Assembly: GCA_964413015.1 (NCBI GenBank)
Contig: CAYPQZ010000008.1
Coordinates: 37,387-101,386, forward strand
Length of the DNA stretch: 64,000 bases
Direction of reading: 5' to 3'
DNA from: an uncultured Candidatus Saccharibacteria bacterium
Lineage (GTDB): Bacteria; Patescibacteriota; Minisyncoccia; Portnoybacterales; UBA2143
Position numbers and translations under genes: made by a program. Within the stretch, counting starts at the first letter, position 1, and every line of letters starts with the position of its first letter. The notes under the pieces were generated by a model. The model searched no databases. It was not told the DNA's origin and was given only the letters and a program-made list of their open reading frames with translations. Shown here piece after piece: positions 1 to 64,000 of this stretch.

Positions 1-266
1 TTCCAAATGCCGGCGCTCGTTTGGATATCTATTGATAACAGAGTTGACAGAGTAGCTCCTAGAAAAATTAACAAAATTGGATAAGAAATAGAAAATGTTA
101 GACCTTTAGCGTCTAACATTTTTTGTATCAGCCAAAGCAAAAATAATCCATAAATCATTAATTCTAAAAGAGTTACCGGAATCCAGCCAATTTTAAAACG
201 GATTAAATAAAGCGGGAGGGCAAGAATAATCAGGCAAGAAGTAAGATGGGTGATTTTTTGAAGCAT
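1..266 (-). CDS. Partial CDS (N-terminal ~88 codons; gene continues off the left edge): polytopic membrane protein, O-antigen ligase/polymerase-like paralog of the next gene
   Basis: Reverse-strand ATG at 266 opens a frame reading MLQKITHLTSCLIILALPLYLIRFKIGWIPV..., which is hydrophobic and resembles the N-terminus of the 350..1636 protein. It is not in the ORF track because it is truncated by the window edge. Confidence 0.35.
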   Translation of the reverse strand, partial: MLQKITHLTSCLIILALPLYLIRFKIGWIPVTLLELMIYGLFLLWLIQKMLDAKGLTFSISYPILLIFLGATLSTLLSIDIQTSAGIW

Positions 267-276
267 TCAACATGAC

Positions 277-338
277 GAGGACAGTCTTTTAAATGACGCC
301 CTTGTTCCAAGGGACATCATTTTAAGGACTGTCCTCTA
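277..338. repeat. Palindromic P element copy
   Basis: GAGGACAGTCTTTTAAATGACGCCCTTGTTCCAAGGGACATCATTTTAAGGACTGTCCTC. It lies between the stop of 350..1636 and the start of the truncated gene at 266. Confidence 0.7.
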
Positions 339-349
339 TTAGCTAATTT

Positions 350-1636
350 TTAAGAAATATCTTTTAGAGCACGTCCTTTTAAATGAGACATTCCCAGGAT
401 TACCATTATTAAAGCTAAGACACTAGGACTATAAATAGGTGTTTCAAAAAAACTATGAACTAAGAGATACGTTAAAGAACCAATTAGTCCAATTAGGATA
501 TATTTTTCTTTTTTATGGATTGTCTTTTTTAATTTTAAGAAGATTTGACCAATAGTTCCTAAAAACAACAATAGCCAGATAACTAGGGCGAAGATGCCCA
601 TCTCGGAAAGAATATCTAAATAGAGATTATGGGCGGTAACTGGATTGCGGTAATCAAATTGGGCGTCAACCGTTAAAGCATAATTGCCCAGACCAACGCC
701 CTGCCAGAAATTATCTAGGGCGATTTTGCCAGACTGGCTCCACATTTCCAGGCGTCCCATGTTTGACCCTTCGTTTAAATCAAAAGAAGAATAAAAACGG
801 TCGGCAATCGGAGTGACTGGGATGATGAAAATAAGCAAAACTGAAAGAATCAGTAGTGCCGTTTTTTTATTTCCCAAGTATTTGTAAATCAGAAAGGCCA
901 AAACTATAAAGCTGGTGACAATAGCAAAATAAGCTCCCCTGGCGAAAGTCAGTATTAATGCAAAAAACATCAGGCCAAAATTTAAAAATAGGACTTTTCT
1001 ACTCTTGATTAATAAGGCAAAAGTTATTCCCAGAGGAATGATTAGGCCTAAATAGAACGAGAAAATATGCGGGTCGGAAAAAAGAGAAAAAGTCCTCATT
1101 ACGGTTTGCCCATTAAGATTAACCAATAAACTGGGATAAGCTAAAATCATAGCTCCTAAATTAAATCCGGAGAAAATAGGAATTATATTAGTCGCCCAGA
1201 AAGAATAGAATTTTTCCAAACCAAAAATGAATTGGCATAGGAATTGCAATATGCCGATAAAGGAAAATAGCGCGGTGCTGTAAAACAAAACTGATATAAC
1301 CTTCTTTGTCCTTTCACAGTTATTGATTAAGCCAATGACTAGGAAATACAAGGGGAAAATAGAAGCAAAAAAAACTATTTTCCTTACCCCCCAGAAAATA
1401 TTTTCTGCGTTGATTAAGGAAACAATTGTTAAAGCCAGGAAAGTCAATAGGCAAATTGCGGGCAAATTCTTAAAGTGAAGTTTCGGCATCTTTTTATCAA
1501 TAATGTTTTTAGTCAGATAAAAAGCGAATAGCAAGAGGATAAAAATTCTTAATGAAGCCAAATCAAAACCGGGAACAAGGTTTAAAGCAATCTGGAAAGG
1601 AATATATGAAATTAATAAAAAAAGCCAAGCGTACAT
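350..1636 (-). CDS. Polytopic membrane protein, O-antigen ligase/Wzy-like polymerase family (about 10-12 TM)
   Basis: 428 aa, highly hydrophobic with multiple predicted TM helices and a large loop near the C-terminus, typical of the Wzy_C/O-antigen ligase family. It lies next to a Wzx-like flippase. Confidence 0.5.
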   Translation of the reverse strand: MYAWLFLLISYIPFQIALNLVPGFDLASLRIFILLLFAFYLTKNIIDKKMPKLHFKNLPAICLLTFLALTIVSLINAENIFWGVRKIVFFASIFPLYFLVIGLINNCERTKKVISVLFYSTALFSFIGILQFLCQFIFGLEKFYSFWATNIIPIFSGFNLGAMILAYPSLLVNLNGQTVMRTFSLFSDPHIFSFYLGLIIPLGITFALLIKSRKVLFLNFGLMFFALILTFARGAYFAIVTSFIVLAFLIYKYLGNKKTALLILSVLLIFIIPVTPIADRFYSSFDLNEGSNMGRLEMWSQSGKIALDNFWQGVGLGNYALTVDAQFDYRNPVTAHNLYLDILSEMGIFALVIWLLLFLGTIGQIFLKLKKTIHKKEKYILIGLIGSLTYLLVHSFFETPIYSPSVLALIMVILGMSHLKGRALKDIS

Positions 1637-1642
1637 AGGAGA

Positions 1643-3049
1643 TTATAGAAATTCTTGTCTGATTTTTTTAATTGAGAATTCGCCTAACATCCATAAGGCG
1701 GTGAAATAGGCTAAAGAAGTTAAGATGACTAAAACAAATACATTCCATTTAGGAATAAGACAAAATATAGCAATCATGAACAGACCGGCCAAAGAGCATT
1801 TTATTAAAGATTTGAAGCTCGGCAGTGTTTTGATAGACTTGTAAATGACCGCGGTCATTAGAACAGTAACGATTAATTCGGTTAAAATGGTCGTTCCGGC
1901 CGCTCCATAATATGAATATTTAGGAATGAGAATGAAGTTGGCCGTTAAATTAATCAAGGCGCCCAGACCGTAAATATAGGCTAGCCATTTTTGTTTTTTC
2001 AGAGAAATAATCATATTAGAAAAGAGAACTCCCAGGAAAATAATGCTGGCGGCAATTATTAAAACATTTAACACTCCGGCTGACAGGACAAAATCCTGGC
2101 CGGCAATTAAAACAACTATTTCATCAGAAAGGAAAAAGACGCCGATAATTAAGGGGACAGCAATGATTAATAAAAGATTTAAGGCTTCTTGGGTAACTTT
2201 TCTGAATTTTTCTCTGTTGGTAAAGGCGTATTTGGACATTAAAGGCATAATCAGACCGACAAACATTGCTGGAAAAAACAGCAGACTTTCCAAAAACTTG
2301 TAAGCTAAGTTGTAGATTCCAACATCAGCTAAAGGTTTCATTAAAGAGAGCATGATTGTGTCTAATTTGAAATAAATTACGGTGAAAATGATTGCCAAGG
2401 CCAGGGGAAGAGATTCTTTTAACAAGGAAAACCACAAAGGAAAATCAAATTTGAAGGAAATCCGAATATATTTTTGGCTAAATAAAAAAACCAAGAGGAA
2501 ATTAATTAAAGAACCGCCAACCAGGGCGCTGACAATGAATAGAAATCCGAGTTTCTGCCAAACAAAAAAGGCAACTATGCCTAATTGGACTGCTCGTCCC
2601 AAAAATTCCGCCAAAGCCACTTTATCCATCCGTAAATATTTTTGGAAGACACTCATTAAAACCTGGTGGTTGGACATTAGCCAGAAGCCGACTGCGCCGA
2701 TTAAAACGCCCAGTTTAATTTCCGTCTGATAAGGAAAAAAACAAACAATTATAGGCGCCAGACAGAAAATTAATAACCCGATAAAAAATCTTATGGTAAA
2801 AGCATTGCTGGCTATTTTGCTTTGGTTGGTTCCGTCTTTGGAAATCTCGCGCAGGCAGATTGAGTAAAGACCTAAATCGGCTAACACGGTGAAAAAATAT
2901 AGAAAAGCCAGAATAGTAGAATAATAGCCAAAGCCGGTTTGTCCCAAATAACGAGTTATAAAACCAACAATAATTAAAGAAAGGACTAGTCCAATGATTC
3001 TAGCCCCTATTGAGATAACTGTGTTATAAACTATTTTTCTTCCTAGCAT
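1643..3049 (-). CDS. Polysaccharide/oligosaccharide flippase (MOP superfamily, Wzx/MurJ-like)
   Basis: About 468 aa with 12-14 TM segments and an N-terminal motif (RKIVYNTVISIGARIIGLVLSLII) typical of the polysaccharide biosynthesis protein family. The ORF-track start at 3106 overlaps jag. The internal Met at 3049 abuts the jag stop and is the more likely start. Confidence 0.6.
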   Translation of the reverse strand: MLGRKIVYNTVISIGARIIGLVLSLIIVGFITRYLGQTGFGYYSTILAFLYFFTVLADLGLYSICLREISKDGTNQSKIASNAFTIRFFIGLLIFCLAPIIVCFFPYQTEIKLGVLIGAVGFWLMSNHQVLMSVFQKYLRMDKVALAEFLGRAVQLGIVAFFVWQKLGFLFIVSALVGGSLINFLLVFLFSQKYIRISFKFDFPLWFSLLKESLPLALAIIFTVIYFKLDTIMLSLMKPLADVGIYNLAYKFLESLLFFPAMFVGLIMPLMSKYAFTNREKFRKVTQEALNLLLIIAVPLIIGVFFLSDEIVVLIAGQDFVLSAGVLNVLIIAASIIFLGVLFSNMIISLKKQKWLAYIYGLGALINLTANFILIPKYSYYGAAGTTILTELIVTVLMTAVIYKSIKTLPSFKSLIKCSLAGLFMIAIFCLIPKWNVFVLVILTSLAYFTALWMLGEFSIKKIRQEFL

Positions 3050-3050
3050 G

Positions 3051-3509
3051 TCATTTTGCAGATAAGGATTTGATAATAACTTTTCGTTCCGTGCCATCGC
3101 CAACACTTTCGGTAGTTATTTGTGAATCGCCAGCCAAAGCTAAATGAATAACTCTTCTGTCATAGGCAGACATTGGACGAAGCGTTACAGCTACTTTTTC
3201 CGATAAAACCTGCTTGGCAACATCCTTAGCCAGTTCTCTCAAAAGTTCAATTCTGTATTTTTTGTAGTTGTTGACATCCAATACGAAATAGACAAGCTGG
3301 TTGCTTTTTCTGTTGATTATCATTCTGATTAAATGCTGCAAGGCCTCTAAATTAACGCCTGACTGGCCAATTAAAAATCCAGCCTGTTCTGTTCTAACAT
3401 TGGCCAAAATATTGTTTTTATCGGAGGCGTCAACTTCAACTTCGCCTTTGAAATTCATTTTATTCAATAAATCAATTATGGTTTCTTTAATAGTCTCTTC
3501 AAAATTCAT
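3051..3509 (-). CDS. jag: Jag/KhpB-like RNA-binding protein (KH + R3H domains)
   Basis: C-terminal R3H-like motif (RRVIHLALAGDSQITTESVGDGTERKVIIK). It sits in the conserved position downstream of yidC in the rpmH-rnpA-yidC-jag cluster. Confidence 0.7.
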   Translation of the reverse strand: MNFEETIKETIIDLLNKMNFKGEVEVDASDKNNILANVRTEQAGFLIGQSGVNLEALQHLIRMIINRKSNQLVYFVLDVNNYKKYRIELLRELAKDVAKQVLSEKVAVTLRPMSAYDRRVIHLALAGDSQITTESVGDGTERKVIIKSLSAK

Positions 3510-4234
3510 GATTTTTGTTCATCTATTCTAGTAAAGTATTGTTGGAAAATTCCAAATAAGGTTATCACTATCCAGTAAAGAGGCAGAGCGGCTGGCAGTC
3601 TCCAGGCAATAAAAACAGTTATCAGTGGCATAAAATAAGTCATTTGCTGGCTCATTAAAGAGGAAAAATCTAGACTGCCTATTTTCATTTTTTTCTGGCC
3701 GGCTATTTTTTTGGGCATAATCATTTTTGACTGGATAAATTGCAAGACGCCGGCTAAAATGGCTAACCCGATGCTTGCCTGGGAAAGGTTAATTATGTTC
3801 AGAAACATTGGGTCAAGGGATTCCGGCCGGCTGATAAAGCCGTAAAGACCGTTTAATTTTTGGGGGTCTAACCCGGTAAAGAAAACCCGGTAAAGGGCTA
3901 TCAAGATAGGCAATTGCATCAAAATGGGCAGGCAGCCGGACGCCGGATTTATTTTATGTTTTTTGTAAATTTCCATCATCATTTTAGCCTGCTCTTCTTT
4001 TTTATCCTTGTATTTCTTCTGAATTTTCTTTATTTCCGGTTGGATTTTAGCGATGGCTTTCTGTGATTGAATAGCTTTCTTAGAAAGGGGATAGAAAATA
4101 AGGCGAATTAGAAAAGTTAAAACAATGATTGAGACGCCTAAATCATGGCCCGGAATGACGTTATAGAACCAGACCAGAATATTAAATAAGGGGCGGTAAA
4201 GAACTTCATTGAAAATCGTAATTATTAGTTCCAT
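3506..4234 (-). CDS. yidC: Membrane protein insertase YidC (short Gram-positive/CPR type)
   Basis: 242 aa with 5 TM and conserved YidC/Oxa1 core motifs. It lies in the rnpA-yidC synteny and overlaps jag by 4 nt. Confidence 0.85.
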   Translation of the reverse strand: MELIITIFNEVLYRPLFNILVWFYNVIPGHDLGVSIIVLTFLIRLIFYPLSKKAIQSQKAIAKIQPEIKKIQKKYKDKKEEQAKMMMEIYKKHKINPASGCLPILMQLPILIALYRVFFTGLDPQKLNGLYGFISRPESLDPMFLNIINLSQASIGLAILAGVLQFIQSKMIMPKKIAGQKKMKIGSLDFSSLMSQQMTYFMPLITVFIAWRLPAALPLYWIVITLFGIFQQYFTRIDEQKS

Positions 4235-4238
4235 ATAT

Positions 4239-4580
4239 TTAAGGCAGCAGCTTGGCTTTTTTAAACAAACTGGCTAAATTTTCTTTTATTGCCTGATAAT
4301 CTTTTTCTTTTATTTCTGGATTAACCATAACAATTATATCAAACCCGGGCTTCATTTCTTCCAGTTTTAACCTAATTATTTCTTCCAAGCGTCGTTTAAT
4401 TTTATTTCTCTGCACAGCCCTTTTGGAAATTTTGAGACCGATTAAAAAGCCAAATCTGTTTATTGCTAAGTCGTTTTTTAATATTTTAATTTTAATAAAC
4501 TGTTGCTGAAAATATTTTCCCTGTTTGAACGTTTCCTTGAAATCGTTTTCTTCTTTCAGCTTGTATTTTCTGGGCAACAT
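4239..4580 (-). CDS. rnpA: Ribonuclease P protein component
   Basis: 113 aa, basic, with an RnpA-like core (FGFLIGLKISKRAVQRNKIKRRLEEI). It lies between rpmH and yidC. Confidence 0.8.
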   Translation of the reverse strand: MLPRKYKLKEENDFKETFKQGKYFQQQFIKIKILKNDLAINRFGFLIGLKISKRAVQRNKIKRRLEEIIRLKLEEMKPGFDIIVMVNPEIKEKDYQAIKENLASLFKKAKLLP

Positions 4581-4585
4581 AAAAA

Positions 4586-4720
4586 TTAAGCAGTTAGGGC
4601 TTTCCTTTTTTTTCTCCTTCGACTGGATAAAACACGACGGCCATATGAAGTGGCCATTCTTTTTCTAAAGCCGTGAGTTTTTTTTCTTTTTTTCTTTTTG
4701 GGTTTATAGGTGAAAGACAT
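4586..4720 (-). CDS. rpmH: 50S ribosomal protein L34
   Basis: Not in the ORF track (44 aa). Reverse-strand translation gives [44 protein letters not shown], matching the L34 consensus (KRTYQPS..KRK..HGFR.RM.T..GR.VL..RR.KGR). It is in the canonical position upstream of rnpA. Confidence 0.9.
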
Positions 4721-4857
4721 AGCTTTAGATTATCATTTTGAGCTGTAATAGTCAATTAAATAGGCTTTCCCCAAGTATTTCACAGTTTATTAACAAAACT
4801 CTATTTATTTATTTCATCATTGTGATACAATTAAAACATTAAAATTATTAAGGCATT

Positions 4858-6204
4858 ATGAACATCAAAGAGCTCTGGCGAACAGTTTTAGGGGAAATTG
4901 AATTGAATATTTCTAAGGCCAACTTTATTACTTGGTTTAAAAGCACCAAGATTCATTCAAAAAAAGATGGGCTGGTTACAGTCAGTACGCCGAATGGGTT
5001 TACCAAAGAATGGCTGGAGAATAAATACAATAAGCTCATTTTAAAAATTCTCCGTAATAACTCTTTGGATGTTAAAGATGTTAAGTTTATCATTGACGGG
5101 ACGTTCGTTCCAGAAGCTAAAAAAAAGCCAACCCCAGCTTTATCTGATAATCAACTTAACTTACGCGAATGCGCTCTTGATGGAGAAACGAACCTTAATC
5201 AGAAATATAATTTCAATAATTTTATCGTTGGCTCTTTTAATGAATTAGCCCAGGCAGCCAGCCGGGCAGTTGTTAAGCATTTAGGCACGCTTTACAATCC
5301 CTTATTTATTTACGGAGGGGTTGGCTTAGGCAAAACTCATCTTCTTCAGGCAATTGGCAATGAGTTAAACCAAAATCATCCATCTAAAAAGATTAAATAT
5401 CTCAGTTCTGAAAAATTCACCAGTGAATTGATTGATGCTATTTCCAAAAAGGGTATGGACGTCTTTAAAAAAAAATACCATAAAACAGATACGCTAATTA
5501 TTGACGATATTCAGTTTATTGCCGGGAAAGAAAAGACGCAGGAAGAATTTTTTAACGTTTTCAATGCGCTTTATCAGAAAAATAAGCAAATTATTATTAG
5601 CTCGGATCGTCAGCCTAAGGCGATTTCAACTTTGGAGGAGCGTCTGCGTTCCCGTTTCGAAGGAGGCATGATTGCTGATATCAGCTGTCCTGATTTGGAA
5701 AGCAGAATTGCCATTTTGCGGAATAAAGCTAAAGAGAAAAATATTAAGATTGGCGATGATGTCCTGAATTATATCGCCGCCAATATCCAGAAGAATATTC
5801 GAGAATTGGAAGGGGGCCTTAACAGGATAATTGCTTTTACTCAGATACATGGGGTTGATCCGGATATTAAAACAGTCTCTAAAATATTGTCTCAGATAAT
5901 TAATGCCCCTAAGAAAATGACCAATTTAAAAACGATTATTAAGGTCGTTTCCGATTTTTATGACGTTAATAGCAGTGATTTGATAAATCATTCTCGAAAA
6001 AAAGAATTGGTTAAACCGCGACAGGTGAGCATGTATTTAATTCGAAAAGAATTAAACGGCTCCTATCCTTTTATTGGTGAAAAATTGGGCGGCCGTGACC
6101 ATACCACGGTAATCTACGCTTTCCGTAAGATAGATAGAGAGGTCCAGAATAGCGAATCTTTCCAACATGAAATAAATTTGATAAAAGAACGGTTGTATAA
6201 TTAG
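4858..6204 (+). CDS. dnaA: Chromosomal replication initiator protein DnaA
   Basis: 448 aa with an AAA+ Walker A (GGVGLGKTHLLQAIGN), sensor motifs and a C-terminal DNA-binding helix (VKPRQVSMYLIRKEL). It is divergent from rpmH and followed by dnaN. Confidence 0.95.
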   Translation: MNIKELWRTVLGEIELNISKANFITWFKSTKIHSKKDGLVTVSTPNGFTKEWLENKYNKLILKILRNNSLDVKDVKFIIDGTFVPEAKKKPTPALSDNQLNLRECALDGETNLNQKYNFNNFIVGSFNELAQAASRAVVKHLGTLYNPLFIYGGVGLGKTHLLQAIGNELNQNHPSKKIKYLSSEKFTSELIDAISKKGMDVFKKKYHKTDTLIIDDIQFIAGKEKTQEEFFNVFNALYQKNKQIIISSDRQPKAISTLEERLRSRFEGGMIADISCPDLESRIAILRNKAKEKNIKIGDDVLNYIAANIQKNIRELEGGLNRIIAFTQIHGVDPDIKTVSKILSQIINAPKKMTNLKTIIKVVSDFYDVNSSDLINHSRKKELVKPRQVSMYLIRKELNGSYPFIGEKLGGRDHTTVIYAFRKIDREVQNSESFQHEINLIKERLYN

Positions 6205-6206
6205 TA

Positions 6207-6273
6207 TTTCGTATCTTGCCCGCCTACAACGCTTTAAGCGTAGCGATTATGGGCAGGTATCTCGTATATTAGT
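6207..6273. repeat. Structured element in the dnaA-dnaN spacer (repeat family R2 copy)
   Basis: GTATTTCGTATCTTGCCCGCC...ACGCTTTAAGCGT (perfect palindrome)...GGGCAGGTATCTCGTAT. It has flanking near-direct repeats TATTTCGTAT / TATCTCGTAT. Confidence 0.5.
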
Positions 6274-6293
6274 TATTATTTATTACAAAAAAT

Positions 6294-7430
6294 ATGCAAA
6301 TAATTTGCCTGCAGGAAAATTTAAAATACGCTTTAAACATTGTTGAGCGGATTATCGGCAGGAATTTAACTTTGCCAATACTTAATAACCTTCTTCTGTC
6401 AGCCGAAAAGAATAAATTGAAAATATCTTCAACCAATTTGGAAATAGGCATCAATTGCTGGGTGTCGAGTAAGGTTCAAGCTAAAGGAAGTATTACGGTG
6501 CCGGCCAGATTAATCAGCGAGTTTGTTAATAACTTGCCTAATAAAAAGATTGAGTTGAAAACTAAAGACGGGAACTTGGAGATAAAATGCGAAAAATTCA
6601 AAGCGGTCTTCAAGGGTCTGCCGGCTGATGATTTCCCACTTATCCCCAAAATTAAAAACGATCCTTTGATAAAAATCCAAGGCAATCATTTAAGAAACGC
6701 TTTCTCTCAAGTGGTAGAAATGTCTTCTATGTCCGAATCAAGGCCTGAAATTTCCGGTATTTTTATGAAATTTGAGGATGGCTCAATTAGGCTGGCGGCC
6801 ACCGACAGTTTCCGGCTGGCCGAGAAGACTCTTCGCCTCGACCCAAATTCATTGAGCAAAGTTTCTAAAGAGCAATCTTTAATTATCCCTCAAAGAACTA
6901 TCCAGGAATTAATCAGGATTCTTTCAGAAAAAGACGGCTTGGCTGACAAACAAGAAACAGAAGCGGAAATAGTTTTATCAGGTGGCCAGGCACTGTTTGA
7001 TTTAGGTCAGACTCAGGTTATTTCCAGATTAATTGACGGCCAATATCCGGACTATCAGCAGATTATCCCTGACAAAACTCAAATACAGGTAGTGGTTAAT
7101 CGTCAGGAAATTATTAATAATATTAAAATAGCCAGTTTATTCAGCGGAAAAATTAATGACGTCAAGATTTCTATAAACCCCGAGAAGTCATTAATAGAAA
7201 TTTCTTCAAAAGATATTGATATTGGGGAGCATAAATCCCAGATTAAAACGAAAATTGAAGGCAAGGCGAAAGTCGAAATTATCTTCAATTACCGATATCT
7301 TCTAGATGGGCTCAATAACATCTTAAGCGACAAGGTTGTTTTAGGATTAAACGACAGTGCCAGTCCGGTAACCGTCAGGCCGGTTGGCGATACCAGCTAT
7401 ATCTATCTCGTCATGCCAATTAAGGTTTAG
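6294..7430 (+). CDS. dnaN: DNA polymerase III beta sliding clamp
   Basis: 378 aa with three-domain clamp architecture, starting MQIICLQENLKYALNIVERII. It is immediately downstream of dnaA. Confidence 0.9.
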   Translation: MQIICLQENLKYALNIVERIIGRNLTLPILNNLLLSAEKNKLKISSTNLEIGINCWVSSKVQAKGSITVPARLISEFVNNLPNKKIELKTKDGNLEIKCEKFKAVFKGLPADDFPLIPKIKNDPLIKIQGNHLRNAFSQVVEMSSMSESRPEISGIFMKFEDGSIRLAATDSFRLAEKTLRLDPNSLSKVSKEQSLIIPQRTIQELIRILSEKDGLADKQETEAEIVLSGGQALFDLGQTQVISRLIDGQYPDYQQIIPDKTQIQVVVNRQEIINNIKIASLFSGKINDVKISINPEKSLIEISSKDIDIGEHKSQIKTKIEGKAKVEIIFNYRYLLDGLNNILSDKVVLGLNDSASPVTVRPVGDTSYIYLVMPIKV

Positions 7431-7450
7431 AACGGATATTCGATTGTTTT

Positions 7451-7487
7451 AAAAAGCGGAGTGTGATGCTCCGCTTTTTATTTTTTA
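7451..7487. terminator. Bidirectional rho-independent terminator between dnaN (+) and the 7478..8038 gene (-)
   Basis: AAAA + GC-containing hairpin AGCGGAGTGTGATGCTCCGCT + a T-run of 9 or more. The A-tract on the other side allows termination in both directions. Confidence 0.55.
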
Positions 7488-8038
7488 TCTCCTTGCTTCA
7501 AGAAATTTATTATTGATTGGTAAATTTTATCAGATTTTGGATGATAATGTTTTTGAGTTTCTAAACATTCAATTATTTGAGAATGGAACATTTTCAAATA
7601 ATTTTCTTGGTCTATTCCGTCTAAAGGATTGCTAGTCTTGCCTGCAAGAAAATTATTATAAGCTCTGCCCCATCTTGGCATATCATATTTAACTAAGACT
7701 CTAGGCATTTTGTTATAGTCAATAATTTGCCCTTTATCGTCGTGCTCTATGACCAAAGGCTCTTTAATAATCTTTTTTATTTTCTCTTTTTGTCTTTCAG
7801 GGTCTGATGTGTCAGTAATGTCAATCGCTAATCTTGAACCGTTTGATAAGTCCATAATTATGTCAAAGCGACCTTCTATCTGATCATCGTACTTTGAACT
7901 TTCTTGAATAGATTCGCATCCCGGGATATTTTCGAGAACGTTAGCGACCATTTTTTCTCCAGCATCGTTGCCGAATTCTTTAGGATATTCTTTGATTTGG
8001 GCATCTTTTTGAGGAAAATTTTCAAATGCGTTTAACAT
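7478..8038 (-). CDS. Hypothetical acidic protein, co-operonic with PBP1A
   Basis: 186 aa ORF, 1 nt downstream of the PBP1A stop on the same strand. I recognised no family. Confidence 0.4.
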   Translation of the reverse strand: MLNAFENFPQKDAQIKEYPKEFGNDAGEKMVANVLENIPGCESIQESSKYDDQIEGRFDIIMDLSNGSRLAIDITDTSDPERQKEKIKKIIKEPLVIEHDDKGQIIDYNKMPRVLVKYDMPRWGRAYNNFLAGKTSNPLDGIDQENYLKMFHSQIIECLETQKHYHPKSDKIYQSIINFLKQGDKK

Positions 8039-8039
8039 A

Positions 8040-10568
8040 TTATTGATAATGGATAGTTATTTCATCCTCTTGTCGATTAAGGACTTGGTCGTAGGCACGG
8101 ACTTTAATAGTTTGCCTATCCGAATCTATCAAATAAGGGGATGCGCTGATGGTAATTGAATACGGTTGGGTAGTATCGGTGCCAACCAAATTGTCATTAA
8201 AGAAGAAATCCACCTGTTTGATGCCTAATTTGGCCTGGGCCGAGGCCTGGATAAATAAGGTAGGTTCAGATATTGAGCTATTCTTCTTGGGAAGTTTAAT
8301 TTCTACCTCCGGTTGGTTCTCTAAAATATGGATGTCGTCGTATTGACTGATGATATTCCGGTTGTAACAAGTTTGTCCGTTACATGGCTGGGATCTTGCC
8401 CATTCTAAAACAGAGGTTTCCCAATTCTGGAATTGAGAATCTTCGGCCGGATTTTCAGGATAGTCGCCTAAAGGATCTGTTTTGTCTACATAATAGAGAA
8501 TAGAATGAGCTTCCTGGTAAATCTTTTCTTCAATTAAGTCAGGAGGAGTTAAATCGGTTGCTAATTTGCCGGAAATTTTGTCAATTTCAATTTTATTTTG
8601 GAAAGCAATTTGTCCATTAAGCATGGGTTTTTCAATTTTTTCGCTTATTTCGGGCGGAGTGAAGTATTCTGTCTTTCCCGGTAGTAAAAATGGGGATAGT
8701 TCTTCAAAATAAGTGGCTGTTCCCATTTCTGATTTTTTCGCTTCATAGGCCTTAAGCATAAAGTCGTTCCAGATGGGCGCTGCTACATAAAGGCCGGCTG
8801 CGCCCAGCCGCATTTTGTCTTTAAAATCATTGTTGCCGGCCCAAACTCCGGCTACCAAACTTGGCGTATATCCGATAGTCCAGCCGTCGCTGTAATCTTG
8901 AGTGGTCCCGGTTTTGGCAGCCGCCGGAATGCCCGGCAGGTAGAGTTTTGAATAAGAGCCCATCATGGGTGCCCGGGCCGATTCGTCGGAAAGGATATTA
9001 CTGATTTGACGAGCTACCTGTTGGCTGAGAACGCGTGTTTCTTTGTCTTTGCGCTCTTCCAGAATATTACCTTGGGCGTCTTCTATTTTAATGATTAAAT
9101 TTGTCGGATGCTTAATTCCCTCATTGGCGAAAATTCCGTAAGCGGCAGTTTCATCTAAAAGCTTGATCTCGCCGCCGCCTAAAACTAAAGATAGATTGTA
9201 TCGGCCGCGGTCCTTAAGAGTAGTAATCCCCATATCTTGAGCTAAGTCAATTGTTTCCTGAATACCGGCCAAATAAAGAGTTTTAACTGAAGTTAGGTTA
9301 ACTGATTGCGCCAAAGACTGCCTCATGGTGATCGGGCCGCGAAATTTTAAGTCATAGTTATTCGGCGAATAATCCTTGCCGTTTCCGGGGCCGAATTTAC
9401 CGAAGCTAGTTTGCAAGTCAAACAAAATAGTTTCAGGAGTGTATCCTTTTTCAAAAGCAACTGCGTAAGCAAACGGCTTGAAAGAAGAACCGGGCTGGCG
9501 ATAGGGGCTGGTAGCTACATTGAATTGGTCTTCTTCATATCTTTTTGAACCTACCAAAGCCAGCACTTGGCCAGTTTTAGGGTCAATAGCCACTAAGGCG
9601 GCATTAGTCGCCCGATAATTTTCTTTGTTTTTTTCAACTCCCTCGGCAACAGCCTGTTCGGCAATTTCCTGTAATTCCCAGTCTAAGGTGGTATATACTT
9701 TTAACCCGGCCATATTAATGTCGGTATAAGTTCGGCTGTACTTTTCTTCCAAATATTCCTTAATCATAGCGATAAAATGGTGCGCTTTGAGGTCGGATTG
9801 AGAGGCGTATTCTAATTTTTCCTCTTTAGCTTGTTCAAGCTGTTCTTGGTTGATGTAATTAAATTCAGCCATGCGTTCTAAAACGCGTTGCTGTCGTTCT
9901 TCGAGCTCTTTCGGATGAGATCCGTAAGGAGAATAGTAGCTGGGCGCCTGAGGAAGAGCGGCTAAAAGGGCTGATTCGGCCAGGGTTAATTCGGGAACTG
10001 ATTTTTCAAAAAAGGTCTGGCTGGCTGCCTCAATCCCATAGGCGTTTGAACCGTAAGGTACCTGATTAAGATAAAACTCGAGAATTTCGTCTTTGGAATA
10101 TTTTCTTTCCATTAAGAGAGCTAAAATAGCTTCCTTAATTTTTCGGGTAAAGGTTCTTTCTGAATTAGGGCCTCCTAAATAGGCATTTTTAATAAATTGT
10201 TGAGTTATAGTGGATCCGCCTTGGGAAATTTCTTTGCCGGTCAAGTTTGACCAAGCGGCTCTTAGAATACCTCGCCAGTCCAGACCGAGATGATGGTAAA
10301 AATTGTCGTCTTCAATAACTATGGTGGCATCTTTGACGAATTTGGGAATTTTTTCAAAATCAATCACGGTTCTTTTCTCTTCGTCGTGAATGTCATAAAG
10401 AATAATTTTTCCGGTCCGGTCGTAAATTTTGGTTGATTCAACTATTTGACGCTGGCTGATTTTGCTTGGGTCAGGCAAATCTTTGGCAAAATAGGCAACT
10501 AGACCAATTATTGAAATAATTGCGACGACAAAGATAAAAAGCGCAAATTTTAACAATTTCTTCAACAT
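8040..10568 (-). CDS. Class A penicillin-binding protein (PBP1A: glycosyltransferase GT51 + transpeptidase) with C-terminal Ig-like extension
   Basis: 842 aa with an N-terminal TM anchor, GT51 motifs (IEDDNFYHHLGLDW, GGSTITQQFIKN), a transpeptidase SxxK region (SSFKPFAYA) and KTGT (AAAKTGTT). Confidence 0.85.
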   Translation of the reverse strand: MLKKLLKFALFIFVVAIISIIGLVAYFAKDLPDPSKISQRQIVESTKIYDRTGKIILYDIHDEEKRTVIDFEKIPKFVKDATIVIEDDNFYHHLGLDWRGILRAAWSNLTGKEISQGGSTITQQFIKNAYLGGPNSERTFTRKIKEAILALLMERKYSKDEILEFYLNQVPYGSNAYGIEAASQTFFEKSVPELTLAESALLAALPQAPSYYSPYGSHPKELEERQQRVLERMAEFNYINQEQLEQAKEEKLEYASQSDLKAHHFIAMIKEYLEEKYSRTYTDINMAGLKVYTTLDWELQEIAEQAVAEGVEKNKENYRATNAALVAIDPKTGQVLALVGSKRYEEDQFNVATSPYRQPGSSFKPFAYAVAFEKGYTPETILFDLQTSFGKFGPGNGKDYSPNNYDLKFRGPITMRQSLAQSVNLTSVKTLYLAGIQETIDLAQDMGITTLKDRGRYNLSLVLGGGEIKLLDETAAYGIFANEGIKHPTNLIIKIEDAQGNILEERKDKETRVLSQQVARQISNILSDESARAPMMGSYSKLYLPGIPAAAKTGTTQDYSDGWTIGYTPSLVAGVWAGNNDFKDKMRLGAAGLYVAAPIWNDFMLKAYEAKKSEMGTATYFEELSPFLLPGKTEYFTPPEISEKIEKPMLNGQIAFQNKIEIDKISGKLATDLTPPDLIEEKIYQEAHSILYYVDKTDPLGDYPENPAEDSQFQNWETSVLEWARSQPCNGQTCYNRNIISQYDDIHILENQPEVEIKLPKKNSSISEPTLFIQASAQAKLGIKQVDFFFNDNLVGTDTTQPYSITISASPYLIDSDRQTIKVRAYDQVLNRQEDEITIHYQ

Positions 10569-10579
10569 TGTTTAACTTC

Positions 10580-10604
10580 TAAAGAATTTAGAAATTCTTT
10601 AGTA
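10580..10604. promoter_or_regulatory. Perfect 11-2-11 palindrome immediately upstream of the PBP1A start (candidate operator)
   Basis: CTAAAGAATTT-AG-AAATTCTTTAG, centred about 25 bp upstream of the ATG at 10568. Confidence 0.35.
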
Positions 10605-10865
10605 TTATTCTATTTTGCCAGAATTGACCTGCTTTGGCAAGCCTGTTAATCCGGGAACAGTTCCCAAAACTTTGGGGAATGCTCCATTATTACAAATAGC
10701 CGTCAAAGACGGCCTGATTATTCAAGTAGGTACACGTAAGTTTGTCCGGGATGCCCCTAACGACTGTTTCAACCCTTTTTTAAGCTTATCTCAGAATCAA
10801 ATATTGCTATCCATAATTCAGAAAATTTTTAGGGTTAAACTCTTGATTATTAAAATTTGGAATCA

Positions 10866-12380
10866 TTATCCCTTAGCCAAAAGGTGGGGGTTAAATACTT
10901 TTTTTAATTTTAGAAGTTTAACTGGTTTTAAATCGAGGGCTTGATGCATGGCTATGGCTATCTGTTTTGCCCAAGGATTTAATTCTCTGCCTGAATCGTC
11001 TAAAACCCTTTCTAGGGTTAAAACCCGTCCCAAACGACGATTGGGGCTAAAAGGCGAATTTTTAATTTGGATACCGTCGGTTAAAACAAATTCCTTTTTG
11101 TCTTTAAGATGTTTTAAATCATAGCCCGGCCTTAGATACTCAAGCCGGTCTTTTTTTAACTTGAAGACGCCGGCTTTAATTTGTTTATGGTTTCTTGTCC
11201 AGCGGTTGGTCAGATTATGAGGAATTATCTGGGCACCGATCTTGTTATTCTGACGCATTAGAGAATTAACTTGTCCTACATCAATTTGGCAATCAATGTT
11301 AAGGAATTCTAAAATATGGAAGCCGATAATTAATGGTTCGTTGTTTAAGGATTGGACCATATTGATTGTCGGAAAAGAGCCAAGCAGGCGGGAATTACAT
11401 TCAATCACGTAAAGCTTTTTACTTTTTTCATCCAGAACAAAATCAATGCCGAAAATTCCCCGATAACCCATTTTTTTGAAATACCGGCCGATTTTTTCAA
11501 CTGACTGATAGGCCTGCCGGTTAATTTCTTCAGTGAATCTTGAACTGGTCCAGTCGTGGCCGCAGAACAAGCCAGAACCCCTTTCGGAGTTATAGAGTTC
11601 GGGCGCGTCAATAACTTGGTATTGGAGATTGGTCGAAAGAACGCCGTGCTTAGTGACGCATCCGGTGATACTTGGCGAGGGACCCCGAATGTATTGTACA
11701 ACAATGGCTTCAGTAACCATTTCGTATTTTACCTCTTCTTCGTTTTCGGACTCTCCTTTTGGTTTCCATTTGCCTTCCAATTTCTTAACGGCTTTATCAA
11801 AGTCATCTCGGCTATTAATGAAAAAAGTTCCTTTACCTCCGCCTTTAGTCGGGTGTTGAACAACAAAAGGCAGGCCGTGTTTTTCTAACGAATGTTCGTA
11901 ATTGAGCTTATCAACCGGAACAATTCCTCCTGGAGGAACGGCTAATTTGATTTGTTCTGAAATTCTCCTGAAATTCACTTTGTTCTCAAACATTTTCTTG
12001 CCAAAGGAAGTTGAGTTGGCTATTAATCTCCAACCGTTTTCTTGGCAGATTTTTTCCATTTTGCTTGAGGCCTTAAGGACAATGATTGCCGGATTTTCAA
12101 ATTTATCCAGATATTTCTTTGTTAGAGGGAGTTTTAAAACAGTGGTTGCGTTGCGCGGCTCGCGAATGTGCTTGGTGCCCATGCCTTTTTCCAGTGAAAA
12201 GGTTTCAATTTCTTCCTCGATTATTTGACTGTCTAAGGTGTAGCGAAGGCAAAGGATTCTGTAGTTATCAATAATTTTTTCCGGTCCCAGCCGGTCAAAA
12301 GCGTAAACTCCGGCTCCAAAAATCGGAGTTTTAACTTGCTTGAAGAATTCCTTCTGGGTTTTAAGGTCTCTGATAATCAT
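10866..12380 (-). CDS. ATP-grasp family ligase (pre-ATP-grasp + ATP-grasp + about 100-aa C-terminal extension)
   Basis: 504 aa. The central-domain P-loop-like region (HPTKGGGKGTFFINSRDDF) and C-domain (GIFGIDFVLDEKSKKLYVIECNSRLLGSFP) are typical of ATP-grasp amidoligases. The start overlaps the upstream gene stop by 4 nt (ATGA coupling). Confidence 0.6.
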   Translation of the reverse strand: MIIRDLKTQKEFFKQVKTPIFGAGVYAFDRLGPEKIIDNYRILCLRYTLDSQIIEEEIETFSLEKGMGTKHIREPRNATTVLKLPLTKKYLDKFENPAIIVLKASSKMEKICQENGWRLIANSTSFGKKMFENKVNFRRISEQIKLAVPPGGIVPVDKLNYEHSLEKHGLPFVVQHPTKGGGKGTFFINSRDDFDKAVKKLEGKWKPKGESENEEEVKYEMVTEAIVVQYIRGPSPSITGCVTKHGVLSTNLQYQVIDAPELYNSERGSGLFCGHDWTSSRFTEEINRQAYQSVEKIGRYFKKMGYRGIFGIDFVLDEKSKKLYVIECNSRLLGSFPTINMVQSLNNEPLIIGFHILEFLNIDCQIDVGQVNSLMRQNNKIGAQIIPHNLTNRWTRNHKQIKAGVFKLKKDRLEYLRPGYDLKHLKDKKEFVLTDGIQIKNSPFSPNRRLGRVLTLERVLDDSGRELNPWAKQIAIAMHQALDLKPVKLLKLKKVFNPHLLAKG

Positions 12381-13702
12381 GGTTTGGGTTTGTTTCTCAT
12401 AAAGACATTTTTAGCTGGATCAACTAAAAACCTTTTTAAATCCTTGCGGCCGACAATAATGTCGTATTTCATCTCTGTCCGGTCGGCTATAAAGGCCTCG
12501 GTATTGACTAAACGTTTATCTAGAAAAAAGGAAAGATTAATAATTGGCCTTTCTTCTGCGCCTAAGACGCCCTTTACCTTTTTAAAGCCAATCGGATTAT
12601 CGATTTCTAATTCTTTAGCTAAGCTGGAACAAATGGTAGTTCGGTAGGCGCCGGTATCAATCTTGGCCATAGTTAAATTTTTGTTTTTCTCGCTGTCCAA
12701 AATTTCAATGGTTTCGTTTATTCCGATGACCTTACGTCCAGACATTCCCTCTAGCCCTTCTTCTATTTCACCGCCGAAAAGACTCTGGGCTATCTGGGTT
12801 CCTTTAGTAATGGTTTTTATCTTAAGACCCTTGATCCTTTGGAGTCGGTCGTTTAAGGAAGCCAGATTAGCAATTTGGATGGATAATCCTGGCCGGGAAT
12901 TAAGCTCTAAAATAACCGGACCTTTTTCTCTGTCAATGGCAATGTCTATTCCCATATATCCTATTTTGGTAACCTGTTGAGCATGAACTGATAGACGTAA
13001 AACTTCTTTCCAGTCAGGGATCTGAATCCCTTTTAGCAGCAATCTGGTCCCGGGGGCGTATTCAATCAATTGGTCTCTCTGAATGGCAGTAGTGGTTACC
13101 CCGGTGCCTAAATCAATCCCGACACCAATTCCGCCCATATGAAGATTAGCCTTGCCTCCGGATTCTTTTGTTGGCAAACGCAGCTCGGCCATTACCGGGA
13201 CCGAGTTGTAAACGATAATTCTAATATCGGGTATGCCGCGATAAGTATATGGCTTTAGAAGCTTTAGTAGTTTGATTCTTTCTTCAAAAAAGGCTATATC
13301 AGGCAAGTCAGTTGGAGAAAAAGTTCCTTCCAAAATATTTGAAACATGGCTTTTTAAATCTTTGATTTCAACTAATTTCTTATCAGCTTTAACCCAGGGA
13401 TAGGGAAATTTCTTTTTTTTGCCGTAAACAATAAGGATTCCTTCGCCGCCTAATCCTTGATTAGGCTTGAGTACAAAAGTTGGCGGTAAATTAGTCCAGT
13501 CAAAAGATTTTAAATCCTTATTATTCTCAATAACTGAATAAGTTTGAGCAACCGGAAGCCCGTTTTTGTTTAATATTCTTTTAGCCAGTAATTTATTGCC
13601 GGCAATTCGAATAGCCCTCTGTGAATTAGAGGGCCGTAAGTAGGTTAGGCTGCGAGCATTTATCCCTAAGATACACTCACCCTTTTTTAGGTATTTCAAC
13701 AT
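12377..13702 (-). CDS. RimK-like ATP-grasp ligase fused to C-terminal retropepsin-like (putative ATP-dependent zinc protease, PF05618-type) domain
   Basis: 441 aa. The N-terminal two-thirds is RimK-like (GLPVAQTY, VLKPNQGLGGEGI, GYMGIDIAIDREKGPVILELNSRPG). The C-terminal ~110 aa (MAKIDTGAYRTTICSSLAKELEID...ADRTEMKYDIIVGRKDLKRFLVDP) matches the retropepsin-like family usually encoded next to rimK. Confidence 0.65.
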   Translation of the reverse strand: MLKYLKKGECILGINARSLTYLRPSNSQRAIRIAGNKLLAKRILNKNGLPVAQTYSVIENNKDLKSFDWTNLPPTFVLKPNQGLGGEGILIVYGKKKKFPYPWVKADKKLVEIKDLKSHVSNILEGTFSPTDLPDIAFFEERIKLLKLLKPYTYRGIPDIRIIVYNSVPVMAELRLPTKESGGKANLHMGGIGVGIDLGTGVTTTAIQRDQLIEYAPGTRLLLKGIQIPDWKEVLRLSVHAQQVTKIGYMGIDIAIDREKGPVILELNSRPGLSIQIANLASLNDRLQRIKGLKIKTITKGTQIAQSLFGGEIEEGLEGMSGRKVIGINETIEILDSEKNKNLTMAKIDTGAYRTTICSSLAKELEIDNPIGFKKVKGVLGAEERPIINLSFFLDKRLVNTEAFIADRTEMKYDIIVGRKDLKRFLVDPAKNVFMRNKPKP

Positions 13703-14339
13703 GTTTTATAACTTTACGGAAACGGAAATACTCTGAAAGCCTCAGGCCGGTCCACTTTCCTAAAAGTATGTTTACGGCGATACTTCCCAAGATGATACAT
13801 AAAGGATAGCTCAGGACTGCATTTTGCAGCCAAACCCAGCTGGCTATCCAGTAGCAAATTATTGAGATAATTAAGGTTTCTGAAGTTATGATAATTGTCC
13901 TTTTAGCTCCCTGTTTAATTTGAGCGGCAATAAATTTCTCGACCAGAGTTATCATAATTAAAACAGCGAAGACCGAAGCGGTAATAAAGCCGTGGCGATT
14001 AAAATAGGCTCCTTCTAAAAAGACAAAGAAGGTTGTTAAAGCGACTATAATTAAGATAATTGCCATTCGGGGAAGATAAAGCAGGCGGAATTTTTTAACC
14101 GATAGGCGCGCTAAGGTGCCGACTACTAGAATAGCGATAAATATCGCCAGGCCGTATTTTAAACCGGTAGCTAAAAAAGCGAAGGCGATAATTAAAGGAG
14201 TATAAATACCGAATCCTTTGATACCGATTACTTGTCGGGCAAAAGCGATTACCGTAGCAACGATTGGCAACATTAAAAGCAGGACAACGGTTTCCTGGGG
14301 GACTCCCTGATTAATCATGTATTGAGTAATTTGGGACAT
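13677..14339 (-). CDS. Seven-transmembrane membrane protein (7TM family associated with RimK-like ATP-grasp/transglutaminase systems)
   Basis: 220 aa with seven clear hydrophobic helices and short loops. It overlaps the downstream ATP-grasp gene by 26 nt (operon). Confidence 0.5.
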   Translation of the reverse strand: MSQITQYMINQGVPQETVVLLLMLPIVATVIAFARQVIGIKGFGIYTPLIIAFAFLATGLKYGLAIFIAILVVGTLARLSVKKFRLLYLPRMAIILIIVALTTFFVFLEGAYFNRHGFITASVFAVLIMITLVEKFIAAQIKQGAKRTIIITSETLIISIICYWIASWVWLQNAVLSYPLCIILGSIAVNILLGKWTGLRLSEYFRFRKVIKHVEIPKKG

Positions 14340-14430
14340 AGAGTATTAATTTTTAATTTTCAATTACGATTAGATAAATTCTTATTTAAAAATTGAGTTA
14401 TTAAAATTTATTAAAAATTAAAATTAAAAA

Positions 14431-14901
14431 TTATTTTGTGCTGTGGGCGCAACAAATGGCGGTCGCTAAAGCGTCTGCTGCGTCATCTGGCTTGGGAATT
14501 TCTTTCAGATTAAGCAGCAACTTAACCATTTTTTGGACTTGTTTTTTTTCAGCCCGTCCATAACTAGTGACTGCCTGTTTAATCTGCAGGGGGGTATATT
14601 CGTCTATTAAAACCTTCATTTGTGACGCCCGGGAAAGGATGACTCCTCGTGCCTGGCTTACCTTAACAACTGTTTTAGCATTTTTAAAAAAGAAAATATC
14701 TTCAACAGCTACTTTATGCGGTTGGTACTCTTTAATTAAATCAGTTAGTTTTTGGTCTATCTGTTTAAGCCTTTCGGCGGTAGAAAATTTTGGCTCCGTT
14801 CTGATACAACCATAATCAATCATTGCCAAGTTGTCATTTTCTTTTTCAATGATCCCGTAGCCGGTTATAGCTGTGCCAGGGTCAATCCCCATAATTATCA
14901 T
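14431..14901 (-). CDS. ruvC: Crossover junction endodeoxyribonuclease RuvC
   Basis: 156 aa with an N-terminal IMGIDPGTAITGYGI and catalytic acidic residues (ADALATA near the C-terminus). It lies in the ruv/yebC neighbourhood. Confidence 0.9.
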   Translation of the reverse strand: MIIMGIDPGTAITGYGIIEKENDNLAMIDYGCIRTEPKFSTAERLKQIDQKLTDLIKEYQPHKVAVEDIFFFKNAKTVVKVSQARGVILSRASQMKVLIDEYTPLQIKQAVTSYGRAEKKQVQKMVKLLLNLKEIPKPDDAADALATAICCAHSTK

Positions 14902-14940
14902 AAATTTTCAATGAAATAAATTCTTCTTGTTGTTTAAAAA

Positions 14941-14987
14941 TTAGAAATTAAGATTTATTTACAAAATTAAAAATTAAAAATTAAAAA
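14941..14987. repeat. AT-rich repeat (TAATTTTTAATTTTTAATTT.TAATTTT.TAAATAAATCTTAATT family)
   Basis: The minus-strand reading of 14941-14987 matches the plus-strand reading of 28301-28352, including the exact 16-mer TAAATAAATCTTAATT. A related AAAATT-periodic tract lies at 14341-14430. Confidence 0.5.
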
Positions 14988-15527
14988 TTACTTCAGATTG
15001 CTGTATATTTCCTGGATATCTTCGTTATCTTCCAAAGCCTCAAAAAGCTTTTCTGTTTGAGCTTTAATTTTAGAGTCGGCTATTTCCATTGGATATTTTG
15101 ATTTCCAGGAATCGTTCTGTTTATCAAAGAGGTATTTAACGCTTCCAGCTTCGGCCAGCTTGCCGCCGAATCGGCTTAAAATATGTTTTATTTCAGCCAA
15201 AGTCCGATTTTTGTTGTCAGTAATTCCTTCAATAATTAAAGCTGTCCCGTTTGGGCCGTAGGCCTCGTAAACGACTTCTTCTATATTAACTCCCTGAGCT
15301 TGCCCAGACCCGCGCTTAATCGCCCGTTCAATGTTATCTTTGGGCATATTGGCCTCTTTGGCCTTTTCGACAGCTAATTTCAGTTTGGGGTTTGTTTCTA
15401 AATCCGGCCCCTTTTCTTTCACGGCAACGCTAATTAAGCGGGACAATTTGCTGAAAATTTTGCCCCGCTTAGCATCCGCAGTTCCCTTTTTATGTTTTAT
15501 CGACGACCAGTGGGAATGTCCACTCAT
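14988..15527 (-). CDS. yebC: YebC/PmpR family DNA-binding transcriptional regulator
   Basis: 179 aa starting MSGHSHWSSIKHKKG, the YebC hallmark. It is upstream of ruvC as in many bacteria. Confidence 0.9.
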   Translation of the reverse strand: MSGHSHWSSIKHKKGTADAKRGKIFSKLSRLISVAVKEKGPDLETNPKLKLAVEKAKEANMPKDNIERAIKRGSGQAQGVNIEEVVYEAYGPNGTALIIEGITDNKNRTLAEIKHILSRFGGKLAEAGSVKYLFDKQNDSWKSKYPMEIADSKIKAQTEKLFEALEDNEDIQEIYSNLK

Positions 15528-15635
15528 ATATTTATACCTTAATGATACTATTGATTAAAAAGGAGTGTCAATGGATAGATGGAATAAAGGACAGTTTAAA
15601 AATTTAAGGACTGTCTTTTAATTAATCGCTTATTT

Positions 15636-17000
15636 CTAAAGGGGCATCCGGCGTTTTTTTAATTGGATTAGCAGCCAGCTGGCCATTAAAGAGCCGGAAA
15701 TAATAATGGAAAGAATTAAAATTAAATTGGCTTTTCGGTCGCCCTGGATTGACTTGCTCAAATTAAGAGTTTGTTCGGGTAAAATCTCATTCAACTCTAT
15801 TTGATTGGTCGGCTGACTTGATTGAGGCGATTTTTGGATTTGAGAGTCAACTGGATTAGACGGGGGATTAAGCGTTGAAAAATTCTGAGCTTGGCTAAGA
15901 TTGGCTTCTGCCAAAACTTCGGGAATTTCATGGCTTTGCTCAATAATTGGTTGAGGATTATTGCTGGTTAAATTCACGCTTTCATTTTCTAATTTGGCCA
16001 AACTGATAATGTTGGCCGTTCCCGGGGTAGGAGTTTTAGTCCAAAAATATTTATAGCCGTCAAAAGCGACTGAAAACCCCTGTTTCTTTTCTGCTAAGTA
16101 GCTTACTTCCGTAGCCAAAGACCCATCTGGGTAAATCAACCGAACCTTGTCGTTATCATTGTTCAGAGCTATTTTAGTAATTGGCCGTCTCAAAACAAGA
16201 AACTGTTTGGGCGAAATTAAGCTGTTAGCCGGAAAAACAAAAGGCGAGCTGCCGCCATCCTGATTGTCTATTTGCCAATTAGTTAGGTTTGCTATTTGCT
16301 CGCTCTGATTATATAACTCAATCCATTCATTTTCAGTATCTGTCCCTTCGGGGTCAGGCAAGAATTCGCTGATAATAACTGATTGGTTGTAAATATTGAC
16401 GGTAATAATATCTAAATCAGAGAATTTGCCATCGCTGACCATTAGGGAAACAAGATATTGTCCGGGATAAAGATAAGCGTGCTGGCAGGTTTGTTTAGTG
16501 TCGGTGGCTCCGTTGCCGAAATTCCAAAAGAAAGTTAAAGAATCTCCGTCCGGGTCTGAGCATAAAGAGCCGTCAAAAATTATTTCCTGATTAACCAACG
16601 CGGTTATGTCCGGACCGGCGTCTGCTGACGGAGGCCGATTAGGTATAACTGGCAAGGGTGCTCCTTTATCGTCCGATTCTTCTGTTGATTCATTTTGAGT
16701 CGGCTCTTCTTCTTGAATAAACTCGCCTACTATAATTAAGTCTTTAATCTTATCAAACGTAGCCTGTCCAATTCCAGACACATCCATAATGTCTTCAATA
16801 ACTTGAAAAGGCGTTATAGCGCGATAATCAATAATTGCCTGAGCCTTAGATGGTCCAATGCCAGGCAATGTGTCTAATTCCTCTAAGCTAGCTGTATTTA
16901 TATTTATTAAATCTGAAGCTTGAACTGTGCCACAATAAAAAATCCCCCCTAGGATGAATATAAGAAATATAATTTCAAAATAACTTATTCTCTTCAGCAT
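15636..17000 (-). CDS. ComEA-like DNA-binding competence protein fused to PKD and lamin-tail (LTD) domains, with N-terminal signal/TM and C-terminal TM anchor
   Basis: 454 aa with a ComEA helix-hairpin-helix ([30 protein letters not shown] ... [13 protein letters not shown]), a PKD motif ([11 protein letters not shown]...[14 protein letters not shown]), an LTD-like region ([24 protein letters not shown]...LRRP) and a C-terminal hydrophobic helix + KKRR. Confidence 0.7.
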
Positions 17001-17988
17001 TATATTCCAAACCTAAATGCCGGTAAGCCGCTTCGGTAACCAGTCGTCCTTTAGGAGTGCGGGTCAGGAAACCTAGGCGGAGCAAATAAGGTTCGTAAAT
17101 TTCTTCGATAGTATCAGTTTCTTCATTAGTGGCGGCGGCCAAAGCCTGAATACCGACCGGTCCGCCGTTGAATTTATGAATAATTGTTTCTAAAATATGC
17201 CGGTCAGCTAATTCTAGCCCCAGTTTATCTATCTCAAGCATTTTTAGCGCTTCTTGAGACAATTTCCAGTTAATTAATCCGTCAGCTTTAACTTGAGCGT
17301 AATCGCGGCTTCTCTTTAACAGACGGTTGGCTACTCGGGGAGTATAACGCGAACATCTGGCTATTGTCTGGACAGCCGTCGGTTCAATATCGGTTTTGAG
17401 TATCCGAGCTGACCGGTCAATGATTTTTTCAATGTCTTTCTGGTTGTAGAAATCTAAGCGATAGGTTGCTCCGAACCGGCTGCGCAAAGGAGAAGAAAGC
17501 ATGCCGATACGAGTAGTGGCTCCAATCAAGGTGAAATTGGGCAGTTCCAGCTGAATAGTTCTGGCTGAAGGGCCTTTGCCAATAACAATATCCAAAACAA
17601 AATCTTCCATAGCTGGGTATAAGGTTTCTTCAATAGTTCTGTTAAGTCGATGAAATTCATCTATAAAAAGGATGTCGCCGTTTTGCAAATTTGTCAGAAT
17701 AGAAGCCAAATCACCGACTTTTTCAATTGCCGGACCTGAAGTTATTTTAATATTATTATTCATCTCTCTGGCGATAATATGGGCCAGAGTAGTTTTCCCA
17801 AGCCCGGCGCTTCCATATAGCAGGATATGGTCAATTGATTCCTTTCTTTTTTTCGCTGCTTGTATTAGAATTTGAAGATTATCCTTGATTTTCTCTTGCC
17901 CCATATATTCCTGAAAGGATTTGGGGCGAAGGGTTGAATCCAGATAATTATCTTCAGATTGTTTCTGTTCGTTAATTACTCTTGACAT
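16975..17988 (-). CDS. ruvB: Holliday junction branch migration ATPase RuvB
   Basis: 337 aa with an AAA+ Walker A ([18 protein letters not shown]) and RuvB C-terminal winged helix. It overlaps the ComEA-like gene by 26 nt. Confidence 0.95.
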
Positions 17989-18185
17989 TTTTTTAATAAT
18001 TTGCTATTATCTTGAAAGCAAGTTTAATCTTTTTTGACCTGCAGGCAATAAGAACTCATTTTTTAAACGAGTTCGATAGGGATTTATCTTAGTTTCGGGT
18101 ATCCTGGCTCCGGCTGGAATATTCCTCGGAGAATCTTTTCTCTCTGTTCTCAGGCAGGGAGTCATTGCCTGCAGATTAATGAATG

Positions 18186-21100
18186 TTAGCCGGCGACCCT
18201 TTCCACTTCTTCCAGGGTCGTTTTTCCTTCAAGGGCCTTAAGTAATCCGTCCTGATAAAGGGTTAACATACCGTTTTTCTTAGCGGTTTCTTCTATCTGG
18301 GTTGGGCTGGCTGAAGCCAGAATTTCTTTTTTTATCTCTTGATTGGTAATCAATATTTCAAAAATACCTATTTGTCCCTGATATCCTTTCTGGTTGCATT
18401 TCCGACATTTTCCTGGTTTATATATTTTAATTTTTTTAATCTGTTTTTGATAAGGAGCTGGCATTTGCTTAAGCTCTTTTTTAATTTTCTCTAAGGCCTC
18501 TGGCTCTATTTCAGCTTCTTTTTTACAGTAAGGGCAGAGTTTTTTGACTAACCGTTGAGCCACAATTGCTTTGATTGAAGAGCTGATATCGCCGCTTCTT
18601 ATCTTAAGATTAGTCAGTCTTTGAATCGCTTCGGCGGCACTGTTGGTGTGAAGCGTGGTTAATACCAGATGTCCGGTCAGAGACGCCTGAATAGCCGATT
18701 GGGCGGTTTCCGGATCCCTGATTTCTCCCAGCATAATAATATTGGGGTTTTGTCTAAGCAGGGCTCTTAGGGCTTCAAAAAAAGTATATCCTTCCTCTTT
18801 GTTAATCTGTGTTTGAATAACGCCCGGCAGGCGGTATTCAATTGGGTCTTCAATAGTGAATATCTTGGTTTCTGGCTGGTTAAGCTTGTTCAGGATTGAA
18901 TAAAGAGTGGTTGTTTTACCAGCGCTGGTCGGTCCGGTTACAAAGATGATTCCGTTGGGCGATTTGATCACTTTCTCTAAATCTTTCAGCAATTCCGGTC
19001 GGACGCCTAATTCTTTCAGCGAAATAATGGCTATGTCAGATCTGAGCAGACGGATAATTACCGATTCTCCATAGCCGCTTGGGATAACCGAAACTCGAGT
19101 GTCGTAAATCTGTTTGTCAGGACATTCTATCTTAAACCGTCCGTCCTGGGCTTTTTGATGAACGTCAACTTTCATACCAGCCAGTTCTTTGACATAAGAG
19201 ATAGTCGGCAAGAACAATTCCTTGGGAATTTCAGCTATTTTTTCCAGAGAACCGTCTATACGCAATCTTACGGTAAAACTTGTCTCGGCTGTTTCAAAGT
19301 GAATATCAGTAGCTTTTAATTTTATGGAGACAGCGACAATCCATTTTATTAGATTCTCCATTTTGGCAGCAATTAGCTTTTTCTGGATTTCGTCTTTGTT
19401 AAAAGTTAAGGACTGCGACCATTCAAAAATTTCCCGGTCAATAACTAAAGCTCGGCTGAGCATTGACATAATCGATTCTCCGTAAAGCTGTTCAATATAT
19501 TGAGGATAACCAATAACTCTTTGAACTTCTTCCAGCGAAGTTATTCCTTCAATAACTCTTAGCATAGAGTCCTGCATTAGTGTGAGCATGCCTTCTTCCA
19601 TGGCCTTAGCTCTAAGTTCATAAGAGGTGGCTTGCTTGAGAATTAGCTTTTCAATGGTATCATTAATCGTGAATAATTCAAAAATCCCAATTCTCCCTTT
19701 ATATCCTAACCCATTGCATTTTTCGCACCCTTTAGCTTTATAGAATTTAGATATCTTTTTAGGAATATCGACCCCTGATTTCGCAGAAATTAAAGAGAAA
19801 ATCTTTTTTGCGCTTTCAATCATTTCAGGCGAGGGTTCGTAAGGTTCTTTGCAATAAGGACATAATCTTCTGACTAAACGCTGGGCAATTACCAGATTAA
19901 GTGAAGCCGGAATTAAGAACGGTTTAATTCCCATTTCAGTAAGACGAGGAATAGCTCCGGCAGAATCATTAGTGTGAACTGTTGAGAAGACTAAGTGTCC
20001 GGTTAAAGCGGACTGGACGGCAATTTGAGCGCTTTCCGCGTCCCTAATTTCCCCAACCATCAAGGCGTCGGGATCTTGCCGGACGACTGTTTTTAAGGTT
20101 TTAGCGAATGTTTGGCCTTTGCGTTTACTGACTTGAGTCTGAGTAATCCCTTTAAGTTTGTATTCAATCGGGTCTTCGACGGTAATAATTTTGGTTTCCG
20201 ACTTGTTAATGTAATTAAGGCAGGCGTAAAGAGTGGTCGTTTTTCCTGAGCCGGTCGGTCCGGTAGTCAAAATCATCCCATTGGGCCTGATAATTTGGCT
20301 TTCAACTTTCTTGAAAGATTCGGGCCTAAAACCTAAATTAGGAAGATTTAATTGGACGGCTTCGGAATCTAATAACCGCATAACAATGCTTTCTCCAAAG
20401 CTGCTTGGCAGAATGGAAACTCTAATATCAATACTCTTAACAAGCTCTTCCTGGTCCATAATCTTAATTGTAAAGCGGCCATCCTGTGAGATGTCATGGA
20501 CGTTAAGCAGCATGCTGGATAAAGTCTTGACTCTGGAAAGGGAAAACCTGTAGGCCTTGGCAGGGAAAACAGCAATGTCCTGAAGTAATCCGTCAATCCG
20601 GTAACGGAGCCGGATGATATCTTTGCTTGGTTCAAAATGGACATCGGAGGCGCCCATTTTGATAGCTCCAGCCATAATAATCGTTAAAAGACGGGTGGTT
20701 GAAAAATTAATGATTGTTTTTTTAAGTTCTTGGATTGTCTTTAGCGATTGCTCAAACTCTTTCAGCTCTTTTTCTTGGATAACAAAATCGTCTTTCAAAG
20801 AGGCAACTTCAAGGTCTATCATTTCATAGTAAGATCGTTTTTTTATTAAGCTGCTTGAGGAGACAATTACTAACTTGCATTCAAATCCTTGCTTTTGAAG
20901 TTCTTCAATAATCTGTTTTGTATTGGGATCGCCGGGATTTTTAACAGCCACTTGAAGAGTTTTCCCGATTTTTCTGATAACTAAAATGTTTCCTTTTTCA
21001 GATTTTTCTTTTTCTAGGATGGCTAAATCCTTGGCATCAACTGGCAATAAATCCAGTTTGATGTAGGGAAGATTGAGTTTTTCCGCCAAACGCTTAGCCT

Positions 21101-21215
21101 CGTTTTCTTCTTCCTGGCGCTTTATTCGACTAATTTTCCTTTCAAAATTTTTCATCTCATCAAGACGTTTTCCTTTTTCAAAAGCGGCTGGATTTGTAAC
21201 ATTAGGTTGACTCAT
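18186..21215 (-). CDS. Tandem-duplicated type II/IV secretion system ATPase (two complete GspE/PilB modules fused in one 1009-aa polypeptide)
   Basis: Each half carries a GspE N-domain, Walker A (GPTGSGKTTTLY / GPTSAGKTTTLY), DPIEY, Asp box (GEIRD), His box (LTGHLVFSTVHTN / LTGHLVLTTLHTN) and a tetracysteine zinc motif (CPYCK...C.KCN). Confidence 0.8.
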   Translation of the reverse strand: MSQPNVTNPAAFEKGKRLDEMKNFERKISRIKRQEEENEAKRLAEKLNLPYIKLDLLPVDAKDLAILEKEKSEKGNILVIRKIGKTLQVAVKNPGDPNTKQIIEELQKQGFECKLVIVSSSSLIKKRSYYEMIDLEVASLKDDFVIQEKELKEFEQSLKTIQELKKTIINFSTTRLLTIIMAGAIKMGASDVHFEPSKDIIRLRYRIDGLLQDIAVFPAKAYRFSLSRVKTLSSMLLNVHDISQDGRFTIKIMDQEELVKSIDIRVSILPSSFGESIVMRLLDSEAVQLNLPNLGFRPESFKKVESQIIRPNGMILTTGPTGSGKTTTLYACLNYINKSETKIITVEDPIEYKLKGITQTQVSKRKGQTFAKTLKTVVRQDPDALMVGEIRDAESAQIAVQSALTGHLVFSTVHTNDSAGAIPRLTEMGIKPFLIPASLNLVIAQRLVRRLCPYCKEPYEPSPEMIESAKKIFSLISAKSGVDIPKKISKFYKAKGCEKCNGLGYKGRIGIFELFTINDTIEKLILKQATSYELRAKAMEEGMLTLMQDSMLRVIEGITSLEEVQRVIGYPQYIEQLYGESIMSMLSRALVIDREIFEWSQSLTFNKDEIQKKLIAAKMENLIKWIVAVSIKLKATDIHFETAETSFTVRLRIDGSLEKIAEIPKELFLPTISYVKELAGMKVDVHQKAQDGRFKIECPDKQIYDTRVSVIPSGYGESVIIRLLRSDIAIISLKELGVRPELLKDLEKVIKSPNGIIFVTGPTSAGKTTTLYSILNKLNQPETKIFTIEDPIEYRLPGVIQTQINKEEGYTFFEALRALLRQNPNIIMLGEIRDPETAQSAIQASLTGHLVLTTLHTNSAAEAIQRLTNLKIRSGDISSSIKAIVAQRLVKKLCPYCKKEAEIEPEALEKIKKELKQMPAPYQKQIKKIKIYKPGKCRKCNQKGYQGQIGIFEILITNQEIKKEILASASPTQIEETAKKNGMLTLYQDGLLKALEGKTTLEEVERVAG

Positions 21216-21602
21216 TTTTGTTTTTTATCCAATTACCTTAATTTTAACTTATTTAAATTCCCGGGTCAATTATTTGCAAGAGTGATAAAGAAGGGTTTTT
21301 TAATTGACCAAAACTGGCCGCAAAGGTATGATTGAAATAGATAAAAATCTAAAAAAAAGAACAAAAGAGAATTATCTTTAAAATGATGCTCATTACGCAG
21401 CAAGGATGTCATTTTAAGGATGATGCTTCTGGATTAATGCCCAAAAAAAACAAAATCAGCGATATTCCATTAGCAGACCGTCCCCGCGAAAAAATAAAAG
21501 AAAAATCTTTTGGGATAATTCAAATTTTAAGGGAAATTAACAAGTATTTATTTTTAATTTGGCTACAATTCGGCTAGGCGATAACCGAATGAGTTTTTAT
21601 AA

Positions 21603-23102
21603 ATGGACAATCAGTTTTTGGAAAAATTAAAGGGGTGGAGGTTGATAAAAGCGCGGGAAGAGAATCTGCCGGTTTTTCGTGTTTTTGCGAACAAGACGCT
21701 TGAAAGCATTACGGCGATGAAACCAAAAAATAAGGAAGAACTTTTGACTATTAAGGGAATTAAGGAAAGGAAATTTGAGAAATATGGTCAGGATATTCTC
21801 GCTTTGGTTAATGGAAGCGAAACGAAAGGCTCTTTATCTCCAGTTTCTTGTGATGACAGCGATAAGAAACCCTATACGGTTAGCCGGTATTTAAATTTGC
21901 TGAATAGCAAATTGCAAGAACAGAAAGCGAGGATTAAAGGAGAAATAAGCAGTTTAGATATCAAGGAAAGATATTTATTCTTTTCTATTAAGGATAAAGA
22001 TGATGAAAGCTTACTTGGCTGTTTTATGTGGCAAAGGGATTATCAACTATCCGGAGTTGAATTTAAAGAGGGTGTGGAAATTATTATTGAGGGGTTCCCC
22101 GAAGTTTATAAGCCAATCGGCCGGATGACTTTTAGGACTTCTATGGCCGAATTGGTCGGAGAAGGCGCTCTCAAAAAAGCTTATGAAAGGCTAAAAAAGA
22201 AGCTAAAAGACAAAGGCTTGTTTTCTCCGGAGCGCAAAAAAATGATTCCTGACTTTCCCCAAGATATTGGCCTGGTGACTTCCGAGACCGGGGCGGTAAT
22301 TCACGATTTTTTGAATAATTTAGGCAAATATGGCTATCGGATTAAGTTTTTCAATTCAAGGGTAGAAGGCCAAGCGGCGGCGCGAGATTTGCTTTCGGCA
22401 GTTAACTATTTTGACGATAAGGACATAGATGTTTTAGTTATTATCAGAGGCGGCGGCAGTTTGGAAAGTTTACAGGCTTTTAACAACGAAGTTTTGGTCA
22501 GGAAAATAGCTGATTTTAAAAAGCCGGTAATATGCGGAATCGGCCATGATAAAGATATTCCTTTGGCTTCAATGACGGCCGATTTAATGGTTTCAACGCC
22601 TACGGTCGCGGCAGTTAAATTAAATAAATCTTGGGATAGCGCTCTGGACAGCATTCGTGTTTTTGAAAAAGATATTATCTATAAGTATCAAAAGGTATTG
22701 GCCGATAAAAATTATGAGCTTGAAATAATAGGGCAGAAGCTATGGCAAAAGGCCGATTTTATTTTTAAAAAAGTCAAGGACGTCGGGTATCAATTAATGG
22801 ATAAATTGAACGAATTAGGACACAAATTAAACGAGATAGATAAAATTTTGAAGGAATTCCTGAAATCGATTTTAGTTAATTTCCAAAGACGTTTAGGTGA
22901 AATAAACAAGTATTTAGATACATCGGGAAGGCGATTAAAAACAGTTGACCCAAAACGACAATTAAGACTGGGTTATAGCATTGTTTTAAAAGGAGCCAAA
23001 GTAATAAAAAGCGTCAAACAAGTTAATAAAAACGACGGAGTTAATATTAAAATTTATGATGGTGAAATAAAATCTCGGGTCGAGGAGGTTATTAATAAAT
23101 AA
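21603..23102 (+). CDS. xseA: Exodeoxyribonuclease VII large subunit with N-terminal HRDC-like domain
   Basis: 499 aa. Residues ~1-70 resemble an HRDC domain (LKGWRLIKAREENLPVFRVFANKTLESITAMKPKNKEELLTIKGIKERKFEKYGQDILALV). The rest is XseA (OB-fold + catalytic region: GLVTSETGAVIHDFLN, IIRGGGSLESL). It is followed by xseB. Confidence 0.8.
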   Translation: MDNQFLEKLKGWRLIKAREENLPVFRVFANKTLESITAMKPKNKEELLTIKGIKERKFEKYGQDILALVNGSETKGSLSPVSCDDSDKKPYTVSRYLNLLNSKLQEQKARIKGEISSLDIKERYLFFSIKDKDDESLLGCFMWQRDYQLSGVEFKEGVEIIIEGFPEVYKPIGRMTFRTSMAELVGEGALKKAYERLKKKLKDKGLFSPERKKMIPDFPQDIGLVTSETGAVIHDFLNNLGKYGYRIKFFNSRVEGQAAARDLLSAVNYFDDKDIDVLVIIRGGGSLESLQAFNNEVLVRKIADFKKPVICGIGHDKDIPLASMTADLMVSTPTVAAVKLNKSWDSALDSIRVFEKDIIYKYQKVLADKNYELEIIGQKLWQKADFIFKKVKDVGYQLMDKLNELGHKLNEIDKILKEFLKSILVNFQRRLGEINKYLDTSGRRLKTVDPKRQLRLGYSIVLKGAKVIKSVKQVNKNDGVNIKIYDGEIKSRVEEVINK

Positions 23103-23112
23103 AGTTAAGATT

Positions 23113-23319
23113 ATGGAGAAAAATAAATTAAAAGATTCATTAAAAAAGATAGAGTCCATTATCGATTGGTTTGACAAGCAGGAAGAAATAGATGTTGAAG
23201 CCGGATTGGAAAAAGTGAAAGAGGGCGTGGTTTTAATAAGAGACAGCAAAGGAAGATTAAAAGAATTGGAGAATGAATTTAAAAAAGTAAAAGCGGGGCT
23301 GGAAAAAGAAATTGATTAA
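23113..23319 (+). CDS. xseB: Exodeoxyribonuclease VII small subunit
   Basis: 68 aa coiled-coil protein (SLKKIESIIDWFDKQEEIDVEAGLEKVKEG) immediately downstream of xseA. Confidence 0.75.
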   Translation: MEKNKLKDSLKKIESIIDWFDKQEEIDVEAGLEKVKEGVVLIRDSKGRLKELENEFKKVKAGLEKEID

Positions 23320-23358
23320 TTCGGCTAAATTCGGCTATGCGATAGCCGACCAAAAAAT

Positions 23359-23805
23359 ATGAAGATTGTTACTGAGAATACTGAAGAAACTCAGAAGGTG
23401 GGAGAGTTTTTAGCTAAGGAAATAAGGGTTTCAAAAAACAATCAAAAAGGCGCTTTAGTTATTGGACTGGAAGGCGATTTGGGCGGCGGCAAAACCACTT
23501 TTGTCCAGGGCCTGGCCAAGGGACTGGGGATTAAAGATAAAATTACCAGTCCCACATTTGTTATTCTGAAGAAATACGACATTAAGCGCCGGACCCAAGA
23601 CATTAAATGCCTGTATCATCTTGATTGTTATCGGATTGGGCCAAAAGATTTGTCTGACTTGGATTTTAAGGAGATTATTAAAAATCCTCAAAATGTAATT
23701 GTTATTGAATGGGTTGAAAGGATTAAAAAAAATTTGCCCGCAAATGCTTTTTGGATAAAATTTAAATATCTTGATAAAAATAAAAGGGAGCTTTTAATCA
23801 AATGA
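23359..23805 (+). CDS. tsaE: tRNA threonylcarbamoyladenosine biosynthesis protein TsaE (YjeE ATPase)
   Basis: 148 aa with a P-loop (GLEGDLGGGKTTFVQGLAKGLGI) and ITSPTFVILKKY, the TsaE signature. Confidence 0.75.
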   Translation: MKIVTENTEETQKVGEFLAKEIRVSKNNQKGALVIGLEGDLGGGKTTFVQGLAKGLGIKDKITSPTFVILKKYDIKRRTQDIKCLYHLDCYRIGPKDLSDLDFKEIIKNPQNVIVIEWVERIKKNLPANAFWIKFKYLDKNKRELLIK

Positions 23806-24677
23806 AAAAGTTAGTTATTCTTGACGGCAATGCTTTGATTCATCGAGCTTTCCACGCTTTGCCCGAGCTAAAAACCAAACAGGGTGAATTAGTTAATGCG
23901 GTTTACGGTTTTACCAGCATTCTTTTTAACGTTATTCAGGAATTAAAACCTGATTATTTGGCGGCAACCTTTGATTTAGCCGGACCGACTTTCCGGGATT
24001 TGGAATACAAGGATTACAAGGCCAAAAGAGTTAAGCATCCCCAAGAACTTTACGACCAGATTCCTCAAATAAAAGAAATTGTCAAAGCGCTAAAAATTTC
24101 CATTTACGAAAAAAAGGGATTTGAAGCCGATGATGTCATCGGCACCATCGTATCAAAAGTTTCAAGTTCCAAACACCAAGTTTTAAGCGTGATTATTACC
24201 GGCGACTTGGATTTACTTCAATTAGTCGATAAAAATACGGAAGTCCATACGCCTAAAAAAGGAATTAAGAATATTGTCGTTTATGACCTTTTGGCAGTCA
24301 AAGAACGCTACAATCTAAAGCCCAAACAGATTATTGATTTAAAAGGATTAAGAGGCGACGCTTCCGACAATATTCCCGGGGTGCCTGGCATTGGTGAGAA
24401 AACCGCTCTTAAGCTGATTGGAGAATTTGGCAGTCTGGAAAAACTTTATCAGGATATTGAGTCAAGCAATTTGGAGCCGAAATTAAAAGCACGGCTGTTG
24501 GAATATAAGAAAGATGCTTTTTTCAGCAAACGTTTGGTTACTATTAAAAAAGACGTTCCTTTTGATTTTGATTTAAAAAAATGCCAATGGGGGAATTGCA
24601 ACAAGAGAAAGGCGCTTGATTTATTAAAAAAGTTTGAGTTTAAAAGTTTAATTAAAAGACTTGAGATGCTGAAATAG
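23802..24677 (+). CDS. 5'-3' exonuclease / flap endonuclease (Pol I N-terminal domain-like)
   Basis: 291 aa with LVILDGNALIHRAFHALP and acidic metal-binding clusters plus an H3TH region (GVPGIGEKTALKLI). Confidence 0.8.
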   Translation: MKKLVILDGNALIHRAFHALPELKTKQGELVNAVYGFTSILFNVIQELKPDYLAATFDLAGPTFRDLEYKDYKAKRVKHPQELYDQIPQIKEIVKALKISIYEKKGFEADDVIGTIVSKVSSSKHQVLSVIITGDLDLLQLVDKNTEVHTPKKGIKNIVVYDLLAVKERYNLKPKQIIDLKGLRGDASDNIPGVPGIGEKTALKLIGEFGSLEKLYQDIESSNLEPKLKARLLEYKKDAFFSKRLVTIKKDVPFDFDLKKCQWGNCNKRKALDLLKKFEFKSLIKRLEMLK

Positions 24678-24684
24678 TTGGAAC

Positions 24685-25719
24685 ATGTTTAGTTTAAGAA
24701 ATAAATGGATTAGTTTTTTGATATTGGCTCTTTTGGCTCTGGGGCTAATTTTTGTTTTTCAGAGAAACAGCTGGAAAATTAATCCGGAAGAGAATCCGGA
24801 TAATTCGGATAATCAATTACAGGGAGAAATCAGTCCCTTAAGCGGACTGGCCTGTTTGAATTATCAGAGAAGACCCATCGCTATAGTTCTGGCCAATGAT
24901 CCGGTAGCCCGTCCTTTATCCGGACTTTCTCAGGCGGATTTGGTTATTGAAATGCCCGTTATAACCAGCAGCATCACTCGAATGCTGGCTTTCTATGTCT
25001 GCGAGCTTCCGGAAGAAGTCGGCTCAATGCGTAGTGCCCGCCATGATTTCATTCCTTTGGCTGAAGGATTTGACGCTATTTTAGTCCACTGGGGAGGCTC
25101 TCATTTTGCCTTGGATAAATTAAATGCCGGGACTATAGACAATGTTGACGCTCTGAAAAATCCTTATAATGCCTTTTACCAAAAAGCCAGCACTCCTCAG
25201 CCGCATAACGGTTTTTCTTCCGCGAACCGTTTGTTAAATAGCATTCGTAAACTGGGCTACCGTTTGGAAAACCAATTTGAAGGATACGAATTCCAAGCGC
25301 AAAGCAAAAAGCACAAAGTGCAAAATGACAACTCAAAACTAAAAATTCAATACAGTTATCCGTATAATGTTGAGTACCAATATGATCCGGAAACTAATTC
25401 TTATTTACGTTGGAGGACGGGGACGCCGGAGATAGATGCTAATAATGGTCAGCAAATAAGGGCTAAGAATATAGTGGTAATGGAGGTTTTCTCAAAACAG
25501 ATTGAAGGGCCGTATTACAATGATTTAGAGTTGGAAGGGGATGGGCAATGCCGGGTTTATCAAAACGGAGAAGTTATTCCCTGTATTTGGCAGAAAAGCG
25601 AGCAAGCTCCAGCCAGCAAACTGGAATTTTTAGATGAAAATGGAGAAGAAATATCTTTTATCCCCGGTCAAATTTGGATAGAAATAGTCGAGCCGGGCCA
25701 AGAAGTTATTTGGGAATGA
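24685..25719 (+). CDS. DUF3048 (YerB-like) secreted/lipoprotein
   Basis: 344 aa with an N-terminal signal/TM. The conserved DUF3048 core (RRPIAIVLANDPVARPLSGLSQADLVIEMPV...SARHDFIPLAEGFDAILVHWGGS) was recognised from memory. Confidence 0.5.
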   Translation: MFSLRNKWISFLILALLALGLIFVFQRNSWKINPEENPDNSDNQLQGEISPLSGLACLNYQRRPIAIVLANDPVARPLSGLSQADLVIEMPVITSSITRMLAFYVCELPEEVGSMRSARHDFIPLAEGFDAILVHWGGSHFALDKLNAGTIDNVDALKNPYNAFYQKASTPQPHNGFSSANRLLNSIRKLGYRLENQFEGYEFQAQSKKHKVQNDNSKLKIQYSYPYNVEYQYDPETNSYLRWRTGTPEIDANNGQQIRAKNIVVMEVFSKQIEGPYYNDLELEGDGQCRVYQNGEVIPCIWQKSEQAPASKLEFLDENGEEISFIPGQIWIEIVEPGQEVIWE

Positions 25720-25773
25720 CGTTATTAATCTCCGATCGCTCGGACGCACGTCCACGCTTGCAATTTAAAAAAT

Positions 25774-26727
25774 TTGTCTTCTGCGATTAATATTATGGTA
25801 ATACTTCTTCACGGCGAGGATACGTTTCGCTCGCGGCAAAAATTGAATGAGATTATTAAAGAATACCAAGCCAAGCATAAAACCGGCCTGAATTTGGTTC
25901 GGCTTTCAGAAAAGGATTTGAGCTTTGACAAAATTAAAGAGATTCTAGAAGCGGTTTCCATGTTTAACGAAAAGAAACTAGTTATTCTGGAAAACGCTTT
26001 AAAGAACAAAGGTTTTTTAGAAGATTTTTCTAAATATGTTAAGAATAACAAGTTGAAAGGTAATCAGGAAATTATTTTAGTTATTTACCAGGAAGGGAAA
26101 CTGGCAATCAGCCCTTTTAAATCATGGCTGACTATGTCTGAAGAGTTCAAAACTCTGGCAGGGCCAAGTTTGAATAGTTGGGTTAAGAAAAAAGCGGCTG
26201 AAAACCAAGTAGTCATTGATTCACGGGCAATTGATAAATTAGTTGCTTTTGTCGGTAGCGATTTATGGCAAATGAGCAATGAAATTGGCAAGCTGGCTAG
26301 TTACAAAAAGGGTCAAACCATTAATTCTGAAGATATTGATTTGATGGTCAAATCAAAAATTGATTTGAATATTTTTAAAACGCTTGACGCTTTGGCTCAA
26401 AAAGACAAGAAAACCGCCCTTAAGCTTTTGCACGAACATTTAAATCAGGGAGAAAACGAAATTTTCCTGTTTTCAAGGTTTGTTTATCAACTAAGGGTTT
26501 TACTGAAACTTAAGGATTTGATGGATAAAGGCGTGCCGTATTATAATTTGGCCAAGCAAAGCGGTCTGCATCCTTTTGTGGTTAAAAAAAGCTCGGAACA
26601 ATTAAGGAATTTTACCCTGGAGCAATTAAAAGAAATCTATCGGTATTTACTTAAGATTGATTTGGCCATTAAAACAGGCCGTCTGGATGGCCAGACCGCC
26701 CTTGATTTATTAGTTAATGAGATGTAG
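25774..26727 (+). CDS. holA: DNA polymerase III delta subunit
   Basis: 317 aa with an N-terminal clamp-loader delta signature (LLHGEDTFRSRQKLNEII) and C-terminal helical domain. Confidence 0.7.
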   Translation: MSSAINIMVILLHGEDTFRSRQKLNEIIKEYQAKHKTGLNLVRLSEKDLSFDKIKEILEAVSMFNEKKLVILENALKNKGFLEDFSKYVKNNKLKGNQEIILVIYQEGKLAISPFKSWLTMSEEFKTLAGPSLNSWVKKKAAENQVVIDSRAIDKLVAFVGSDLWQMSNEIGKLASYKKGQTINSEDIDLMVKSKIDLNIFKTLDALAQKDKKTALKLLHEHLNQGENEIFLFSRFVYQLRVLLKLKDLMDKGVPYYNLAKQSGLHPFVVKKSSEQLRNFTLEQLKEIYRYLLKIDLAIKTGRLDGQTALDLLVNEM

Positions 26728-26734
26728 TTTAGCC

Positions 26735-27079
26735 CTATTTAATTTTCTCAACTATCTTTTTGAAAACTTTTGGTTGGTTTTCGGCTAAATAAGCCAAAAT
26801 TTTCCGGTCAAGCTCAATCTTGGCTTTTTTTAATTTATCAATAAATTGGCTATAAGTCAGTCCTTCCTGCCGGCAGGCCGCATTTATTTTAATCTGCCAC
26901 AATTGGCGGAAGTCCCGCTTTTTCCTTCGGCGGTCTCGGTAGGCGTGAGCCCAGGCATGCTTAAGCGCGTCCTTGGCTAATTTGTATTTGGACTTACGTC
27001 CCCATTTAAAGCCTTTGGCCTGTTGAATAACCTTTTTTCTTCTTTTGTGGGCGATAGTTCCTCTTTTGACTCTAGTCAT
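26735..27079 (-). CDS. rplT: 50S ribosomal protein L20
   Basis: 114 aa starting MTRVKRGTIAHKRRKKVI...YRDRRRKKRDFRQLWQIKINAA, a canonical L20. Confidence 0.95.
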   Translation of the reverse strand: MTRVKRGTIAHKRRKKVIQQAKGFKWGRKSKYKLAKDALKHAWAHAYRDRRRKKRDFRQLWQIKINAACRQEGLTYSQFIDKLKKAKIELDRKILAYLAENQPKVFKKIVEKIK

Positions 27080-27084
27080 AAAAT

Positions 27085-27178
27085 AGTGTCTTGTAACTTG
27101 TATTTCGTATCTTGTCCGCCTGCAAATCTATCCCCGCCGCCATAACTGCCGTTAGTAGCATTGCGGGCAGGTATTTCG
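27085..27178. repeat. Structured intergenic element between rpmI and rplT, homologous to the dnaA-dnaN spacer element (repeat family R2)
   Basis: It shares GTATTTCGTATCTTG(C/T)CCGCC ... G(C)GGGCAGGTAT(T/C)TCGT with 6207..6273. The stem CUUG(Y)CC(GC)/(GC)GGGCAGG is preserved by wobble changes. Confidence 0.5.
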
Positions 27179-27382
27179 TTATCTATTGGGCAATATTTTC
27201 TTAATTTTCTTATTATCAACCTGTGCGACATTTTTCATTTTTCTTTTAGCTCTGGTTTTATTGCCTGATTCTTTGGCATTGAAATGGCCTTGATGAATCG
27301 GGCGATGCATTATTTTCCCCTTGTCAGTTATCCGGATTCTTTTTAACAGAGCTTTTCTGGCTTTGGTTTTAACTTTAGTCAT
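27179..27382 (-). CDS. rpmI: 50S ribosomal protein L35
   Basis: 67 aa starting MTKVKTKARKALLKRIRITDKGKIMHR, the L35 signature. Confidence 0.9.
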   Translation of the reverse strand: MTKVKTKARKALLKRIRITDKGKIMHRPIHQGHFNAKESGNKTRAKRKMKNVAQVDNKKIKKILPNR

Positions 27383-27924
27383 TTTTGCGATTTGCTTATT
27401 ATCATCAACAACCCGCGCGGCTGTTTTTTTATTTCCTGTTCTATTTTGATTTCTAAATTAATCGATTCGATAAATTGGTTGAATTTTTCTTTGGCCAATT
27501 CGGCTAAAGAAAAGCTTTTTTCCCGGCCGCGCAGAATCATTTCTATTTTAACTTTATGTCCCTGCTCAAGGAATTTTTCGGCCCGTTTGGCTTTTATCTC
27601 TAAATCATGCTGGCCAGTTCGGAAACTGATTCTAATTCCTTTCAACTCGTCATTCTTCTGTTTAATTCTTTGGGTCTTTTCTTTTTTGGATTTCTGGTAT
27701 TTATATTTCCCGTAATCCATTATCCGGCAGACAGGAGGTTTGGCGTTAGGGGCAATTTCAATTAAATCAAGCCCTCTTTCCCGGGCCATTTTAAGCGCTT
27801 TTGACGTCTCAGTAGTCCCTAAATTATTGCCTTGTTCATCAATCAAATGTATCGGACTGATTTTAATCCAGTGGTTGACCCTGGTTCGCGCTTGATATTT
27901 TTTATTGGAGTATCTCTTGTAAAT
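27379..27924 (-). CDS. infC: Translation initiation factor IF-3 (probable non-AUG, AUU-type start)
   Basis: The ORF track starts at a TTG in the middle of the IF3 N-domain. The reading frame stays open upstream to 27933 and encodes ...KKYQARTRVNHWIKISPIHLIDEQG, which aligns with the E. coli IF3 N-terminus ([22 protein letters not shown]). No in-frame ATG is present. The ATT at 27922-27924 is the best candidate start. Confidence 0.8.
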   Translation of the reverse strand: MYKRYSNKKYQARTRVNHWIKISPIHLIDEQGNNLGTTETSKALKMARERGLDLIEIAPNAKPPVCRIMDYGKYKYQKSKKEKTQRIKQKNDELKGIRISFRTGQHDLEIKAKRAEKFLEQGHKVKIEMILRGREKSFSLAELAKEKFNQFIESINLEIKIEQEIKKQPRGLLMIISKSQK

Positions 27925-27949
27925 AGTTTTTGATTATTGTGTAATTCCT

Positions 27950-28283
27950 TGGAGATGGCGGGAATCGAACCCGCGTCTAAAAGGCATTTCTTAATAATTC
28001 TACAAGCTTAGCTTGATTTGGATAAAATTAAAAACTTAAAACCAAGCAAAAAATTTTTAATTTTTGTTTCTAAGATTCAACAATCAGCTGAAACCTTCCG
28101 ATTGTTTATCCTGATAGGATAACACCCAAAGCTTTTCATCAGGAGTCAAAAGTTCGGATGGCTACTTATTTAAGCAGTAGCAAAAGCTAAATTTTCGTTA
28201 GCAATTATTAGTTTGCGAGATTAACGAGTTCGCGCTCGGCTTGCTTATTAAAAAAAGAACTTTTATCGATGCCTGGCATCCCC
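27950..28283 (-). ncRNA. ssrA: tmRNA (ssrA)
   Basis: Reverse strand: the 5' GGGGAUGCCAGGCAUCGA pairs with the 3' ...GACGCGGGUUCGAUUCCCGCCAUCUCCA (tRNA-like T-arm + acceptor). The internal tag frame GCU AAC GAA AAU UUA GCU UUU GCU ACU GCU UAA (ANENLAFATA*) parallels ANDENYALAA. It lies immediately downstream of smpB. Confidence 0.75.
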
Positions 28284-28300
28284 ACATTTTCGCTCCGCGA

Positions 28301-28352
28301 AAGAATTTTTAATTTTTAATTTCTAATTTTTAAATAAATCTTAATTCTTGAA
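28301..28352. repeat. AT-rich repeat copy between ssrA 5' end and smpB stop (opposite orientation to the 14941 copy)
   Basis: TAATTTTTAATTTTTAATTTCTAATTTTTAAATAAATCTTAATTC. Confidence 0.5.
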
Positions 28353-28802
28353 TTACTCCTTTTGCCGCAAGGCTCTGCCAATGTTTCTTTTAGCTTCACG
28401 TTCCTTAATTTTTTCTCGCTTGTCTGCTTTTCTTTTGCCCTGTCCCAGGCCGAATTCCAGTTTTATCAGGTTGTGTTTAGTATAAACGTGCAGAGGCACT
28501 AAAGTCAAGCCTTTCTGTTTTGTTTTGCCGATTAAACTCTTAATTTCTTTTTTATTCAGAAGCAGTTTTCTGGATCGGTCTGGCTGATAATTGTCAGGCG
28601 CGTTTTTTGGCTGATAAGGAGGCAGGAAAGCGTTAATCAGCCAGGCCTCTTGGTCTTTAATCGTTACGTAAGCGCCTTTTAAACTCATCCGGCTTTTTTT
28701 AATTGATTTAACTTCCTGGCCAGTCAAAACCAGCCCTGCTTCAAAGGTGTCTAAAATATGGTAATCAAATTTGGCCCGCGGGTTGGTCGCTAAAGTAGGC
28801 AT
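28353..28802 (-). CDS. smpB: SsrA-binding protein SmpB
   Basis: 149 aa starting NPRAKFDYHILDTFEAGLVLTGQEVKSIK, a canonical SmpB. Confidence 0.9.
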   Translation of the reverse strand: MPTLATNPRAKFDYHILDTFEAGLVLTGQEVKSIKKSRMSLKGAYVTIKDQEAWLINAFLPPYQPKNAPDNYQPDRSRKLLLNKKEIKSLIGKTKQKGLTLVPLHVYTKHNLIKLEFGLGQGKRKADKREKIKEREAKRNIGRALRQKE

Positions 28803-28955
28803 GGATATATTTTAACATTAAAGTAAATATTGAGAAAATCAAGAAAATAAGCTATGATAGAATTGTATTACTTTTCTGTCGTCTTGAGGGCGAAGCCCGA
28901 AGGATCCTTTGAAATTCAAAAGATTCTTCGCTTACATTCAGAATGACAATTTTTT

Positions 28956-30443
28956 GTGATTAAAAAAAGAATAGAGCAATTAGTTAAAGAAATCGTCAAA
29001 AAGGAAGTTAAGTTGGAGCATCCAGCCAGGCCCGAATTTGGCGACTATTCAACTAATGTTGCTTTAGAAAATAAAATTAACCCGGCTAAAATAATTGAAT
29101 CGTTAAAAGCTCATCCTCTTTTTGATAAGGTGGAAAAAGCCGGACCCGGCTTTATTAACTTTTTTTTATCTCCCAAAACTCTTCAGGAAGAATTATCTGA
29201 AATTATTAAAGAGGGAGATGATTACGGCAAATTGGATATTGGCCAGAATAAGAGAATCCAAGTGGAGTTTATTTCAGCTAATCCAACCGGACCCTTAACC
29301 GTTGGCAATGCCCGGGGCGGGCCCTTCGGTGATGTGCTGGCGAATATTCTTAATAAAGCTGGTTTTAAAACTGAAAAGGCCTATTATGTCAACGACGCCG
29401 GCCAGCAGATTTTGGAATTAGGTAAAGGCAAGTATCAAAGCGATTATGTTGATAAAGCAAGAAAAGAAATAAAAGAGCAAGATGCTTATCGGGCCGGTCA
29501 AATTTTAGCCAAGCATATTGTTAAAGATTTAATTCAAAAGACAACCGATAAACTTGGAATTAAATATGATGAGTGGATTTTTGAATCAGATTTACATAAG
29601 TCAGGCAAGACTGATAAGATTTTAAATCTTTTGCAAGAGAAGCATTTAATTTATGAACAGGACGGTGCCCAATGGTTCAAATCAAAGCGGTTTGGCGATG
29701 AGCGGGACCGGGTAATGATTAAACAAAACGGCCGCAAAACCTATTTAGCCGGCGATCTTGCCTTGCATCAATACAAATTTGATGATAAAAAATTTGATAA
29801 GGTAATTAATGTTTGGGGAGCCGACCATCATGGCGATATTCCCGGACTGACGGCCGGCTTGGAAGCTCTCGGGTATAAAGATAAACTGGAAATTATTCTC
29901 TTGCAGTTTGTTACTATTATAGATAAAGGCAAAAAGCAGAAAATGTCTAAGAGAGCCGGCGCTTATGTCCTTATGGATGAATTGTTAGACAAAGTCGGAG
30001 TTGACGCGGTTCGTTTTTTCTTCTTACAGAAATCAGCCGATACTCATTTGAATTTTGATTTAGATTTGGCCGAGGAACAATCAAACAAGAATCCCGTCTT
30101 TTATGTCCAGTATGCCCACGCCCGAATTTGCAGTATTTTAAAAAGGATAAAGTCGGGGGCTGCTTCCGACTTACAGGGACAGTCCCCAATAAGCCATTCG
30201 GCCGAACTGGATCTTACGCGCCAGTTAGTTAAATTTCCGGAAATTATTGAAGATACCGCTCAAGATTACCAAATTCAGCGGCTATCCCATTATTCTTTGG
30301 AATTAGCCAACAGTTTCCATAAATTTTACGAGCAGTGCCAGGTTTTGGGAAATCATAGTCGCATTAATTTAGTCAAAGCAACTCAAATTGTTTTGAAAAA
30401 CACTTTGGTGCTGATGGGCGTTTCAACTCCGGAGAAGATGTAA
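28956..30443 (+). CDS. argS: Arginyl-tRNA synthetase (short N-terminus)
   Basis: 495 aa class I aaRS with a HIGH-like motif (SANPTGPLTVGNARGG), a KMSK variant (QKMSKR) and a DALR anticodon-binding C-terminus. Confidence 0.9.
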   Translation: MIKKRIEQLVKEIVKKEVKLEHPARPEFGDYSTNVALENKINPAKIIESLKAHPLFDKVEKAGPGFINFFLSPKTLQEELSEIIKEGDDYGKLDIGQNKRIQVEFISANPTGPLTVGNARGGPFGDVLANILNKAGFKTEKAYYVNDAGQQILELGKGKYQSDYVDKARKEIKEQDAYRAGQILAKHIVKDLIQKTTDKLGIKYDEWIFESDLHKSGKTDKILNLLQEKHLIYEQDGAQWFKSKRFGDERDRVMIKQNGRKTYLAGDLALHQYKFDDKKFDKVINVWGADHHGDIPGLTAGLEALGYKDKLEIILLQFVTIIDKGKKQKMSKRAGAYVLMDELLDKVGVDAVRFFFLQKSADTHLNFDLDLAEEQSNKNPVFYVQYAHARICSILKRIKSGAASDLQGQSPISHSAELDLTRQLVKFPEIIEDTAQDYQIQRLSHYSLELANSFHKFYEQCQVLGNHSRINLVKATQIVLKNTLVLMGVSTPEKM

Positions 30444-30587
30444 GGGCTTTGTCTGATTCGCTGAAAGCGGATCAGGCACAAAATCTTACCTGCCCAAATT
30501 TTTGCGAAGCAAAAAAATGTGGCGGGTACTCAATTTAATTACTAAATTTTCTTCGCTTGACAGTTTAAAAATTTAGATAAAATTAGT

Positions 30588-33500
30588 ATGGAACCACTTC
30601 CTAAAATAGAAAAAAGAATATTGAAATTTTGGCAGAAAGAGAATATTTTTGCCAAATCAGTTAAGCTTCGTCAAAAGAAGCCATTTTTTAGTTTTTACGA
30701 CGGCCCGCCTTTTGCGTCCGGCTTGCCTCATTACGGCCATATTTTAGCCAGTACAATTAAAGATACTGTTTTGCGCTATTGGTCTATGAAAGGCCGACAT
30801 ATTTTTTGGCGAGTCGGCTGGGATTGTCACGGACTACCGGTGGAAAATATGATTGAACAGGAATTAGGTCTGAAAAATAAAAAGGATATTGAAAAATTCG
30901 GGATTAAGAAATTCAATCAAGCCTGCCGTCAATCGGTTTTTCGCTGTATTAATGATTGGTATAAGTTTTTTAATCGGATTGGCCGCTGGTCTAATTTTTC
31001 CCAGGCCTACGCCACTCTGGACAATGAATATATTGAATCGGCTTGGTGGGTTCTTAAGCAATTATGGGAAAAAGATTTGGTCTATCAGGATTTTAGGGTT
31101 ACCCCTTATTGCCCGCGCTGCGGAACTCCTTTGTCTAATTTTGAATTAAATCAACCCGGCGCTTATCGGCAGGTTGAAGACGAATCTGTTTATCTTAAAT
31201 TTAAACTTAAAAAATCGACCAATACTTATTTATTAGTTTGGACGACTACTCCTTGGACTTTAGCCGCTAACACGGCTGTCGCTGTTAGCCCGGATTCCCA
31301 ATATGTCAAAGCCAAACGAGGCAATGAATATTTAATTTTAGCTAAGGAGAGGTTGTTGGTTTTAGAGGATTATAAAATCGTTGATCAATTTCCCGGTCAG
31401 GAATTAATCGGCCGGGAATATCAGCCTCTCTATCCGATGAAATTGGATAAAGCGGGTTACCGGGTTGTTCCGGCTGACTTTGTTTCAATAGAAGACGGGA
31501 CCGGTTTGGTCCATATTGCGCCAACTTTCGGTGAGGAAGATATGGAATTAGGCCAGAAAGAAAATCTGCCCGGACTGATTACCGTTGACCAAGAAGGCAA
31601 GGTAGTCAAGGGTTTGGGTATCCCCGGTCAGGGCAAGTTTATCAAAGAGGCCGATGCTGATATTAAAGCCGATTTAAGGAAAAGAAATTTATTATTCCGA
31701 GCGGAAAAAATTACTCACGCTTATCCTTTCTGCTGGCGTTGCGAAAGCCCCTTGCTGTATTATCCGATTAACAGTTGGTATGTGAAAGTAACTAAATTTA
31801 AGAAAGAATTAGTGAAGAATAATAAAGAAATCAAATGGGTTCCTGGCCATTTGAAAAAAGGCCGTTTTGGCAAATGGTTAGAAGGGGCGCGCGATTGGTC
31901 TATTTCCCGAAATCGTTATTGGGGAGCGCCGATTCCTATCTGGCAGTGTCAGAAATGCGGCCGAGTTGAAGTCATAGGCAACTTGCAGGAAATGGCTCTT
32001 CGGACCAAACGCAACTGTTACTATATTCTGCGTCATGGCCAGACAGTTAATAACCTGAAAAAAATAATTTATACCGACCAAGAAAACAAACAGAGGCCGT
32101 TAACTCAAGCAGGTCGGCGCAAGATTAAATGGCTAATTCCTAAGCTCAAAAAAACCAAAATAGATTTAATTTTTACTTCTGATTTTTTTAGAACTTCCCA
32201 AACTGCTTCTATAATTAGTCAGGCCTTGGATATCAAAGTAATTTATGACAAACGCTTGCGTGATGTGGATGTGGGTTTATTTAAAGGCAAATCTATAAAA
32301 GAATATCATACTTATTTTCAGGATAATAATTTGAAAAGATTCCAAGAGAAAGCTCCCGGTGGCGAGAATCTCAAACAGGTCAAAAAAAGAGTGATGAATT
32401 TTCTCTTGGCGGTTGATAAAAAATACCGGCACAAAAACATTCTGATTATCAGTCACGGTGATCCACTTTGGATTCTCAAGGGAGCCAGCCAGGGATTTAA
32501 CAATGAGCGGTTGGCCAAGAACAGAAATAAAGAACTTGTTCAACCCGGCCAATTAGAAACGCTTAAGTTTAAAAAACTTCCTTTTGACCAGGAAGGCAAC
32601 TTGAATTTGCATCGGCCTTATGTTGATCAGTTAGAGATTCCCTGCCCTTGCGGCGGAATCATGACTAGGACTTCCGAGGTTTTTGACTGTTGGTTTGAGT
32701 CAGGCTCAATGCCTTACGGTCAGTGGCATTATCCTTTTCATAATAAAAAGTTGGTGGAAAAGGCCTTCCCGGCTGATTTTATTGCTGAAGGTATGGACCA
32801 GACGCGAGGCTGGTTTTACACTTTGCATGTTTTGGCAACCGCTCTGACCTTGAAAAATATTGGCTTAGGCAAAAACAAGCCGGCTTTTAAAAATGTTATT
32901 GTAAACGGTTTAGTTTTAGGCGAAGACGGCAAGAAGCTTTCCAAGCGTTTAAAAAATTATCCTGACCCGGAAATTGTTTTTGACAAATATGGAGCAGATG
33001 CTCTGCGCTATTATTTATTAACTAGTACACCGATGGGCGAGGACTATATTGCTTCAGAAAAAAGAATTGCCGAAACTTTTCGCCGGACTATTTTAACTTT
33101 TTGGAATTCCTTTACTTTTTTGGAAACTTATACGGATAAAGAATGTTTAGCGCCCAAATCAGTCCAGCCAAAAAATATTTTGGATAAATGGATTATTTCC
33201 CGGCTCAATTCTCTCAATCAGGAGCTAGTCAATTGGCTGGATAAATACGAACTGACTAAGGCTGCTCGTTTACTTGACGAATTTTTGGACGATTTTTCCA
33301 ATTGGTATGTTCGGCGTTCCCGCCGCCGTTTTCAAAGGCCTAATAATCCGATTGAAAAAAAAGAGGCCGAACAAATTTACTCTTTTGCCCTTTTGCGCTT
33401 AGCTAAATTGTCGGCTCCTTTTATTCCCTTCTTAACCGAAGAAATTTATCAACATTTAGAAAAGGGAACTTCGGTCCACTTATGTGATTATCCAAAGCCG

Positions 33501-34013
33501 GATAAAAAATTAATTGACAAACGGTTGGAAGAAAAAATGTCGCAGTTACGTCAATTAGCCGCTGAAGGATTGGCCCAAAGAGCTAAAGACGGAATTAAAG
33601 TTAGACAGCCGTTGAAAAAAATGACAATTAATAACAAGTTGATAGCGGCTGGCAAAGAATTGGCCGGTTTGTTGGCTGAAGAAGTCAATGTCAAAAAAAT
33701 TGTTTTGGGTAAAAGCATTAGTCTGGATACTAAAATTAGCCCGGCTCTTAAAGCTGAGGGGACTATTCGCGATTTAGTCCGTTCAATTCAGGAAATGCGC
33801 AAAGACGGCGGGTTAAAGCCGCAGGACAAAATTTATCTGCGCTATTCAACAGATTATTCTTTAAAAAAATTGATTCAGAAAAACGAATTGATTATTAAAG
33901 CGGAAGTTTCAGCCAGACAAATAGAAGAAGCCACTAAAAGAAAAGAAGTTTTTCTGGTCGAAAGAGAAGTTAAGTTAGATGGGCAGAAAATCTGGCTGGG
34001 GATTAAGAAATAA
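30588..34013 (+). CDS. ileS: Isoleucyl-tRNA synthetase (type 2) with embedded histidine phosphatase (PGAM-like) domain
   Basis: 1141 aa with HIGH (PPFASGLPHYGHIL) and KMSKS (KLSKRLKNY). An insert of about 170 aa (approx aa 470-640) carries LRHGQT...SDFFRTSQTA...ISHGD, the RHG/His-phosphatase signature. Confidence 0.9.
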   Translation: MEPLPKIEKRILKFWQKENIFAKSVKLRQKKPFFSFYDGPPFASGLPHYGHILASTIKDTVLRYWSMKGRHIFWRVGWDCHGLPVENMIEQELGLKNKKDIEKFGIKKFNQACRQSVFRCINDWYKFFNRIGRWSNFSQAYATLDNEYIESAWWVLKQLWEKDLVYQDFRVTPYCPRCGTPLSNFELNQPGAYRQVEDESVYLKFKLKKSTNTYLLVWTTTPWTLAANTAVAVSPDSQYVKAKRGNEYLILAKERLLVLEDYKIVDQFPGQELIGREYQPLYPMKLDKAGYRVVPADFVSIEDGTGLVHIAPTFGEEDMELGQKENLPGLITVDQEGKVVKGLGIPGQGKFIKEADADIKADLRKRNLLFRAEKITHAYPFCWRCESPLLYYPINSWYVKVTKFKKELVKNNKEIKWVPGHLKKGRFGKWLEGARDWSISRNRYWGAPIPIWQCQKCGRVEVIGNLQEMALRTKRNCYYILRHGQTVNNLKKIIYTDQENKQRPLTQAGRRKIKWLIPKLKKTKIDLIFTSDFFRTSQTASIISQALDIKVIYDKRLRDVDVGLFKGKSIKEYHTYFQDNNLKRFQEKAPGGENLKQVKKRVMNFLLAVDKKYRHKNILIISHGDPLWILKGASQGFNNERLAKNRNKELVQPGQLETLKFKKLPFDQEGNLNLHRPYVDQLEIPCPCGGIMTRTSEVFDCWFESGSMPYGQWHYPFHNKKLVEKAFPADFIAEGMDQTRGWFYTLHVLATALTLKNIGLGKNKPAFKNVIVNGLVLGEDGKKLSKRLKNYPDPEIVFDKYGADALRYYLLTSTPMGEDYIASEKRIAETFRRTILTFWNSFTFLETYTDKECLAPKSVQPKNILDKWIISRLNSLNQELVNWLDKYELTKAARLLDEFLDDFSNWYVRRSRRRFQRPNNPIEKKEAEQIYSFALLRLAKLSAPFIPFLTEEIYQHLEKGTSVHLCDYPKPDKKLIDKRLEEKMSQLRQLAAEGLAQRAKDGIKVRQPLKKMTINNKLIAAGKELAGLLAEEVNVKKIVLGKSISLDTKISPALKAEGTIRDLVRSIQEMRKDGGLKPQDKIYLRYSTDYSLKKLIQKNELIIKAEVSARQIEEATKRKEVFLVEREVKLDGQKIWLGIKK

Positions 34014-34020
34014 GGTAATT

Positions 34021-34139
34021 AAAGGACGTTAAAAAATTTAAGGATTGTCATTAAGGATCACGTCCCTTTGCTGCAGGCGAAGGGCGTGTCCGCCTATCCG
34101 CCCCTGGAGGGAAAGGACGACTCCTTAAATTTTGACAAG
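34021..34139. repeat. Composite palindromic repeat module A (left copy), in inverted orientation relative to 42461..42575
   Basis: About 115 bp nearly identical to the reverse complement of 42461..42575. It contains the internal hairpin CCCTTTGCTGCAGGCGAAGGG. Confidence 0.7.
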
Positions 34140-34149
34140 AACAAGCAGA

Positions 34150-34211
34150 TAAGGGCAGTCTTTAAAATTACGCCCTTGTGCTCAAGGGACATAATTTTAA
34201 GGACTGTCCTT
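34150..34211. repeat. Palindromic P element copy (AAGGRCAGTCTTTAAAATTACGCCCTTG...CAAGGGACATAATTTTAAGGACTGTCCTT)
   Basis: About 60-bp imperfect hairpin. The same family occurs at 277..338, 55744..55803 and 57931..57990, with short relatives at 15587..15620 and 56803..56832. Confidence 0.7.
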
Positions 34212-34252
34212 ATGCTGCGGTAATTCTTAAATTTTTTAAAGGGACATTATTT

Positions 34253-34825
34253 GTGCTTTATAAAACCCAAGGGATTATTATTAAAAGGAACAATTTGGGC
34301 GATTTTGACCGTCTGCTGACTGTCTATACCGGACATTTTGGCAAGATCCTATTGAAAGGTAAGTCAATTAGGAAGAATCAATCAAAACTAAAAGGGCATT
34401 TGGAGCTTTTTTCTTATGTTGATTTATTAATCGCTCCCGCCCGCAATGCTTTACGTAGCGATACGGGCGGGCCTGTCCGGAGATTGGATGTTATAACCGG
34501 AGCGGAGACGATTGAAAGCTTTCATCGGCTCCGCAAAAACTTGCCTTCTTTGTCAGCCACATATTATCTTTCAGAATTGACTGATAAAATGGTCATTGGT
34601 TCAGAGAGAGATGAAAATGTCTGGCCGACGCTTTTATCCAGTTTCCGGGAACTTAATCGACCAAGCCAGAATATTAAAGCTGTTGTTAGTAATTTTGAAA
34701 ACAAATTATTGGAATTTTTGGGATATGGCCATCAAAAAAATCCACTTAATTTTATTGAGTCATTTTTAAGGGAGAGCTTAAATTCAAAGCATTTTTTACA
34801 AGAAGCTTTTTATCTGTTAGAATAA
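34253..34825 (+). CDS. recO: DNA repair protein RecO (short form)
   Basis: The N-terminal OB-fold region (GIIIKRNNLGDFDRLLTVYTGHFGKILLKGKSIRK) is RecO-like. The ORF-track start at 34178 lies inside the P repeat. The GTG at 34253 gives a canonical RecO N-terminus. Confidence 0.55.
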   Translation: MLYKTQGIIIKRNNLGDFDRLLTVYTGHFGKILLKGKSIRKNQSKLKGHLELFSYVDLLIAPARNALRSDTGGPVRRLDVITGAETIESFHRLRKNLPSLSATYYLSELTDKMVIGSERDENVWPTLLSSFRELNRPSQNIKAVVSNFENKLLEFLGYGHQKNPLNFIESFLRESLNSKHFLQEAFYLLE

Positions 34826-34829
34826 AAAT

Positions 34830-36722
34830 ATGCCTAAAAAGCTTAAGAAACTTAAGGAACTTGAGGAATTAAGAAAAAAGCTTTATAAGCCAGAATCCAA
34901 ATTTAGAGAGCGTTTGGAAACACCGGAAATGTTTCGGGCCGGCGAAGAGACGGAAAAAATTTCTTCAGAAAAATTTTCCCAAGAAGTTCCCCGAAAAAAA
35001 TTATCAGAAAAGCAGAAAGAATATCTGCGCTGGGTTTTAGTTTCTTCAGGCGCGGTTTTTTTAATCGTTGTCGGATTTATGATTTGGCATGGCCTGACTT
35101 CATTTGACAAAGACAAAGTCATTTTGAGGATTCAAGGGTCGGATGGGATAGCCAGCGGCGACGAAGTAACTTATATTGTAAAATATAAAAACGAGACCAG
35201 ACTGACTTTAGAGGATGTCAAATTAGTTTTCCATTATCCGGAGGGGTCAATCCCGACAGATACGGAAAATCTTACAGAAACTTGTGAACTGCCTAATTTG
35301 AAACCTGGCCAGGAAAATCAAGTTGAGTTTCCGGCAATAGTCATTGGCTTGAAAAAAGAGAACAGAAACGTTCGGGCAGAATTAAGTTATCGACCGGGGA
35401 AAATTAGTTCCCGATTTGCTAATCAAGCTGAATTTTCCACAGAAATAATTTCAGTGCCTCTGACAGTTGATCTTGAAATGCCTGAAAAATTAGTTAGCGG
35501 ACAATCTTTCAATTTTATTATAAGATATTCAAATGAATCAAGAACCATTTTTGACAATTTACAAATTAGGATTGATTACCCTGACGGATTTAATTTAACA
35601 TCGTCTGACCCTGATCCTCTGGAGGAAGGCAGAATTTGGCAAATCGGCGAATTAAGAGCTAAAGATGATGGGGAAATTTTTATTAAAGGTTCTGTCCAAG
35701 GAGAGCAAAACGAAATGAAATCTTTTAAGGCGCAAATCGGGATTCTTGAAAATGACCAATTTATTGGTTATTCTGAAATAGTCGATTCTTTTAAAATCTC
35801 CGCTTCTCCTTTATTTATTAGTCAGACTGTCAATGGGTCAAAAGAATATATTGCTAAAGCTGGCGAGATTTTGAAATATCAGATTGATTATCAGAATACT
35901 ACTAACGTCGGCATTAAGAATGTAGTTATTACTGCGAAATTAGAAGGCGATGCTTTAGATTTAACCAAATTAAAATTAGAAGGAGCATCTTTTGACGGAA
36001 CAAGCCAAACAATAGTTTGGAATGCCGGCAATGTTCCGCAACTGGCTTTTCTAGACCATTATCAAAAGGGTAAACTTTATTTTTTAGTTAATGTTAAGGA
36101 ACCTCTGCCTATTCAAGAATACGCTGATAAAAATTTCTCTATAATTAATGAAGTCAAAATAGATTCTTCAGAAACGCCCGATGTTCTAAAAGATATTCAG
36201 ATTTCCGGGCAAAGCAAAATGACCACTAAAGTTGCCAGCCAGTTAAGCATTCAGGCTGAAGGATATTTTAATGATGATTTAATAAGCAACAGCGGGCCGA
36301 TTCCTCCCAAGGTCGGACAAACAACCACTTATACAATTAAATGGCGGATGACAAATACGGCTAATGATTTAAACGATGTAGAAGTTAAGGCATTTTTACC
36401 TCCTCACGTTCATTGGAACAACAAAATTGTTCCGGCAGATTCTGATTTGAAGTATAATTCACAAACCGGTCAGGTTGTCTGGAAAGTTGGGGATTTACCG
36501 TCTGCTACCGGTATTCTTTTGCCAGCTAGACAGACGGCTTTCCAGATATCGGTGACTCCCGGAACAGCTCATCTTGGCAAGTCAATGGAATTAATTGGCC
36601 AATCTACAGCGACCGGTTATGACAGTTTTGTTGATTTAGAATTAAGCAGTTCAGACATAATTATTGATACAAAATTACCTGATGATTTAACTCTTAAACA
36701 AGACGGCAGAGTAGAAGAGTAA
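34830..36722 (+). CDS. Membrane-anchored surface protein with DUF11-type repeat (beta-sandwich) domains
   Basis: 630 aa with a charged N-terminal cytoplasmic tail, one TM (VLVSSGAVFLIVVGFMIW), then repeated modules resembling DUF11/conserved repeat domain (GEILKYQIDYQNTTNVGIKNVVITAKL). Confidence 0.5.
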   Translation: MPKKLKKLKELEELRKKLYKPESKFRERLETPEMFRAGEETEKISSEKFSQEVPRKKLSEKQKEYLRWVLVSSGAVFLIVVGFMIWHGLTSFDKDKVILRIQGSDGIASGDEVTYIVKYKNETRLTLEDVKLVFHYPEGSIPTDTENLTETCELPNLKPGQENQVEFPAIVIGLKKENRNVRAELSYRPGKISSRFANQAEFSTEIISVPLTVDLEMPEKLVSGQSFNFIIRYSNESRTIFDNLQIRIDYPDGFNLTSSDPDPLEEGRIWQIGELRAKDDGEIFIKGSVQGEQNEMKSFKAQIGILENDQFIGYSEIVDSFKISASPLFISQTVNGSKEYIAKAGEILKYQIDYQNTTNVGIKNVVITAKLEGDALDLTKLKLEGASFDGTSQTIVWNAGNVPQLAFLDHYQKGKLYFLVNVKEPLPIQEYADKNFSIINEVKIDSSETPDVLKDIQISGQSKMTTKVASQLSIQAEGYFNDDLISNSGPIPPKVGQTTTYTIKWRMTNTANDLNDVEVKAFLPPHVHWNNKIVPADSDLKYNSQTGQVVWKVGDLPSATGILLPARQTAFQISVTPGTAHLGKSMELIGQSTATGYDSFVDLELSSSDIIIDTKLPDDLTLKQDGRVEE

Positions 36723-36737
36723 TCTAAATTAAGAATT

Positions 36738-38069
36738 ATGGCGACTATGGAAAAAATTATATCACTTTGCAAAAGACGAGGATTGATTGCCCCCTCCAGT
36801 GAAATCTATGGCGGTTTTGAAAGCTGTTATGATTATGGCTTTCTGGGAACCTTGTTAAAAAATAATATTAAACAGAATTGGTGGAAGTCAATGACTCAAT
36901 ATCGTTCCGATATTGTCGGTTTAGACGCCAGTATTTTAATGTCGCCGAAGGTCTGGCAGGCCTCGGGCCATTTAACGGCCGGTTTTTCTGACCCGCTGGT
37001 TGAGTGTAAAAATTGTCATCATCGTTTTCGCAAAGATTATCTCAAAAGTGACAAATGCCCGGATTGCGGTGGAGAACTGACCCAGGAAAAGAAATTTAAT
37101 TTAATGATGAAAACTTTTGTCGGACCCCTGGAAGACGAGGCGGCCGTTGCCTATTTGAGAGGAGAAACCTGCCAGGGGATTTATATGAATTATCAATTTA
37201 TGAAAGAAACAATGCGCCTGAAAGTTCCTTTCGGCATTGCCCAAATCGGTAAGGCCTTTCGCAATGAGATTACCTGCCGCTATTTTATTTTTAAAATGAG
37301 AGAATTTGAGCAAATGGAGATGCAGTATTTTGTTAAACCAGACGAGAAAGAAAAAGAGAAAATATTTAATTATTGGCAGAAAGAGAGAATGAATTGGTAT
37401 TCAAGCTTAGGAATTAAAAAAGAAAATTTGCGTTTTCGCGAGCATCAAAAAAATGAACTAGCTCATTATGCCAAAAGGGCGGTGGATATAGAATATAAAT
37501 TTCCTTGGGGATTTGATGAAATAGAGGGGATTCACGACCGAGGAGATTGGGATTTATCTAATCACAGTCAGCACAGCGGACAGGACTTAAGCTATTATGA
37601 CGATTCAACTAAAAAGAAATTTATCCCTCACATTATTGAAACATCGGCTGGAGCGGACCGTAATTTTTTAGCTTTTCTAATTGACGCTTACGATGAAGTG
37701 GCCGGTGGCCGGACCAAGACAACCGAAGCCAATAAAGCCACTGAAATTGTTTTGCGTTTGGATAAAAAAATAGCTCCGATAAAATTAGCTGTTTTGCCCT
37801 TAGTTAAAAATAAAAAAGAAATTATTGAAAAAGCGAAACAAGTTTATGATTCGCTTAAATTTAAATGGACGGTTCAATATGATGAGGGAGGTTCAATCGG
37901 CCGGCGCTATCGCCGTCAGGATGAAATCGGGACGCCTGTTTGTTTGACGATTGATTTTGATAGCTTAAAAAACGATGATTTAACAGTCCGTGACCGTGAT
38001 ACTATGGAACAAAAAAGAGTCAAAATCAAAGAATTAAAAGATTATTTAAAGGAGAAGATTGATGTATAA
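36738..38069 (+). CDS. glyQS: Glycyl-tRNA synthetase (class II, alpha2 type)
   Basis: 443 aa with an N-terminus IISLCKRRGLIAPSSEIYGGFESCYDYGFLG typical of dimeric GlyRS, class II motifs and a C-terminal anticodon-binding domain. Confidence 0.9.
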   Translation: MATMEKIISLCKRRGLIAPSSEIYGGFESCYDYGFLGTLLKNNIKQNWWKSMTQYRSDIVGLDASILMSPKVWQASGHLTAGFSDPLVECKNCHHRFRKDYLKSDKCPDCGGELTQEKKFNLMMKTFVGPLEDEAAVAYLRGETCQGIYMNYQFMKETMRLKVPFGIAQIGKAFRNEITCRYFIFKMREFEQMEMQYFVKPDEKEKEKIFNYWQKERMNWYSSLGIKKENLRFREHQKNELAHYAKRAVDIEYKFPWGFDEIEGIHDRGDWDLSNHSQHSGQDLSYYDDSTKKKFIPHIIETSAGADRNFLAFLIDAYDEVAGGRTKTTEANKATEIVLRLDKKIAPIKLAVLPLVKNKKEIIEKAKQVYDSLKFKWTVQYDEGGSIGRRYRRQDEIGTPVCLTIDFDSLKNDDLTVRDRDTMEQKRVKIKELKDYLKEKIDV

Positions 38070-39327
38070 AAAAACGGAACTAGGCAATGGCCTTAGAATT
38101 ATTACCGTGCCGGTCAAGAATACCAAAACTGCGGCGGTTCTGTTATTAGTTGGCGCCGGCTCTAAGTATGAAACCAAGGAAATTAATGGATTGTCCCATT
38201 TCTTGGAGCATATGTTTTTCAAAGGGACTCAGAAACGTCCGAATACCTTAAAGCTAATTGAGCCCTTGGATAAGATTGGCGGCGTTTATAATGCCTTTAC
38301 CAGCCAGGAATATACTGGTTATTGGGCCAAGGTTGGCGCAAAACATTTGGATTTGGCTTTAGATTGGGTGTCTGATATTTATTTAAATTCAAAAATAGCC
38401 CAGGGAGAAATAAACAGGGAAAAAGGAACAATTCTTCAGGAACTCAATATGTGTTTAGATAATCCGTCACGTTATGTCCAGGATATTTGGCTTGAGCTTT
38501 TATACGGAGACCAGCCAGCCGGCTGGCAAATAATCGGCACTAAAAAATTGATTCAAAACGCTAAACGGGCTCAATTCATTAAATATTTAAAAGAGCATTA
38601 TTCTTCAAGAAATACAATTATTGCGGTGGCCGGGCAGATTAATCCCTCTTCAGTAGTAAAAAAGATAGAAAAATATTTCAGACCGATTAATACTCGGGAA
38701 AATCTGGACAAACTGCCGGTAGTAGAAAAACAGAATCGTCCGCGGTCCTTAATTTATTACAAAAAAACAGACCAAACCCATCTTAATTTGGGAGTCCGCG
38801 CCTATAATATTTTTAATTCAGACAAATATGCTCTGGGTTTGTTGGGAATAATCTTAGGCGGCAATATGAGTTCCCGCTTGTTTATTTCCGTCCGAGAAAG
38901 GCAAGGCTTAGCTTACCATATCAGCACCGGCGTTGATACGGATACTGATGTTGGATTCTTATCCACCTATGCCGGAGTAGATAATCAAAAAGTGGAAAAG
39001 GCAATTCGGACGATTCTTCAGGAATATAGTAAAATAGCTCAAATAAAAATTAGCCCGGCCGAATTAAAAAAAGCCAAGGACTTTATCAAAGGAACGTCTC
39101 TTATCAGCATGGAATCATCAGACCAGCAGGCCTCTTTTTACTGCATGCAAGAGCTTTTGACTAACCAAATTTTGACTTTAGAGCAGAAATTCGCTAAAAT
39201 TGATGAAGTTACAGTCGAGGACATCCAAAGGGTCTCTCGAGATATTTTCCAGCCAGCCAAGCTTAATTTGGCTCTAATCGGCCCATTTAAAGACAAAAAA
39301 AAGTTTGAGAAATTATTAAAAATATGA
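38059..39327 (+). CDS. M16 family zinc metallopeptidase (pitrilysin/insulinase-like)
   Basis: 422 aa with the inverted zincin motif HFLEHMFFKGT and a downstream Glu region, i.e. the M16 architecture. Confidence 0.8.
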   Translation: MMYKKTELGNGLRIITVPVKNTKTAAVLLLVGAGSKYETKEINGLSHFLEHMFFKGTQKRPNTLKLIEPLDKIGGVYNAFTSQEYTGYWAKVGAKHLDLALDWVSDIYLNSKIAQGEINREKGTILQELNMCLDNPSRYVQDIWLELLYGDQPAGWQIIGTKKLIQNAKRAQFIKYLKEHYSSRNTIIAVAGQINPSSVVKKIEKYFRPINTRENLDKLPVVEKQNRPRSLIYYKKTDQTHLNLGVRAYNIFNSDKYALGLLGIILGGNMSSRLFISVRERQGLAYHISTGVDTDTDVGFLSTYAGVDNQKVEKAIRTILQEYSKIAQIKISPAELKKAKDFIKGTSLISMESSDQQASFYCMQELLTNQILTLEQKFAKIDEVTVEDIQRVSRDIFQPAKLNLALIGPFKDKKKFEKLLKI

Positions 39328-40337
39328 ACCAGTCCCAAACAATCAATATTTCCGTTTCAACTATTTTCCGGACCATTTTAATTTTATTGGCGCTGGTTTT
39401 TTTGTATCTGATTAGGGATATTCTGATGGTTGTTTTTATCTCGATAGTTATTGCTGCGGCTATTAACGCGCCGGTTAGTTGGTTGCAAAGACATAAAACG
39501 CCCCGTCTTTTAGGAGTTATCTTTATTTATTTAATCCTTTTCCTTATGATTGGCTTGATTATCACGCTAATTTTCCCTCCGCTATCTGAGCAAATCAGGC
39601 AATTGGCTGTTGTTTTTCCCGAACTTACAGGGAAAATAGGATTAAGCATCCAGCAATGGTGGGGCGAATATAATGCTCAAGGGAGTCTGCAGGAATTATT
39701 CAGCAATATCAGCGATAAACTGGCCCAGGCCGCTTCAAGTGCTTTCCAGACAACCGTCAGCTTTTTCGGAGGATTATTCTCGGCCATTATTATTTTAGTA
39801 ATATCTTTTTATCTATCGGTTCAGGAAAAAGGAGCTAAGAAGTTTTTAATTTCCTTAACTCCTGATGAACATAGAACCTATGTTTCGGGCCTGATTGAAC
39901 GGATTGAGGGCAAAATCGGAGGATGGTTTAGAGGACAGCTTCTCTTGATGTTGATTATCGGTTGTTTAGTTTTTATCGGCCTTTATTTCTTAGGTATAAA
40001 ATATGCTTTGATGCTGGCCTTAGTGGCTGCTGTTTTAGAAATTGTCCCCTATATCGGCCCTATTTTAGCCGCTATCCCAGCCGTTATTTTAGGCTTTTCC
40101 CAGTCGCCTCTGATGGCTCTATTAGTCATCATCCTTTACATAGTAATCCAGCAACTGGAAAATTACGCCATTGTTCCGCAGGTTATGAAAAAAACAGTCG
40201 GTTTGAATCCGGTGGTGATCATTGTTGTTATGCTGATTGGCGCCAAATTAGCCGGGATTTTAGGGATAATTTTAGCGGTTCCTTTGGCAGCCGCCATCGC
40301 CGAGTTTTTAAAAGATTTTAGAGAGAAAGAGGCCTAA
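39324..40337 (+). CDS. AI-2E family transporter (PerM/YdiK/TqsA-like)
   Basis: 337 aa with about 8 TM and the conserved C-terminal region of the AI-2E family (IVPYIGPILAAIPAVILGF). Confidence 0.7.
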   Translation: MNQSQTINISVSTIFRTILILLALVFLYLIRDILMVVFISIVIAAAINAPVSWLQRHKTPRLLGVIFIYLILFLMIGLIITLIFPPLSEQIRQLAVVFPELTGKIGLSIQQWWGEYNAQGSLQELFSNISDKLAQAASSAFQTTVSFFGGLFSAIIILVISFYLSVQEKGAKKFLISLTPDEHRTYVSGLIERIEGKIGGWFRGQLLLMLIIGCLVFIGLYFLGIKYALMLALVAAVLEIVPYIGPILAAIPAVILGFSQSPLMALLVIILYIVIQQLENYAIVPQVMKKTVGLNPVVIIVVMLIGAKLAGILGIILAVPLAAAIAEFLKDFREKEA

Positions 40338-40341
40338 AATT

Positions 40342-41007
40342 ATGTCTGTTTTGTATATTATAGCTACCCCCATTGGCAACCTTGGGGATTTTTCTTTAAG
40401 AGGGCTGGAGATTTTAAGACAGATTGATTTGATTCTTTGCGAAGATACCCGAATAACCAAAAAACTGTTGAACCATTACAAAATTTCCAAGCCAACCATT
40501 AGCTACCATCAGCACAGTAAATTAAGCAAAGTTGAATATATTTTAGAACAGCTAAAAAAGGGCAAAAATTTAGCCTTGGTTTCGGATGCTGGCACGCCCT
40601 GTATTAGCGATCCCGGGGCAAAATTAATTAGTTATTTATCCAAAAAATTGCCTGATTTGAAAATTGTTCCGATACCCGGCCCGTCGGCCTTAATCACGGC
40701 TTTGAGTATTTCCGGCTTGCCGGCTGATAAATTTGTTTTTTTGGGCTTTCCGCCAATTAAGAAAAAAAGAAAGCAGTTTTTTAAAGAAATTGCTGATTCA
40801 AAATATACGGTTGTCTTTTATGAATCCTGCCATCGGATTATCAAAACCTTGAAGGAATTAAATCCGCAATTAGAAATTGTCGTTTGCCGTGAATTGACCA
40901 AGAAATTTGAAACTATTTACCGCGGCCGAGCTGAAGACGTTATTGAACAAATTAAAACTCCCAAAGGCGAATTTGTAGTAGTCGTTGGTAAAAAAGAACA
41001 TGTCTAA
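40342..41007 (+). CDS. rsmI: 16S rRNA (cytidine1402-2'-O)-methyltransferase RsmI
   Basis: 221 aa with the tetrapyrrole-methylase fold motif LYIIATPIGNLGDFSLRGLEILRQIDLILCEDTR. Confidence 0.85.
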   Translation: MSVLYIIATPIGNLGDFSLRGLEILRQIDLILCEDTRITKKLLNHYKISKPTISYHQHSKLSKVEYILEQLKKGKNLALVSDAGTPCISDPGAKLISYLSKKLPDLKIVPIPGPSALITALSISGLPADKFVFLGFPPIKKKRKQFFKEIADSKYTVVFYESCHRIIKTLKELNPQLEIVVCRELTKKFETIYRGRAEDVIEQIKTPKGEFVVVVGKKEHV

Positions 41008-42427
41008 GAAATTTTATTTAACTACTCCTATTTATTATACCAACCAGCCGCCGCACATCGGCACGGCTTATACTACGGTGGCGGCTGATGTCTTGGCGCG
41101 CTATCATCGCCAGCAAGGCGACAAAGTTTTCTTTTTGACCGGGACTGATGAACACGGAGAAAAAATTGCCCAAGCCGCCGATAAAACCGGCCAAACGCCA
41201 CGGGAATTTGTTGATGGAATAACTGAAAAATTCAAATTAGCCTGGGAAAAGCTGAATATCCAATACGATGATTTTATCAGGACAACTGACGAGCGGCATA
41301 AAAAAGGGGTGGCCAAGTTTTTAACTAAACTTAAAGATAACGGGAAGGTCTATCAAGATGAATACAAGGCCTTATACTGCACCGGCTGTGAAGATTTCAT
41401 TTTCAAAAAAGATTTAGTTGACGGTAAATGCCCTTATCATAAAACGAAACCCGAATTAATTTCAGAGACCAACTATTTTTTCAAATTAAAGGATTTTCTT
41501 CCTCGAGTAAAAGAGTTGATTGAGAAAAATGAGATTGTAATTGAACCGGCAGAGCGAAAAAAAGAAGTTTTGTCTTTACTAAAACAAGATTTGGGCAATC
41601 TTTCCATTTCGCGGCAAAAAGTATCCTGGGGAATTGACCTTCCCTTTGACCAGAAACAAAAAATTTATGTTTGGGTGGAAGCTCTCCAAAACTACATCAC
41701 TGCTATTGGCTATGAAAACAATCCCAAACAGTTTAAAGAATTCTGGCCGGCTGATTTGCATTTAATCGCTAAAGACATTGTTAAATTCCATGCTATTTTC
41801 TGGCCGGCTTTGCTCTTAGCGACAGGATTGGAACTGCCGAAGAAAATATTTGTCCACGGCTTTTTTACGATTGAAGGGCAAAAAATGAGCAAAACTCTGG
41901 GAAATATTATTGATCCGATTTATTTAGTTGATAAATACGGAGCCGATCCGGTCAGATATTTTCTTTTACGGGAAATTTCTTTTGGCCAGGACGGGGATTT
42001 TTCCATTAAGCGGCTGGAAGAAAGATATAACGCGGATTTGGCTAATGGTTTGGGCAATTTAGTTAGCCGGGTCCTGGCTCTGTCAGAGAAGAATAAACCG
42101 GTTCAATCAGGAAATAATCAGTTGGCTGAACAAATTAAACTTACTCAAAAAAAATACCAGCAAGCCATGGCGGAAATTAAGCTGAATGAATGCCTGGAAG
42201 CGGTTTGGCAATTAATTAGCGCCAGTGACGAGCTTGTTGACCGGAATAAAATTTGGGAATTAGTTAAAACTAATGCTCAAAAAGCCAATCAGTTATTAGG
42301 AGCGCTTTTAGAAACACTAAAAGAGATTGCTAATTTATTAGAACCCTTTATGCCGGATACGGCGGAGAAAATAGAGATTCAAGTTGAACAAAACAAAAAA
42401 ACCGAGGGCTTATTCCCAAGGTTGTAG
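41000..42427 (+). CDS. metG: Methionyl-tRNA synthetase (minimal form)
   Basis: HIGH (PPHIGTAYTTV), a zinc knuckle region (CTGCEDF...CPYH) and KMSKS (QKMSKTLGN). The ATG at 41000 overlaps the rsmI stop. The ORF-track start 40985 is an upstream non-ATG. Confidence 0.9.
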   Translation: MSKKFYLTTPIYYTNQPPHIGTAYTTVAADVLARYHRQQGDKVFFLTGTDEHGEKIAQAADKTGQTPREFVDGITEKFKLAWEKLNIQYDDFIRTTDERHKKGVAKFLTKLKDNGKVYQDEYKALYCTGCEDFIFKKDLVDGKCPYHKTKPELISETNYFFKLKDFLPRVKELIEKNEIVIEPAERKKEVLSLLKQDLGNLSISRQKVSWGIDLPFDQKQKIYVWVEALQNYITAIGYENNPKQFKEFWPADLHLIAKDIVKFHAIFWPALLLATGLELPKKIFVHGFFTIEGQKMSKTLGNIIDPIYLVDKYGADPVRYFLLREISFGQDGDFSIKRLEERYNADLANGLGNLVSRVLALSEKNKPVQSGNNQLAEQIKLTQKKYQQAMAEIKLNECLEAVWQLISASDELVDRNKIWELVKTNAQKANQLLGALLETLKEIANLLEPFMPDTAEKIEIQVEQNKKTEGLFPRL

Positions 42428-42435
42428 ACAATAAT

Positions 42436-42575
42436 CAAAAGACAGTCCTTATTTGTTTGCCCCTTGTCAAAATTTAAGGAGTCGTCCTTTTCCTCCAGAG
42501 GCGGACAGGCGGACACGCCCTTCGCCTTCGGCGAAGGGACGTGATCCTCAATGACAATCCTTAAATTTTTTAAAG
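42436..42575. repeat. Composite palindromic repeat (partial P' + module A', right copy, inverted relative to 34021..34211)
   Basis: The reverse complement of 42461..42575 matches 34021..34139 with a handful of substitutions, including a change that converts a U-G wobble into a perfect 9-bp stem (CCCTTCGCCGAAGGCGAAGGG). Confidence 0.7.
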
Positions 42576-42631
42576 AATGGTGATTAGAACAACTTGAAAA
42601 TAGGTTTGGGATAAGGTATCATAATTTAAGC

Positions 42632-43495
42632 ATGTCTAAGCCTTTTTTAATTGACAGTCACTCCCATGTTAATTTTAACGTTTATAAAGACGACGGCCAT
42701 GAAGTAATCAAGCGGACTTTAGAAGAGAACATCTGGATAGTTAATGTTGGCGTTCAATACAGTACCAGCCAACGAGCGGTTGAATATGCGAAAAAATATT
42801 CCGAGGGAGTTTACGCGGCTGTAGGTATCCATCCCAGCCATATTTGCCTGGATAATTTAGAACAGGACAAAGGCGCTCGAGAAGAAAGTCGGGAGCTGGA
42901 AGAATTCGACTCGGAAAAGTACAGAGAATTATTGGCTAATCCGAAAACCGTGGCGATGGGAGAAATCGGTTTGGAATACGGCGATGGAATCAGCCAAGAA
43001 GCTAGAGATAAGCAAAAGCAGGTTTTGCTGGAACAATTGGAATTAGTCCAGCAAATGGATAAGCCAGTTATTTTCCACTGCCGCAAGGCCTACGAGGATT
43101 TAATTGAAATTTTAGAATGTCTATCAAACAAATGCGCCGGTTGTCCGTTTAATTGTCCCGACGCCGAAGGCAAGAAAATTAGGGGAGTGCTTCACTGTTT
43201 TATGGGACGCTGGTCGCAGGCCAAAAGATTAATGGCCATGGGTTTTTATTTCGGTTTTAACGGTCTAATCACTTACGCCCGTGATTATGATAAAGTGATT
43301 AAGAATTTGCCTCTGGACAGAATCTTATTGGAAACTGACTGTCCTTACTTGACCCCGGTTCCTCATCGAGGCGAACGGAACGAACCCTTAAACATCAAAT
43401 ACGTGGCTGAAAAAATTGCTGAGCTTAAAAGAACAAAATTAGAAGAAGTCGCTGAACAAACGACTAAGAATGCAAAAAAGTTGTTTAGAGTTTAA
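42632..43495 (+). CDS. tatD: TatD family metal-dependent DNase/hydrolase
   Basis: 287 aa with an N-terminal LIDSHSHVNF (HxH), downstream His/Glu/Asp ligands and a cysteine-rich insertion. Confidence 0.85.
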   Translation: MSKPFLIDSHSHVNFNVYKDDGHEVIKRTLEENIWIVNVGVQYSTSQRAVEYAKKYSEGVYAAVGIHPSHICLDNLEQDKGAREESRELEEFDSEKYRELLANPKTVAMGEIGLEYGDGISQEARDKQKQVLLEQLELVQQMDKPVIFHCRKAYEDLIEILECLSNKCAGCPFNCPDAEGKKIRGVLHCFMGRWSQAKRLMAMGFYFGFNGLITYARDYDKVIKNLPLDRILLETDCPYLTPVPHRGERNEPLNIKYVAEKIAELKRTKLEEVAEQTTKNAKKLFRV

Positions 43496-43526
43496 TTATG
43501 TAGTTATTTTTATGCGTAAATGCAAT

Positions 43527-43559
43527 AAATCCGATGATAGTTCATCGGATTTATTTTTC
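43527..43559 (+). terminator. Rho-independent terminator downstream of tatD
   Basis: AAATCCGATGA-TAG-TTCATCGGATTT hairpin followed by TATTTTTCT. Confidence 0.6.
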
Positions 43560-43777
43560 TGATAACATTGCGATTAAGAGAAATTCCGAGCTTAGTGAGG
43601 AATTTAAGCGAAACTAGGCGCAATGTTCTTCAGTTAGGGGTTGATTTTTAGCGCAACGTTTGGCGAAGCCAGGAAAATCAAAATCTTCGCATCTGTGTTT
43701 TATTTAGGGATTATTATTACCTTTTACTTCTTTTCTCTAAAAGAAGAGAATTAAATAATATTTTCTTGGGTGGGAAT

Positions 43778-45082
43778 TTATTGCTGGGTTGGATTAATAA
43801 CTTTTCCCATAAACAGAATATTCCCTGTTTCTATTTCCTGAATTATAAAAATAAATGGGTGATCTGCTCTAAAGACATTTCTTGGCATAACGCTTCCAAC
43901 CATTCCAACGCCAGTAGCTGCTGCGGCTTCTGTCCCTTTTTCATCAACTTTAACATAAGCTTGATGGATTACAAAATCAATCCACATTTTTTCCGCTGTG
44001 GCCATTCCAGAAAAATCAGCGTTATTTGGATCAAACGCCATTGACATTCCTAAGGCTTTTAAATTTTCATTTAAAGTATATTTTGTTTCAAATTCAAATT
44101 TTGGAAGCGAGATTGAACCTAGCTTTGTTTCTTCCATTTGTAATTTATATTCGTCAAGTTTCTCGGCAGACAATTCTATATCTTCAAGCGTATAATCAGA
44201 AATAATTTGTTCTCCGGTTTCAGAATCATAATCTTCTCCTTGCTTTGGCAATAATATTAACATAGAAATATCTTCACCTTTATAAGGAAGTTCCAAAATT
44301 TGCAATTTTCCTATATCGGCATAATTAAATTTTGCTTTATCAGGAGCCATATACATCATGGGGGTTTTTATAATATTGGTTGGCGTTATTTTAAAGTCTT
44401 GGTCGCAAGTGTCGGCTTTATCAAATTCCCATTCCCAAGTTCCTTTAAAATAAATAGCATTAGTAAGAATCAATCTTACCATTTCATTGATAAATCCTTT
44501 CGGAATGAAGTCTTTGATTTTATTATTAGTTTGCTCTTCTATAAAGCTATTAATTGTTTGCCTTGATTTTTCTGTCTCTCCAGCAAAATCCAAATTTGCT
44601 ACTTTGCCGCCATAATATTTTTCAACTTTGCTTATATAATCTTCAAGGAAAGGGTAATCCTGCTGAGCCCACAAAGCATTACCCGTCCTTAATTCATAGT
44701 CTTTTTCGCTTTCATTGATATCATTATAGATTGAGGCAAAATTAGGTCTTAATGTACTAATTTCTGGGAAGCGAAAAACAGACTTCATTTCATCAGCTGT
44801 TTGTCCTTTGGCGCCCTCATAAGTCATTGCTAAAGCAGCAGAAATGCTATAAGGTGAATAAAATATATTTTCATCTTGCGCTTTGTTTAATTCTGAATAG
44901 AGTTCAAAAGCAAATTGATTATTAGCATTTGCTATCTCTTGGATGCCTTGTTGCGTTGAATCAGTATCATCTGCATATGGCGGTTGCTTTGGTTCATAAG
45001 GAGAAGGGAACAATACTGCGGCAACTGTTGCTACAGCGACTGTAAGGAGCGCTATCACGATTATTAAAATTTTTTTGTTCAT
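43778..45082 (-). CDS. Secreted serpin (serine protease inhibitor)
   Basis: The signal peptide MNKKILIIVIALLTVAVATVAAV fits the start at 45082 (the ORF-track start is 18 nt upstream). It has serpin motifs NAIYFKGTWEWEF and C-terminal FRADHPFIFIIQE..GNILFMGKV (hinge/RCL region). Confidence 0.8.
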   Translation of the reverse strand: MNKKILIIVIALLTVAVATVAAVLFPSPYEPKQPPYADDTDSTQQGIQEIANANNQFAFELYSELNKAQDENIFYSPYSISAALAMTYEGAKGQTADEMKSVFRFPEISTLRPNFASIYNDINESEKDYELRTGNALWAQQDYPFLEDYISKVEKYYGGKVANLDFAGETEKSRQTINSFIEEQTNNKIKDFIPKGFINEMVRLILTNAIYFKGTWEWEFDKADTCDQDFKITPTNIIKTPMMYMAPDKAKFNYADIGKLQILELPYKGEDISMLILLPKQGEDYDSETGEQIISDYTLEDIELSAEKLDEYKLQMEETKLGSISLPKFEFETKYTLNENLKALGMSMAFDPNNADFSGMATAEKMWIDFVIHQAYVKVDEKGTEAAAATGVGMVGSVMPRNVFRADHPFIFIIQEIETGNILFMGKVINPTQQ

Positions 45083-45453
45083 ATAATTCAATAGATTCAT
45101 TAAAGCTTATATACATTATAACAGAGAATTATTAAATTTTGCAAGGAGGATTCCCAATCGAGTTCTTTCTCTAATAGGAAGCATTAGTATTGGCTTTAAT
45201 GCATGTATCCGGGTTAAATGTGAGTGAAATGGTTTAGAATAAAAATTTAGATGATTATTTTTTTGAAAGTAATCGCGGCAACGGAATAGTTAAAAAAGCT
45301 GTTCAGAAGATTTTCCCAAATGTCTTAAAAAATGCTAAAATTAGAAAGTCGGTTGAATTGTTAGTCTATAAAGGTTAGAGACAACTTAAATCTATACTAA
45401 AGTAGCTAACTTAAAATTAAAGGATATTTCTAATCCTTTAGATAATTTATAAT

Positions 45454-45537
45454 ATGTCTAAATACAATCCGCAGAAAATTGAGAAAAAGTGGCCCGCCTT
45501 CGCCAAGGCTTCGGCAGGGCAGGCAAAAGAACTATGA
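45454..45537 (+). CDS. Upstream ORF (27 codons) duplicating the LeuRS N-terminus; stop overlaps leuS ATG (ATGA)
   Basis: It encodes MSKYNPQKIEKKWPAFAKASAGQAKEL. Its first 13 residues match the canonical LeuRS N-terminus (YNP.EIE.KWQ..W) and the true leuS start MKYNFNKIEPKWQKKW. The DNA also matches (GAGAAAAAGTGGCCCGCC vs CAGAAAAAGTGGGCCGAG). Confidence 0.3.
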   Translation: MSKYNPQKIEKKWPAFAKASAGQAKEL

Positions 45538-47933
45538 AATATAACTTTAATAAAATAGAACCTAAATGGCAGAAAAAGTGGGCCGAGCAGGAGCTTTATC
45601 AAGCCAAAGATTTTGATAAGCGGCCCAAGAAATATATTATGGTGGAGTTCCCCTATCCTTCGGGCGACGGTCTGCATATGGGGCACTTGCGCAGTTATTG
45701 CTCTTTAGACGCTTTGGCGCGCAAAAAAAGAATGGAAGGGTTTAACGTCCTTTATCCCATGGGTTGGGATGCTTTTGGCCTGCCGACCGAGAATTACGCT
45801 ATTAAGACCGGAATCCATCCGGCCAAAGTGACTGCTGAAAATATTAAAGTTTTTAAAAAGCAGATGAATTCATTGGGTCTTTCTTTTGACTGGTCGCGGG
45901 AAATTAACACGACCGACCCCGAATACTATAAATGGTCTCAGTGGATATTCCTTCAGTTTTTCAAAAAAGGTCTGGCTTATCAATCGGAAATGCCAATCAA
46001 CTGGTGTCCTAGCTGTAAAATCGGTCTGGCTAATGAAGAAGTTATTTCCGGCAAGTGCGAACGCTGTGGCGTCCAGACCGAGAAAAAAACAATCAAACAG
46101 TGGATGCTTAAAATTACCGAGTACGCCGACCGGTTAATTGGGGATTTAGACAAGGTTAATTATTTAGACAAAATTAAGACCCAGCAAATTAACTGGATTG
46201 GCCGAAGTTACGGCAGCCAGTTTGATTTGCCGGTAGTTGACTCTTCGGAAAAGATTACTGTTTTTACTACTCGTATAGACACTATTTTCGGCATTACAGC
46301 CATGATTGTAGCTCCAGAACATCCTTTATTGGACAAATTGACTATTTCGAAAAACAAAGAAAAAGTTAAAGAGTATGTTTTAGAATCTAAAAAGAAAAGC
46401 GAATTTGAAAGAACCCAATTAGAAAAAGAAAAAACTGGTGTTTTCACCGGCTCTTATTGCCTTAATCCGATTAATCAAGAAAAAGTGCCGATTTGGGTGA
46501 GTGATTATGTAATTGCCACTTACGGCGGCGGAGCGGTTATGATTGTTCCGGCTCACGATAAAAGAGATTATCAATTTGCCAAAAAATATGGTTTGGAAAT
46601 TAGAGAAGTTATTAGCGGAGGCAATATTGAAGATGAACCTTATACGGAATATGGCAAATTGGTGAATTCAGGCGAATTTAACGGTTTGACTTCACGGGAA
46701 GCCATTAAAAAAATTACTGAATGGTTGATTAAGAATCGATGTGGCCAGCGGACAGTTCAATACAAACTGCGCGATTGGATTTTTTCCCGTCAGCATTACT
46801 GGGGCGAGCCAATTCCGATTATTCATTGTCCGAAATGCGGAGCGGTGGCTGTACCGGATAAAGATTTGCCAGTAAAACTGCCGGAAGTTGAAAGATATCA
46901 ACCCAGTAATACTGGAGAGTCGCCTTTAGCTAAAATTAAAGAATGGGTTGAGACAAAATGTCCGGAATGCGGCGGACCGGCCCAGCGGGAGACCGACACT
47001 ATGCCTAATTGGGCCGGTTCCTCCTGGTATTTTTTAAGATACATTGACCCGCATAATGATAAAGAATTAGCTGATTCAAAAAAGTTAAAATACTGGCTGC
47101 CGGTTGATTTATACAACGGCGGCATGGAGCATACTACTCTACATCTGCTTTACTCCCGTTTTTGGCATAAATTTTTGTATGATTTGAAGATTGTTCCGAC
47201 CGAAGAGCCTTATCAGCGTCGTTATTCCCACGGAGTGGTTCTGGCTGAAGACAATCGCAAAATGAGTAAGAGTTTTGATAATGTAATTCGGCCAGATGAT
47301 GTTATTAAGAAATATGGGGCTGATACTCTAAGAATTTACGAAATGTTTATGGGGCCTTTTGACCAAATGATTAGCTGGAGCGACAAAGGAGTCCAGGGCT
47401 GTTTTCGTTTCCTGAACCGTGTCTGGCAGGTGTTTAATAATCAGCAGAAAATCAGTTCTCAAACCAGTAAAGAATTGTTGCCCAGGCTCCATCAACTAAT
47501 TAAGAAAGTTGACAAGGATTTGGAAGCGATGAAATTCAATACAGCCGTGGCTGCCTTTATGGAATTTGTGAATGACTGGGCTGAAGACAAACAGGTTTTA
47601 AGTAAAGAAGATACAGAAATTTTCCTGCGGCTATTGTCTCCTCTAACTCCCCATTTAGCCGAAGAATTATGGGAAAAATCAGGCCATCGGAAAAGCATTT
47701 TACTGGAGCCATGGCCGGAGCATGATAAAAAATTAATTAAACAAGAAACTTGGCAATTAATTATTCAAGTCAATGGCAAGGTTAGGGGGAAAATAGAAAT
47801 CAAGCAGGGGATTTCTGAAAAAGAAGCTGGAGAAGTCGCTTTATCGCAGGATAAGATAAAAAAGTGGTTAAATGGGCAAAAACCCAAGAAGATTATCTAT
47901 ATCCCCAATCGTTTGGTTAATATAGTCGTTTAG
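45534..47933 (+). CDS. leuS: Leucyl-tRNA synthetase
   Basis: HIGH (PYPSGDGLHMGHL), a CP1 editing domain and KMSKS (RKMSKSFDN). The ATG at 45534 is preferred over the ORF-track GTG at 45489. Confidence 0.9.
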   Translation: MKYNFNKIEPKWQKKWAEQELYQAKDFDKRPKKYIMVEFPYPSGDGLHMGHLRSYCSLDALARKKRMEGFNVLYPMGWDAFGLPTENYAIKTGIHPAKVTAENIKVFKKQMNSLGLSFDWSREINTTDPEYYKWSQWIFLQFFKKGLAYQSEMPINWCPSCKIGLANEEVISGKCERCGVQTEKKTIKQWMLKITEYADRLIGDLDKVNYLDKIKTQQINWIGRSYGSQFDLPVVDSSEKITVFTTRIDTIFGITAMIVAPEHPLLDKLTISKNKEKVKEYVLESKKKSEFERTQLEKEKTGVFTGSYCLNPINQEKVPIWVSDYVIATYGGGAVMIVPAHDKRDYQFAKKYGLEIREVISGGNIEDEPYTEYGKLVNSGEFNGLTSREAIKKITEWLIKNRCGQRTVQYKLRDWIFSRQHYWGEPIPIIHCPKCGAVAVPDKDLPVKLPEVERYQPSNTGESPLAKIKEWVETKCPECGGPAQRETDTMPNWAGSSWYFLRYIDPHNDKELADSKKLKYWLPVDLYNGGMEHTTLHLLYSRFWHKFLYDLKIVPTEEPYQRRYSHGVVLAEDNRKMSKSFDNVIRPDDVIKKYGADTLRIYEMFMGPFDQMISWSDKGVQGCFRFLNRVWQVFNNQQKISSQTSKELLPRLHQLIKKVDKDLEAMKFNTAVAAFMEFVNDWAEDKQVLSKEDTEIFLRLLSPLTPHLAEELWEKSGHRKSILLEPWPEHDKKLIKQETWQLIIQVNGKVRGKIEIKQGISEKEAGEVALSQDKIKKWLNGQKPKKIIYIPNRLVNIVV

Positions 47934-47937
47934 CCTT

Positions 47938-48576
47938 ATGGAAATTATTAAATTCAATTTATCCGGCGAGTTGGATAATCGAATTGTTGAAGTGGCGGCC
48001 GGGGTAATCCAAAGAAATGGAAGTATTATTTACCCGACTGATACGGTTTACGGGATTGGGGTTAAGGCATTGGATAGGCATAATATCGAGCGTCTTTTTA
48101 AAATAAAAAAAAGACCGGAAACAAAGCCGGTTCCAATAATGGTCCGCGATATTGCCATGGCCAAGAAACTGGCTTTTATTAATCGGGAACGGGAAAAAGT
48201 CTTGGAAGAAGTTTGGCCTGGACAGGTAACTGTTGTTTTAGAAAAGAGAGCCTTTGTGCCGGATATCTTAACCGCTAACCGGAGGACTGTTGGGTTGAGA
48301 ATCCCAAATTTTCCATTCACCCAGGCCCTAATGGCTCAGCTGGAAGAGCCAATCACTGTTACTTCGGCCAATTTTTCTGGCCAGCCGCCGTTAAATTCGG
48401 CTAAGGAAGTTATTAAGATTTTTTCTAAGGCCTACCCTCGGCCGGATTTAATTCTGGACGCCGGCAATCTGCCGCCCAGTCCGCCTTCAACCGTTCTGGA
48501 TTTAACCGGTTTAAATCCTAAAATTACCCGAGTCGGCCCGATTAGCAAAAAACAGCTTGATAAGCTGTTTAAGTAG
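47938..48576 (+). CDS. tsaC: L-threonylcarbamoyladenylate synthase (YrdC/TsaC)
   Basis: 212 aa with the YrdC fold motif IIYPTDTVYGIGVKA. Confidence 0.8.
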   Translation: MEIIKFNLSGELDNRIVEVAAGVIQRNGSIIYPTDTVYGIGVKALDRHNIERLFKIKKRPETKPVPIMVRDIAMAKKLAFINREREKVLEEVWPGQVTVVLEKRAFVPDILTANRRTVGLRIPNFPFTQALMAQLEEPITVTSANFSGQPPLNSAKEVIKIFSKAYPRPDLILDAGNLPPSPPSTVLDLTGLNPKITRVGPISKKQLDKLFK

Positions 48577-48620
48577 CTAGTCGGCTATCGCATAGCCGAC
48601 TGGAGTAGCCGACTGGATTG

Positions 48621-48704
48621 TGCCGGAGGCGGGAGTCGAACCCGCAAGGACCGAAGTCCACAGCATTTTGAGTGCTGCGTGTCTGCCAGTTCCACCACTC
48701 CGGC
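48621..48704 (-). tRNA. tRNA-Leu (anticodon CAA), type II with long variable arm; CCA not encoded
   Basis: Reverse strand GCCGGAGUGGUGGAACUGGCAGACACGCAGCACUCAAAAUGCUGUGGACUUCGGUCCUUGCGGGUUCGACUCCCGCCUCCGGCA. It has a 7-bp acceptor, a CAGCA/UGCUG anticodon stem with loop CUCAAAA, and a GCGGG/CCCGC T-stem. Confidence 0.85.
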
Positions 48705-48768
48705 TTGTTTACATTTTCTCCTAAAAAGCTCTTGTTGTCAATTGGAAAATGAGGTATAATAAAACTGT

Positions 48769-49533
48769 ATGGCTCAAATCGTGAGTTTAGTCAATCAAAA
48801 AGGAGGGGTGTCAAAAACAACTACCGGAATTAATCTTTGCGCATATTTGGCGGCTATGGGTAAGTATGTTTTACTAGTTGATATTGACCCGCAATCGAAC
48901 GCCACTTCCGGAATTGGCATTGACCCTCAAAAAGCCCCTTTGAGCCTGTATCACTCTTTAATAGGCGGCATCCTTCCCGAAGAGATTATCCGTAAGACTA
49001 ATCTCTTTGGTTATGACGTAATGCCTTCCAGCTCCGATTTGGCCGGAGCGACCGTAGAATTAGTTTCCCAGCCCAATCGCGAGTTCAAGCTTCAGGAGCT
49101 GCTGCGCCGAATCAGAACTAACTATGACTATATCTTGATTGATTGTCCGCCCAGTTTAGGTCTTTTAACAATTAATGGGCTGGTGGCGGCTGACGAAATT
49201 ATTATCCCGGTGCAGTGCGAATATTACGCTTTGGAAGGATTAGGCCAATTACTGAAAACGGTTGAATTAATTGAGGAGAATTTAAAGAGCCCGACAAAGA
49301 TAAAAGGAGCTTTGCTAACTATGTATGACCGTCGGAATCGGCTTTCCCGCCAGGTGAGAAAAGAAATAGAAAGGAATTTTGCCGGTTATGTTTTTGAAAC
49401 CATTATTCCCAGATGCGTAAAATTGGCTGAAGCGCCCAGTTTTGGACAGTCAATTTTGCAGTATAATTCTCATTCTAAAGGCGCTAAGGCTTATAGCCAA
49501 TTAGCTAAAGAAATTATTCAAATAGATAAGTAG
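48769..49533 (+). CDS. parA: Chromosome partitioning ATPase ParA/Soj
   Basis: 254 aa with a deviant Walker A (NQKGGVSKTTT). Confidence 0.9.
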   Translation: MAQIVSLVNQKGGVSKTTTGINLCAYLAAMGKYVLLVDIDPQSNATSGIGIDPQKAPLSLYHSLIGGILPEEIIRKTNLFGYDVMPSSSDLAGATVELVSQPNREFKLQELLRRIRTNYDYILIDCPPSLGLLTINGLVAADEIIIPVQCEYYALEGLGQLLKTVELIEENLKSPTKIKGALLTMYDRRNRLSRQVRKEIERNFAGYVFETIIPRCVKLAEAPSFGQSILQYNSHSKGAKAYSQLAKEIIQIDK

Positions 49534-49542
49534 TATAAATAT

Positions 49543-50430
49543 ATGAGACAATCGCTTGGCAGAGGATTAGGCTCTTTAATCCCTAAAAAAAGAACTGAAA
49601 AATATTTTCCTCCGGCAACGGACAAATCAAAAAAGGAAAGCGTTTTTAGCGTTGAAATCGATAAGATTAAACCCAATTCCAATCAACCGCGCAGCGAGTT
49701 TCCCCAAGACGCTTTGAAAGAGCTGGCTGAATCAATTAAGGAACACGGGATTCTTCAACCCTTAATTGTTGCTAAAAGCGAGAAATCAACCAGTCGAGGC
49801 AGACAGGTTGAATACGAACTGGTGGCCGGAGAAAGAAGATGGCGGGCGGCCCAAATAGCCAAACTGCCTCAAGTGCCGGTAATCATTAGGGATAGTTCTG
49901 CCAAGGAAAAATTAGAAATAGCCCTGGTAGAAAATCTTCAGCGCGAAGACCTTAACCCGATAGAAGAGGCGGGTGCTTTTAGGCAGCTCCAAAAGGAGTT
50001 TAAATTAAGGCATATTGACATTGCCCAAAAAGTAGGTAAGTCCCGGGTGGTGATTACTAATACTCTACGTTTGCTGGATTTGCCTAAAGAAGCCCAAAGG
50101 GCTTTATCGAACGGCCGCATTAGCGAAGGCCATGGCCGTGCTATTTTAATCGCCAGCCCATCTTCGCAATCGGCACTTTTCCGAGAAATTGTTAGAAGGG
50201 GCTTGAGTGTTCGCCGTGCAGAAGAAAGAGCGAGGGAATTGTCTTTGCCTAAAAAACCAAGAACAGTTGGTCCTAGAAATCCTGTTTTTATAAAAATAGA
50301 AAAAGACCTGGGCAAGGCCTTGGGTAGTCGGGTGAGCATTATCAAAAGAGGTGGCAATAACTATTTAAATATTGAATTTGTCAGTCAAAAGGATTTGGAC
50401 AAAATAGTTGGCTATCTGATGAAAATTTGA
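49543..50430 (+). CDS. parB: Chromosome partitioning protein ParB/Spo0J
   Basis: 295 aa with the ParB box (GERRWRAAQIA) and an HTH. Confidence 0.9.
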   Translation: MRQSLGRGLGSLIPKKRTEKYFPPATDKSKKESVFSVEIDKIKPNSNQPRSEFPQDALKELAESIKEHGILQPLIVAKSEKSTSRGRQVEYELVAGERRWRAAQIAKLPQVPVIIRDSSAKEKLEIALVENLQREDLNPIEEAGAFRQLQKEFKLRHIDIAQKVGKSRVVITNTLRLLDLPKEAQRALSNGRISEGHGRAILIASPSSQSALFREIVRRGLSVRRAEERARELSLPKKPRTVGPRNPVFIKIEKDLGKALGSRVSIIKRGGNNYLNIEFVSQKDLDKIVGYLMKI

Positions 50431-50489
50431 TTTCTCTACGAATTACGAATCTTATACGGATATACGGATAATTAGTAATTTGCAGTCTT

Positions 50490-51959
50490 CTAATTTTTTC
50501 TGAACCAGGCGCTGATTCTGTTTTTTGCCTGGGTGGTTTTAGTAAATTTAAGCCAATCTCGATTTGGCTTTTTGTTTTTTTGAATGACAATTTCCACTAT
50601 CTGTCCATTTTTCAAAGGTTCGGACAAGGAACTTAACTTACCGTCAATTTTGACGCCGGCGCATTGGTTGCCAATGTCAGTATGGATTTGATAAGCAAAA
50701 TCTATGGCAGTGCTTCCTTCAGGCAAATCAATTACGTCGCCCTTGGGAGTAAAAACGAAAATCCGGTCTTTTAAAAAATCAATTTTTAGAGAATTAATAA
50801 AATCCTGATACGAGGAAGATTTTTCTTTTTGCCATTCTTGAAGCTGTTTAACCCAGATTAATTCTTTCTTCAATTCTTTTTCCGGTTTTCTTCCAAGAAT
50901 TTTCTTTTCAATGTAGTTCCTGATCCCTTTCCCCTCGCTGTAATACCAGTGGGCCGCAATTCCGTATTCGGCTTCCTGATGCATTTCGGGAGTCCTAATT
51001 TGGAATTCAGTTATTTTGCCCTTTTCGCAGAAAACAGTTGTGTGAAGCGATTGATATCCATTGGGCTTGGGAATAGCGATATAATCCTTAACTCGGCCGA
51101 TTAACGGCTTCCATTTTTTATGGATAAATCCCAAAGCGGCATAGCAGGTTTCAATATCCGGGACAATTATTCTTATAGCCACCAAATCATATATCCTGTG
51201 CCAGTCCATGTCATAACGTTGAAGTTTTTTATATAAGCTATAATAATGTTTAGTTCGGGCATGTATTTCTACGACTTTAATTCCTTCTTTGGTTAATTTC
51301 TTTTTGATTAGAGGAATGATTTTTTTTAAGTAATCTTTGTTTTGACTATATCTATCCTTAACCTGTTTGATTAGCCCCTGATATTCTTTGGGATAGGTGT
51401 AAGAAAAGGATAAATCTTCTAATTCTCCTTTAAGCTCACCAATTCCAAGCCGATTAGCTAGTGGAGCATAAATATCCAAAGTTTCCAAAGCAATTCTTTT
51501 CTGCTTTTCGGGCGGGAAGACGTAAAGAGTTTTTAATCCATGCAATCGGTTGAAAAGCTTAATTATTACAACTCTAATATCTTGAGCCATGGCCAGGAAC
51601 AATCTCCGGAGATTTTCCAAACTGCGTTCGGCTTTATGATGCTCTATTTTCCCGACATTAGTGACTCCTTTAACCAAGAAAGCAATTTCTTCACCAAATT
51701 CTTTTTTGAGCTGTTCTTCTGGAATATTAGCCCTCTCTAATGATTCATGGAGAATGGTTGTGGCAATGGTAGTAGAATCCAGCTTTATATTAGCCAAGCT
51801 CAAAGCAATTTCTAGGCAATGGTCGAAATACGTCTGACCGGAAAGCCTGACTAACCCTTGATAATGTTCTTTAGCAAAAAAGCAGGCCTTGCTAATTAAG
51901 TTTAAATTAAGGTCCGGATTAATTTTTTCTAATTCTTTTAAAAATTGCTTTATCTCCAT
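50490..51959 (-). CDS. rel: RelA/SpoT homolog (HD + synthetase + TGS; no ACT/RIS tail)
   Basis: 489 aa with an HD-like region (FDHCLEIAL...TILHESLE), a synthetase motif (DYIAIPKPNGYQSLHTTV) and TGS (IFVFTPKGDVIDLPEGSTAIDFAYQIHTDIG). Confidence 0.85.
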   Translation of the reverse strand: MEIKQFLKELEKINPDLNLNLISKACFFAKEHYQGLVRLSGQTYFDHCLEIALSLANIKLDSTTIATTILHESLERANIPEEQLKKEFGEEIAFLVKGVTNVGKIEHHKAERSLENLRRLFLAMAQDIRVVIIKLFNRLHGLKTLYVFPPEKQKRIALETLDIYAPLANRLGIGELKGELEDLSFSYTYPKEYQGLIKQVKDRYSQNKDYLKKIIPLIKKKLTKEGIKVVEIHARTKHYYSLYKKLQRYDMDWHRIYDLVAIRIIVPDIETCYAALGFIHKKWKPLIGRVKDYIAIPKPNGYQSLHTTVFCEKGKITEFQIRTPEMHQEAEYGIAAHWYYSEGKGIRNYIEKKILGRKPEKELKKELIWVKQLQEWQKEKSSSYQDFINSLKIDFLKDRIFVFTPKGDVIDLPEGSTAIDFAYQIHTDIGNQCAGVKIDGKLSSLSEPLKNGQIVEIVIQKNKKPNRDWLKFTKTTQAKNRISAWFRKN

Positions 51960-51978
51960 TAGGTTTATTGTAATACCT

Positions 51979-52006
51979 TGACAATTGATATGTAAAGACT
52001 AGAATT
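51979..52006 (+). promoter_or_regulatory. Sigma70-like promoter for the NUDIX gene
   Basis: TTGACA (51979-51984), a 16-nt spacer, TAGAAT (52001-52006). The RBS AGGAGG lies 10 nt upstream of the ATG at 52079. Confidence 0.45.
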
Positions 52007-52078
52007 TAGATAGATTAAGTTCTTTTTAATTTGACTGAGCAACAAACCTTCTAAAAGGACTGAAAGGAGGTTTTTATA

Positions 52079-52585
52079 ATGAAAGAGAAAAGAGTGAAGG
52101 CCGATTTGGTGGTAGCTGGTTTTCTGAAAAATCAAAGAGGCGAAGTTTTATTAGTAGAAAGGAATGACGATTGGACCTTGCCTACCGGGCATATGGACAT
52201 TAGCAGAGACAGTAATTTGAAGGAAACTGTTAATAGAGAAATGAAAGAGGAATTGTCGGGACTGAAAAGGTTGATTATCGTTGAATCGCTGGATACTTTT
52301 GTAAGACATTCTGAGTTGGTGAGAAACAAGGGCAGTTCTTTAAAGTCCAAATCTATAGCAATCTATTCATGCAACGTGTATGACAGCGAAATTGAGTATT
52401 TTAATGAGGGAGGCACAAGAAAGAAAAAAATTTGGATAAGGCCGTCTCAAGCGCTAGGATTAGATAACTTAGATGATTTAGCAAAGTTTGCTATAAATAT
52501 GTTCTTAAAAAGGTATTCCGGCAAGAAAGAAAATGGAGGTAATGGAAATGTCAAAGTCAATCCCAACAAAGACTCTATCAAGTAA
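52079..52585 (+). CDS. NUDIX hydrolase
   Basis: 168 aa with a Nudix box (GHMDISRDSNLKETVNREMKEELSG). Confidence 0.75.
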   Translation: MKEKRVKADLVVAGFLKNQRGEVLLVERNDDWTLPTGHMDISRDSNLKETVNREMKEELSGLKRLIIVESLDTFVRHSELVRNKGSSLKSKSIAIYSCNVYDSEIEYFNEGGTRKKKIWIRPSQALGLDNLDDLAKFAINMFLKRYSGKKENGGNGNVKVNPNKDSIK

Positions 52586-52661
52586 GCTTCTCTATCGTAG
52601 AAGGGGAAGTAGGTCTGTTCCAGCCATATTTAGCCCTGTTTTGTTTGAAAACGAAACAGGG

Positions 52662-54845
52662 CTATTTTTTATCAGATAATTTTTCCTGATAATCACATTC
52701 TTTGTTGCTGCATTTAATCTGCTTGTTTTTTGTTTCAACCAGCAGAGAGCCGCATTTGGGACATTTTTTGTTAATTGGTTTTTCCCACAGAGCAAAGTCG
52801 CATCTCGGGTATTCAGAGCAGGAATAGAAAATTCTTCCTTTTTTTGTTTTCCTTTCAACCAATTCGCCTTTTTTGCATTTAGGGCATTTAACTTCGGTAG
52901 ATTTTTTAATTGGTTTAACGTTTTTGCATTTCGGATAATTACTGCAAGCCAGGAACGGGCCGAATTTTCCATGCTTGACTATCATCGGGGCCCCGCATTT
53001 ATCACAGACTTCGCTTCTGTATTTTTCTCGGAGTTGCTTCTCTTCACCCAATGGTTCAGTGTATTTGCATTTTGGGAAATTAGAGCAGGCCAAAAATTTT
53101 CCAAAACGTCCCAGCTTTATAACCAAAGGGCTTTTGCATAAAGGACATTTCTTGTCGGTCGGTTGTTCCAGTTTTTTCTTTTTTACCGCCTCATATTTTT
53201 CCAAAAGATTTTCGTTAAAGGGTTCGTAAAAATCTTTTAATACTTTTAACCAATTCTGCTTGTTTTCGGCGATTTTATCAAGGTCTTCTTCTAAATAGGC
53301 GGTAAATTTGACATCAACAATTTTAGGAAAATTCTCTTTGAGCATTTCAGTTACAATAGACCCTATTTCAGTCGGAACAAATCTTTTCTGTTCGTCTTTT
53401 CCAGCGTAACCCCGTTCCTGGATAGTGCTGATAATTGGGGCATAGGTTGAAGGTCGGCCAATTCCGTAATCCTCTAGAACCTTTATTAAAGACGCTTCAG
53501 TATAGCGGGCCGGCGGTTGGGTAAAATGTTGTTCCGGAATAAGCTTGACTAGTTTCAAGATTTCTTCTTTATCCAATGGGGGCAGTTCCGATTCTTTGTA
53601 TTTGACAGGGTACGCTTTCAAGAACCCGTCAAATTTCAGGATTGAGCCGGTAGCTCGGAAAAGATATTTTCTTGCCTGGATGTCGGCGATTACGGAATCA
53701 AAACGAGCGGGGGTCATTTGGCAGGCAATAAATTTACTCCAGATCAGGCTGTAGAGCTTGCTTTGCCTTGGATTTAATTTTGATTTAATTTGTTGTGGCT
53801 GACGGCTGGGCTGGGTTGGCCGAATAGCTTCATGGGCTTCCTGGGCGCCTTTGGATTTGTTCTTGTAAACTCGGGGCGCCTCCAAAGAATATTTTTTACC
53901 ATATTCTTTTTCAATAAATTTCTTGACTGCTTTCAACGCTTCGCTGGAAAGATTTAAAGAGTCGGTTCGGTGATAAGTGATGTAGCCCTGTTCATAAAGC
54001 CGCTGGGCCAGAAACATGGTTTGCTTGGCGGAAAATCCTAATTTGCGGGCCGCTTCTTGTTGAAGTATACTGGTAGTAAAAGGCGGTCCGGGATGTTTCT
54101 GAACTTCTTTTTTCTTAATCTCAATTACTTTGTATTCAGCGTCTTTTAAATCTTTTAAGATTTTATCTTTTTCTTCTTTGGTTTTGACTCCCGGTTTAGG
54201 CAAGTTCTTGTCGTCTATTTTTATTAATTTAGCTTCAAATTTTTTATCTTTGTTTTTAAGCAGCAGGGCGGCGATTGTCCAATATTCTTCCGGCTTAAAA
54301 TCCTTAATCTCTTCTTCCCGATCAACAATCAGACGAACCGCCACAGATTGAACTCGGCCGGCGGATAGTCCTTTCATTACTTTTCTCCATAAAAAAGGCG
54401 ATAGTTTGTATCCAACCAGTCGGTCCAAAATCCTCCTGGCCTGTTGGGCATCAACCAAATGCATATCTATCTTTTTCGGATTGGCTAAGGCCTGTTCAAT
54501 GGCCGTCTTAGTTATTTCATGAAAGGCAATCCTTTGGTAATCATCTTTGTTAAGTTTTAGAATTTGGGCTATATGCCAAGCGATAGCTTCTCCTTCGCGA
54601 TCTTGGTCAGTTGCCAGAATTACCAAAGTTGCCTTTTGACTGGCCTGCTCCAATTCCTTAACAATTTTTTTGGCTTTTTCCGGAATTACGTATTCCGGAT
54701 TGAAATCATTTTTGATATCAATACCAATATTTTTTTCCGGCAGGTCGCGGATATGTCCGTAAGAAGATAAAATTTTGTAATTTTTGCCAATAAATCGGCT
54801 GATTGTTTTTGCTTTGGTCGGGCTTTCTACAATAATTAGGTTCAT
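52662..54845 (-). CDS. topA: DNA topoisomerase I with multiple C-terminal zinc ribbons
   Basis: 727 aa with Toprim (MNLIIVESPTKAKTI), the catalytic Tyr region and three or more C4 zinc ribbons (CPLCKS...CDKCGA...CPKCKKG...CPKCGS). Confidence 0.9.
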   Translation of the reverse strand: MNLIIVESPTKAKTISRFIGKNYKILSSYGHIRDLPEKNIGIDIKNDFNPEYVIPEKAKKIVKELEQASQKATLVILATDQDREGEAIAWHIAQILKLNKDDYQRIAFHEITKTAIEQALANPKKIDMHLVDAQQARRILDRLVGYKLSPFLWRKVMKGLSAGRVQSVAVRLIVDREEEIKDFKPEEYWTIAALLLKNKDKKFEAKLIKIDDKNLPKPGVKTKEEKDKILKDLKDAEYKVIEIKKKEVQKHPGPPFTTSILQQEAARKLGFSAKQTMFLAQRLYEQGYITYHRTDSLNLSSEALKAVKKFIEKEYGKKYSLEAPRVYKNKSKGAQEAHEAIRPTQPSRQPQQIKSKLNPRQSKLYSLIWSKFIACQMTPARFDSVIADIQARKYLFRATGSILKFDGFLKAYPVKYKESELPPLDKEEILKLVKLIPEQHFTQPPARYTEASLIKVLEDYGIGRPSTYAPIISTIQERGYAGKDEQKRFVPTEIGSIVTEMLKENFPKIVDVKFTAYLEEDLDKIAENKQNWLKVLKDFYEPFNENLLEKYEAVKKKKLEQPTDKKCPLCKSPLVIKLGRFGKFLACSNFPKCKYTEPLGEEKQLREKYRSEVCDKCGAPMIVKHGKFGPFLACSNYPKCKNVKPIKKSTEVKCPKCKKGELVERKTKKGRIFYSCSEYPRCDFALWEKPINKKCPKCGSLLVETKNKQIKCSNKECDYQEKLSDKK

Positions 54846-55726
54846 GATTTAAAATTTAAATTAAGTTCTTCTAAAATGTCTTCGGTTTGGGAAACTAATT
54901 TAGCTCCCATTTTAATAAGCTGGTTGGGGCCGAGAGAATTTGGGGAAAGGATAGAACCGGGAATTGCAAACACCTCTCGGTTCTGTTCTAAGGCGTTCCG
55001 GGCGGTAATTAAAGCGCCGCTTTTTTCCGGAGCTTCAATAACTAAGATACCTAAGCTTAAGCCGGAAATAATCCGGTTGCGCTGGGGGAAATTCTGGGCC
55101 AGCGGCTTGGCGCCGATTGGAAATTCACTGATAACGGCTCCGTTTTGAATAATCTCTTCAGCTAATCCTTGGTTGACAAAGGGATAAATACTGGCTTGGT
55201 CTATCCCGGACCCTAAAATGGCGACAGTCCGTTGATTTGTCTCAAGGGCGGTCCGATGGGCAATCGTATCAATACCTTTAGCCAGGCCGCTCACAATAGT
55301 TAAGCCGGACTTGGATATTTCTTTGGTGATTAATTTAGTAATTCTACTGCCGTATTCGGATGATTTTCTGGTGCCGACAATACCCAAATACCTGTCAGCT
55401 GGTTTTAATTCACCGCGGACATAAAGCGTGGCCGGCGGAGCGTATATTTCCTTGAGCAGTTTAGGGTAATTCTTGTCCTGAATGGTAATCAAGCTGATTC
55501 CATGTTTATCCAACTTTTCCATTTCCCAATCAGGATTAATTTTATAGCGTTTTTTTCTAATTTGTTCAAGGGCTGATTCGGTTAAGCCGGCCTTTTTAAG
55601 TTCTTTAACATCTGCTGACCAGGCTTTGCCCAGAGATTTAAAGTAGGCGAGCAGTTTTTTAAACCCGACGGGACCGATTCCGCCGATTAAGTTAAAGGCG
55701 TTGAAATATTTGGCTTCTTGAGGCAT
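54842..55726 (-). CDS. dprA: DNA processing protein DprA (Smf)
   Basis: 294 aa with a Rossmann-like motif (GIVGTRKSSEYGSRITKLITKEISKSGLTIVSGLAKGIDTIAH). Confidence 0.85.
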   Translation of the reverse strand: MPQEAKYFNAFNLIGGIGPVGFKKLLAYFKSLGKAWSADVKELKKAGLTESALEQIRKKRYKINPDWEMEKLDKHGISLITIQDKNYPKLLKEIYAPPATLYVRGELKPADRYLGIVGTRKSSEYGSRITKLITKEISKSGLTIVSGLAKGIDTIAHRTALETNQRTVAILGSGIDQASIYPFVNQGLAEEIIQNGAVISEFPIGAKPLAQNFPQRNRIISGLSLGILVIEAPEKSGALITARNALEQNREVFAIPGSILSPNSLGPNQLIKMGAKLVSQTEDILEELNLNFKS

Positions 55727-55743
55727 AATCTAGGAAGTTTGAC

Positions 55744-55803
55744 AAGGACAGTCTTTAAAATTACGTCCTTGTTCCAAGGAGCATAATTTTAAGGACTGTC
55801 CTT
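55744..55803. repeat. Palindromic P element copy (about 20 bp upstream of the dprA start, abutting a consensus promoter)
   Basis: AAGGACAGTCTTTAAAATTACGTCCTTGTTCCAAGGAGCATAATTTTAAGGACTGTCCTT. Confidence 0.7.
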
Positions 55804-55813
55804 TAATTAGGGG

Positions 55814-55841
55814 TTGACAAATTCTGTCATTTTGATATAAT
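55814..55841 (+). promoter_or_regulatory. Near-consensus sigma70 promoter (TTGACA-16-TATAAT)
   Basis: TTGACA 55814-55819, a 16-nt spacer, TATAAT 55836-55841. It drives a ~165-nt structured leader and the small ORF at 56016. Confidence 0.55.
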
Positions 55842-55852
55842 ATGGATAGTTT

Positions 55853-55984
55853 TTAGCCCTTATCAGCCTGCCTAGTGAGTCGCTGATGTCGAACAACCCC
55901 TCCTAATGTTTGATTAAGCATAAATTTGGGGATGGCTGCTTTTGTAGCTTCTTTCCAAAACTCCTAGGCGGGCTGACAAGGGCT
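55853..55984 (+). ncRNA. Candidate structured 5' leader/cis-regulatory RNA closed by a 23-bp long-range helix
   Basis: UUAGCCCUUAUCAGCCUGCCUAG (55853-55875) is the near-exact reverse complement of CUAGGCGGGCUGACAAGGGCUAA (55962-55984), with 1 G-U wobble and 1 mismatch. It encloses about 86 nt and lies between a consensus promoter and the RBS-bearing ORF at 56016. Confidence 0.35.
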
Positions 55985-56015
55985 AAATTATAGTTTCTTT
56001 AACAAGGAGGAAATT

Positions 56016-56267
56016 ATGAAAAGAAAAATCTTTAGTTGGATTTTAGGATTTTTTGGATTACTGGGTTTTGCTATGATTCTTGCGTCAGCAATTGTCTCTT
56101 GGCTGGTAAATTCGTTTTTCTCAGAAGCTAAGGTGATGACTATCAGTGGTTTTCTATTACTAGTTGTCGTTTTAATCATTGGATTGCTTTTTCGTGAAAA
56201 AGAATCTATGCCATGGGATGAAAACTGGCAAAAAATTGTAAAAGGGAAAAGGGGAGTACATAGATAA
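56016..56267 (+). CDS. Small two-TM membrane protein (hypothetical)
   Basis: 83 aa with a strong RBS (AAGGAGG 8 nt upstream) and two hydrophobic helices. Confidence 0.4.
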   Translation: MKRKIFSWILGFFGLLGFAMILASAIVSWLVNSFFSEAKVMTISGFLLLVVVLIIGLLFREKESMPWDENWQKIVKGKRGVHR

Positions 56268-56278
56268 TAGCAAAATTT

Positions 56279-56791
56279 TTATAAGGTCGCTAATATTAAA
56301 TTAGCGGCCTGTTTTATTACCTGTTCAGCAATTACTTCTTCTTCCGTCGTGAATTTTTGGAGAACAAACTTCTCAACATTAAGCTGTTTGGCTTGGGCCG
56401 GCCGGACGCCTATTCTTATTCGGATAAAATCTTTACTGTTCAGCGAATCAATTATTGATTGAACGCCTTTGTGTCCGGCCGCTCCTCGTCCCTGCTGAAC
56501 TTTAATTTCTCCCAAAGGTAAATCAATATCGTCGTGAATAACTAAAATGTCCTCAACAGGAATTTTGTAATAATCAGCGATTGATTTTACGGCGGCTCCT
56601 GAATTGTTCATAAAGGTTTGCGGCTTAGCCAGAATAACTTTTTGATTTTTGATTTTCTTTTCGGAAATCTTCGCGTTAAAGGCCGATTGGAATTTTTCAG
56701 CTAGTTCGTCTATTGCTCTAAATCCGAGATTATGACGGGTTTTTTTGTATTTGATTCCTGGATTCCCCAGGCCGACAATTAATTTCATCAT
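56279..56791 (-). CDS. pth: Peptidyl-tRNA hydrolase
   Basis: 170 aa starting MKLIVGLGNPGIKYKKTRHNLGF, the canonical Pth motif. Confidence 0.9.
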   Translation of the reverse strand: MMKLIVGLGNPGIKYKKTRHNLGFRAIDELAEKFQSAFNAKISEKKIKNQKVILAKPQTFMNNSGAAVKSIADYYKIPVEDILVIHDDIDLPLGEIKVQQGRGAAGHKGVQSIIDSLNSKDFIRIRIGVRPAQAKQLNVEKFVLQKFTTEEEVIAEQVIKQAANLILATL

Positions 56792-56818
56792 ATGTTTATA
56801 AGGAAGGTCTTTAGAAAT

Positions 56819-57868
56819 TTAAGGACTATCCTTGATTGCTTCTTTAATATACTCTTTGATTTCTCCATAGTTTCCTTGTCCTTCTTTTGGATAAACAACC
56901 GAAGCTCTTTGTTCTCCGAACATTAATTGTCCACCGACTAACAGATTAGTTTCTTTTTTATCAATTACCAAGCTAACTATTTTATCTGCTCCGATATCTT
57001 TAGCTGTTTGCCAAAGCGACTTTATCTTTAACAAGCTCAAGTCGGTTTCAATATGGTCGTTTAGAGAATTAAAAATTTTCAGGTAAGTCGGAAAATCCCA
57101 GAGTGGATTTAAGGACAGAACTTTTTGCTTGATAAGCTGGATAATCTGCTGCTGTCTGGCCATTCTGTCAAAATCTCCGTTAGGAGAGGTATATCGTGTG
57201 CGGACATATTTAAGAGTTGTTTCGCCGTCTAAGTAACGCCAACCGGCCGAAAGGTTGAAAGCCTGATAGGAATAATTAGGGCCGGGGAAATAGGGGTCTT
57301 GGATATCCTGCGGCACATAAACATTCAGGCCGTCAATTACTTCAATAACTTCTTTAACCACAGCTAGGTCAACAATTACGTGATGGTCAATAAACAATCC
57401 AGTAATCTCTTGTATTTTTTCCTTAAGGCATTCAATCCCACATCTGGCATAAAGCGAATTTATTTTCGTCAAAGCTTCCTGACCGGGAATTCTAACCAGC
57501 AAGTCGCGAGGCAGAGAAATTAAAACGGCTCTTTCCTGATTCGGTATTAAGTGTGCCAGAATGATAGTATCAGTTAATTTTTGTCCGGAATATCCGGCAC
57601 CCGGACGGCCGAGAACTAAAACATTGGTAGCCAATACATCTTTTTTATCAGCTAGCGAAATTGGGATTAAATTGATAGCTATTTTGTTTTTGTCTGTATC
57701 TTGATTGGCGGAAATTTCAATTGAAGAAGATGGGATTAATTGAAAAATTAAGATTATGGAAGAAGCCACAAGCAAAACAAAAACAACTAAACAGGCAATT
57801 TTCATTTTTCTTTTGTTCTCTTCGCGGCGTTTTTTTTCTAAGAAATTAATTTGTTTAGCTTGAGACAT
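56819..57868 (-). CDS. LytR-CpsA-Psr (LCP) family cell-envelope phosphotransferase
   Basis: 349 aa with an N-terminal TM and an LCP core (NVLVLGRPGAGYSGQKLTDTIILAHL ... YVRTRY). Confidence 0.8.
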   Translation of the reverse strand: MSQAKQINFLEKKRREENKRKMKIACLVVFVLLVASSIILIFQLIPSSSIEISANQDTDKNKIAINLIPISLADKKDVLATNVLVLGRPGAGYSGQKLTDTIILAHLIPNQERAVLISLPRDLLVRIPGQEALTKINSLYARCGIECLKEKIQEITGLFIDHHVIVDLAVVKEVIEVIDGLNVYVPQDIQDPYFPGPNYSYQAFNLSAGWRYLDGETTLKYVRTRYTSPNGDFDRMARQQQIIQLIKQKVLSLNPLWDFPTYLKIFNSLNDHIETDLSLLKIKSLWQTAKDIGADKIVSLVIDKKETNLLVGGQLMFGEQRASVVYPKEGQGNYGEIKEYIKEAIKDSP

Positions 57869-57930
57869 TTTTTTATTGTAGCATTTAAAATAATTAAAGG
57901 ACAGTTTAAAAATTTAAGGAAGGGGAAACT

Positions 57931-57990
57931 GATAAGAACAGTCCTTATCGTCAGCGTATTCCAAGTGACATCATTTTAAGAATTGTCCTT
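57931..57990. repeat. Palindromic P element copy (diverged) in the divergent LCP/lepB promoter region; preceded by AAGGACAGTTTAAAAATTTAAGGA submotif at 57891-57920
   Basis: GATAAGAACAGTCCTTATCGTCAGCGTATTCCAAGTGACATCATTTTAAGAATTGTCCTTTAATTAG. Confidence 0.55.
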
Positions 57991-58038
57991 TAATTAGCAA
58001 ATGCTTTACTTTAAACGAAAATTTGATAGAATATATCT

Positions 58039-58560
58039 ATGTTCAAAAAAGCTTTTGTTTTTCTTTGGGAGGCTCTCAAAATAGTCGTAGTCTCCTTGGC
58101 CATTATTATTCCAATCCGATATTTTCTAATTCAGCCTTTTTTTGTTCGTGGCGCTTCCATGCTTCCGAATTTTGACAATGGAGAATACCTAGTTATTAAT
58201 GAAATCGGTTATCGCTTTGAAACTCCGCAAAGAGGACAGGTTATTATCTTTAAATATCCCTTAAATCCTTCGCAGTATTATATTAAAAGGATAATCGGTC
58301 TACCCGGCGAAACCGTTGAAATTAAAAATGGCCGGGTTTTTATTCAGGGTGCTGTCTTAGACGAATCTGATTATCTGCCTGAAGGCAGAGCCACTTCAGG
58401 GAATCTTAAGGTTGAGCTGGGACAAAAAGAGTATTTTGTCTTGGGAGACAACCGTTCGGCTAGCTCTGATTCACGGCAATGGGGAATTTTGCCAAGAGAA
58501 AACATTATTGGTTTTGTCTGGATAAGGGCTTGGCCGTTTGATACGTTTGAAGTATTTTAA
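58039..58560 (+). CDS. lepB: Signal peptidase I
   Basis: 173 aa with a TM, the catalytic Ser box (VRGASMLPNF), the Lys box (YIKRIIGLPGE) and GDNRSASSDSR. Confidence 0.85.
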   Translation: MFKKAFVFLWEALKIVVVSLAIIIPIRYFLIQPFFVRGASMLPNFDNGEYLVINEIGYRFETPQRGQVIIFKYPLNPSQYYIKRIIGLPGETVEIKNGRVFIQGAVLDESDYLPEGRATSGNLKVELGQKEYFVLGDNRSASSDSRQWGILPRENIIGFVWIRAWPFDTFEVF

Positions 58561-58568
58561 GCAACGAG

Positions 58569-59873
58569 ATGCCATCTAAACCAAAAGTAAAAACAAGGAC
58601 TAAAAGAAATTTTCAGGCCCCCAAAGGAATGAGGGATATTTTACCTGGAGAACAAATTTATTGGGGCAAAGTTGAACAGACAATTAAAAATTTAGCGGAT
58701 ACTTATGGATTTAACCTTATCACAACACCTATTCTTGAAGATTCAGAACTCTTCATCAAAGGCACTGGCATCTATACTGATGTTATTGAAAAAGAGATGT
58801 ATTTCCTTAAAACTAAAGGAGGCGATAAATTGAGCCTGCGTCCGGAATTCACTCCGGCTATCATCAGGGCTTATTTAGAAAATGGATTATCCAGCTTGCC
58901 TCACCCGGTAAAATTATATAGCCTAGGTCCCATTTTCCGTTATGAAAAGCCTCAAAAAGGACGCTACCGACAGTCATTTCAGGCTAATTTTGAGATCATT
59001 GGAGAAAAAGACCCAATTCTTGATGCTCAATTGATTCAATTATGTTTTTCTATTAACAATAGCTTGGGTCTTAAAAATTTAATTACTCAAATTAACAGTA
59101 TCGGCTGTTCTAAATGTCGACCAGCTTACCGAAAGGCCTTAATGAACTTTTATAGGAGCAGGAAGAAAGATCTTTGTCTTAATTGCCAGAAACGTTATCG
59201 ACAGAATCCTTTAAGGTTGCTGGATTGCAAAGAAAAAAAATGTCTTCAAATATCCGGACAAGCGCCACAGACCGTTGATTATCTGTGTGAAGAATGTCGT
59301 GACCATTTTAAGAGCGTTTTGGAATATTTGGACGAGTTGGAAATCCCGTACATTTTAAATTCACGTTTAGTCAGAGGATTGGATTACTACAGTAAGACGG
59401 TCTTTGAAATTTGGCCGGAAGATGAAGAAGGTCGGCAAATTGCTTTGGCTGGCGGCGGGCGCTATGATAAACTAGTAAAGCTTTTAGGAGGGCAGGACAC
59501 TCCGGCGACCGGCTTTGCTATAGGATTAGACAGGGTGGTCAATCGAATGAAAGAAAAAAATGTTAAAGTTTCTCAAAAAAATCGTCCGTTGATTTTCCTA
59601 GTCCAATTGGGAGATTTGGGCAAAAAAAGGTCCCTGAAACTTTTTGAAGATTTACGGAAGAGCGGTTTAAGAACATCTGCTTCATTTAGCCAGAATACTA
59701 TCACTTCTCAATTAAAAACAGCCAATTGGCTTCAGGCAAGTTTTTCTTTAATTTTGGGACAAAAAGAAGCCTTAGATGGGACAGTCATTATTAAAGATAT
59801 GGCTTCCGGAAGCCAGGAAATTGTTCCTTTGGAGAAAGTGATTGATAAATTGAAGAAAAAAATAAAAAAGTAA
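58569..59873 (+). CDS. hisS: Histidyl-tRNA synthetase
   Basis: 434 aa class IIa aaRS with motif 1/2 (FRYEKPQKGRYRQSFQANFEIIG) and motif 3 (GGGRYDKLV) plus a C-terminal anticodon-binding domain. Confidence 0.9.
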   Translation: MPSKPKVKTRTKRNFQAPKGMRDILPGEQIYWGKVEQTIKNLADTYGFNLITTPILEDSELFIKGTGIYTDVIEKEMYFLKTKGGDKLSLRPEFTPAIIRAYLENGLSSLPHPVKLYSLGPIFRYEKPQKGRYRQSFQANFEIIGEKDPILDAQLIQLCFSINNSLGLKNLITQINSIGCSKCRPAYRKALMNFYRSRKKDLCLNCQKRYRQNPLRLLDCKEKKCLQISGQAPQTVDYLCEECRDHFKSVLEYLDELEIPYILNSRLVRGLDYYSKTVFEIWPEDEEGRQIALAGGGRYDKLVKLLGGQDTPATGFAIGLDRVVNRMKEKNVKVSQKNRPLIFLVQLGDLGKKRSLKLFEDLRKSGLRTSASFSQNTITSQLKTANWLQASFSLILGQKEALDGTVIIKDMASGSQEIVPLEKVIDKLKKKIKK

Positions 59874-59881
59874 GCATTTTT

Positions 59882-60322
59882 ATGAAAGAGTGTATTTTTT
59901 GTAAAATTGTTTCCGGGGAAGTGCCTAGCTATAAAGTGTACGAAGACATCAATTATCTAGCCTTTCTGGCCATTCCTTCACTTAATCCGGGGCATACCTT
60001 GGTAATTCCCAAAAAACATATTCGCTGGGTCTGGGACTTGCCGATTGGCAGGAAATCATCGCCCAATTTAGGGGAATATTATGAGATTGTCGGCAGGATA
60101 GCCAAGGCAATCAGAAAATCGTTGAAAACTGACTGGTTGGTTTCCTTGGTTATTGGCGAGGAGGTCTCTCATGCTCACGTTTGGCTGGTTCCGAGGCTTA
60201 ACAATGATGGGCACGACGGCTCTCTTGATTTAAAAAATGTTAAAAAGTTAACTAACCAGGAGATGAAACATCAAGCGGAAAGTATAAAAAAAGAGTTATC
60301 AAATTATGGAAAACAACAATAA
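59882..60322 (+). CDS. HIT family (histidine triad) hydrolase
   Basis: 146 aa with CIFCKIVSGEVPSYKVYED and the triad region SHAHVWLVP. Confidence 0.8.
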   Translation: MKECIFCKIVSGEVPSYKVYEDINYLAFLAIPSLNPGHTLVIPKKHIRWVWDLPIGRKSSPNLGEYYEIVGRIAKAIRKSLKTDWLVSLVIGEEVSHAHVWLVPRLNNDGHDGSLDLKNVKKLTNQEMKHQAESIKKELSNYGKQQ

Positions 60323-60560
60323 ATTTCCAAACAAAGAAGAATTAACTTTAAGTTCAAAGAAAAAATGGCTTTGGCTGGGCGTGATCATTGCTTTAGTAAA
60401 CCCTATTTTTTCAGGATTGATTATCGGTTTGGCTTTTTGGACTGAGCCAAGGCTGAAAAAGGAAGCCAAAACCATTTTGGCAATTTCTATTGTTTGGGGA
60501 TTAATTATCATTTATCTGTCGCGTTGGCTTATTGAACAAGGATTTCTGCCTGTTTACTAA
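60306..60560 (+). CDS. Small two-TM membrane protein (hypothetical)
   Basis: 84 aa with two hydrophobic helices. It overlaps the HIT stop by 17 nt. Confidence 0.3.
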   Translation: MENNNKFPNKEELTLSSKKKWLWLGVIIALVNPIFSGLIIGLAFWTEPRLKKEAKTILAISIVWGLIIIYLSRWLIEQGFLPVY

Positions 60561-60561
60561 A

Positions 60562-61686
60562 ATGATTAACAGAAGATTTTTTGGCGCTACGGCTACTTTA
60601 ATCGGGACTATCGTTGGGGTAGGTATTTTTGGCGTTCCTTATGTAGTCGCTAAATCAGGCTTTTTAATCGGCCTGATTCTTTTGTTTGTTCTAAGCGCAA
60701 CTGCCCTTTTGCTTCATTTAATCTACGGAGAAATTGTCTTACGCACTCCGGGCAAGCATCGTTACGTTGGTTACGCCGATATATATTTGGGACAGTGGGG
60801 CAAGCGACTGACTACTTTTACTAGCATCTTTATTTTTTATGGAGCCCTGCTTTCTTATCTAATCGTTGGAGGAAAATTTCTTCAGACAATTTTCGGCGGT
60901 TCAGAGCTATTTTGGGGTCTAATCTTTTTCGCCATTTGCTCGTCGGCTATATTTTTCGGCTTGCGGGTAATTTCGCAAATGGAAATTATGATGAGCTTAT
61001 TTTTAATGATTGTAATTATCCTTATATTTTTTAAGGGATGGCCGGCCCTTGAATGGACTAATTTAACTACTCTGGATTGGCGATATTTTCTTCTGCCTTA
61101 TGGAGCCATTCTTTGGGCGGCTACCGGATGGACAGCTATTCCGGAGATGAAAGAAATTTTCAAGCAAAAATGCGGGCTTTTTAAGAAAGCCATTATTTGG
61201 GGGACTCTTTTACCCGCTTTCCTCCATTTCCTTTTTGTTATGACAGTTGTTGGAGTAACCGGTGGCCGAACTTCACCTGAGGCCATCAATGGATTGGTTG
61301 AGTTTTTAGAAAACCACACGGTTATTTGGGGAGCTGTTTTCGGTATTTTGGCAGTCGCCACCTCTTTTTTAATTATTGGATTAGCCTTGAAGAAAGTCTA
61401 CTGGTATGATTACAAAATTAACAAGCATTTATCTTGGGTTTTAACCTGTTTCATCCCCTTAGCTATTTATTTATTCTATATACGTGATTTTGTTTTAGTA
61501 ATAAGTTTTTTAGGCGCTACCTTATGCGGATTTAACGGTATTCTTTTGGTTTTGATTCACCATAAGGCCCGTAAAAAAGGCCAGCGCCAGCCGGAATATT
61601 CGCTTAAGCTTCATCCGGCTTTTTATTACGGTCTGATTACGATTTTGACTACAGGCATTATTTATCAAATCATTTGTGTTTTTTAA
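60562..61686 (+). CDS. Amino acid permease (HAAAP/aromatic amino acid permease-like, about 11 TM)
   Basis: The N-terminal RRFFGATATLIGTIVGVGIFGVPY resembles the TyrP/Mtr family. The start at Met 60562 avoids overlap with the preceding ORF. Confidence 0.5.
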   Translation: MINRRFFGATATLIGTIVGVGIFGVPYVVAKSGFLIGLILLFVLSATALLLHLIYGEIVLRTPGKHRYVGYADIYLGQWGKRLTTFTSIFIFYGALLSYLIVGGKFLQTIFGGSELFWGLIFFAICSSAIFFGLRVISQMEIMMSLFLMIVIILIFFKGWPALEWTNLTTLDWRYFLLPYGAILWAATGWTAIPEMKEIFKQKCGLFKKAIIWGTLLPAFLHFLFVMTVVGVTGGRTSPEAINGLVEFLENHTVIWGAVFGILAVATSFLIIGLALKKVYWYDYKINKHLSWVLTCFIPLAIYLFYIRDFVLVISFLGATLCGFNGILLVLIHHKARKKGQRQPEYSLKLHPAFYYGLITILTTGIIYQIICVF

Positions 61687-61782
61687 GATGAACCAATTGA
61701 GAGTAACCAGTGGTCAATTGGGGACTGTCCCCAATGTTAATAAAGCTTGTCAAATAGATAAAAAAAGAGTATAATAAAGTTA

Positions 61783-62283
61783 ATGGAAAAAGGTAAAAGA
61801 GAAACTTACAAAAGCCCGACTAAAGGAAGAATGGGAATAAAAAAAGTGGCTAATGAAATAGCCGGGTATATTGAAGAGGATGACGAATCAAAGTACTATC
61901 TGATTGTAGGGACTGATTCAGCCGGCATTAAACGGGCTGATTTTGTTACTGCGATAATTGTTCAGCGGGTAGGCAAAGGAGGCCGTTATTTTTGGAAAAA
62001 GACAAATGGCGGCAAAATCTACCATACTTTGCGTGACAGGATTTACCAGGAAGTTAATCTTTCTTTGCAGGTCGCTCAAGATATTCTCGGGCAACTACAG
62101 TCAATTAAAAATCCCGGGCCAAGGCCCCATTATGATTTTCAAATTCATATCGACGTCGGACAAAATGGTCCGACTCGGGAGATGATAAAAGAAGTGGTTG
62201 GCATGGTTAGGGGCAATGGTTTTATGGCGAAAATAAAACCGGAATCCTACGCCGCTTCTAGTATTGCTGATAAGTATGTTTAA
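61783..62283 (+). CDS. Hypothetical protein, possibly RNase H-like fold (DUF458/YkuK-like); weak call
   Basis: 166 aa. The LIVGTDSAG motif is reminiscent of RNase H-like nucleases. It sits in a housekeeping context. Confidence 0.3.
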   Translation: MEKGKRETYKSPTKGRMGIKKVANEIAGYIEEDDESKYYLIVGTDSAGIKRADFVTAIIVQRVGKGGRYFWKKTNGGKIYHTLRDRIYQEVNLSLQVAQDILGQLQSIKNPGPRPHYDFQIHIDVGQNGPTREMIKEVVGMVRGNGFMAKIKPESYAASSIADKYV

Positions 62284-62444
62284 AAATTGAAGTTTTGTTT
62301 ATTCAAAGCCGCTGTTAAGCGGCTTTTCTTTTAGAGAAAATTTTGGTATTATATATCTACGAATTACGGATTTTTTACGAATATACGAAATAATTTAATC
62401 AATTTATTCGTATATTTATATTTTTCGTATTTCGTAGCTTTTTA

Positions 62445-63794
62445 ATGAAATTACATTTTTACGGAGGCGCTAAATGGGTGACTGGCGCTAATTATTTATT
62501 AGAAACCAACCAGACCAAAATTCTAGTCGATTGCGGTTTGTTTCAGGGCGGCCGGGACGCCCGCAAAATGAACCAGCAGGATTTTCCTTATAAACCCTCC
62601 GAGATTAAGGCGGTTTTAATAACTCATGCCCATATTGACCATATCGGCCGCCTGCCCTACCTGATTAAAAAGGGATTTAAAGGCAAGATTTTTGCCACTC
62701 GGCCAACTAAGGATTTTGCTCGGGCGATGCTTTTTGATGCTGAGGAAATTAATTATGAAATAAGCAAAACAACCGGTCAGGAGTATTTCTATAATAAGTC
62801 AGACGTGGAGAAAACTTTGGCGCTTTTTCAGGGAATTGACTATGGCGAAAAAGTTGAATTAGGCAAAGATATTTCCTTTTGTCTCCGAGACGCCGGTCAT
62901 GTTTTAGGCTCGGCGATAATTGAAGTCTGGGCCGAAAATAAAAAAGTGGTTTTCTCTGGAGATTTAGGCAATCCCCCGGTTCCGGTGTTAAGGCCAACCG
63001 AGTTTATTAAAAAAGCGGACTATGTGTTGGTTGAATCAACTTATGGCGATCGTCTTCATGAAGACAAGGAACAGCGCAAGGATTTATTGGAAGACGCTAT
63101 TGAAAGCACAATTACTCGAGGCGGGACTTTACTAATTCCCAGTTTTGCCTTAGAAAGAACCCAGGAAATTCTTTACGAGCTTAACGAACTGATTGAGAAT
63201 CATCGTATTCCAAAAGTGCCTGTTTTCCTTGATAGTCCTTTAGCAATTAAGTTAACCGAGATTTACAAAAAATATCCGGAGTATTTCAATCAAGAGGCCG
63301 TTTCCTTGATTAAATCCGGTGACCAGCTTTTTGAATTTCCCGGATTTAAAATGACCCGAACGACCGTTGAATCCAAGGCGATTAATTTAGTCAATCCGCC
63401 TAAAATAATTATTGCTGGTTCGGGAATGTCCACCGGCGGCCGGATTATGCACCACGAGATTAGGTACTTGTCTGATCCCAAAAACACATTTTTAATTATT
63501 TGCTATCAGGCCCCGGGAACTTTAGGCAGGAAAATTTTAGACGGGACTAAACAAGTAGAAATATTTGGACAACAGATTCCTAATAAGATACAAATTAAGG
63601 CTATTGGAGGTTATTCAGCTCATGCTGACCAAGAGTCTCTTTGTTATTGGGTTAGACAGATGAAGGATACTTTGAAAAAAGTTTTCATTGTTCAGGGAGA
63701 GGAAAAAGCGGCCTTAGCTTTATCGTGCCATATAAGAGATCATTTAGGCCTTTCGACTGAAGTCCCGGAACACGGTCAGGTTTTTGAGCTTTGA
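62445..63794 (+). CDS. MBL-fold beta-CASP ribonuclease (RNase J/CPSF-like RNA-metabolising metallo-beta-lactamase)
   Basis: 449 aa with HAHIDHIG (HxHxDH), a downstream His/Asp and a beta-CASP region. Confidence 0.75.
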   Translation: MKLHFYGGAKWVTGANYLLETNQTKILVDCGLFQGGRDARKMNQQDFPYKPSEIKAVLITHAHIDHIGRLPYLIKKGFKGKIFATRPTKDFARAMLFDAEEINYEISKTTGQEYFYNKSDVEKTLALFQGIDYGEKVELGKDISFCLRDAGHVLGSAIIEVWAENKKVVFSGDLGNPPVPVLRPTEFIKKADYVLVESTYGDRLHEDKEQRKDLLEDAIESTITRGGTLLIPSFALERTQEILYELNELIENHRIPKVPVFLDSPLAIKLTEIYKKYPEYFNQEAVSLIKSGDQLFEFPGFKMTRTTVESKAINLVNPPKIIIAGSGMSTGGRIMHHEIRYLSDPKNTFLIICYQAPGTLGRKILDGTKQVEIFGQQIPNKIQIKAIGGYSAHADQESLCYWVRQMKDTLKKVFIVQGEEKAALALSCHIRDHLGLSTEVPEHGQVFEL

Positions 63795-63873
63795 CTCCGT
63801 AGAGAAATTTTGAATATTTTTAATTTAAATTTTAACTTTGTTAAAATTTGTTTCAAAATTCTTCTACGGTGCT

Positions 63874-63902
63874 TTGACAAAAATTATAAAAGACAGTAAT
63901 AT
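63874..63902 (+). promoter_or_regulatory. Sigma70-like promoter at the window edge
   Basis: TTGACA (63874-63879), a 17-nt spacer, TAATAT (63897-63902). It follows a long inverted repeat (63801-63881) downstream of the RNase gene. Confidence 0.35.
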
Positions 63903-64000
63903 TAACAAATGGAACGGAAAACCTATTTGAAATACAAAATTTGCGTTTCCGGGGCGGCCGAAACCAAGCATTGCAGTAAGGGGGCTTTGGAACTATCCAA

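What the first reader, a model, noticed from the sequence alone, without database searches (positions are those of the whole stretch)
45454..45580. Upstream ORF that mimics/duplicates the LeuRS N-terminus and overlaps the leuS start codon
A 27-codon ORF (MSKYNPQKIEKKWPAFAKASAGQAKEL) begins 80 nt upstream of leuS and ends with a TGA overlapping the leuS ATG (ATGA). Its first 13 residues match the canonical LeuRS N-terminus (YNPxxIExKW) better than the actual leuS start does (MKYNFNKIEPKWQKKW). The nucleotide sequences are also alike. This is a partial tandem duplication of the leuS 5' end: either a coupled leader peptide with possible regulatory use, or an assembly or frameshift artefact masking the true N-terminus.
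Basis: seen in the sequence. Interest (0 to 1): 0.5.

Follow-up and report, generated by a model that had tools for sequence, protein, structure and literature searches.

The report
Conserved decoy-start module before leuS
The short upstream reading frame that copies the start of the leucyl-tRNA synthetase is real and belongs to a previously undescribed, selection-maintained module (decoy N-terminus plus a conserved GC-rich spacer) found sporadically at leuS in Patescibacteria, usually fused in frame but here split off as a stop-start-coupled leader.

Summary
A 27-codon ORF (45454-45537) encodes MSKYNPQKIEKKW..., and its TGA overlaps the leuS ATG at 45534. It is not an artefact: two independent assemblies from other sequencing runs are base-identical. 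It is not a recent duplication: the two copies are only about 57-64% identical, and the closest relatives (88-93% LeuRS identity) lack it.

The same layout occurs at leuS in at least 13 distinct Patescibacteria lineages whose LeuRS bodies share only 51-74% identity: copy 1, then TGG-CCC, a GC-rich stem, (C)GGGGCA(A/G)GCAAAA, then copy 2. The 3' motif is read in all three frames, so it is conserved as nucleotides. Copy 1 is under protein-level purifying selection equal to the real N-terminus (pN/pS 0.24).

Most carriers are in frame, giving an N-terminal extension. The window, L099 and L103 are out of frame with an ATGA overlap.

Best reading: ribosomes start at the uORF on a leaderless-type mRNA in a Shine-Dalgarno-poor genome, cross the spacer, stop at UGA and reinitiate at the leuS AUG. 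The spacer's function is unknown. It is not a T-box, a Leu-codon attenuator or a dispersed repeat. -1 frameshifting is not excluded.

The parts
45439..45453 (+). AT-rich -10-like sequence (TAGATAATTTATAAT) directly abutting the uORF ATG; candidate promoter for a leaderless or very short-leader mRNA
   Evidence: Read from the sequence. Many genes in this window have a TATAAT-like box 0-12 nt before their ATG, and only about 7 of 48 have an SD-like sequence. The consensus promoter scan is not decisive. This is an inference.
45454..45492 (+). Copy 1: start codon plus 12 codons, MSKYNPQKIEKKW, imitating the LeuRS N-terminal motif (Y-N-P-x-x-I-E-x-K-W)
   Evidence: The orthologous copy 1 in 8 lineages shows pN/pS 0.24, equal to copy 2, and 0.12 among the three uORF-type loci; wrong-frame controls give 0.67 and 1.29. 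The Tyr codon is TAC in 8 of 8 copy 1 sequences.
45483..45489 (+). G AAA AAG in the uORF frame: a dnaX-like -1 slippery heptamer lying 2 nt before the stem. This is a candidate only.
   Evidence: Read from the sequence. L099 has a perfect A AAA AAG at the same place; L103 has none. A -1 shift here enters the leuS frame at GTG 45489.
45492..45524 (+). GC-rich spacer that folds as a stem-loop: closing stem GCC/GGC, then GCCUU/AGGGC, then GCC/GGC
   Evidence: MFE -18 kcal/mol; z = -1.5 against dinucleotide shuffles. The equivalent spacers in 12 other lineages all close with GCCC(C)/(G)GGGC. Their inner helices are unrelated in sequence but self-complementary. Combined Stouffer Z is about -7. In the window's subfamily the 8 predicted pairs are invariant, so there is no covariation.
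45517..45528 (+). Conserved 3' motif GGGCAGGCAAAA, partly within the 3' arm of the stem and followed by an A-rich tail
   Evidence: Occurs once in the 64-kb window. Identical or with one A/G change in L083, L089, L095 and L096, which were found by protein search, and in 12 leuS loci from the metagenome scan. It is read as GQAK, as (A/R)(G/S)K, or as GKQK in different loci.
45454..45537 (+). The whole uORF (27 codons plus TGA)
   Evidence: Counterparts are L103 MKKYNPQEIEPKWPPFAKATDGQAKR* and L099 MMKYNFQKIEKKWPILRIKLRRASKI*. The in-frame counterpart of the tail is in P0257...KW-PSSAKATDGQAKM-KKKYNH....
45534..45537 (+). ATGA stop-start overlap: the leuS ATG and the uORF TGA
   Evidence: The same 4-nt junction joins 4 of 19 closely spaced co-directional gene pairs in this window. 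It is also present in L099 and L103. In L103 the upstream NUDIX gene is joined to the uORF in the same way.
45534..47933 (+). leuS (799 codons from ATG 45534). Its first 12 codons are copy 2, MKYNFNKIEPKW.
   Evidence: Pfam tRNA-synt_1 profile position 1 aligns to residue 11, and the editing and anticodon-binding domains are present. It is 89% identical to P0002, which has no module. Gene callers used GTG 45489 instead, giving 814 aa (P0001).

Best explanation
The uORF is a genuine, selection-maintained leader cistron. It belongs to a conserved leuS 5' module found sporadically across Patescibacteria. The module has three parts in order: (i) a start codon plus about 12 codons that imitate the LeuRS N-terminus; (ii) a spacer of about 35-70 nt that closes with GCCC(C)/(G)GGGC and ends in (C)GGGGCA(A/G)GCAAAA plus an A-run; (iii) the real LeuRS N-terminus. 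In most carriers the three parts are in one frame and the module is translated as an N-terminal extension of LeuRS. In the window's lineage the frame is broken, most likely in the A-rich tail, so the module ends at a TGA that overlaps the retained internal ATG. Proposed mechanism in the window (inferred): the mRNA is leaderless or has a very short leader, and ribosomes load at AUG 45454. They translate copy 1, unwind the GC-rich stem, terminate at UGA 45535-37 and reinitiate at AUG 45534, making a canonical 799-aa LeuRS. The stem would otherwise occlude the purine-rich stretch just upstream of the leuS AUG, so leuS translation depends on uORF translation. The nucleotide-level conservation of the spacer implies an additional cis-acting role, with an unknown effector. 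What is shown: the anatomy, reproducibility, family membership, frame-independence of the motif, and selection on copy 1. What is inferred: the transcription start, translation of the uORF, reinitiation, and any regulatory role.
For: Reality: identical sequence in three assemblies.

Family: the same architecture is found by protein search (L083-85, L089, L090, L091, L092). It is also found by a frame-independent metagenome DNA scan, where 12 of 13 hits are leuS 5' ends, and by an exhaustive HMMER search (P0245, P0334, P0257, P0244).

The motif is read in three frames. All five carriers that lack an ATG before copy 2 are in frame and free of stops across 69-99 nt, so the module is translated there.

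Copy 1 has pN/pS 0.24, the same as copy 2, and 0.12 among the uORF-type loci.

The carriers' LeuRS bodies are 51-74% identical. Window and L103 share 59% LeuRS amino-acid identity, while by my hand comparison of the sequences their spacers are about 86% identical in nucleotides.

Coupling: an ATGA overlap in three uORF-type loci, representing at least two independent frame registers; a NUDIX-uORF-leuS chain of ATGA junctions in L103; ATGA used by 4 of 19 close gene pairs in the window; an SD-poor genome with -10-like boxes abutting start codons, including the uORF's, but not at leuS ATG 45534. Strict coupling at ATGA overlaps is documented experimentally in bacteria and archaea (PMC6728339).

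The leuS ORF from 45534 is complete.
Against: There are no expression data, so the transcription start is unknown. A TATAAT at 45448-45453 could instead place the start inside the uORF, which would make the module a 5' UTR. The leuS AUG lies in an unstructured A/U-rich stretch and might be used independently; in L098 and L100 copy 1 is broken, yet leuS presumably works. In the window's own subfamily the stem is no more stable than shuffled GC-rich sequence (z from -1.9 to +0.8), and its pairs never vary, so an RNA structure is not demonstrated there. Sense and antisense strands fold equally well. The invariance of GGGCARGCAAAA is partly due to ascertainment, because the metagenome pattern required it. 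Why a free 27-aa peptide should keep a LeuRS-like motif under selection is not explained by coupling alone.
Confidence: 0.6

Rival explanations
1. Programmed -1 ribosomal frameshifting. A fraction of ribosomes slip at G AAA AAG (45483-89), stimulated by the GC-rich stem just downstream. They continue in the leuS frame from GTG 45489, producing an N-terminally extended LeuRS (MSKYNPQKIEKK-VARLRQGFGRAGKRT-MKYNF...) like the in-frame carriers. The remaining ribosomes terminate and reinitiate.
For: The uORF-to-leuS offset is exactly -1 in all three out-of-frame loci. AAA AAG precedes the stem in the window (G AAA AAG) and in L099 (perfect A AAA AAG), and in none of six in-frame loci. A stable stem follows, with its inner 8-bp part about 6 nt away. 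Frameshifting would explain purifying selection on copy 1 in uORF-type loci. Between window and L103, an adjacent CA-to-AC change in the spacer is doubly synonymous in the leuS frame (GGC AGG against GGA CGG; sequences).
Against: L103 has no canonical slippery heptamer (CCA AAA TGG). AAA AAG simply encodes the consensus Lys-Lys of the motif. The spacer between the slippery site and the stem base is 2 nt, against the usual 5-9. Two of three against none of six is not significant (Fisher p about 0.08, my calculation). The linker peptide is not conserved across the family in any frame. The internal ATG and the ATGA overlap make frameshifting unnecessary.
Confidence: 0.12
2. Sequencing or assembly error. 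A 1-nt indel in the GC-rich stretch or the A-run artificially splits a single ORF encoding an N-terminally extended LeuRS.
For: In-frame versions are the majority in other lineages. GC-rich hairpins and homopolymer runs are error-prone. The window and L089/L096 share the same 11-nt register between the motif and copy 2.
Against: The sequence is identical in the NCBI-derived window and in two Logan assemblies from different runs. The A-run here is only 4 nt. L103 has the same register and the same out-of-frame ATGA arrangement in a different sample and lineage (59% LeuRS identity), and L099 has it in a different register.
Confidence: 0.04
3. A neutral relic. A tandem duplication of the leuS 5' end, or a leftover 5' fragment after recombinational replacement of leuS, decaying without function. 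The leuS ATG is used on its own.
For: Distribution is patchy and the module is absent from the closest relatives. Copy 1 is degenerate in L098 (in-frame TAG) and L100 (truncated). Deletion between the two direct copies would restore a normal gene, so loss should be easy.
Against: Copy 1 keeps the amino-acid motif while its synonymous sites are saturated (pS 0.86-1.07, pN/pS 0.12-0.24). The spacer is conserved at the nucleotide level across hosts whose LeuRS share 51-74% identity. Within-genome copies are no more alike than between-genome copies, and the TAC/TAT marker points to one old origin.
Confidence: 0.1
4. A small mobile palindromic element (MITE, REP or RPE-like) that inserted into the leuS 5' end, with the flanking copies arising as a target duplication.
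For: It is a GC-rich palindrome in an AT-rich genome. The ends are conserved and inverted (GCCCC...GGGGC) while the interior varies. Distribution is patchy. Both strands fold equally well. The spacer is more similar between window and L103 than their LeuRS genes are.
Against: There is no second copy in the 64-kb window or in 815 kb of related loci, and every exact or 1-mismatch motif with a matching arm is at a leuS start apart from one probable chance match in L095. A 36-39-nt target duplication is unlike known transposition. Copy 1 differs systematically from copy 2 (TAC against TAT), so it was not copied from the local copy 2.
Confidence: 0.08
5. A classical amino-acid-sensing leader: a Leu-codon leader-peptide attenuator as in Streptomyces leuS, or a T-box as in Firmicutes leuS.
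For: It is a short ORF followed by a stem upstream of an aminoacyl-tRNA synthetase gene. The window's uORF ends with a Leu codon (CTA) next to the stop.
Against: The window's uORF has a single Leu codon, L103's has none and L099's has two, with none at conserved positions. There is no terminator-like site (0 found) and no U-run after the stem. No T-box or any other Rfam family approaches its threshold. In most carriers the 'leader' is fused in frame to the enzyme.
Confidence: 0.03

Closest known systems
Translational coupling by termination-reinitiation at ATGA stop-start overlaps (Huber et al. 2019, PMC6728339)
   Same: The 4-nt ATGA overlap, with the upstream cistron in the +1 frame relative to the downstream one. 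The downstream start has no strong signals of its own. The same junction joins real gene pairs in this genome.
   Different: The upstream cistron is a 27-codon ORF rather than a gene. It imitates the N-terminus of the downstream protein, and in related lineages it is fused in frame to that protein.
Leader-peptide attenuators of aminoacyl-tRNA synthetase genes (Streptomyces leuS and trpS, gamma-proteobacterial pheST; PMC1262725)
   Same: A short upstream ORF plus a stem-loop ahead of a synthetase gene.
   Different: There is no run of cognate codons, no terminator/antiterminator pair and no U-tract. The stem lies inside the ORF, and the stop overlaps the start codon.
prfB (RF2) and dnaX recoding sites
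   Same: A short first ORF of about 26 codons at the start of an essential translation gene. It is followed by a frame change, with an A AAA AAG-type sequence and a downstream stem as in dnaX.
   Different: prfB uses a +1 shift at CUU UGA with an upstream SD. Here the required shift is -1, the heptamer is imperfect in the window and absent in L103, and an in-frame ATG makes recoding unnecessary. This is a resemblance only, and it was not tested.
Palindromic elements that insert in frame into coding sequences (Rickettsia palindromic elements; GC-cluster 'byp' elements of Magnusiomyces mitochondria). Recalled from my own knowledge, not tested here.
   Same: A GC-rich hairpin-forming insert within an ORF of an AT-rich genome, tolerated in any reading frame.
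   Different: Those elements are dispersed multi-copy repeats. This one is single-copy and tied to one site in one gene, and it is accompanied by a selected duplicate of the N-terminal motif. The in-frame, stop-free state of all ATG-less carriers argues for ordinary translation rather than bypassing.
E. coli thrS translational operator (tRNA mimic bound by ThrRS). Recalled from my own knowledge.
   Same: A structured element at the 5' end of a synthetase mRNA that could serve autoregulation. The closing stem G-C, C-G, C-G followed by an unpaired A resembles the first three acceptor pairs plus A73 of the window's tRNA-Leu(CAA).
   Different: There is no CCA-like tail. The resemblance is shared with many tRNAs. 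The element lies about 40 nt downstream of the first AUG. No binding was tested.

Membership tests
T-box riboswitch | Match to the T-box covariance model (Stem I with specifier loop, antiterminator with the UGGN bulge) | tested here: not met
   An Rfam scan of 45000-45800 at E <= 10 returned only three chance-level hits, none of them a T-box.
Leader-peptide transcription attenuator (Streptomyces leuS type) | A run of cognate (Leu) codons in the leader peptide | tested here: not met
   The window's uORF has one Leu codon (the last), L103's has none and L099's has two, none at conserved positions.
Leader-peptide transcription attenuator (Streptomyces leuS type) | An intrinsic terminator hairpin with a U-tract, plus an alternative antiterminator | tested here: not met
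   No terminator-like sites in 45050-45650. The stem is followed by CAGGCAAAAGAAC, not by a U-run.
Termination-reinitiation coupled cistron pair | Co-directional ORFs with a 4-nt ATGA (or 1-nt) stop-start overlap | tested here: met
   ATGA at 45534-45537. The same overlap is present in L099 and L103.
Termination-reinitiation coupled cistron pair | Downstream translation depends on upstream translation | not testable with these tools
   This needs reporter or ribosome-profiling data. The only indirect support is that ATG 45534 has no SD and no -10 context.
Programmed -1 ribosomal frameshift site (dnaX type) | An X XXY YYZ slippery heptamer in the zero frame | tested here: inconclusive
   The window has G AAA AAG (imperfect first base), L099 has A AAA AAG (perfect), and L103 has none.
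Programmed -1 ribosomal frameshift site (dnaX type) | A stimulatory structure 5-9 nt downstream | tested here: inconclusive
   The stem base starts 2 nt after the heptamer, and the inner 8-bp helix about 6 nt after it.
Dispersed palindromic repeat (REP, MITE or RPE-like) | Multiple copies per genome at unrelated sites | tested here: not met
   One copy in the 64-kb window. Across 815 kb of loci, exact or 1-mismatch copies occur only at leuS starts, apart from one probable chance match in L095. Whole carrier genomes were not scanned.
Translational bypassing (T4 gene 60 or byp type) | The coding gap is not translated, so there is no constraint on its frame or stops; a stop follows the take-off codon | tested here: not met
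   All five carriers without an internal ATG are in frame and stop-free through the spacer. The codon after TGG is CCC, not a stop.
The leuS 5' module defined here | Copy 1 of Y-[ND]-x-x-x-[IV]-E-x-K-W, then TGG-CCC and a stem closed by GCCC/GGGC, then GGGCARGCAAAA, then copy 2 at the start of a complete LeuRS | tested here: met
   The window has every element in the same order and register as L103, L099, L097, L094, L083 and L105.

The most novel reading that the evidence does not exclude
The module is a dedicated, leuS-specific regulatory device. A selected 'decoy' N-terminal peptide and a conserved structured RNA, whose closing stem plus unpaired A resembles the tRNA-Leu acceptor end, together set LeuRS output. 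This could work through LeuRS or tRNA-Leu binding to the spacer, or through a nascent-peptide effect. In out-of-frame lineages such as this one, -1 frameshifting at (G/A) AAA AAG would make a long and a short LeuRS isoform from one mRNA. That would be a new class of synthetase autoregulation or recoding, found in the reduced, SD-poor translation systems of Patescibacteria.
Probability: 0.15. Interest if true: 0.75.

Novelty: new variant of a known kind. Interest (0 to 1): 0.55.

Why it matters
Control of aminoacyl-tRNA synthetase genes is textbook material for proteobacteria (attenuators, the thrS operator) and Firmicutes (T-boxes), but it is essentially unknown in Patescibacteria (CPR). These bacteria have tiny genomes, few recognisable regulators and, in this window, almost no Shine-Dalgarno sequences.

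This element is conserved in nucleotides yet translated in any of three frames. It is flanked by a duplicate of the enzyme's own N-terminus that selection maintains even when it is a separate 27-codon ORF. That gives a concrete, testable handle on how such organisms start and tune translation of an essential gene.

It also has a practical consequence for annotation. Gene callers currently give this leuS a spurious GTG start at 45489 (814 aa), and they either miss the module or call it an unexplained N-terminal extension.

If the module proves to be only a tolerated relic, the result is still a clean example of an N-terminal extension converting into a coupled uORF.

Tried and rejected
1. An Rfam scan of the region at E <= 10 found nothing relevant.

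2. The GC-rich spacer as a repeat in the window: it occurs as a single copy.

3. Eighty species-representative leuS loci were scanned for a second motif copy or a hairpin-only leader. None was found, apart from one chance hit.

4. Concerted evolution or independent local duplication was rejected. Within-locus copy identity equals between-locus identity (permutation p = 0.22).

5. Origin of the 3' motif from the LeuRS '...YQAKDF' codons (a tandem duplication of about 26 codons) looked attractive for the window and L083. I dropped it because carriers whose own LeuRS lacks QAK (L094, L097) have the same motif.

6. Translational bypassing from TGG to TGG would give a canonical N-terminus, but that is true of any direct repeat, and the ATG-less carriers are all in frame.

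7. Sense against antisense folding, as an RNA-versus-DNA test, was uninformative.

8. RNAalifold on the MAFFT alignment of 12 spacers predicted no pairs, because the inner helix cannot be put in register. On the window's subfamily it predicted 8 invariant pairs. I therefore built no covariance model.

9. tRNA-Leu mimicry: only the generic GCC...GGC-A resemblance was seen, and I did not pursue it.

10. L090, with two modules on one contig, looked like evidence of mobility. It is best explained as a chimeric assembly of two strains (L096-type and L095-type).

11. DNA for P0257 and P0245 could not be retrieved.

12. Literature searches found no description of this module.
Full report
**1. What is in the sequence**

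The window reads `...TAGATAATTTATAAT ATG TCT AAA TAC AAT CCG CAG AAA ATT GAG AAA AAG TGG CCC GCC TTC GCC AAG GCT TCG GCA GGG CAG GCA AAA GAA CTA TGA AAT ATA AC...`. The ORF 45454-45537 encodes MSKYNPQKIEKKWPAFAKASAGQAKEL*. Its TGA (45535-37) overlaps the ATG at 45534, which opens a 799-codon leuS beginning MKYNFNKIEPKWQKKW. The leuS frame stays open upstream as far as a GTG at 45489, and gene callers used that start (P0001, 814 aa). The Pfam class I synthetase model starts at residue 11 of the ORF from 45534, so that ORF is a complete LeuRS and nothing is hidden upstream. Between the two motif copies lies a 33-nt stretch of about 75% G+C in a genome of about 30-40% G+C. It folds into a stem-loop of -18 kcal/mol.

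**2. Not an artefact, and not a fresh duplication**

The interval 45300-45640 is base-identical in two Logan assemblies from different sequencing runs (L081 from SRR2989655, L082 from SRR1179181). The two motif copies are only 57% identical over their ten shared codons, no more than copies taken from different genomes (mean 0.65; permutation p = 0.22). The closest relative (P0002; 89% identity overall, 93% over the first 380 residues) has a plain leuS start preceded by a terminator and a promoter-like sequence (L086). None of 80 species-representative leuS loci has a second copy.

**3. It belongs to a family**

Three independent searches found the same layout.

- **Protein searches** found LeuRS N-termini with the same doubled motif fused in frame: P0077 (MEKYEPQKIEPKW-PRKNFSKKNLTGQAK-NYNPQRIEKKWQ), P0121, P0135, P0162 and P0225.
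- **An exhaustive HMMER search** added P0245, P0334, P0257 and P0244.
- **A frame-independent metagenome scan** for the motif followed by the first codons of copy 2 returned 13 stretches. Twelve of them are leuS 5' ends with the full layout.

The DNA shows what these loci share: `...AA(A/G) TGG CCC(C)... variable interior ...CT(A/T)CGG..GGGCA(A/G)GCAAAA(A)n`, then copy 2.

The 3' motif is read as G-Q-A-K in L083, L105 and the window's uORF. It is read as (A/R)-(G/S)-K in L089, L096 and the leuS frames of the window and L103, and as G-K-Q-K in L094, L097 and L102. It is therefore conserved as nucleotides and not as peptide. The `CTWCGG` block just 5' of it was not part of the search pattern and is conserved as well. 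One caveat applies: the invariance of the 12-mer among the metagenome hits is by construction. The independent support comes from the loci found by protein search (window, L083, L089, L095, L096), with L091 and L092 as diverged versions.

**4. Architectural classes**

| Class | Loci |
|---|---|
| In frame, no ATG before copy 2 | L083, L094 (=L101; ORF starts at 4554 with a further basic extension), L097, L102, L105 |
| In frame, with an internal ATG | L089, L096 (=L104), L095 |
| Out of frame, uORF ending in ATGA on the leuS ATG | window, L103 (MKKYNPQEIEPKWPPFAKATDGQAKR*), L099 (MMKYNFQKIEKKWPILRIKLRRASKI*) |
| Copy 1 degenerate | L098 (in-frame TAG), L100 (truncated) |

All five ATG-less carriers are in frame and stop-free through 69-99 nt. 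In those lineages the module must be translated as an N-terminal extension. This argues against bypassing or excision.

The window and L103 share one register between motif and copy 2, and L099 has another, so the out-of-frame state arose at least twice. P0257 (...KW-PSSAKATDGQAKM-KKKYNH...) is the in-frame counterpart of the window's uORF tail. This places the frame break in the A-rich tail, where the A-run varies from 4 to 8 between loci.

**5. Structure**

Every spacer folds with the same closing stem, GCCC(C)/(G)GGGC, leaving A(A/G)GCAAAA unpaired. Inside the closing stem, several lineages have perfect helices of unrelated sequence:

- L102: UCCCGC/GCGGGA
- L105: CAAAUGC/GCAUUUG
- L098: GGUUUUC/GAAAAUC
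- L083: AAAUUUUUC/GAAAAAUUU

Against dinucleotide shuffles these four give z = -3.0 to -4.4, and the combined Stouffer Z over 13 sequences is about -7, although the sequences are not fully independent.

In the window's own subfamily (window, L103, L099, L097, L094) the folds are no better than shuffled GC-rich sequence (z from -1.9 to +0.8). RNAalifold finds eight pairs there, all invariant. What is conserved in that subfamily is sequence; by my hand comparison of the sequences, the window and L103 spacers are about 86% identical. RNAalifold on all 12 spacers predicts nothing, because the inner helix cannot be aligned. Sense and antisense strands fold equally well. An RNA structure is therefore plausible but unproven, and a DNA-level palindrome is not excluded.

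**6. Selection and history**

Copy 1 evolves like a coding sequence. Its pS is 0.86 (saturated) and its pN is 0.21, giving pN/pS 0.24, the same as copy 2. Among the three uORF-type loci alone pN/pS is 0.12. The wrong-frame controls give 0.67 and 1.29. The search pattern did not require copy 1. Its Tyr codon is TAC in 8 of 8 loci, against TAT in 8 of 9 for copy 2, which points to one origin of the copy 1 + spacer unit rather than repeated local duplication.

The carriers' LeuRS bodies share only 51-74% identity, and each carrier's nearest LeuRS among the non-carriers is as close or closer. The distribution is therefore patchy. Either the module is old and often lost, which deletion between the two direct copies would make easy, or it spreads with leuS 5' DNA by recombination. 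I could not separate these two histories.

Exact or near-exact copies occur only at leuS starts across 815 kb of sequence, which argues against a dispersed mobile repeat.

**7. How it most likely works in the window**

This genome has almost no Shine-Dalgarno sequences (about 7 of 48 genes by a lax test). TATAAT-like boxes typically sit 0-12 nt before start codons, which suggests leaderless or very short-leader mRNAs. The uORF ATG has that context, and the leuS ATG does not. ATGA overlaps join 4 of 19 close co-directional gene pairs in the window. Such overlaps have been shown experimentally to give strict termination-reinitiation coupling (PMC6728339). In L103 the upstream NUDIX gene, the uORF and leuS are linked by two successive ATGA junctions.

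I infer that ribosomes enter at 45454, translate the decoy N-terminus, open the stem, stop at UGA and restart at AUG 45534. The G-rich 3' arm and the A-rich tail would be exposed only by that passage.

This account does not explain why the spacer is conserved in nucleotides, or why a free 27-residue peptide keeps a LeuRS-like motif. I state that gap openly.

**8. Alternatives**

- **-1 frameshifting.** Slippage at G AAA AAG just before the stem would recreate the extended LeuRS, and it would explain the selection on copy 1. L099 has a perfect A AAA AAG but L103 has none, the spacing to the stem is short, and the statistics are weak. I give it about 0.12.
- **Artefact**, about 0.04.
- **Neutral relic**, about 0.10.
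- **Mobile palindrome**, about 0.08.
- **Classical attenuator or T-box**, about 0.03. The defining features were tested and are absent.

**9. Comparison and novelty**

In how it works, the window's arrangement resembles a termination-reinitiation coupled pair. It is not a member of the attenuator, T-box, bypass or dispersed-repeat families. No Rfam family matches, and full-text searches found no description of it.

I class it as a new variant of known kinds (a coupled uORF, an N-terminal extension) with an unexplained conserved nucleotide element. Interest is moderate at 0.55. It would rise if the spacer proves to be a LeuRS- or tRNA-responsive operator or a recoding signal.

Noticed in passing
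window 43778-45100 (-): A 440-aa serpin gene (Pfam PF00079, E = 2e-112) lies divergently upstream of leuS. In relatives, tatD or a toxin-antitoxin pair occupies that position. Serpins are uncommon in bacteria with such reduced genomes.
   Followed up: partly
window 48620-48704 (-) and 27950-28283 (-): A tRNA-Leu(CAA) gene lies about 700 nt downstream of the leuS-sua5/tsaC pair, on the opposite strand. A tmRNA gene (tag ANENLAFATA*) is also present in the window.
   Followed up: partly
window, genome-wide (gene starts listed): Only about 7 of 48 long ORFs have an SD-like sequence, and many start codons sit 0-12 nt after a TATAAT-like box. This suggests mostly leaderless or short-leader mRNAs. 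Four of 19 close co-directional gene pairs use ATGA overlaps.
   Followed up: partly
window 45489 (GTG): Public gene calls start leuS at GTG 45489 (814 aa, MARLRQGFGRAGKRT-MKYNF...). That start lies at the 5' base of the stem, and it is simply the A-RTG-G created by the Lys-Trp codons read in the other frame. It is probably a mis-annotated start.
   Followed up: partly
L090 1-1464: One contig carries a leuS 5' fragment with the module, fused to the 3' end of tatD, followed by a second complete leuS start with its own module that differs at several bases. It matches L096-type and L095-type strains, so it is probably a chimeric assembly and not a real duplication.
   Followed up: partly
L103 1770-2350: A NUDIX hydrolase gene, the uORF and leuS are linked by two successive ATGA stop-start overlaps.
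   Followed up: yes
L099 636-923: A 95-aa GIY-YIG nuclease-domain gene (Pfam E = 2e-17) lies between tatD and the uORF. I considered a link between a homing-type nuclease and rearrangement of the leuS 5' end, but no other carrier shows it.
   Followed up: partly
L098 1354-1420; L100 2835-2920: Copy 1 is broken here (an in-frame TAG at the Gln position and no Tyr in L098; truncated to MKYDH in L100), while the spacer, the tail and the internal ATG remain. So the spacer can persist without an intact decoy.
   Followed up: partly
L088 1501-1620 (P0098): A different rearrangement of the same region: a 25-residue insertion inside the N-terminal motif (MNYNPQE-PERGKAERMVKMKENPEWGKLHRQ-IEKKWQ) that folds strongly (z = -3.2). 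Here the tatD TGA overlaps the leuS ATG.
   Followed up: no
L094 4554-4790: This carrier has an extra 46-residue Lys/Arg-rich extension ahead of copy 1, so copy 1 is internal to the protein there.
   Followed up: no

Follow-up and report, generated by a model that had tools for sequence, protein, structure and literature searches.

Parcubacteria and Portnoybacteria are uncultured, ultra-small bacteria with minimal regulatory repertoires. To our knowledge, no regulatory RNA is known for either group, and our literature searches found none described for Parcubacteria or Portnoybacteria. In the stretch of 64,000 nucleotides analysed here, hereafter the window, a strong promoter is followed by a long leader and by the ORF of a small membrane protein. 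An earlier sequence-only reading of this locus described the leader as riboswitch-like, which raises the question of whether it controls the ORF behind it or constitutes an RNA with a function of its own.

Promoter, transcript layout and fold

A motif scan of both strands of the 64-kb window for sigma-70-type promoters gave a single 12/12 match, located at 55814-55841 on the + strand and composed of TTGACA, a 16-nt spacer and a TG-extended TATAAT; four other sites reached 11/12 in the same scan. The promoter is thus as rare in the window as the sequence-only reading had taken it to be, and it carries the extended -10 TG in addition. Its spacer contains the palindrome TGACA-N5-TGTCA, and the block from the -35 to the -10 box hardly differs between relatives that have the RNA described below and relatives that lack it. 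From the position of the -10 box, the 5' end of the transcript is predicted at about 55848, which gives a leader of about 168 nt up to the ATG at 56016.

Genes and elements at the locus follow the order topA (-), dprA (-), promoter, RNA, ORF83, a terminator-like hairpin, pth (-) and lytR (-), where promoter, RNA, ORF83 and hairpin are all on the + strand. The ribosome-binding site and the 83-aa ORF with two transmembrane segments (TM) that had been reported downstream were both recovered, the former as the Shine-Dalgarno (SD) sequence AAGGAGG at 56004-56010 and the latter as an ORF call at 56016-56267 (ORF83), which is co-transcribed with the RNA but evolutionarily separable from it. The hairpin at 56284-56310, found by terminator scan, consists of 11 pairs followed by GUUUUAUU and closes the RNA-ORF83 unit before the convergent pth. 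Between the RNA and the SD lies an A/U-rich spacer (55988-56003) with the recurring motif AGUUUYUUUAACA, which follows the closing helix P1 in the window as well as in L082, L099, L096, L089 and L100; written as AGUUUUUUAACA, it recurs 3' of P1 across members. The terminator scan called no canonical terminator at 55988-56003, and from its sequence the spacer may be a processing site or a site of weak or leaky termination. In the source genome, transcription probably runs on past the RNA into ORF83, with the 3' end of the RNA not sharply set.

The 148 nt starting at 55848 fold at -70.6 kcal/mol, compared with a mean of -36.7 ± 3.7 for 200 shuffles (z = -9.1), and the fold of the - strand is 13 kcal/mol worse (-57.8 kcal/mol). 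The long closing helix claimed at the outset was confirmed. Its arms at 55852-55875 and 55964-55987 comprise 24 nt each, are 92% complementary and enclose 88 nt, and no second copy of the arm sequence was found in the window, where chance would be expected to give 0 matches. In the minimum free energy (MFE) fold this helix lengthens to 27 pairs (55852-55880 with 55960-55987).

As shown by the fold and by the comparison of orthologues, the RNA spans about 140 nt (55848 to ~55990) and forms a three-way junction. The closing helix P1 is built from a 5' strand at 55852-55880 and a 3' strand at 55960-55987, the latter with the conserved sequence GGYRGGCU at 55967-55974 that includes a conserved G·U pair; in the alignment this helix (helix 1) has 28 pairs, of which 14 show changes on both sides, is paired in 94% of cases and measures 27-32 bp across the family. 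The P2 arm (55882-55919) comprises a 3-bp P2a (55882-55884 with 55917-55919) and an 8-bp P2 stem (55888-55895 with 55907-55914) around an 11-nt loop, with compensatory changes in P2a and in P2. It is followed by the unpaired and conserved junction J2/3 (AAAGAU) and by P3 (55925-55959), a hairpin of about 14 bp with an internal loop and a UUUU tetraloop, which corresponds to helix 4 of the alignment (15 pairs, 9 of them changed on both sides) and is missing in two species. P3 adjoins the 3' strand of P1 with 0 unpaired nucleotides in between.

RNAalifold applied to plain MAFFT alignments produced the same fold as the single-sequence MFE prediction. In the MAFFT alignment of 13 sequences, standard pairs occupied 94.1% of the cells and both-side, compensatory changes were observed in 29 of the 50 pairs, whereas column shuffles gave 15.6 ± 2.4 such pairs (0 of 500 reached 29) and a slid-partner control gave 7-13. 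The larger alignment of 17 rows (16 distinct) showed both-side changes in 27 of 49 pairs. Compensatory changes were present in all four helices, and the frequency of G·U pairs identifies the + strand as the transcribed one. We have very little doubt that this is a real, functional structured RNA.

Conservation of the sequence itself clusters in three places, namely the P2 loop, the junction AAAGAU and the inner half of P1. While the outer ~12 bp of P1 covary freely, the inner half, AGCCUGCCUAG.GAGU with GCCUGCC at 55866-55872, shows almost no variation. Its 5' side, AGCCUGCCUAG.GAG, pairs with CUCCUAGGYRGGCU, the conserved G·U included; the sequence-conserved part of P1 spans 14-15 bp.

Several further pairings and motifs were considered and discarded. 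The internal pairing of C-rich with G-rich tracts that had been suggested within the enclosed region does not hold, since CCCCUCC sits in the unpaired P2 loop and never changes, whereas the G-tract GGGGAUGG pairs with UUUCC inside P3 and changes in step with the 3' strand of that hairpin. Pseudoknot pairing of the P2 loop with the 5' strand of P3 was rejected because the latter varies among GGAG, AGAG, AGGG and GGGG while the loop remains unchanged. A hammerhead-like CUGAUG...CGAA in J1/2 of the window is not conserved in orthologues, and the likeness of the P1 3' strand CUCCUAGG to CUCCUA of the loop was dropped because basal members lack it.

Orthologues and their relation to the small membrane ORF

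Relatives of DprA in species-representative genomes defined 79 loci. In the closest of them (DprA identity 65-80%; Parcubacteria, 'Candidatus Portnoybacteria'), promoter and RNA align immediately upstream of dprA, on the strand opposite to that gene. A covariance model (R1) built from six sequences scored the RNA of the window at 136 bits and produced full-length matches of 133-155 bits in L003, L005, L011, L014 and L017, together with a shortened copy in L010 and a tentative weak match in the distant genome L022 (21.5 bits), which is cut by the contig end and has the same CCCCUCCUA loop. When a family-specific DNA pattern was run against a metagenome collection, 12 of the 15 matches were true members (7 new sequences) and 3 were false positives; viral contigs scanned with the pattern gave 0 matches. 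The contigs of eight further DprA clusters provided new full-length or variant members (L097, L099, L100 and L104), a copy identical to that of L096 (L102), a second short form (L103) and two genomes without the RNA. L012 was left out of the judgement of presence or absence, its region being masked with Ns.

About 20 orthologues were thus obtained from Candidatus Portnoybacteria-like genomes and metagenome contigs, always between dprA and pth in the conserved order topA-dprA / RNA / pth-lytR. A leader restricted to this one genome would have spoken against the sequence-only reading, and this is not what was observed. In the source genome the RNA is present as a single copy in 84 kb. On these sequence comparisons, it represents a previously undescribed family of structured sRNAs in Portnoybacteria-like CPR bacteria, narrow in distribution and very well supported. 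In the DprA tree, genomes bearing the RNA are found at the base of the clade and throughout it, whereas those without it fall into one or two nested groups, one of which is adjoined by L010. This distribution indicates that the RNA is ancestral to the clade and was lost repeatedly, and its loss in several sub-clades implies that it is dispensable.

The natural variants show which parts of the RNA are dispensable. P3 is deleted in L010 and L103, where the fold consists of P1 and P2, and L104 (Portnoybacteria RIFCSPLOWO2_12_FULL_39_9) carries an additional 22-bp hairpin between P2 and P3 that results in a four-way junction folding at -120.6 kcal/mol. P1 and the P2 loop are kept in every one of these variants. 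The loop, with its likeness to an anti-SD sequence, is a clear candidate for the active site.

In most members the RNA and an SD-led small ORF are co-transcribed with no terminator between them. The association fails, however, in both directions. In three lineages (L005, L011/L083 and L093) the RNA is followed within ~10-20 nt by a hairpin made of an A-tract, a GC-stem and a U-tract and then by the end of pth, and there is no ORF; these hairpins, which have loops of 8-9 nt, were missed by a simple terminator scan and revealed by folding. The ORF-less copies retain the full fold via compensatory changes, which shows that the RNA is under selection by itself. Conversely, L004, L006, L007 and L009 have a nearly identical promoter, GGGGTTGACAAATTCTGTCATTTTGnTATAAT, followed 25-45 nt later by an SD and a small two-TM ORF without any RNA, and the same combination of a small ORF and no RNA is seen in L098 and L101. 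At least six RNA-less relatives thus carry a homologous small ORF behind the same promoter, and where the RNA is absent the SD of the downstream ORF is just as strong.

With or without the RNA, the small ORFs form a loose family of the pattern MKKK..GF.G..GF...LGGVG..E..., and a word search returned only three homologues for ORF83 of the window. No Pfam family was found above threshold for ORF83 or its relatives, which leaves the description of the protein as transporter-like without support. RNA and ORF are two separable modules, often placed under a common promoter and terminator, and the RNA very probably functions independently of the ORF and is not a riboswitch.

The P2 loop and possible functions of the RNA

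The P2 loop, ACCCCUCCUAA, occupies 11 nt (55896-55906) and contains the anti-SD core CCUCCU in invariant columns that are predicted to be unpaired. The consensus of the family is A-A/C-Y-CCCUCCUA, also written AYCCCUCCUA, and it is invariant in 16 distinct full-length members and in three variant forms, while the P2 stem covaries. In 21 of 21 sequences the predicted unpaired probability of the loop was 0.85-1.00. There is one such motif loop per RNA, as the loop of P3 is UUUU or UUCG. The P2 loop is complementary to the SD of ORF83 over 6-7 nt, and at the SDs of downstream ORFs in the window and in the loci of relatives no complementarity beyond this length was found. The extended loop complement TAGGAGGG was rejected as a target, since elsewhere in these loci it occurs just in the hisS coding sequence (residues L-G-G) and not at a start site.

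The genome in which this RNA family sits barely uses Shine-Dalgarno sequences. AGGAG or GGAGG at proper SD spacing was found in only three of ~51 window genes, namely ORF83, a Nudix gene at 52079 and an M16 peptidase gene at 38062. Strong -10 hexamers cluster 6-7 nt before start codons in the window, and this pile-up of -10 boxes in front of the ATG suggests that many mRNAs are leaderless. Tsurumaki et al. (PMC9297842) report the anti-SD motif CCTCCT from no more than 48% of the 16S rRNAs of Parcubacteria. For an abundant, nuclease-resistant RNA with an exposed CCCUCCUA, the rare SD-led initiation regions would in such a setting be almost the only sites to pair with.

We tentatively propose that the RNA is the product of a single-copy, lineage-specific sRNA gene of Candidatus Portnoybacteria-like Patescibacteria, a stand-alone or 5'-UTR-borne regulator that would pair via its loop with SD-led mRNAs; we regard this proposal as plausible rather than probable, and base-pairing by an anti-SD loop as its mechanism is put forward with a little more reserve still. 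According to this proposal, the RNA would be transcribed from its own very strong sigma-70 promoter, starting ~4 nt upstream of P1, and would be expressed and stable. It would fold as a three-way junction in which P1 stacks on P3 and the side arm P2 displays the loop. The exposed P2 loop could then serve as a seed for AGGAGG-type purine tracts at ribosome-binding sites and block initiation, whereby the pairing, its targets and the direction of the effect are all predictions. The RNA might act in trans, on the small number of mRNAs that have an SD in a genome poor in SDs and largely leaderless, and in cis on the SD of the small membrane ORF where this ORF sits downstream on the transcript. The position of P1 near the 5' end would confer resistance to end-dependent nucleases, and the helix may double as a site of double-strand-specific processing or of protein recognition, as sequence conservation covers its inner half.

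Should the loop indeed target SD-led mRNAs or factors that bind the 16S 3' end, the family would offer a testable approach to the control of translation initiation in CPR bacteria; if it does neither, a clean new RNA family for Rfam would still be gained.

Two features of the conserved sequence count against pairing. Whereas only 6-7 nt of the loop would pair with a generic SD, all ~10-11 nt are invariant, and this would suit a protein or a specific partner RNA no less well. In addition, base-pairing by the loop leaves the sequence-conserved inner half of P1 unexplained. The undiminished SDs of downstream ORFs in RNA-less genomes, the lack of complementarity to the loop beyond 6-7 nt and the repeated loss of the RNA weigh against it too.

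The main rival to base-pairing may be that the RNA is a decoy or scaffold for a protein. A protein would recognise the loop AAUCCCUCCUA, which resembles the 3' tail of 16S rRNA (GAUCACCUCCUUA), together with the inner half of P1, and the RNA would titrate or deliver that protein. Candidates would be a binder of the 16S 3' end (an Era-type KH domain, bS21/bS1 or a maturation RNase) or a KH protein of the KhpA/B type. The KH domain of Era binds the GAUCACCUCC tail of 16S rRNA, and a KH/R3H protein (KhpB/Jag-like) is encoded at ~3051-3509 of the window. As judged from the alignments, the invariance of loop and P1 would fit a protein partner about as well as base-pairing: the entire 10-11-nt loop is kept and not 6 nt alone, the inner 14-15 bp of P1 with their G·U are conserved in sequence while the outer part covaries, and a rod of P1 and P3 with a side arm is the typical shape of an RNP scaffold. 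On the other hand, no protein co-occurs with the RNA at the locus, sub-clades that have lost the RNA presumably retain these universal proteins, and the likeness to the 16S tail is short and misses one nucleotide. We therefore consider a protein decoy or scaffold possible, though not likely.

A cis-acting structural leader of the small membrane ORF was also weighed, in which P1 would be a 5' stabiliser or RNase III-type stalk, the loop would mask the SD of the ORF, and the ORF-less copies would be relics. A near-perfect helix of ~30 bp is a canonical substrate of RNase III, P1 begins ~4 nt from the predicted 5' end, and both the shared, terminator-free transcript of most members and the 6-7 nt of complementarity between loop and SD agree with such a role. 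However, the ORF-less members (L005, L011/L083 and L093) keep the full structure by compensatory changes, which indicates selection on the RNA itself. Moreover, the ORF occurs with the same promoter and a strong SD but without the RNA in at least six relatives, and the loop and the flanks of the SD show no co-variation, all of which makes this explanation unlikely.

A more far-reaching reading would make the RNA a free-standing anti-SD module. In a Parcubacteria lineage with mostly leaderless or SD-less genes, and with the 16S anti-SD motif reported as missing from about half of Parcubacteria (PMC9297842), an abundant dedicated RNA would carry CCUCCU and govern the whole small set of SD-led mRNAs. 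We judge this reading to be improbable. If it were true, the module might compete with the ribosome for these mRNAs, take the place of factors by which the 16S 3' tail is recognised, or titrate them, and it would represent a new layer of translation-initiation control specific to reduced CPR genomes.

That a ligand-sensing aptamer controls the small membrane protein downstream, as the riboswitch-like architecture had been taken to indicate, is very improbable. In favour of it, an ORF is preceded by a conserved junction in which some unpaired nucleotides (J2/3 AAAGAU and the P2 loop) are invariant. But a P1 of 28-32 bp within a fold of -70.6 kcal/mol is too stable for switching by a ligand to be plausible, and no conserved expression platform was found. 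In the source genome, a local hairpin after P1 buries the SD and the AUG (-10.4 kcal/mol); it was rejected as an expression platform because it is not conserved in 11 relatives. The gene association fails both ways, with the RNA lacking the ORF in three lineages and the ORF lacking the RNA in at least six relatives. An RNA built around a ligand pocket would not be expected to dispense with P3 or to accommodate a large additional hairpin in its junction, as this family does. No class in Rfam corresponds to the RNA, and nothing in the annotation of the ORF family points to transport or metabolism. A type I toxin-antitoxin pair was excluded on the same two-way separation of RNA (ORF-less in 3 lineages) and ORF (RNA-less in at least 6 genomes).

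Least probable of all is a divergent universal housekeeping RNA (6S, SRP/4.5S or Y RNA) or a selfish palindromic element (MITE/REP), for although a strong promoter, a long terminal helix and a single small gene would suit the former and REP-like palindromes do occur in the source genome, Rfam gave no match even at E <= 10 and the RNA, unlike an essential one, was lost in sub-clades. Scanned with Rfam 15 at the gathering threshold, the window, 12 orthologous loci and 20 kb of extra flanks contained just tmRNA and one tRNA, both of them outside the RNA. The RNA itself gave, at E <= 10, only chance microRNA and snoRNA matches that fell on the neighbouring palindrome, and the orthologues matched nothing at either the gathering score or E <= 10. 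The earlier impression that the leader belongs to no recognised class was therefore upheld, and no known housekeeping RNA was hit. No rRNA, SRP RNA, 6S RNA or RNase P RNA was found within 10 kb past each end of the window.

The individual candidates were excluded on structural and genomic grounds. The topology of 6S RNA does not fit, since the unpaired region lies wholly on the 5' side of the P1/P3 rod, where the P2 hairpin forms, with 0 unpaired nucleotides on the 3' side and hence no two-sided bubble; there was no match to the RF00013 clan at E <= 10. For SRP (4.5S) RNA, there was no Rfam SRP match, P3 ends in UUUU or UUCG with neither a GNRA loop nor a domain-IV motif, and the other apical loop is the 11-nt C-rich one. 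A MITE or REP palindrome is contradicted by the single copy in 84 kb, by the orthology and synteny of the copies, and by arms that diverge through compensatory changes that are G·U-tolerant and strand-specific.

Comparison with known small RNAs

With 6S and Y RNA the Portnoybacteria RNA has in common a single-copy gene, a strong promoter, ends paired in a long helix and a length of 100-200 nt. Unlike them, it has no two-sided central bubble (6S) and no Ro-binding bulged helix or tRNA-like module (Y RNA), it has no Rfam match, and it is dispensable in sub-clades. Long near-perfect helices around a functional RNA are also found as RNase III stalks or 5' stabiliser helices, for example in the precursor stalks of rRNA and in the pnp and rnc leaders. 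The Portnoybacteria helix likewise flanks a functional RNA and starts a few nucleotides from the 5' end, and its cleavage is a prediction; in contrast to rRNA stalks, what it encloses is a conserved sRNA core, and the sequence of its own inner half is conserved as well.

As a functional class and not as a homologous family, the sRNAs with anti-SD or C-rich loops would come closest in mechanism; they are not homologous to the RNA described here, and their architecture differs. In the cuckoo/CcsR RNAs of Alphaproteobacteria (RSs0680, alpha-r14), conservation is confined to the anti-SD-like loop CCUCCUCCC, and the stems change through compensatory mutations (PMC4615179). These RNAs are often co-transcribed with a small protein gene (PMC8034643). 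The Portnoybacteria RNA resembles them in both respects, as it has a hairpin loop with a strongly conserved anti-SD-like motif (CCCUCCUA compared with CCUCCUCCC in cuckoo) on stems with compensatory changes and often shares its transcript with a small protein gene. It differs in that cuckoo consists of 2-4 tandem motif hairpins without a closing helix, whereas the Portnoybacteria RNA has one motif loop, a three-way junction and a helix of ~30 bp, occurs in a different phylum and matches no Rfam family at E <= 10. The presence of one seed loop here, compared with two to four in most anti-SD-loop sRNAs, is a further observation that counts against pairing.

Several other RNAs, namely 6C of Actinobacteria (PMC6486639), sX13 of Xanthomonas (PMC3771888) and the SprX/RsaE type of Firmicutes (PMC4005690), act independently of chaperones through C-rich hairpin loops that pair with G-rich or SD regions of several mRNAs. 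They are short, with 2-3 simple hairpins and loops of the CCCC or UCCC type, and show no homology in sequence or structure to the Portnoybacteria RNA, which has no Rfam match. Unlike theirs, the Portnoybacteria loop matches the full CCUCCU core, and the scaffold that carries it is much larger and more rigid.

Promoter block and a putative remote sRNA homologue

The promoter block of the sRNA, GGGGTTGACAAATTCTGTCATTTTGnTATAAT (55807-55841), was compared between the window and ten related genome and metagenome loci (L003, L004, L006, L007, L009, L010, L017, L082, L095 and L096), and was found to be near-identical between species and more highly conserved than the proteins encoded alongside. The block contains the palindrome TGACA-N5-TGTCA, which may be the operator of a regulator.

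A putative remote homologue of the sRNA (21.5 bits) was found on the minus strand at positions 1-127 of L022, a contig from a Patescibacteria MAG of 54% GC, where it is divergent from mfd and interrupted by the contig end. This candidate presents a P2-like hairpin with the same CCCCUCCUA loop, and a P3-like hairpin.

Translation starts and the Nudix hydrolase gene

Shine-Dalgarno (SD) sequences were rare at the gene starts of the whole window (3 of about 51 genes). Also across the whole window, strong −10-like hexamers clustered 6-7 nucleotides 5′ of the ATG in seven genes, which suggests that leaderless mRNAs are widespread in the source genome. A Nudix hydrolase gene (51978-52585 with its promoter and leader, plus strand) has one of these few strong SDs, AAAGGAGG, a leader of about 67 nucleotides and, upstream, the second strong promoter noted, TTGACA-16-TAGAAT, matching at 11 of 12 positions. 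The Nudix hydrolase mRNA is a candidate either for a target of an anti-SD sRNA or for the bearer of a leader element of its own.

Palindromic repeats

Palindromic repeats of a REP/MITE-like family were also observed; their arms read AAGGACAGTCYTTAAAATTA, and nine arm matches were found versus 0.07 expected. Copies are located at 277-336, 34151-34211 and 55744-55803, and partial copies at 15599-15618, 56814-56833 and 57899-57990. The copy at 55744-55803 is an insertion that separates the start of dprA from the promoter of the sRNA, and no repeat was present at the corresponding site in any relative compared. One copy was also detected in L017, a locus with a full-length sRNA, at another site, and the sRNA of L104, which carries an extra hairpin, contains an AAGGAC...GUCCUU hairpin similar to the repeat.

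Other RNAs and unusual proteins

The only RNAs of the window recognised by Rfam were the tmRNA (27949-28283, minus strand, 146 bits), adjoined by smpB (28353-28802, minus strand), and a single tRNA (48621-48704, minus strand). An isoleucyl-tRNA-synthetase-like protein of 1141 aa (30588-34013, plus strand) has its class I synthetase core interrupted by an inserted His_Phos_1 (histidine-phosphatase) domain at residues 479-642. Two T2SSE stretches were found in a type II/IV secretion ATPase (1008 aa; 18186-21215, minus strand), which is therefore apparently a duplicated or fused PilB-like ATPase. Directly left of the window, in the flanking sequence of the source genome (L105, 12500-21287), we observed a conjugation or type IV secretion-like cluster encoding a TraC/VirB4-like ATPase, PrgI and TrbL, which adjoins the origin region (dnaA-dnaN); the genome is small.
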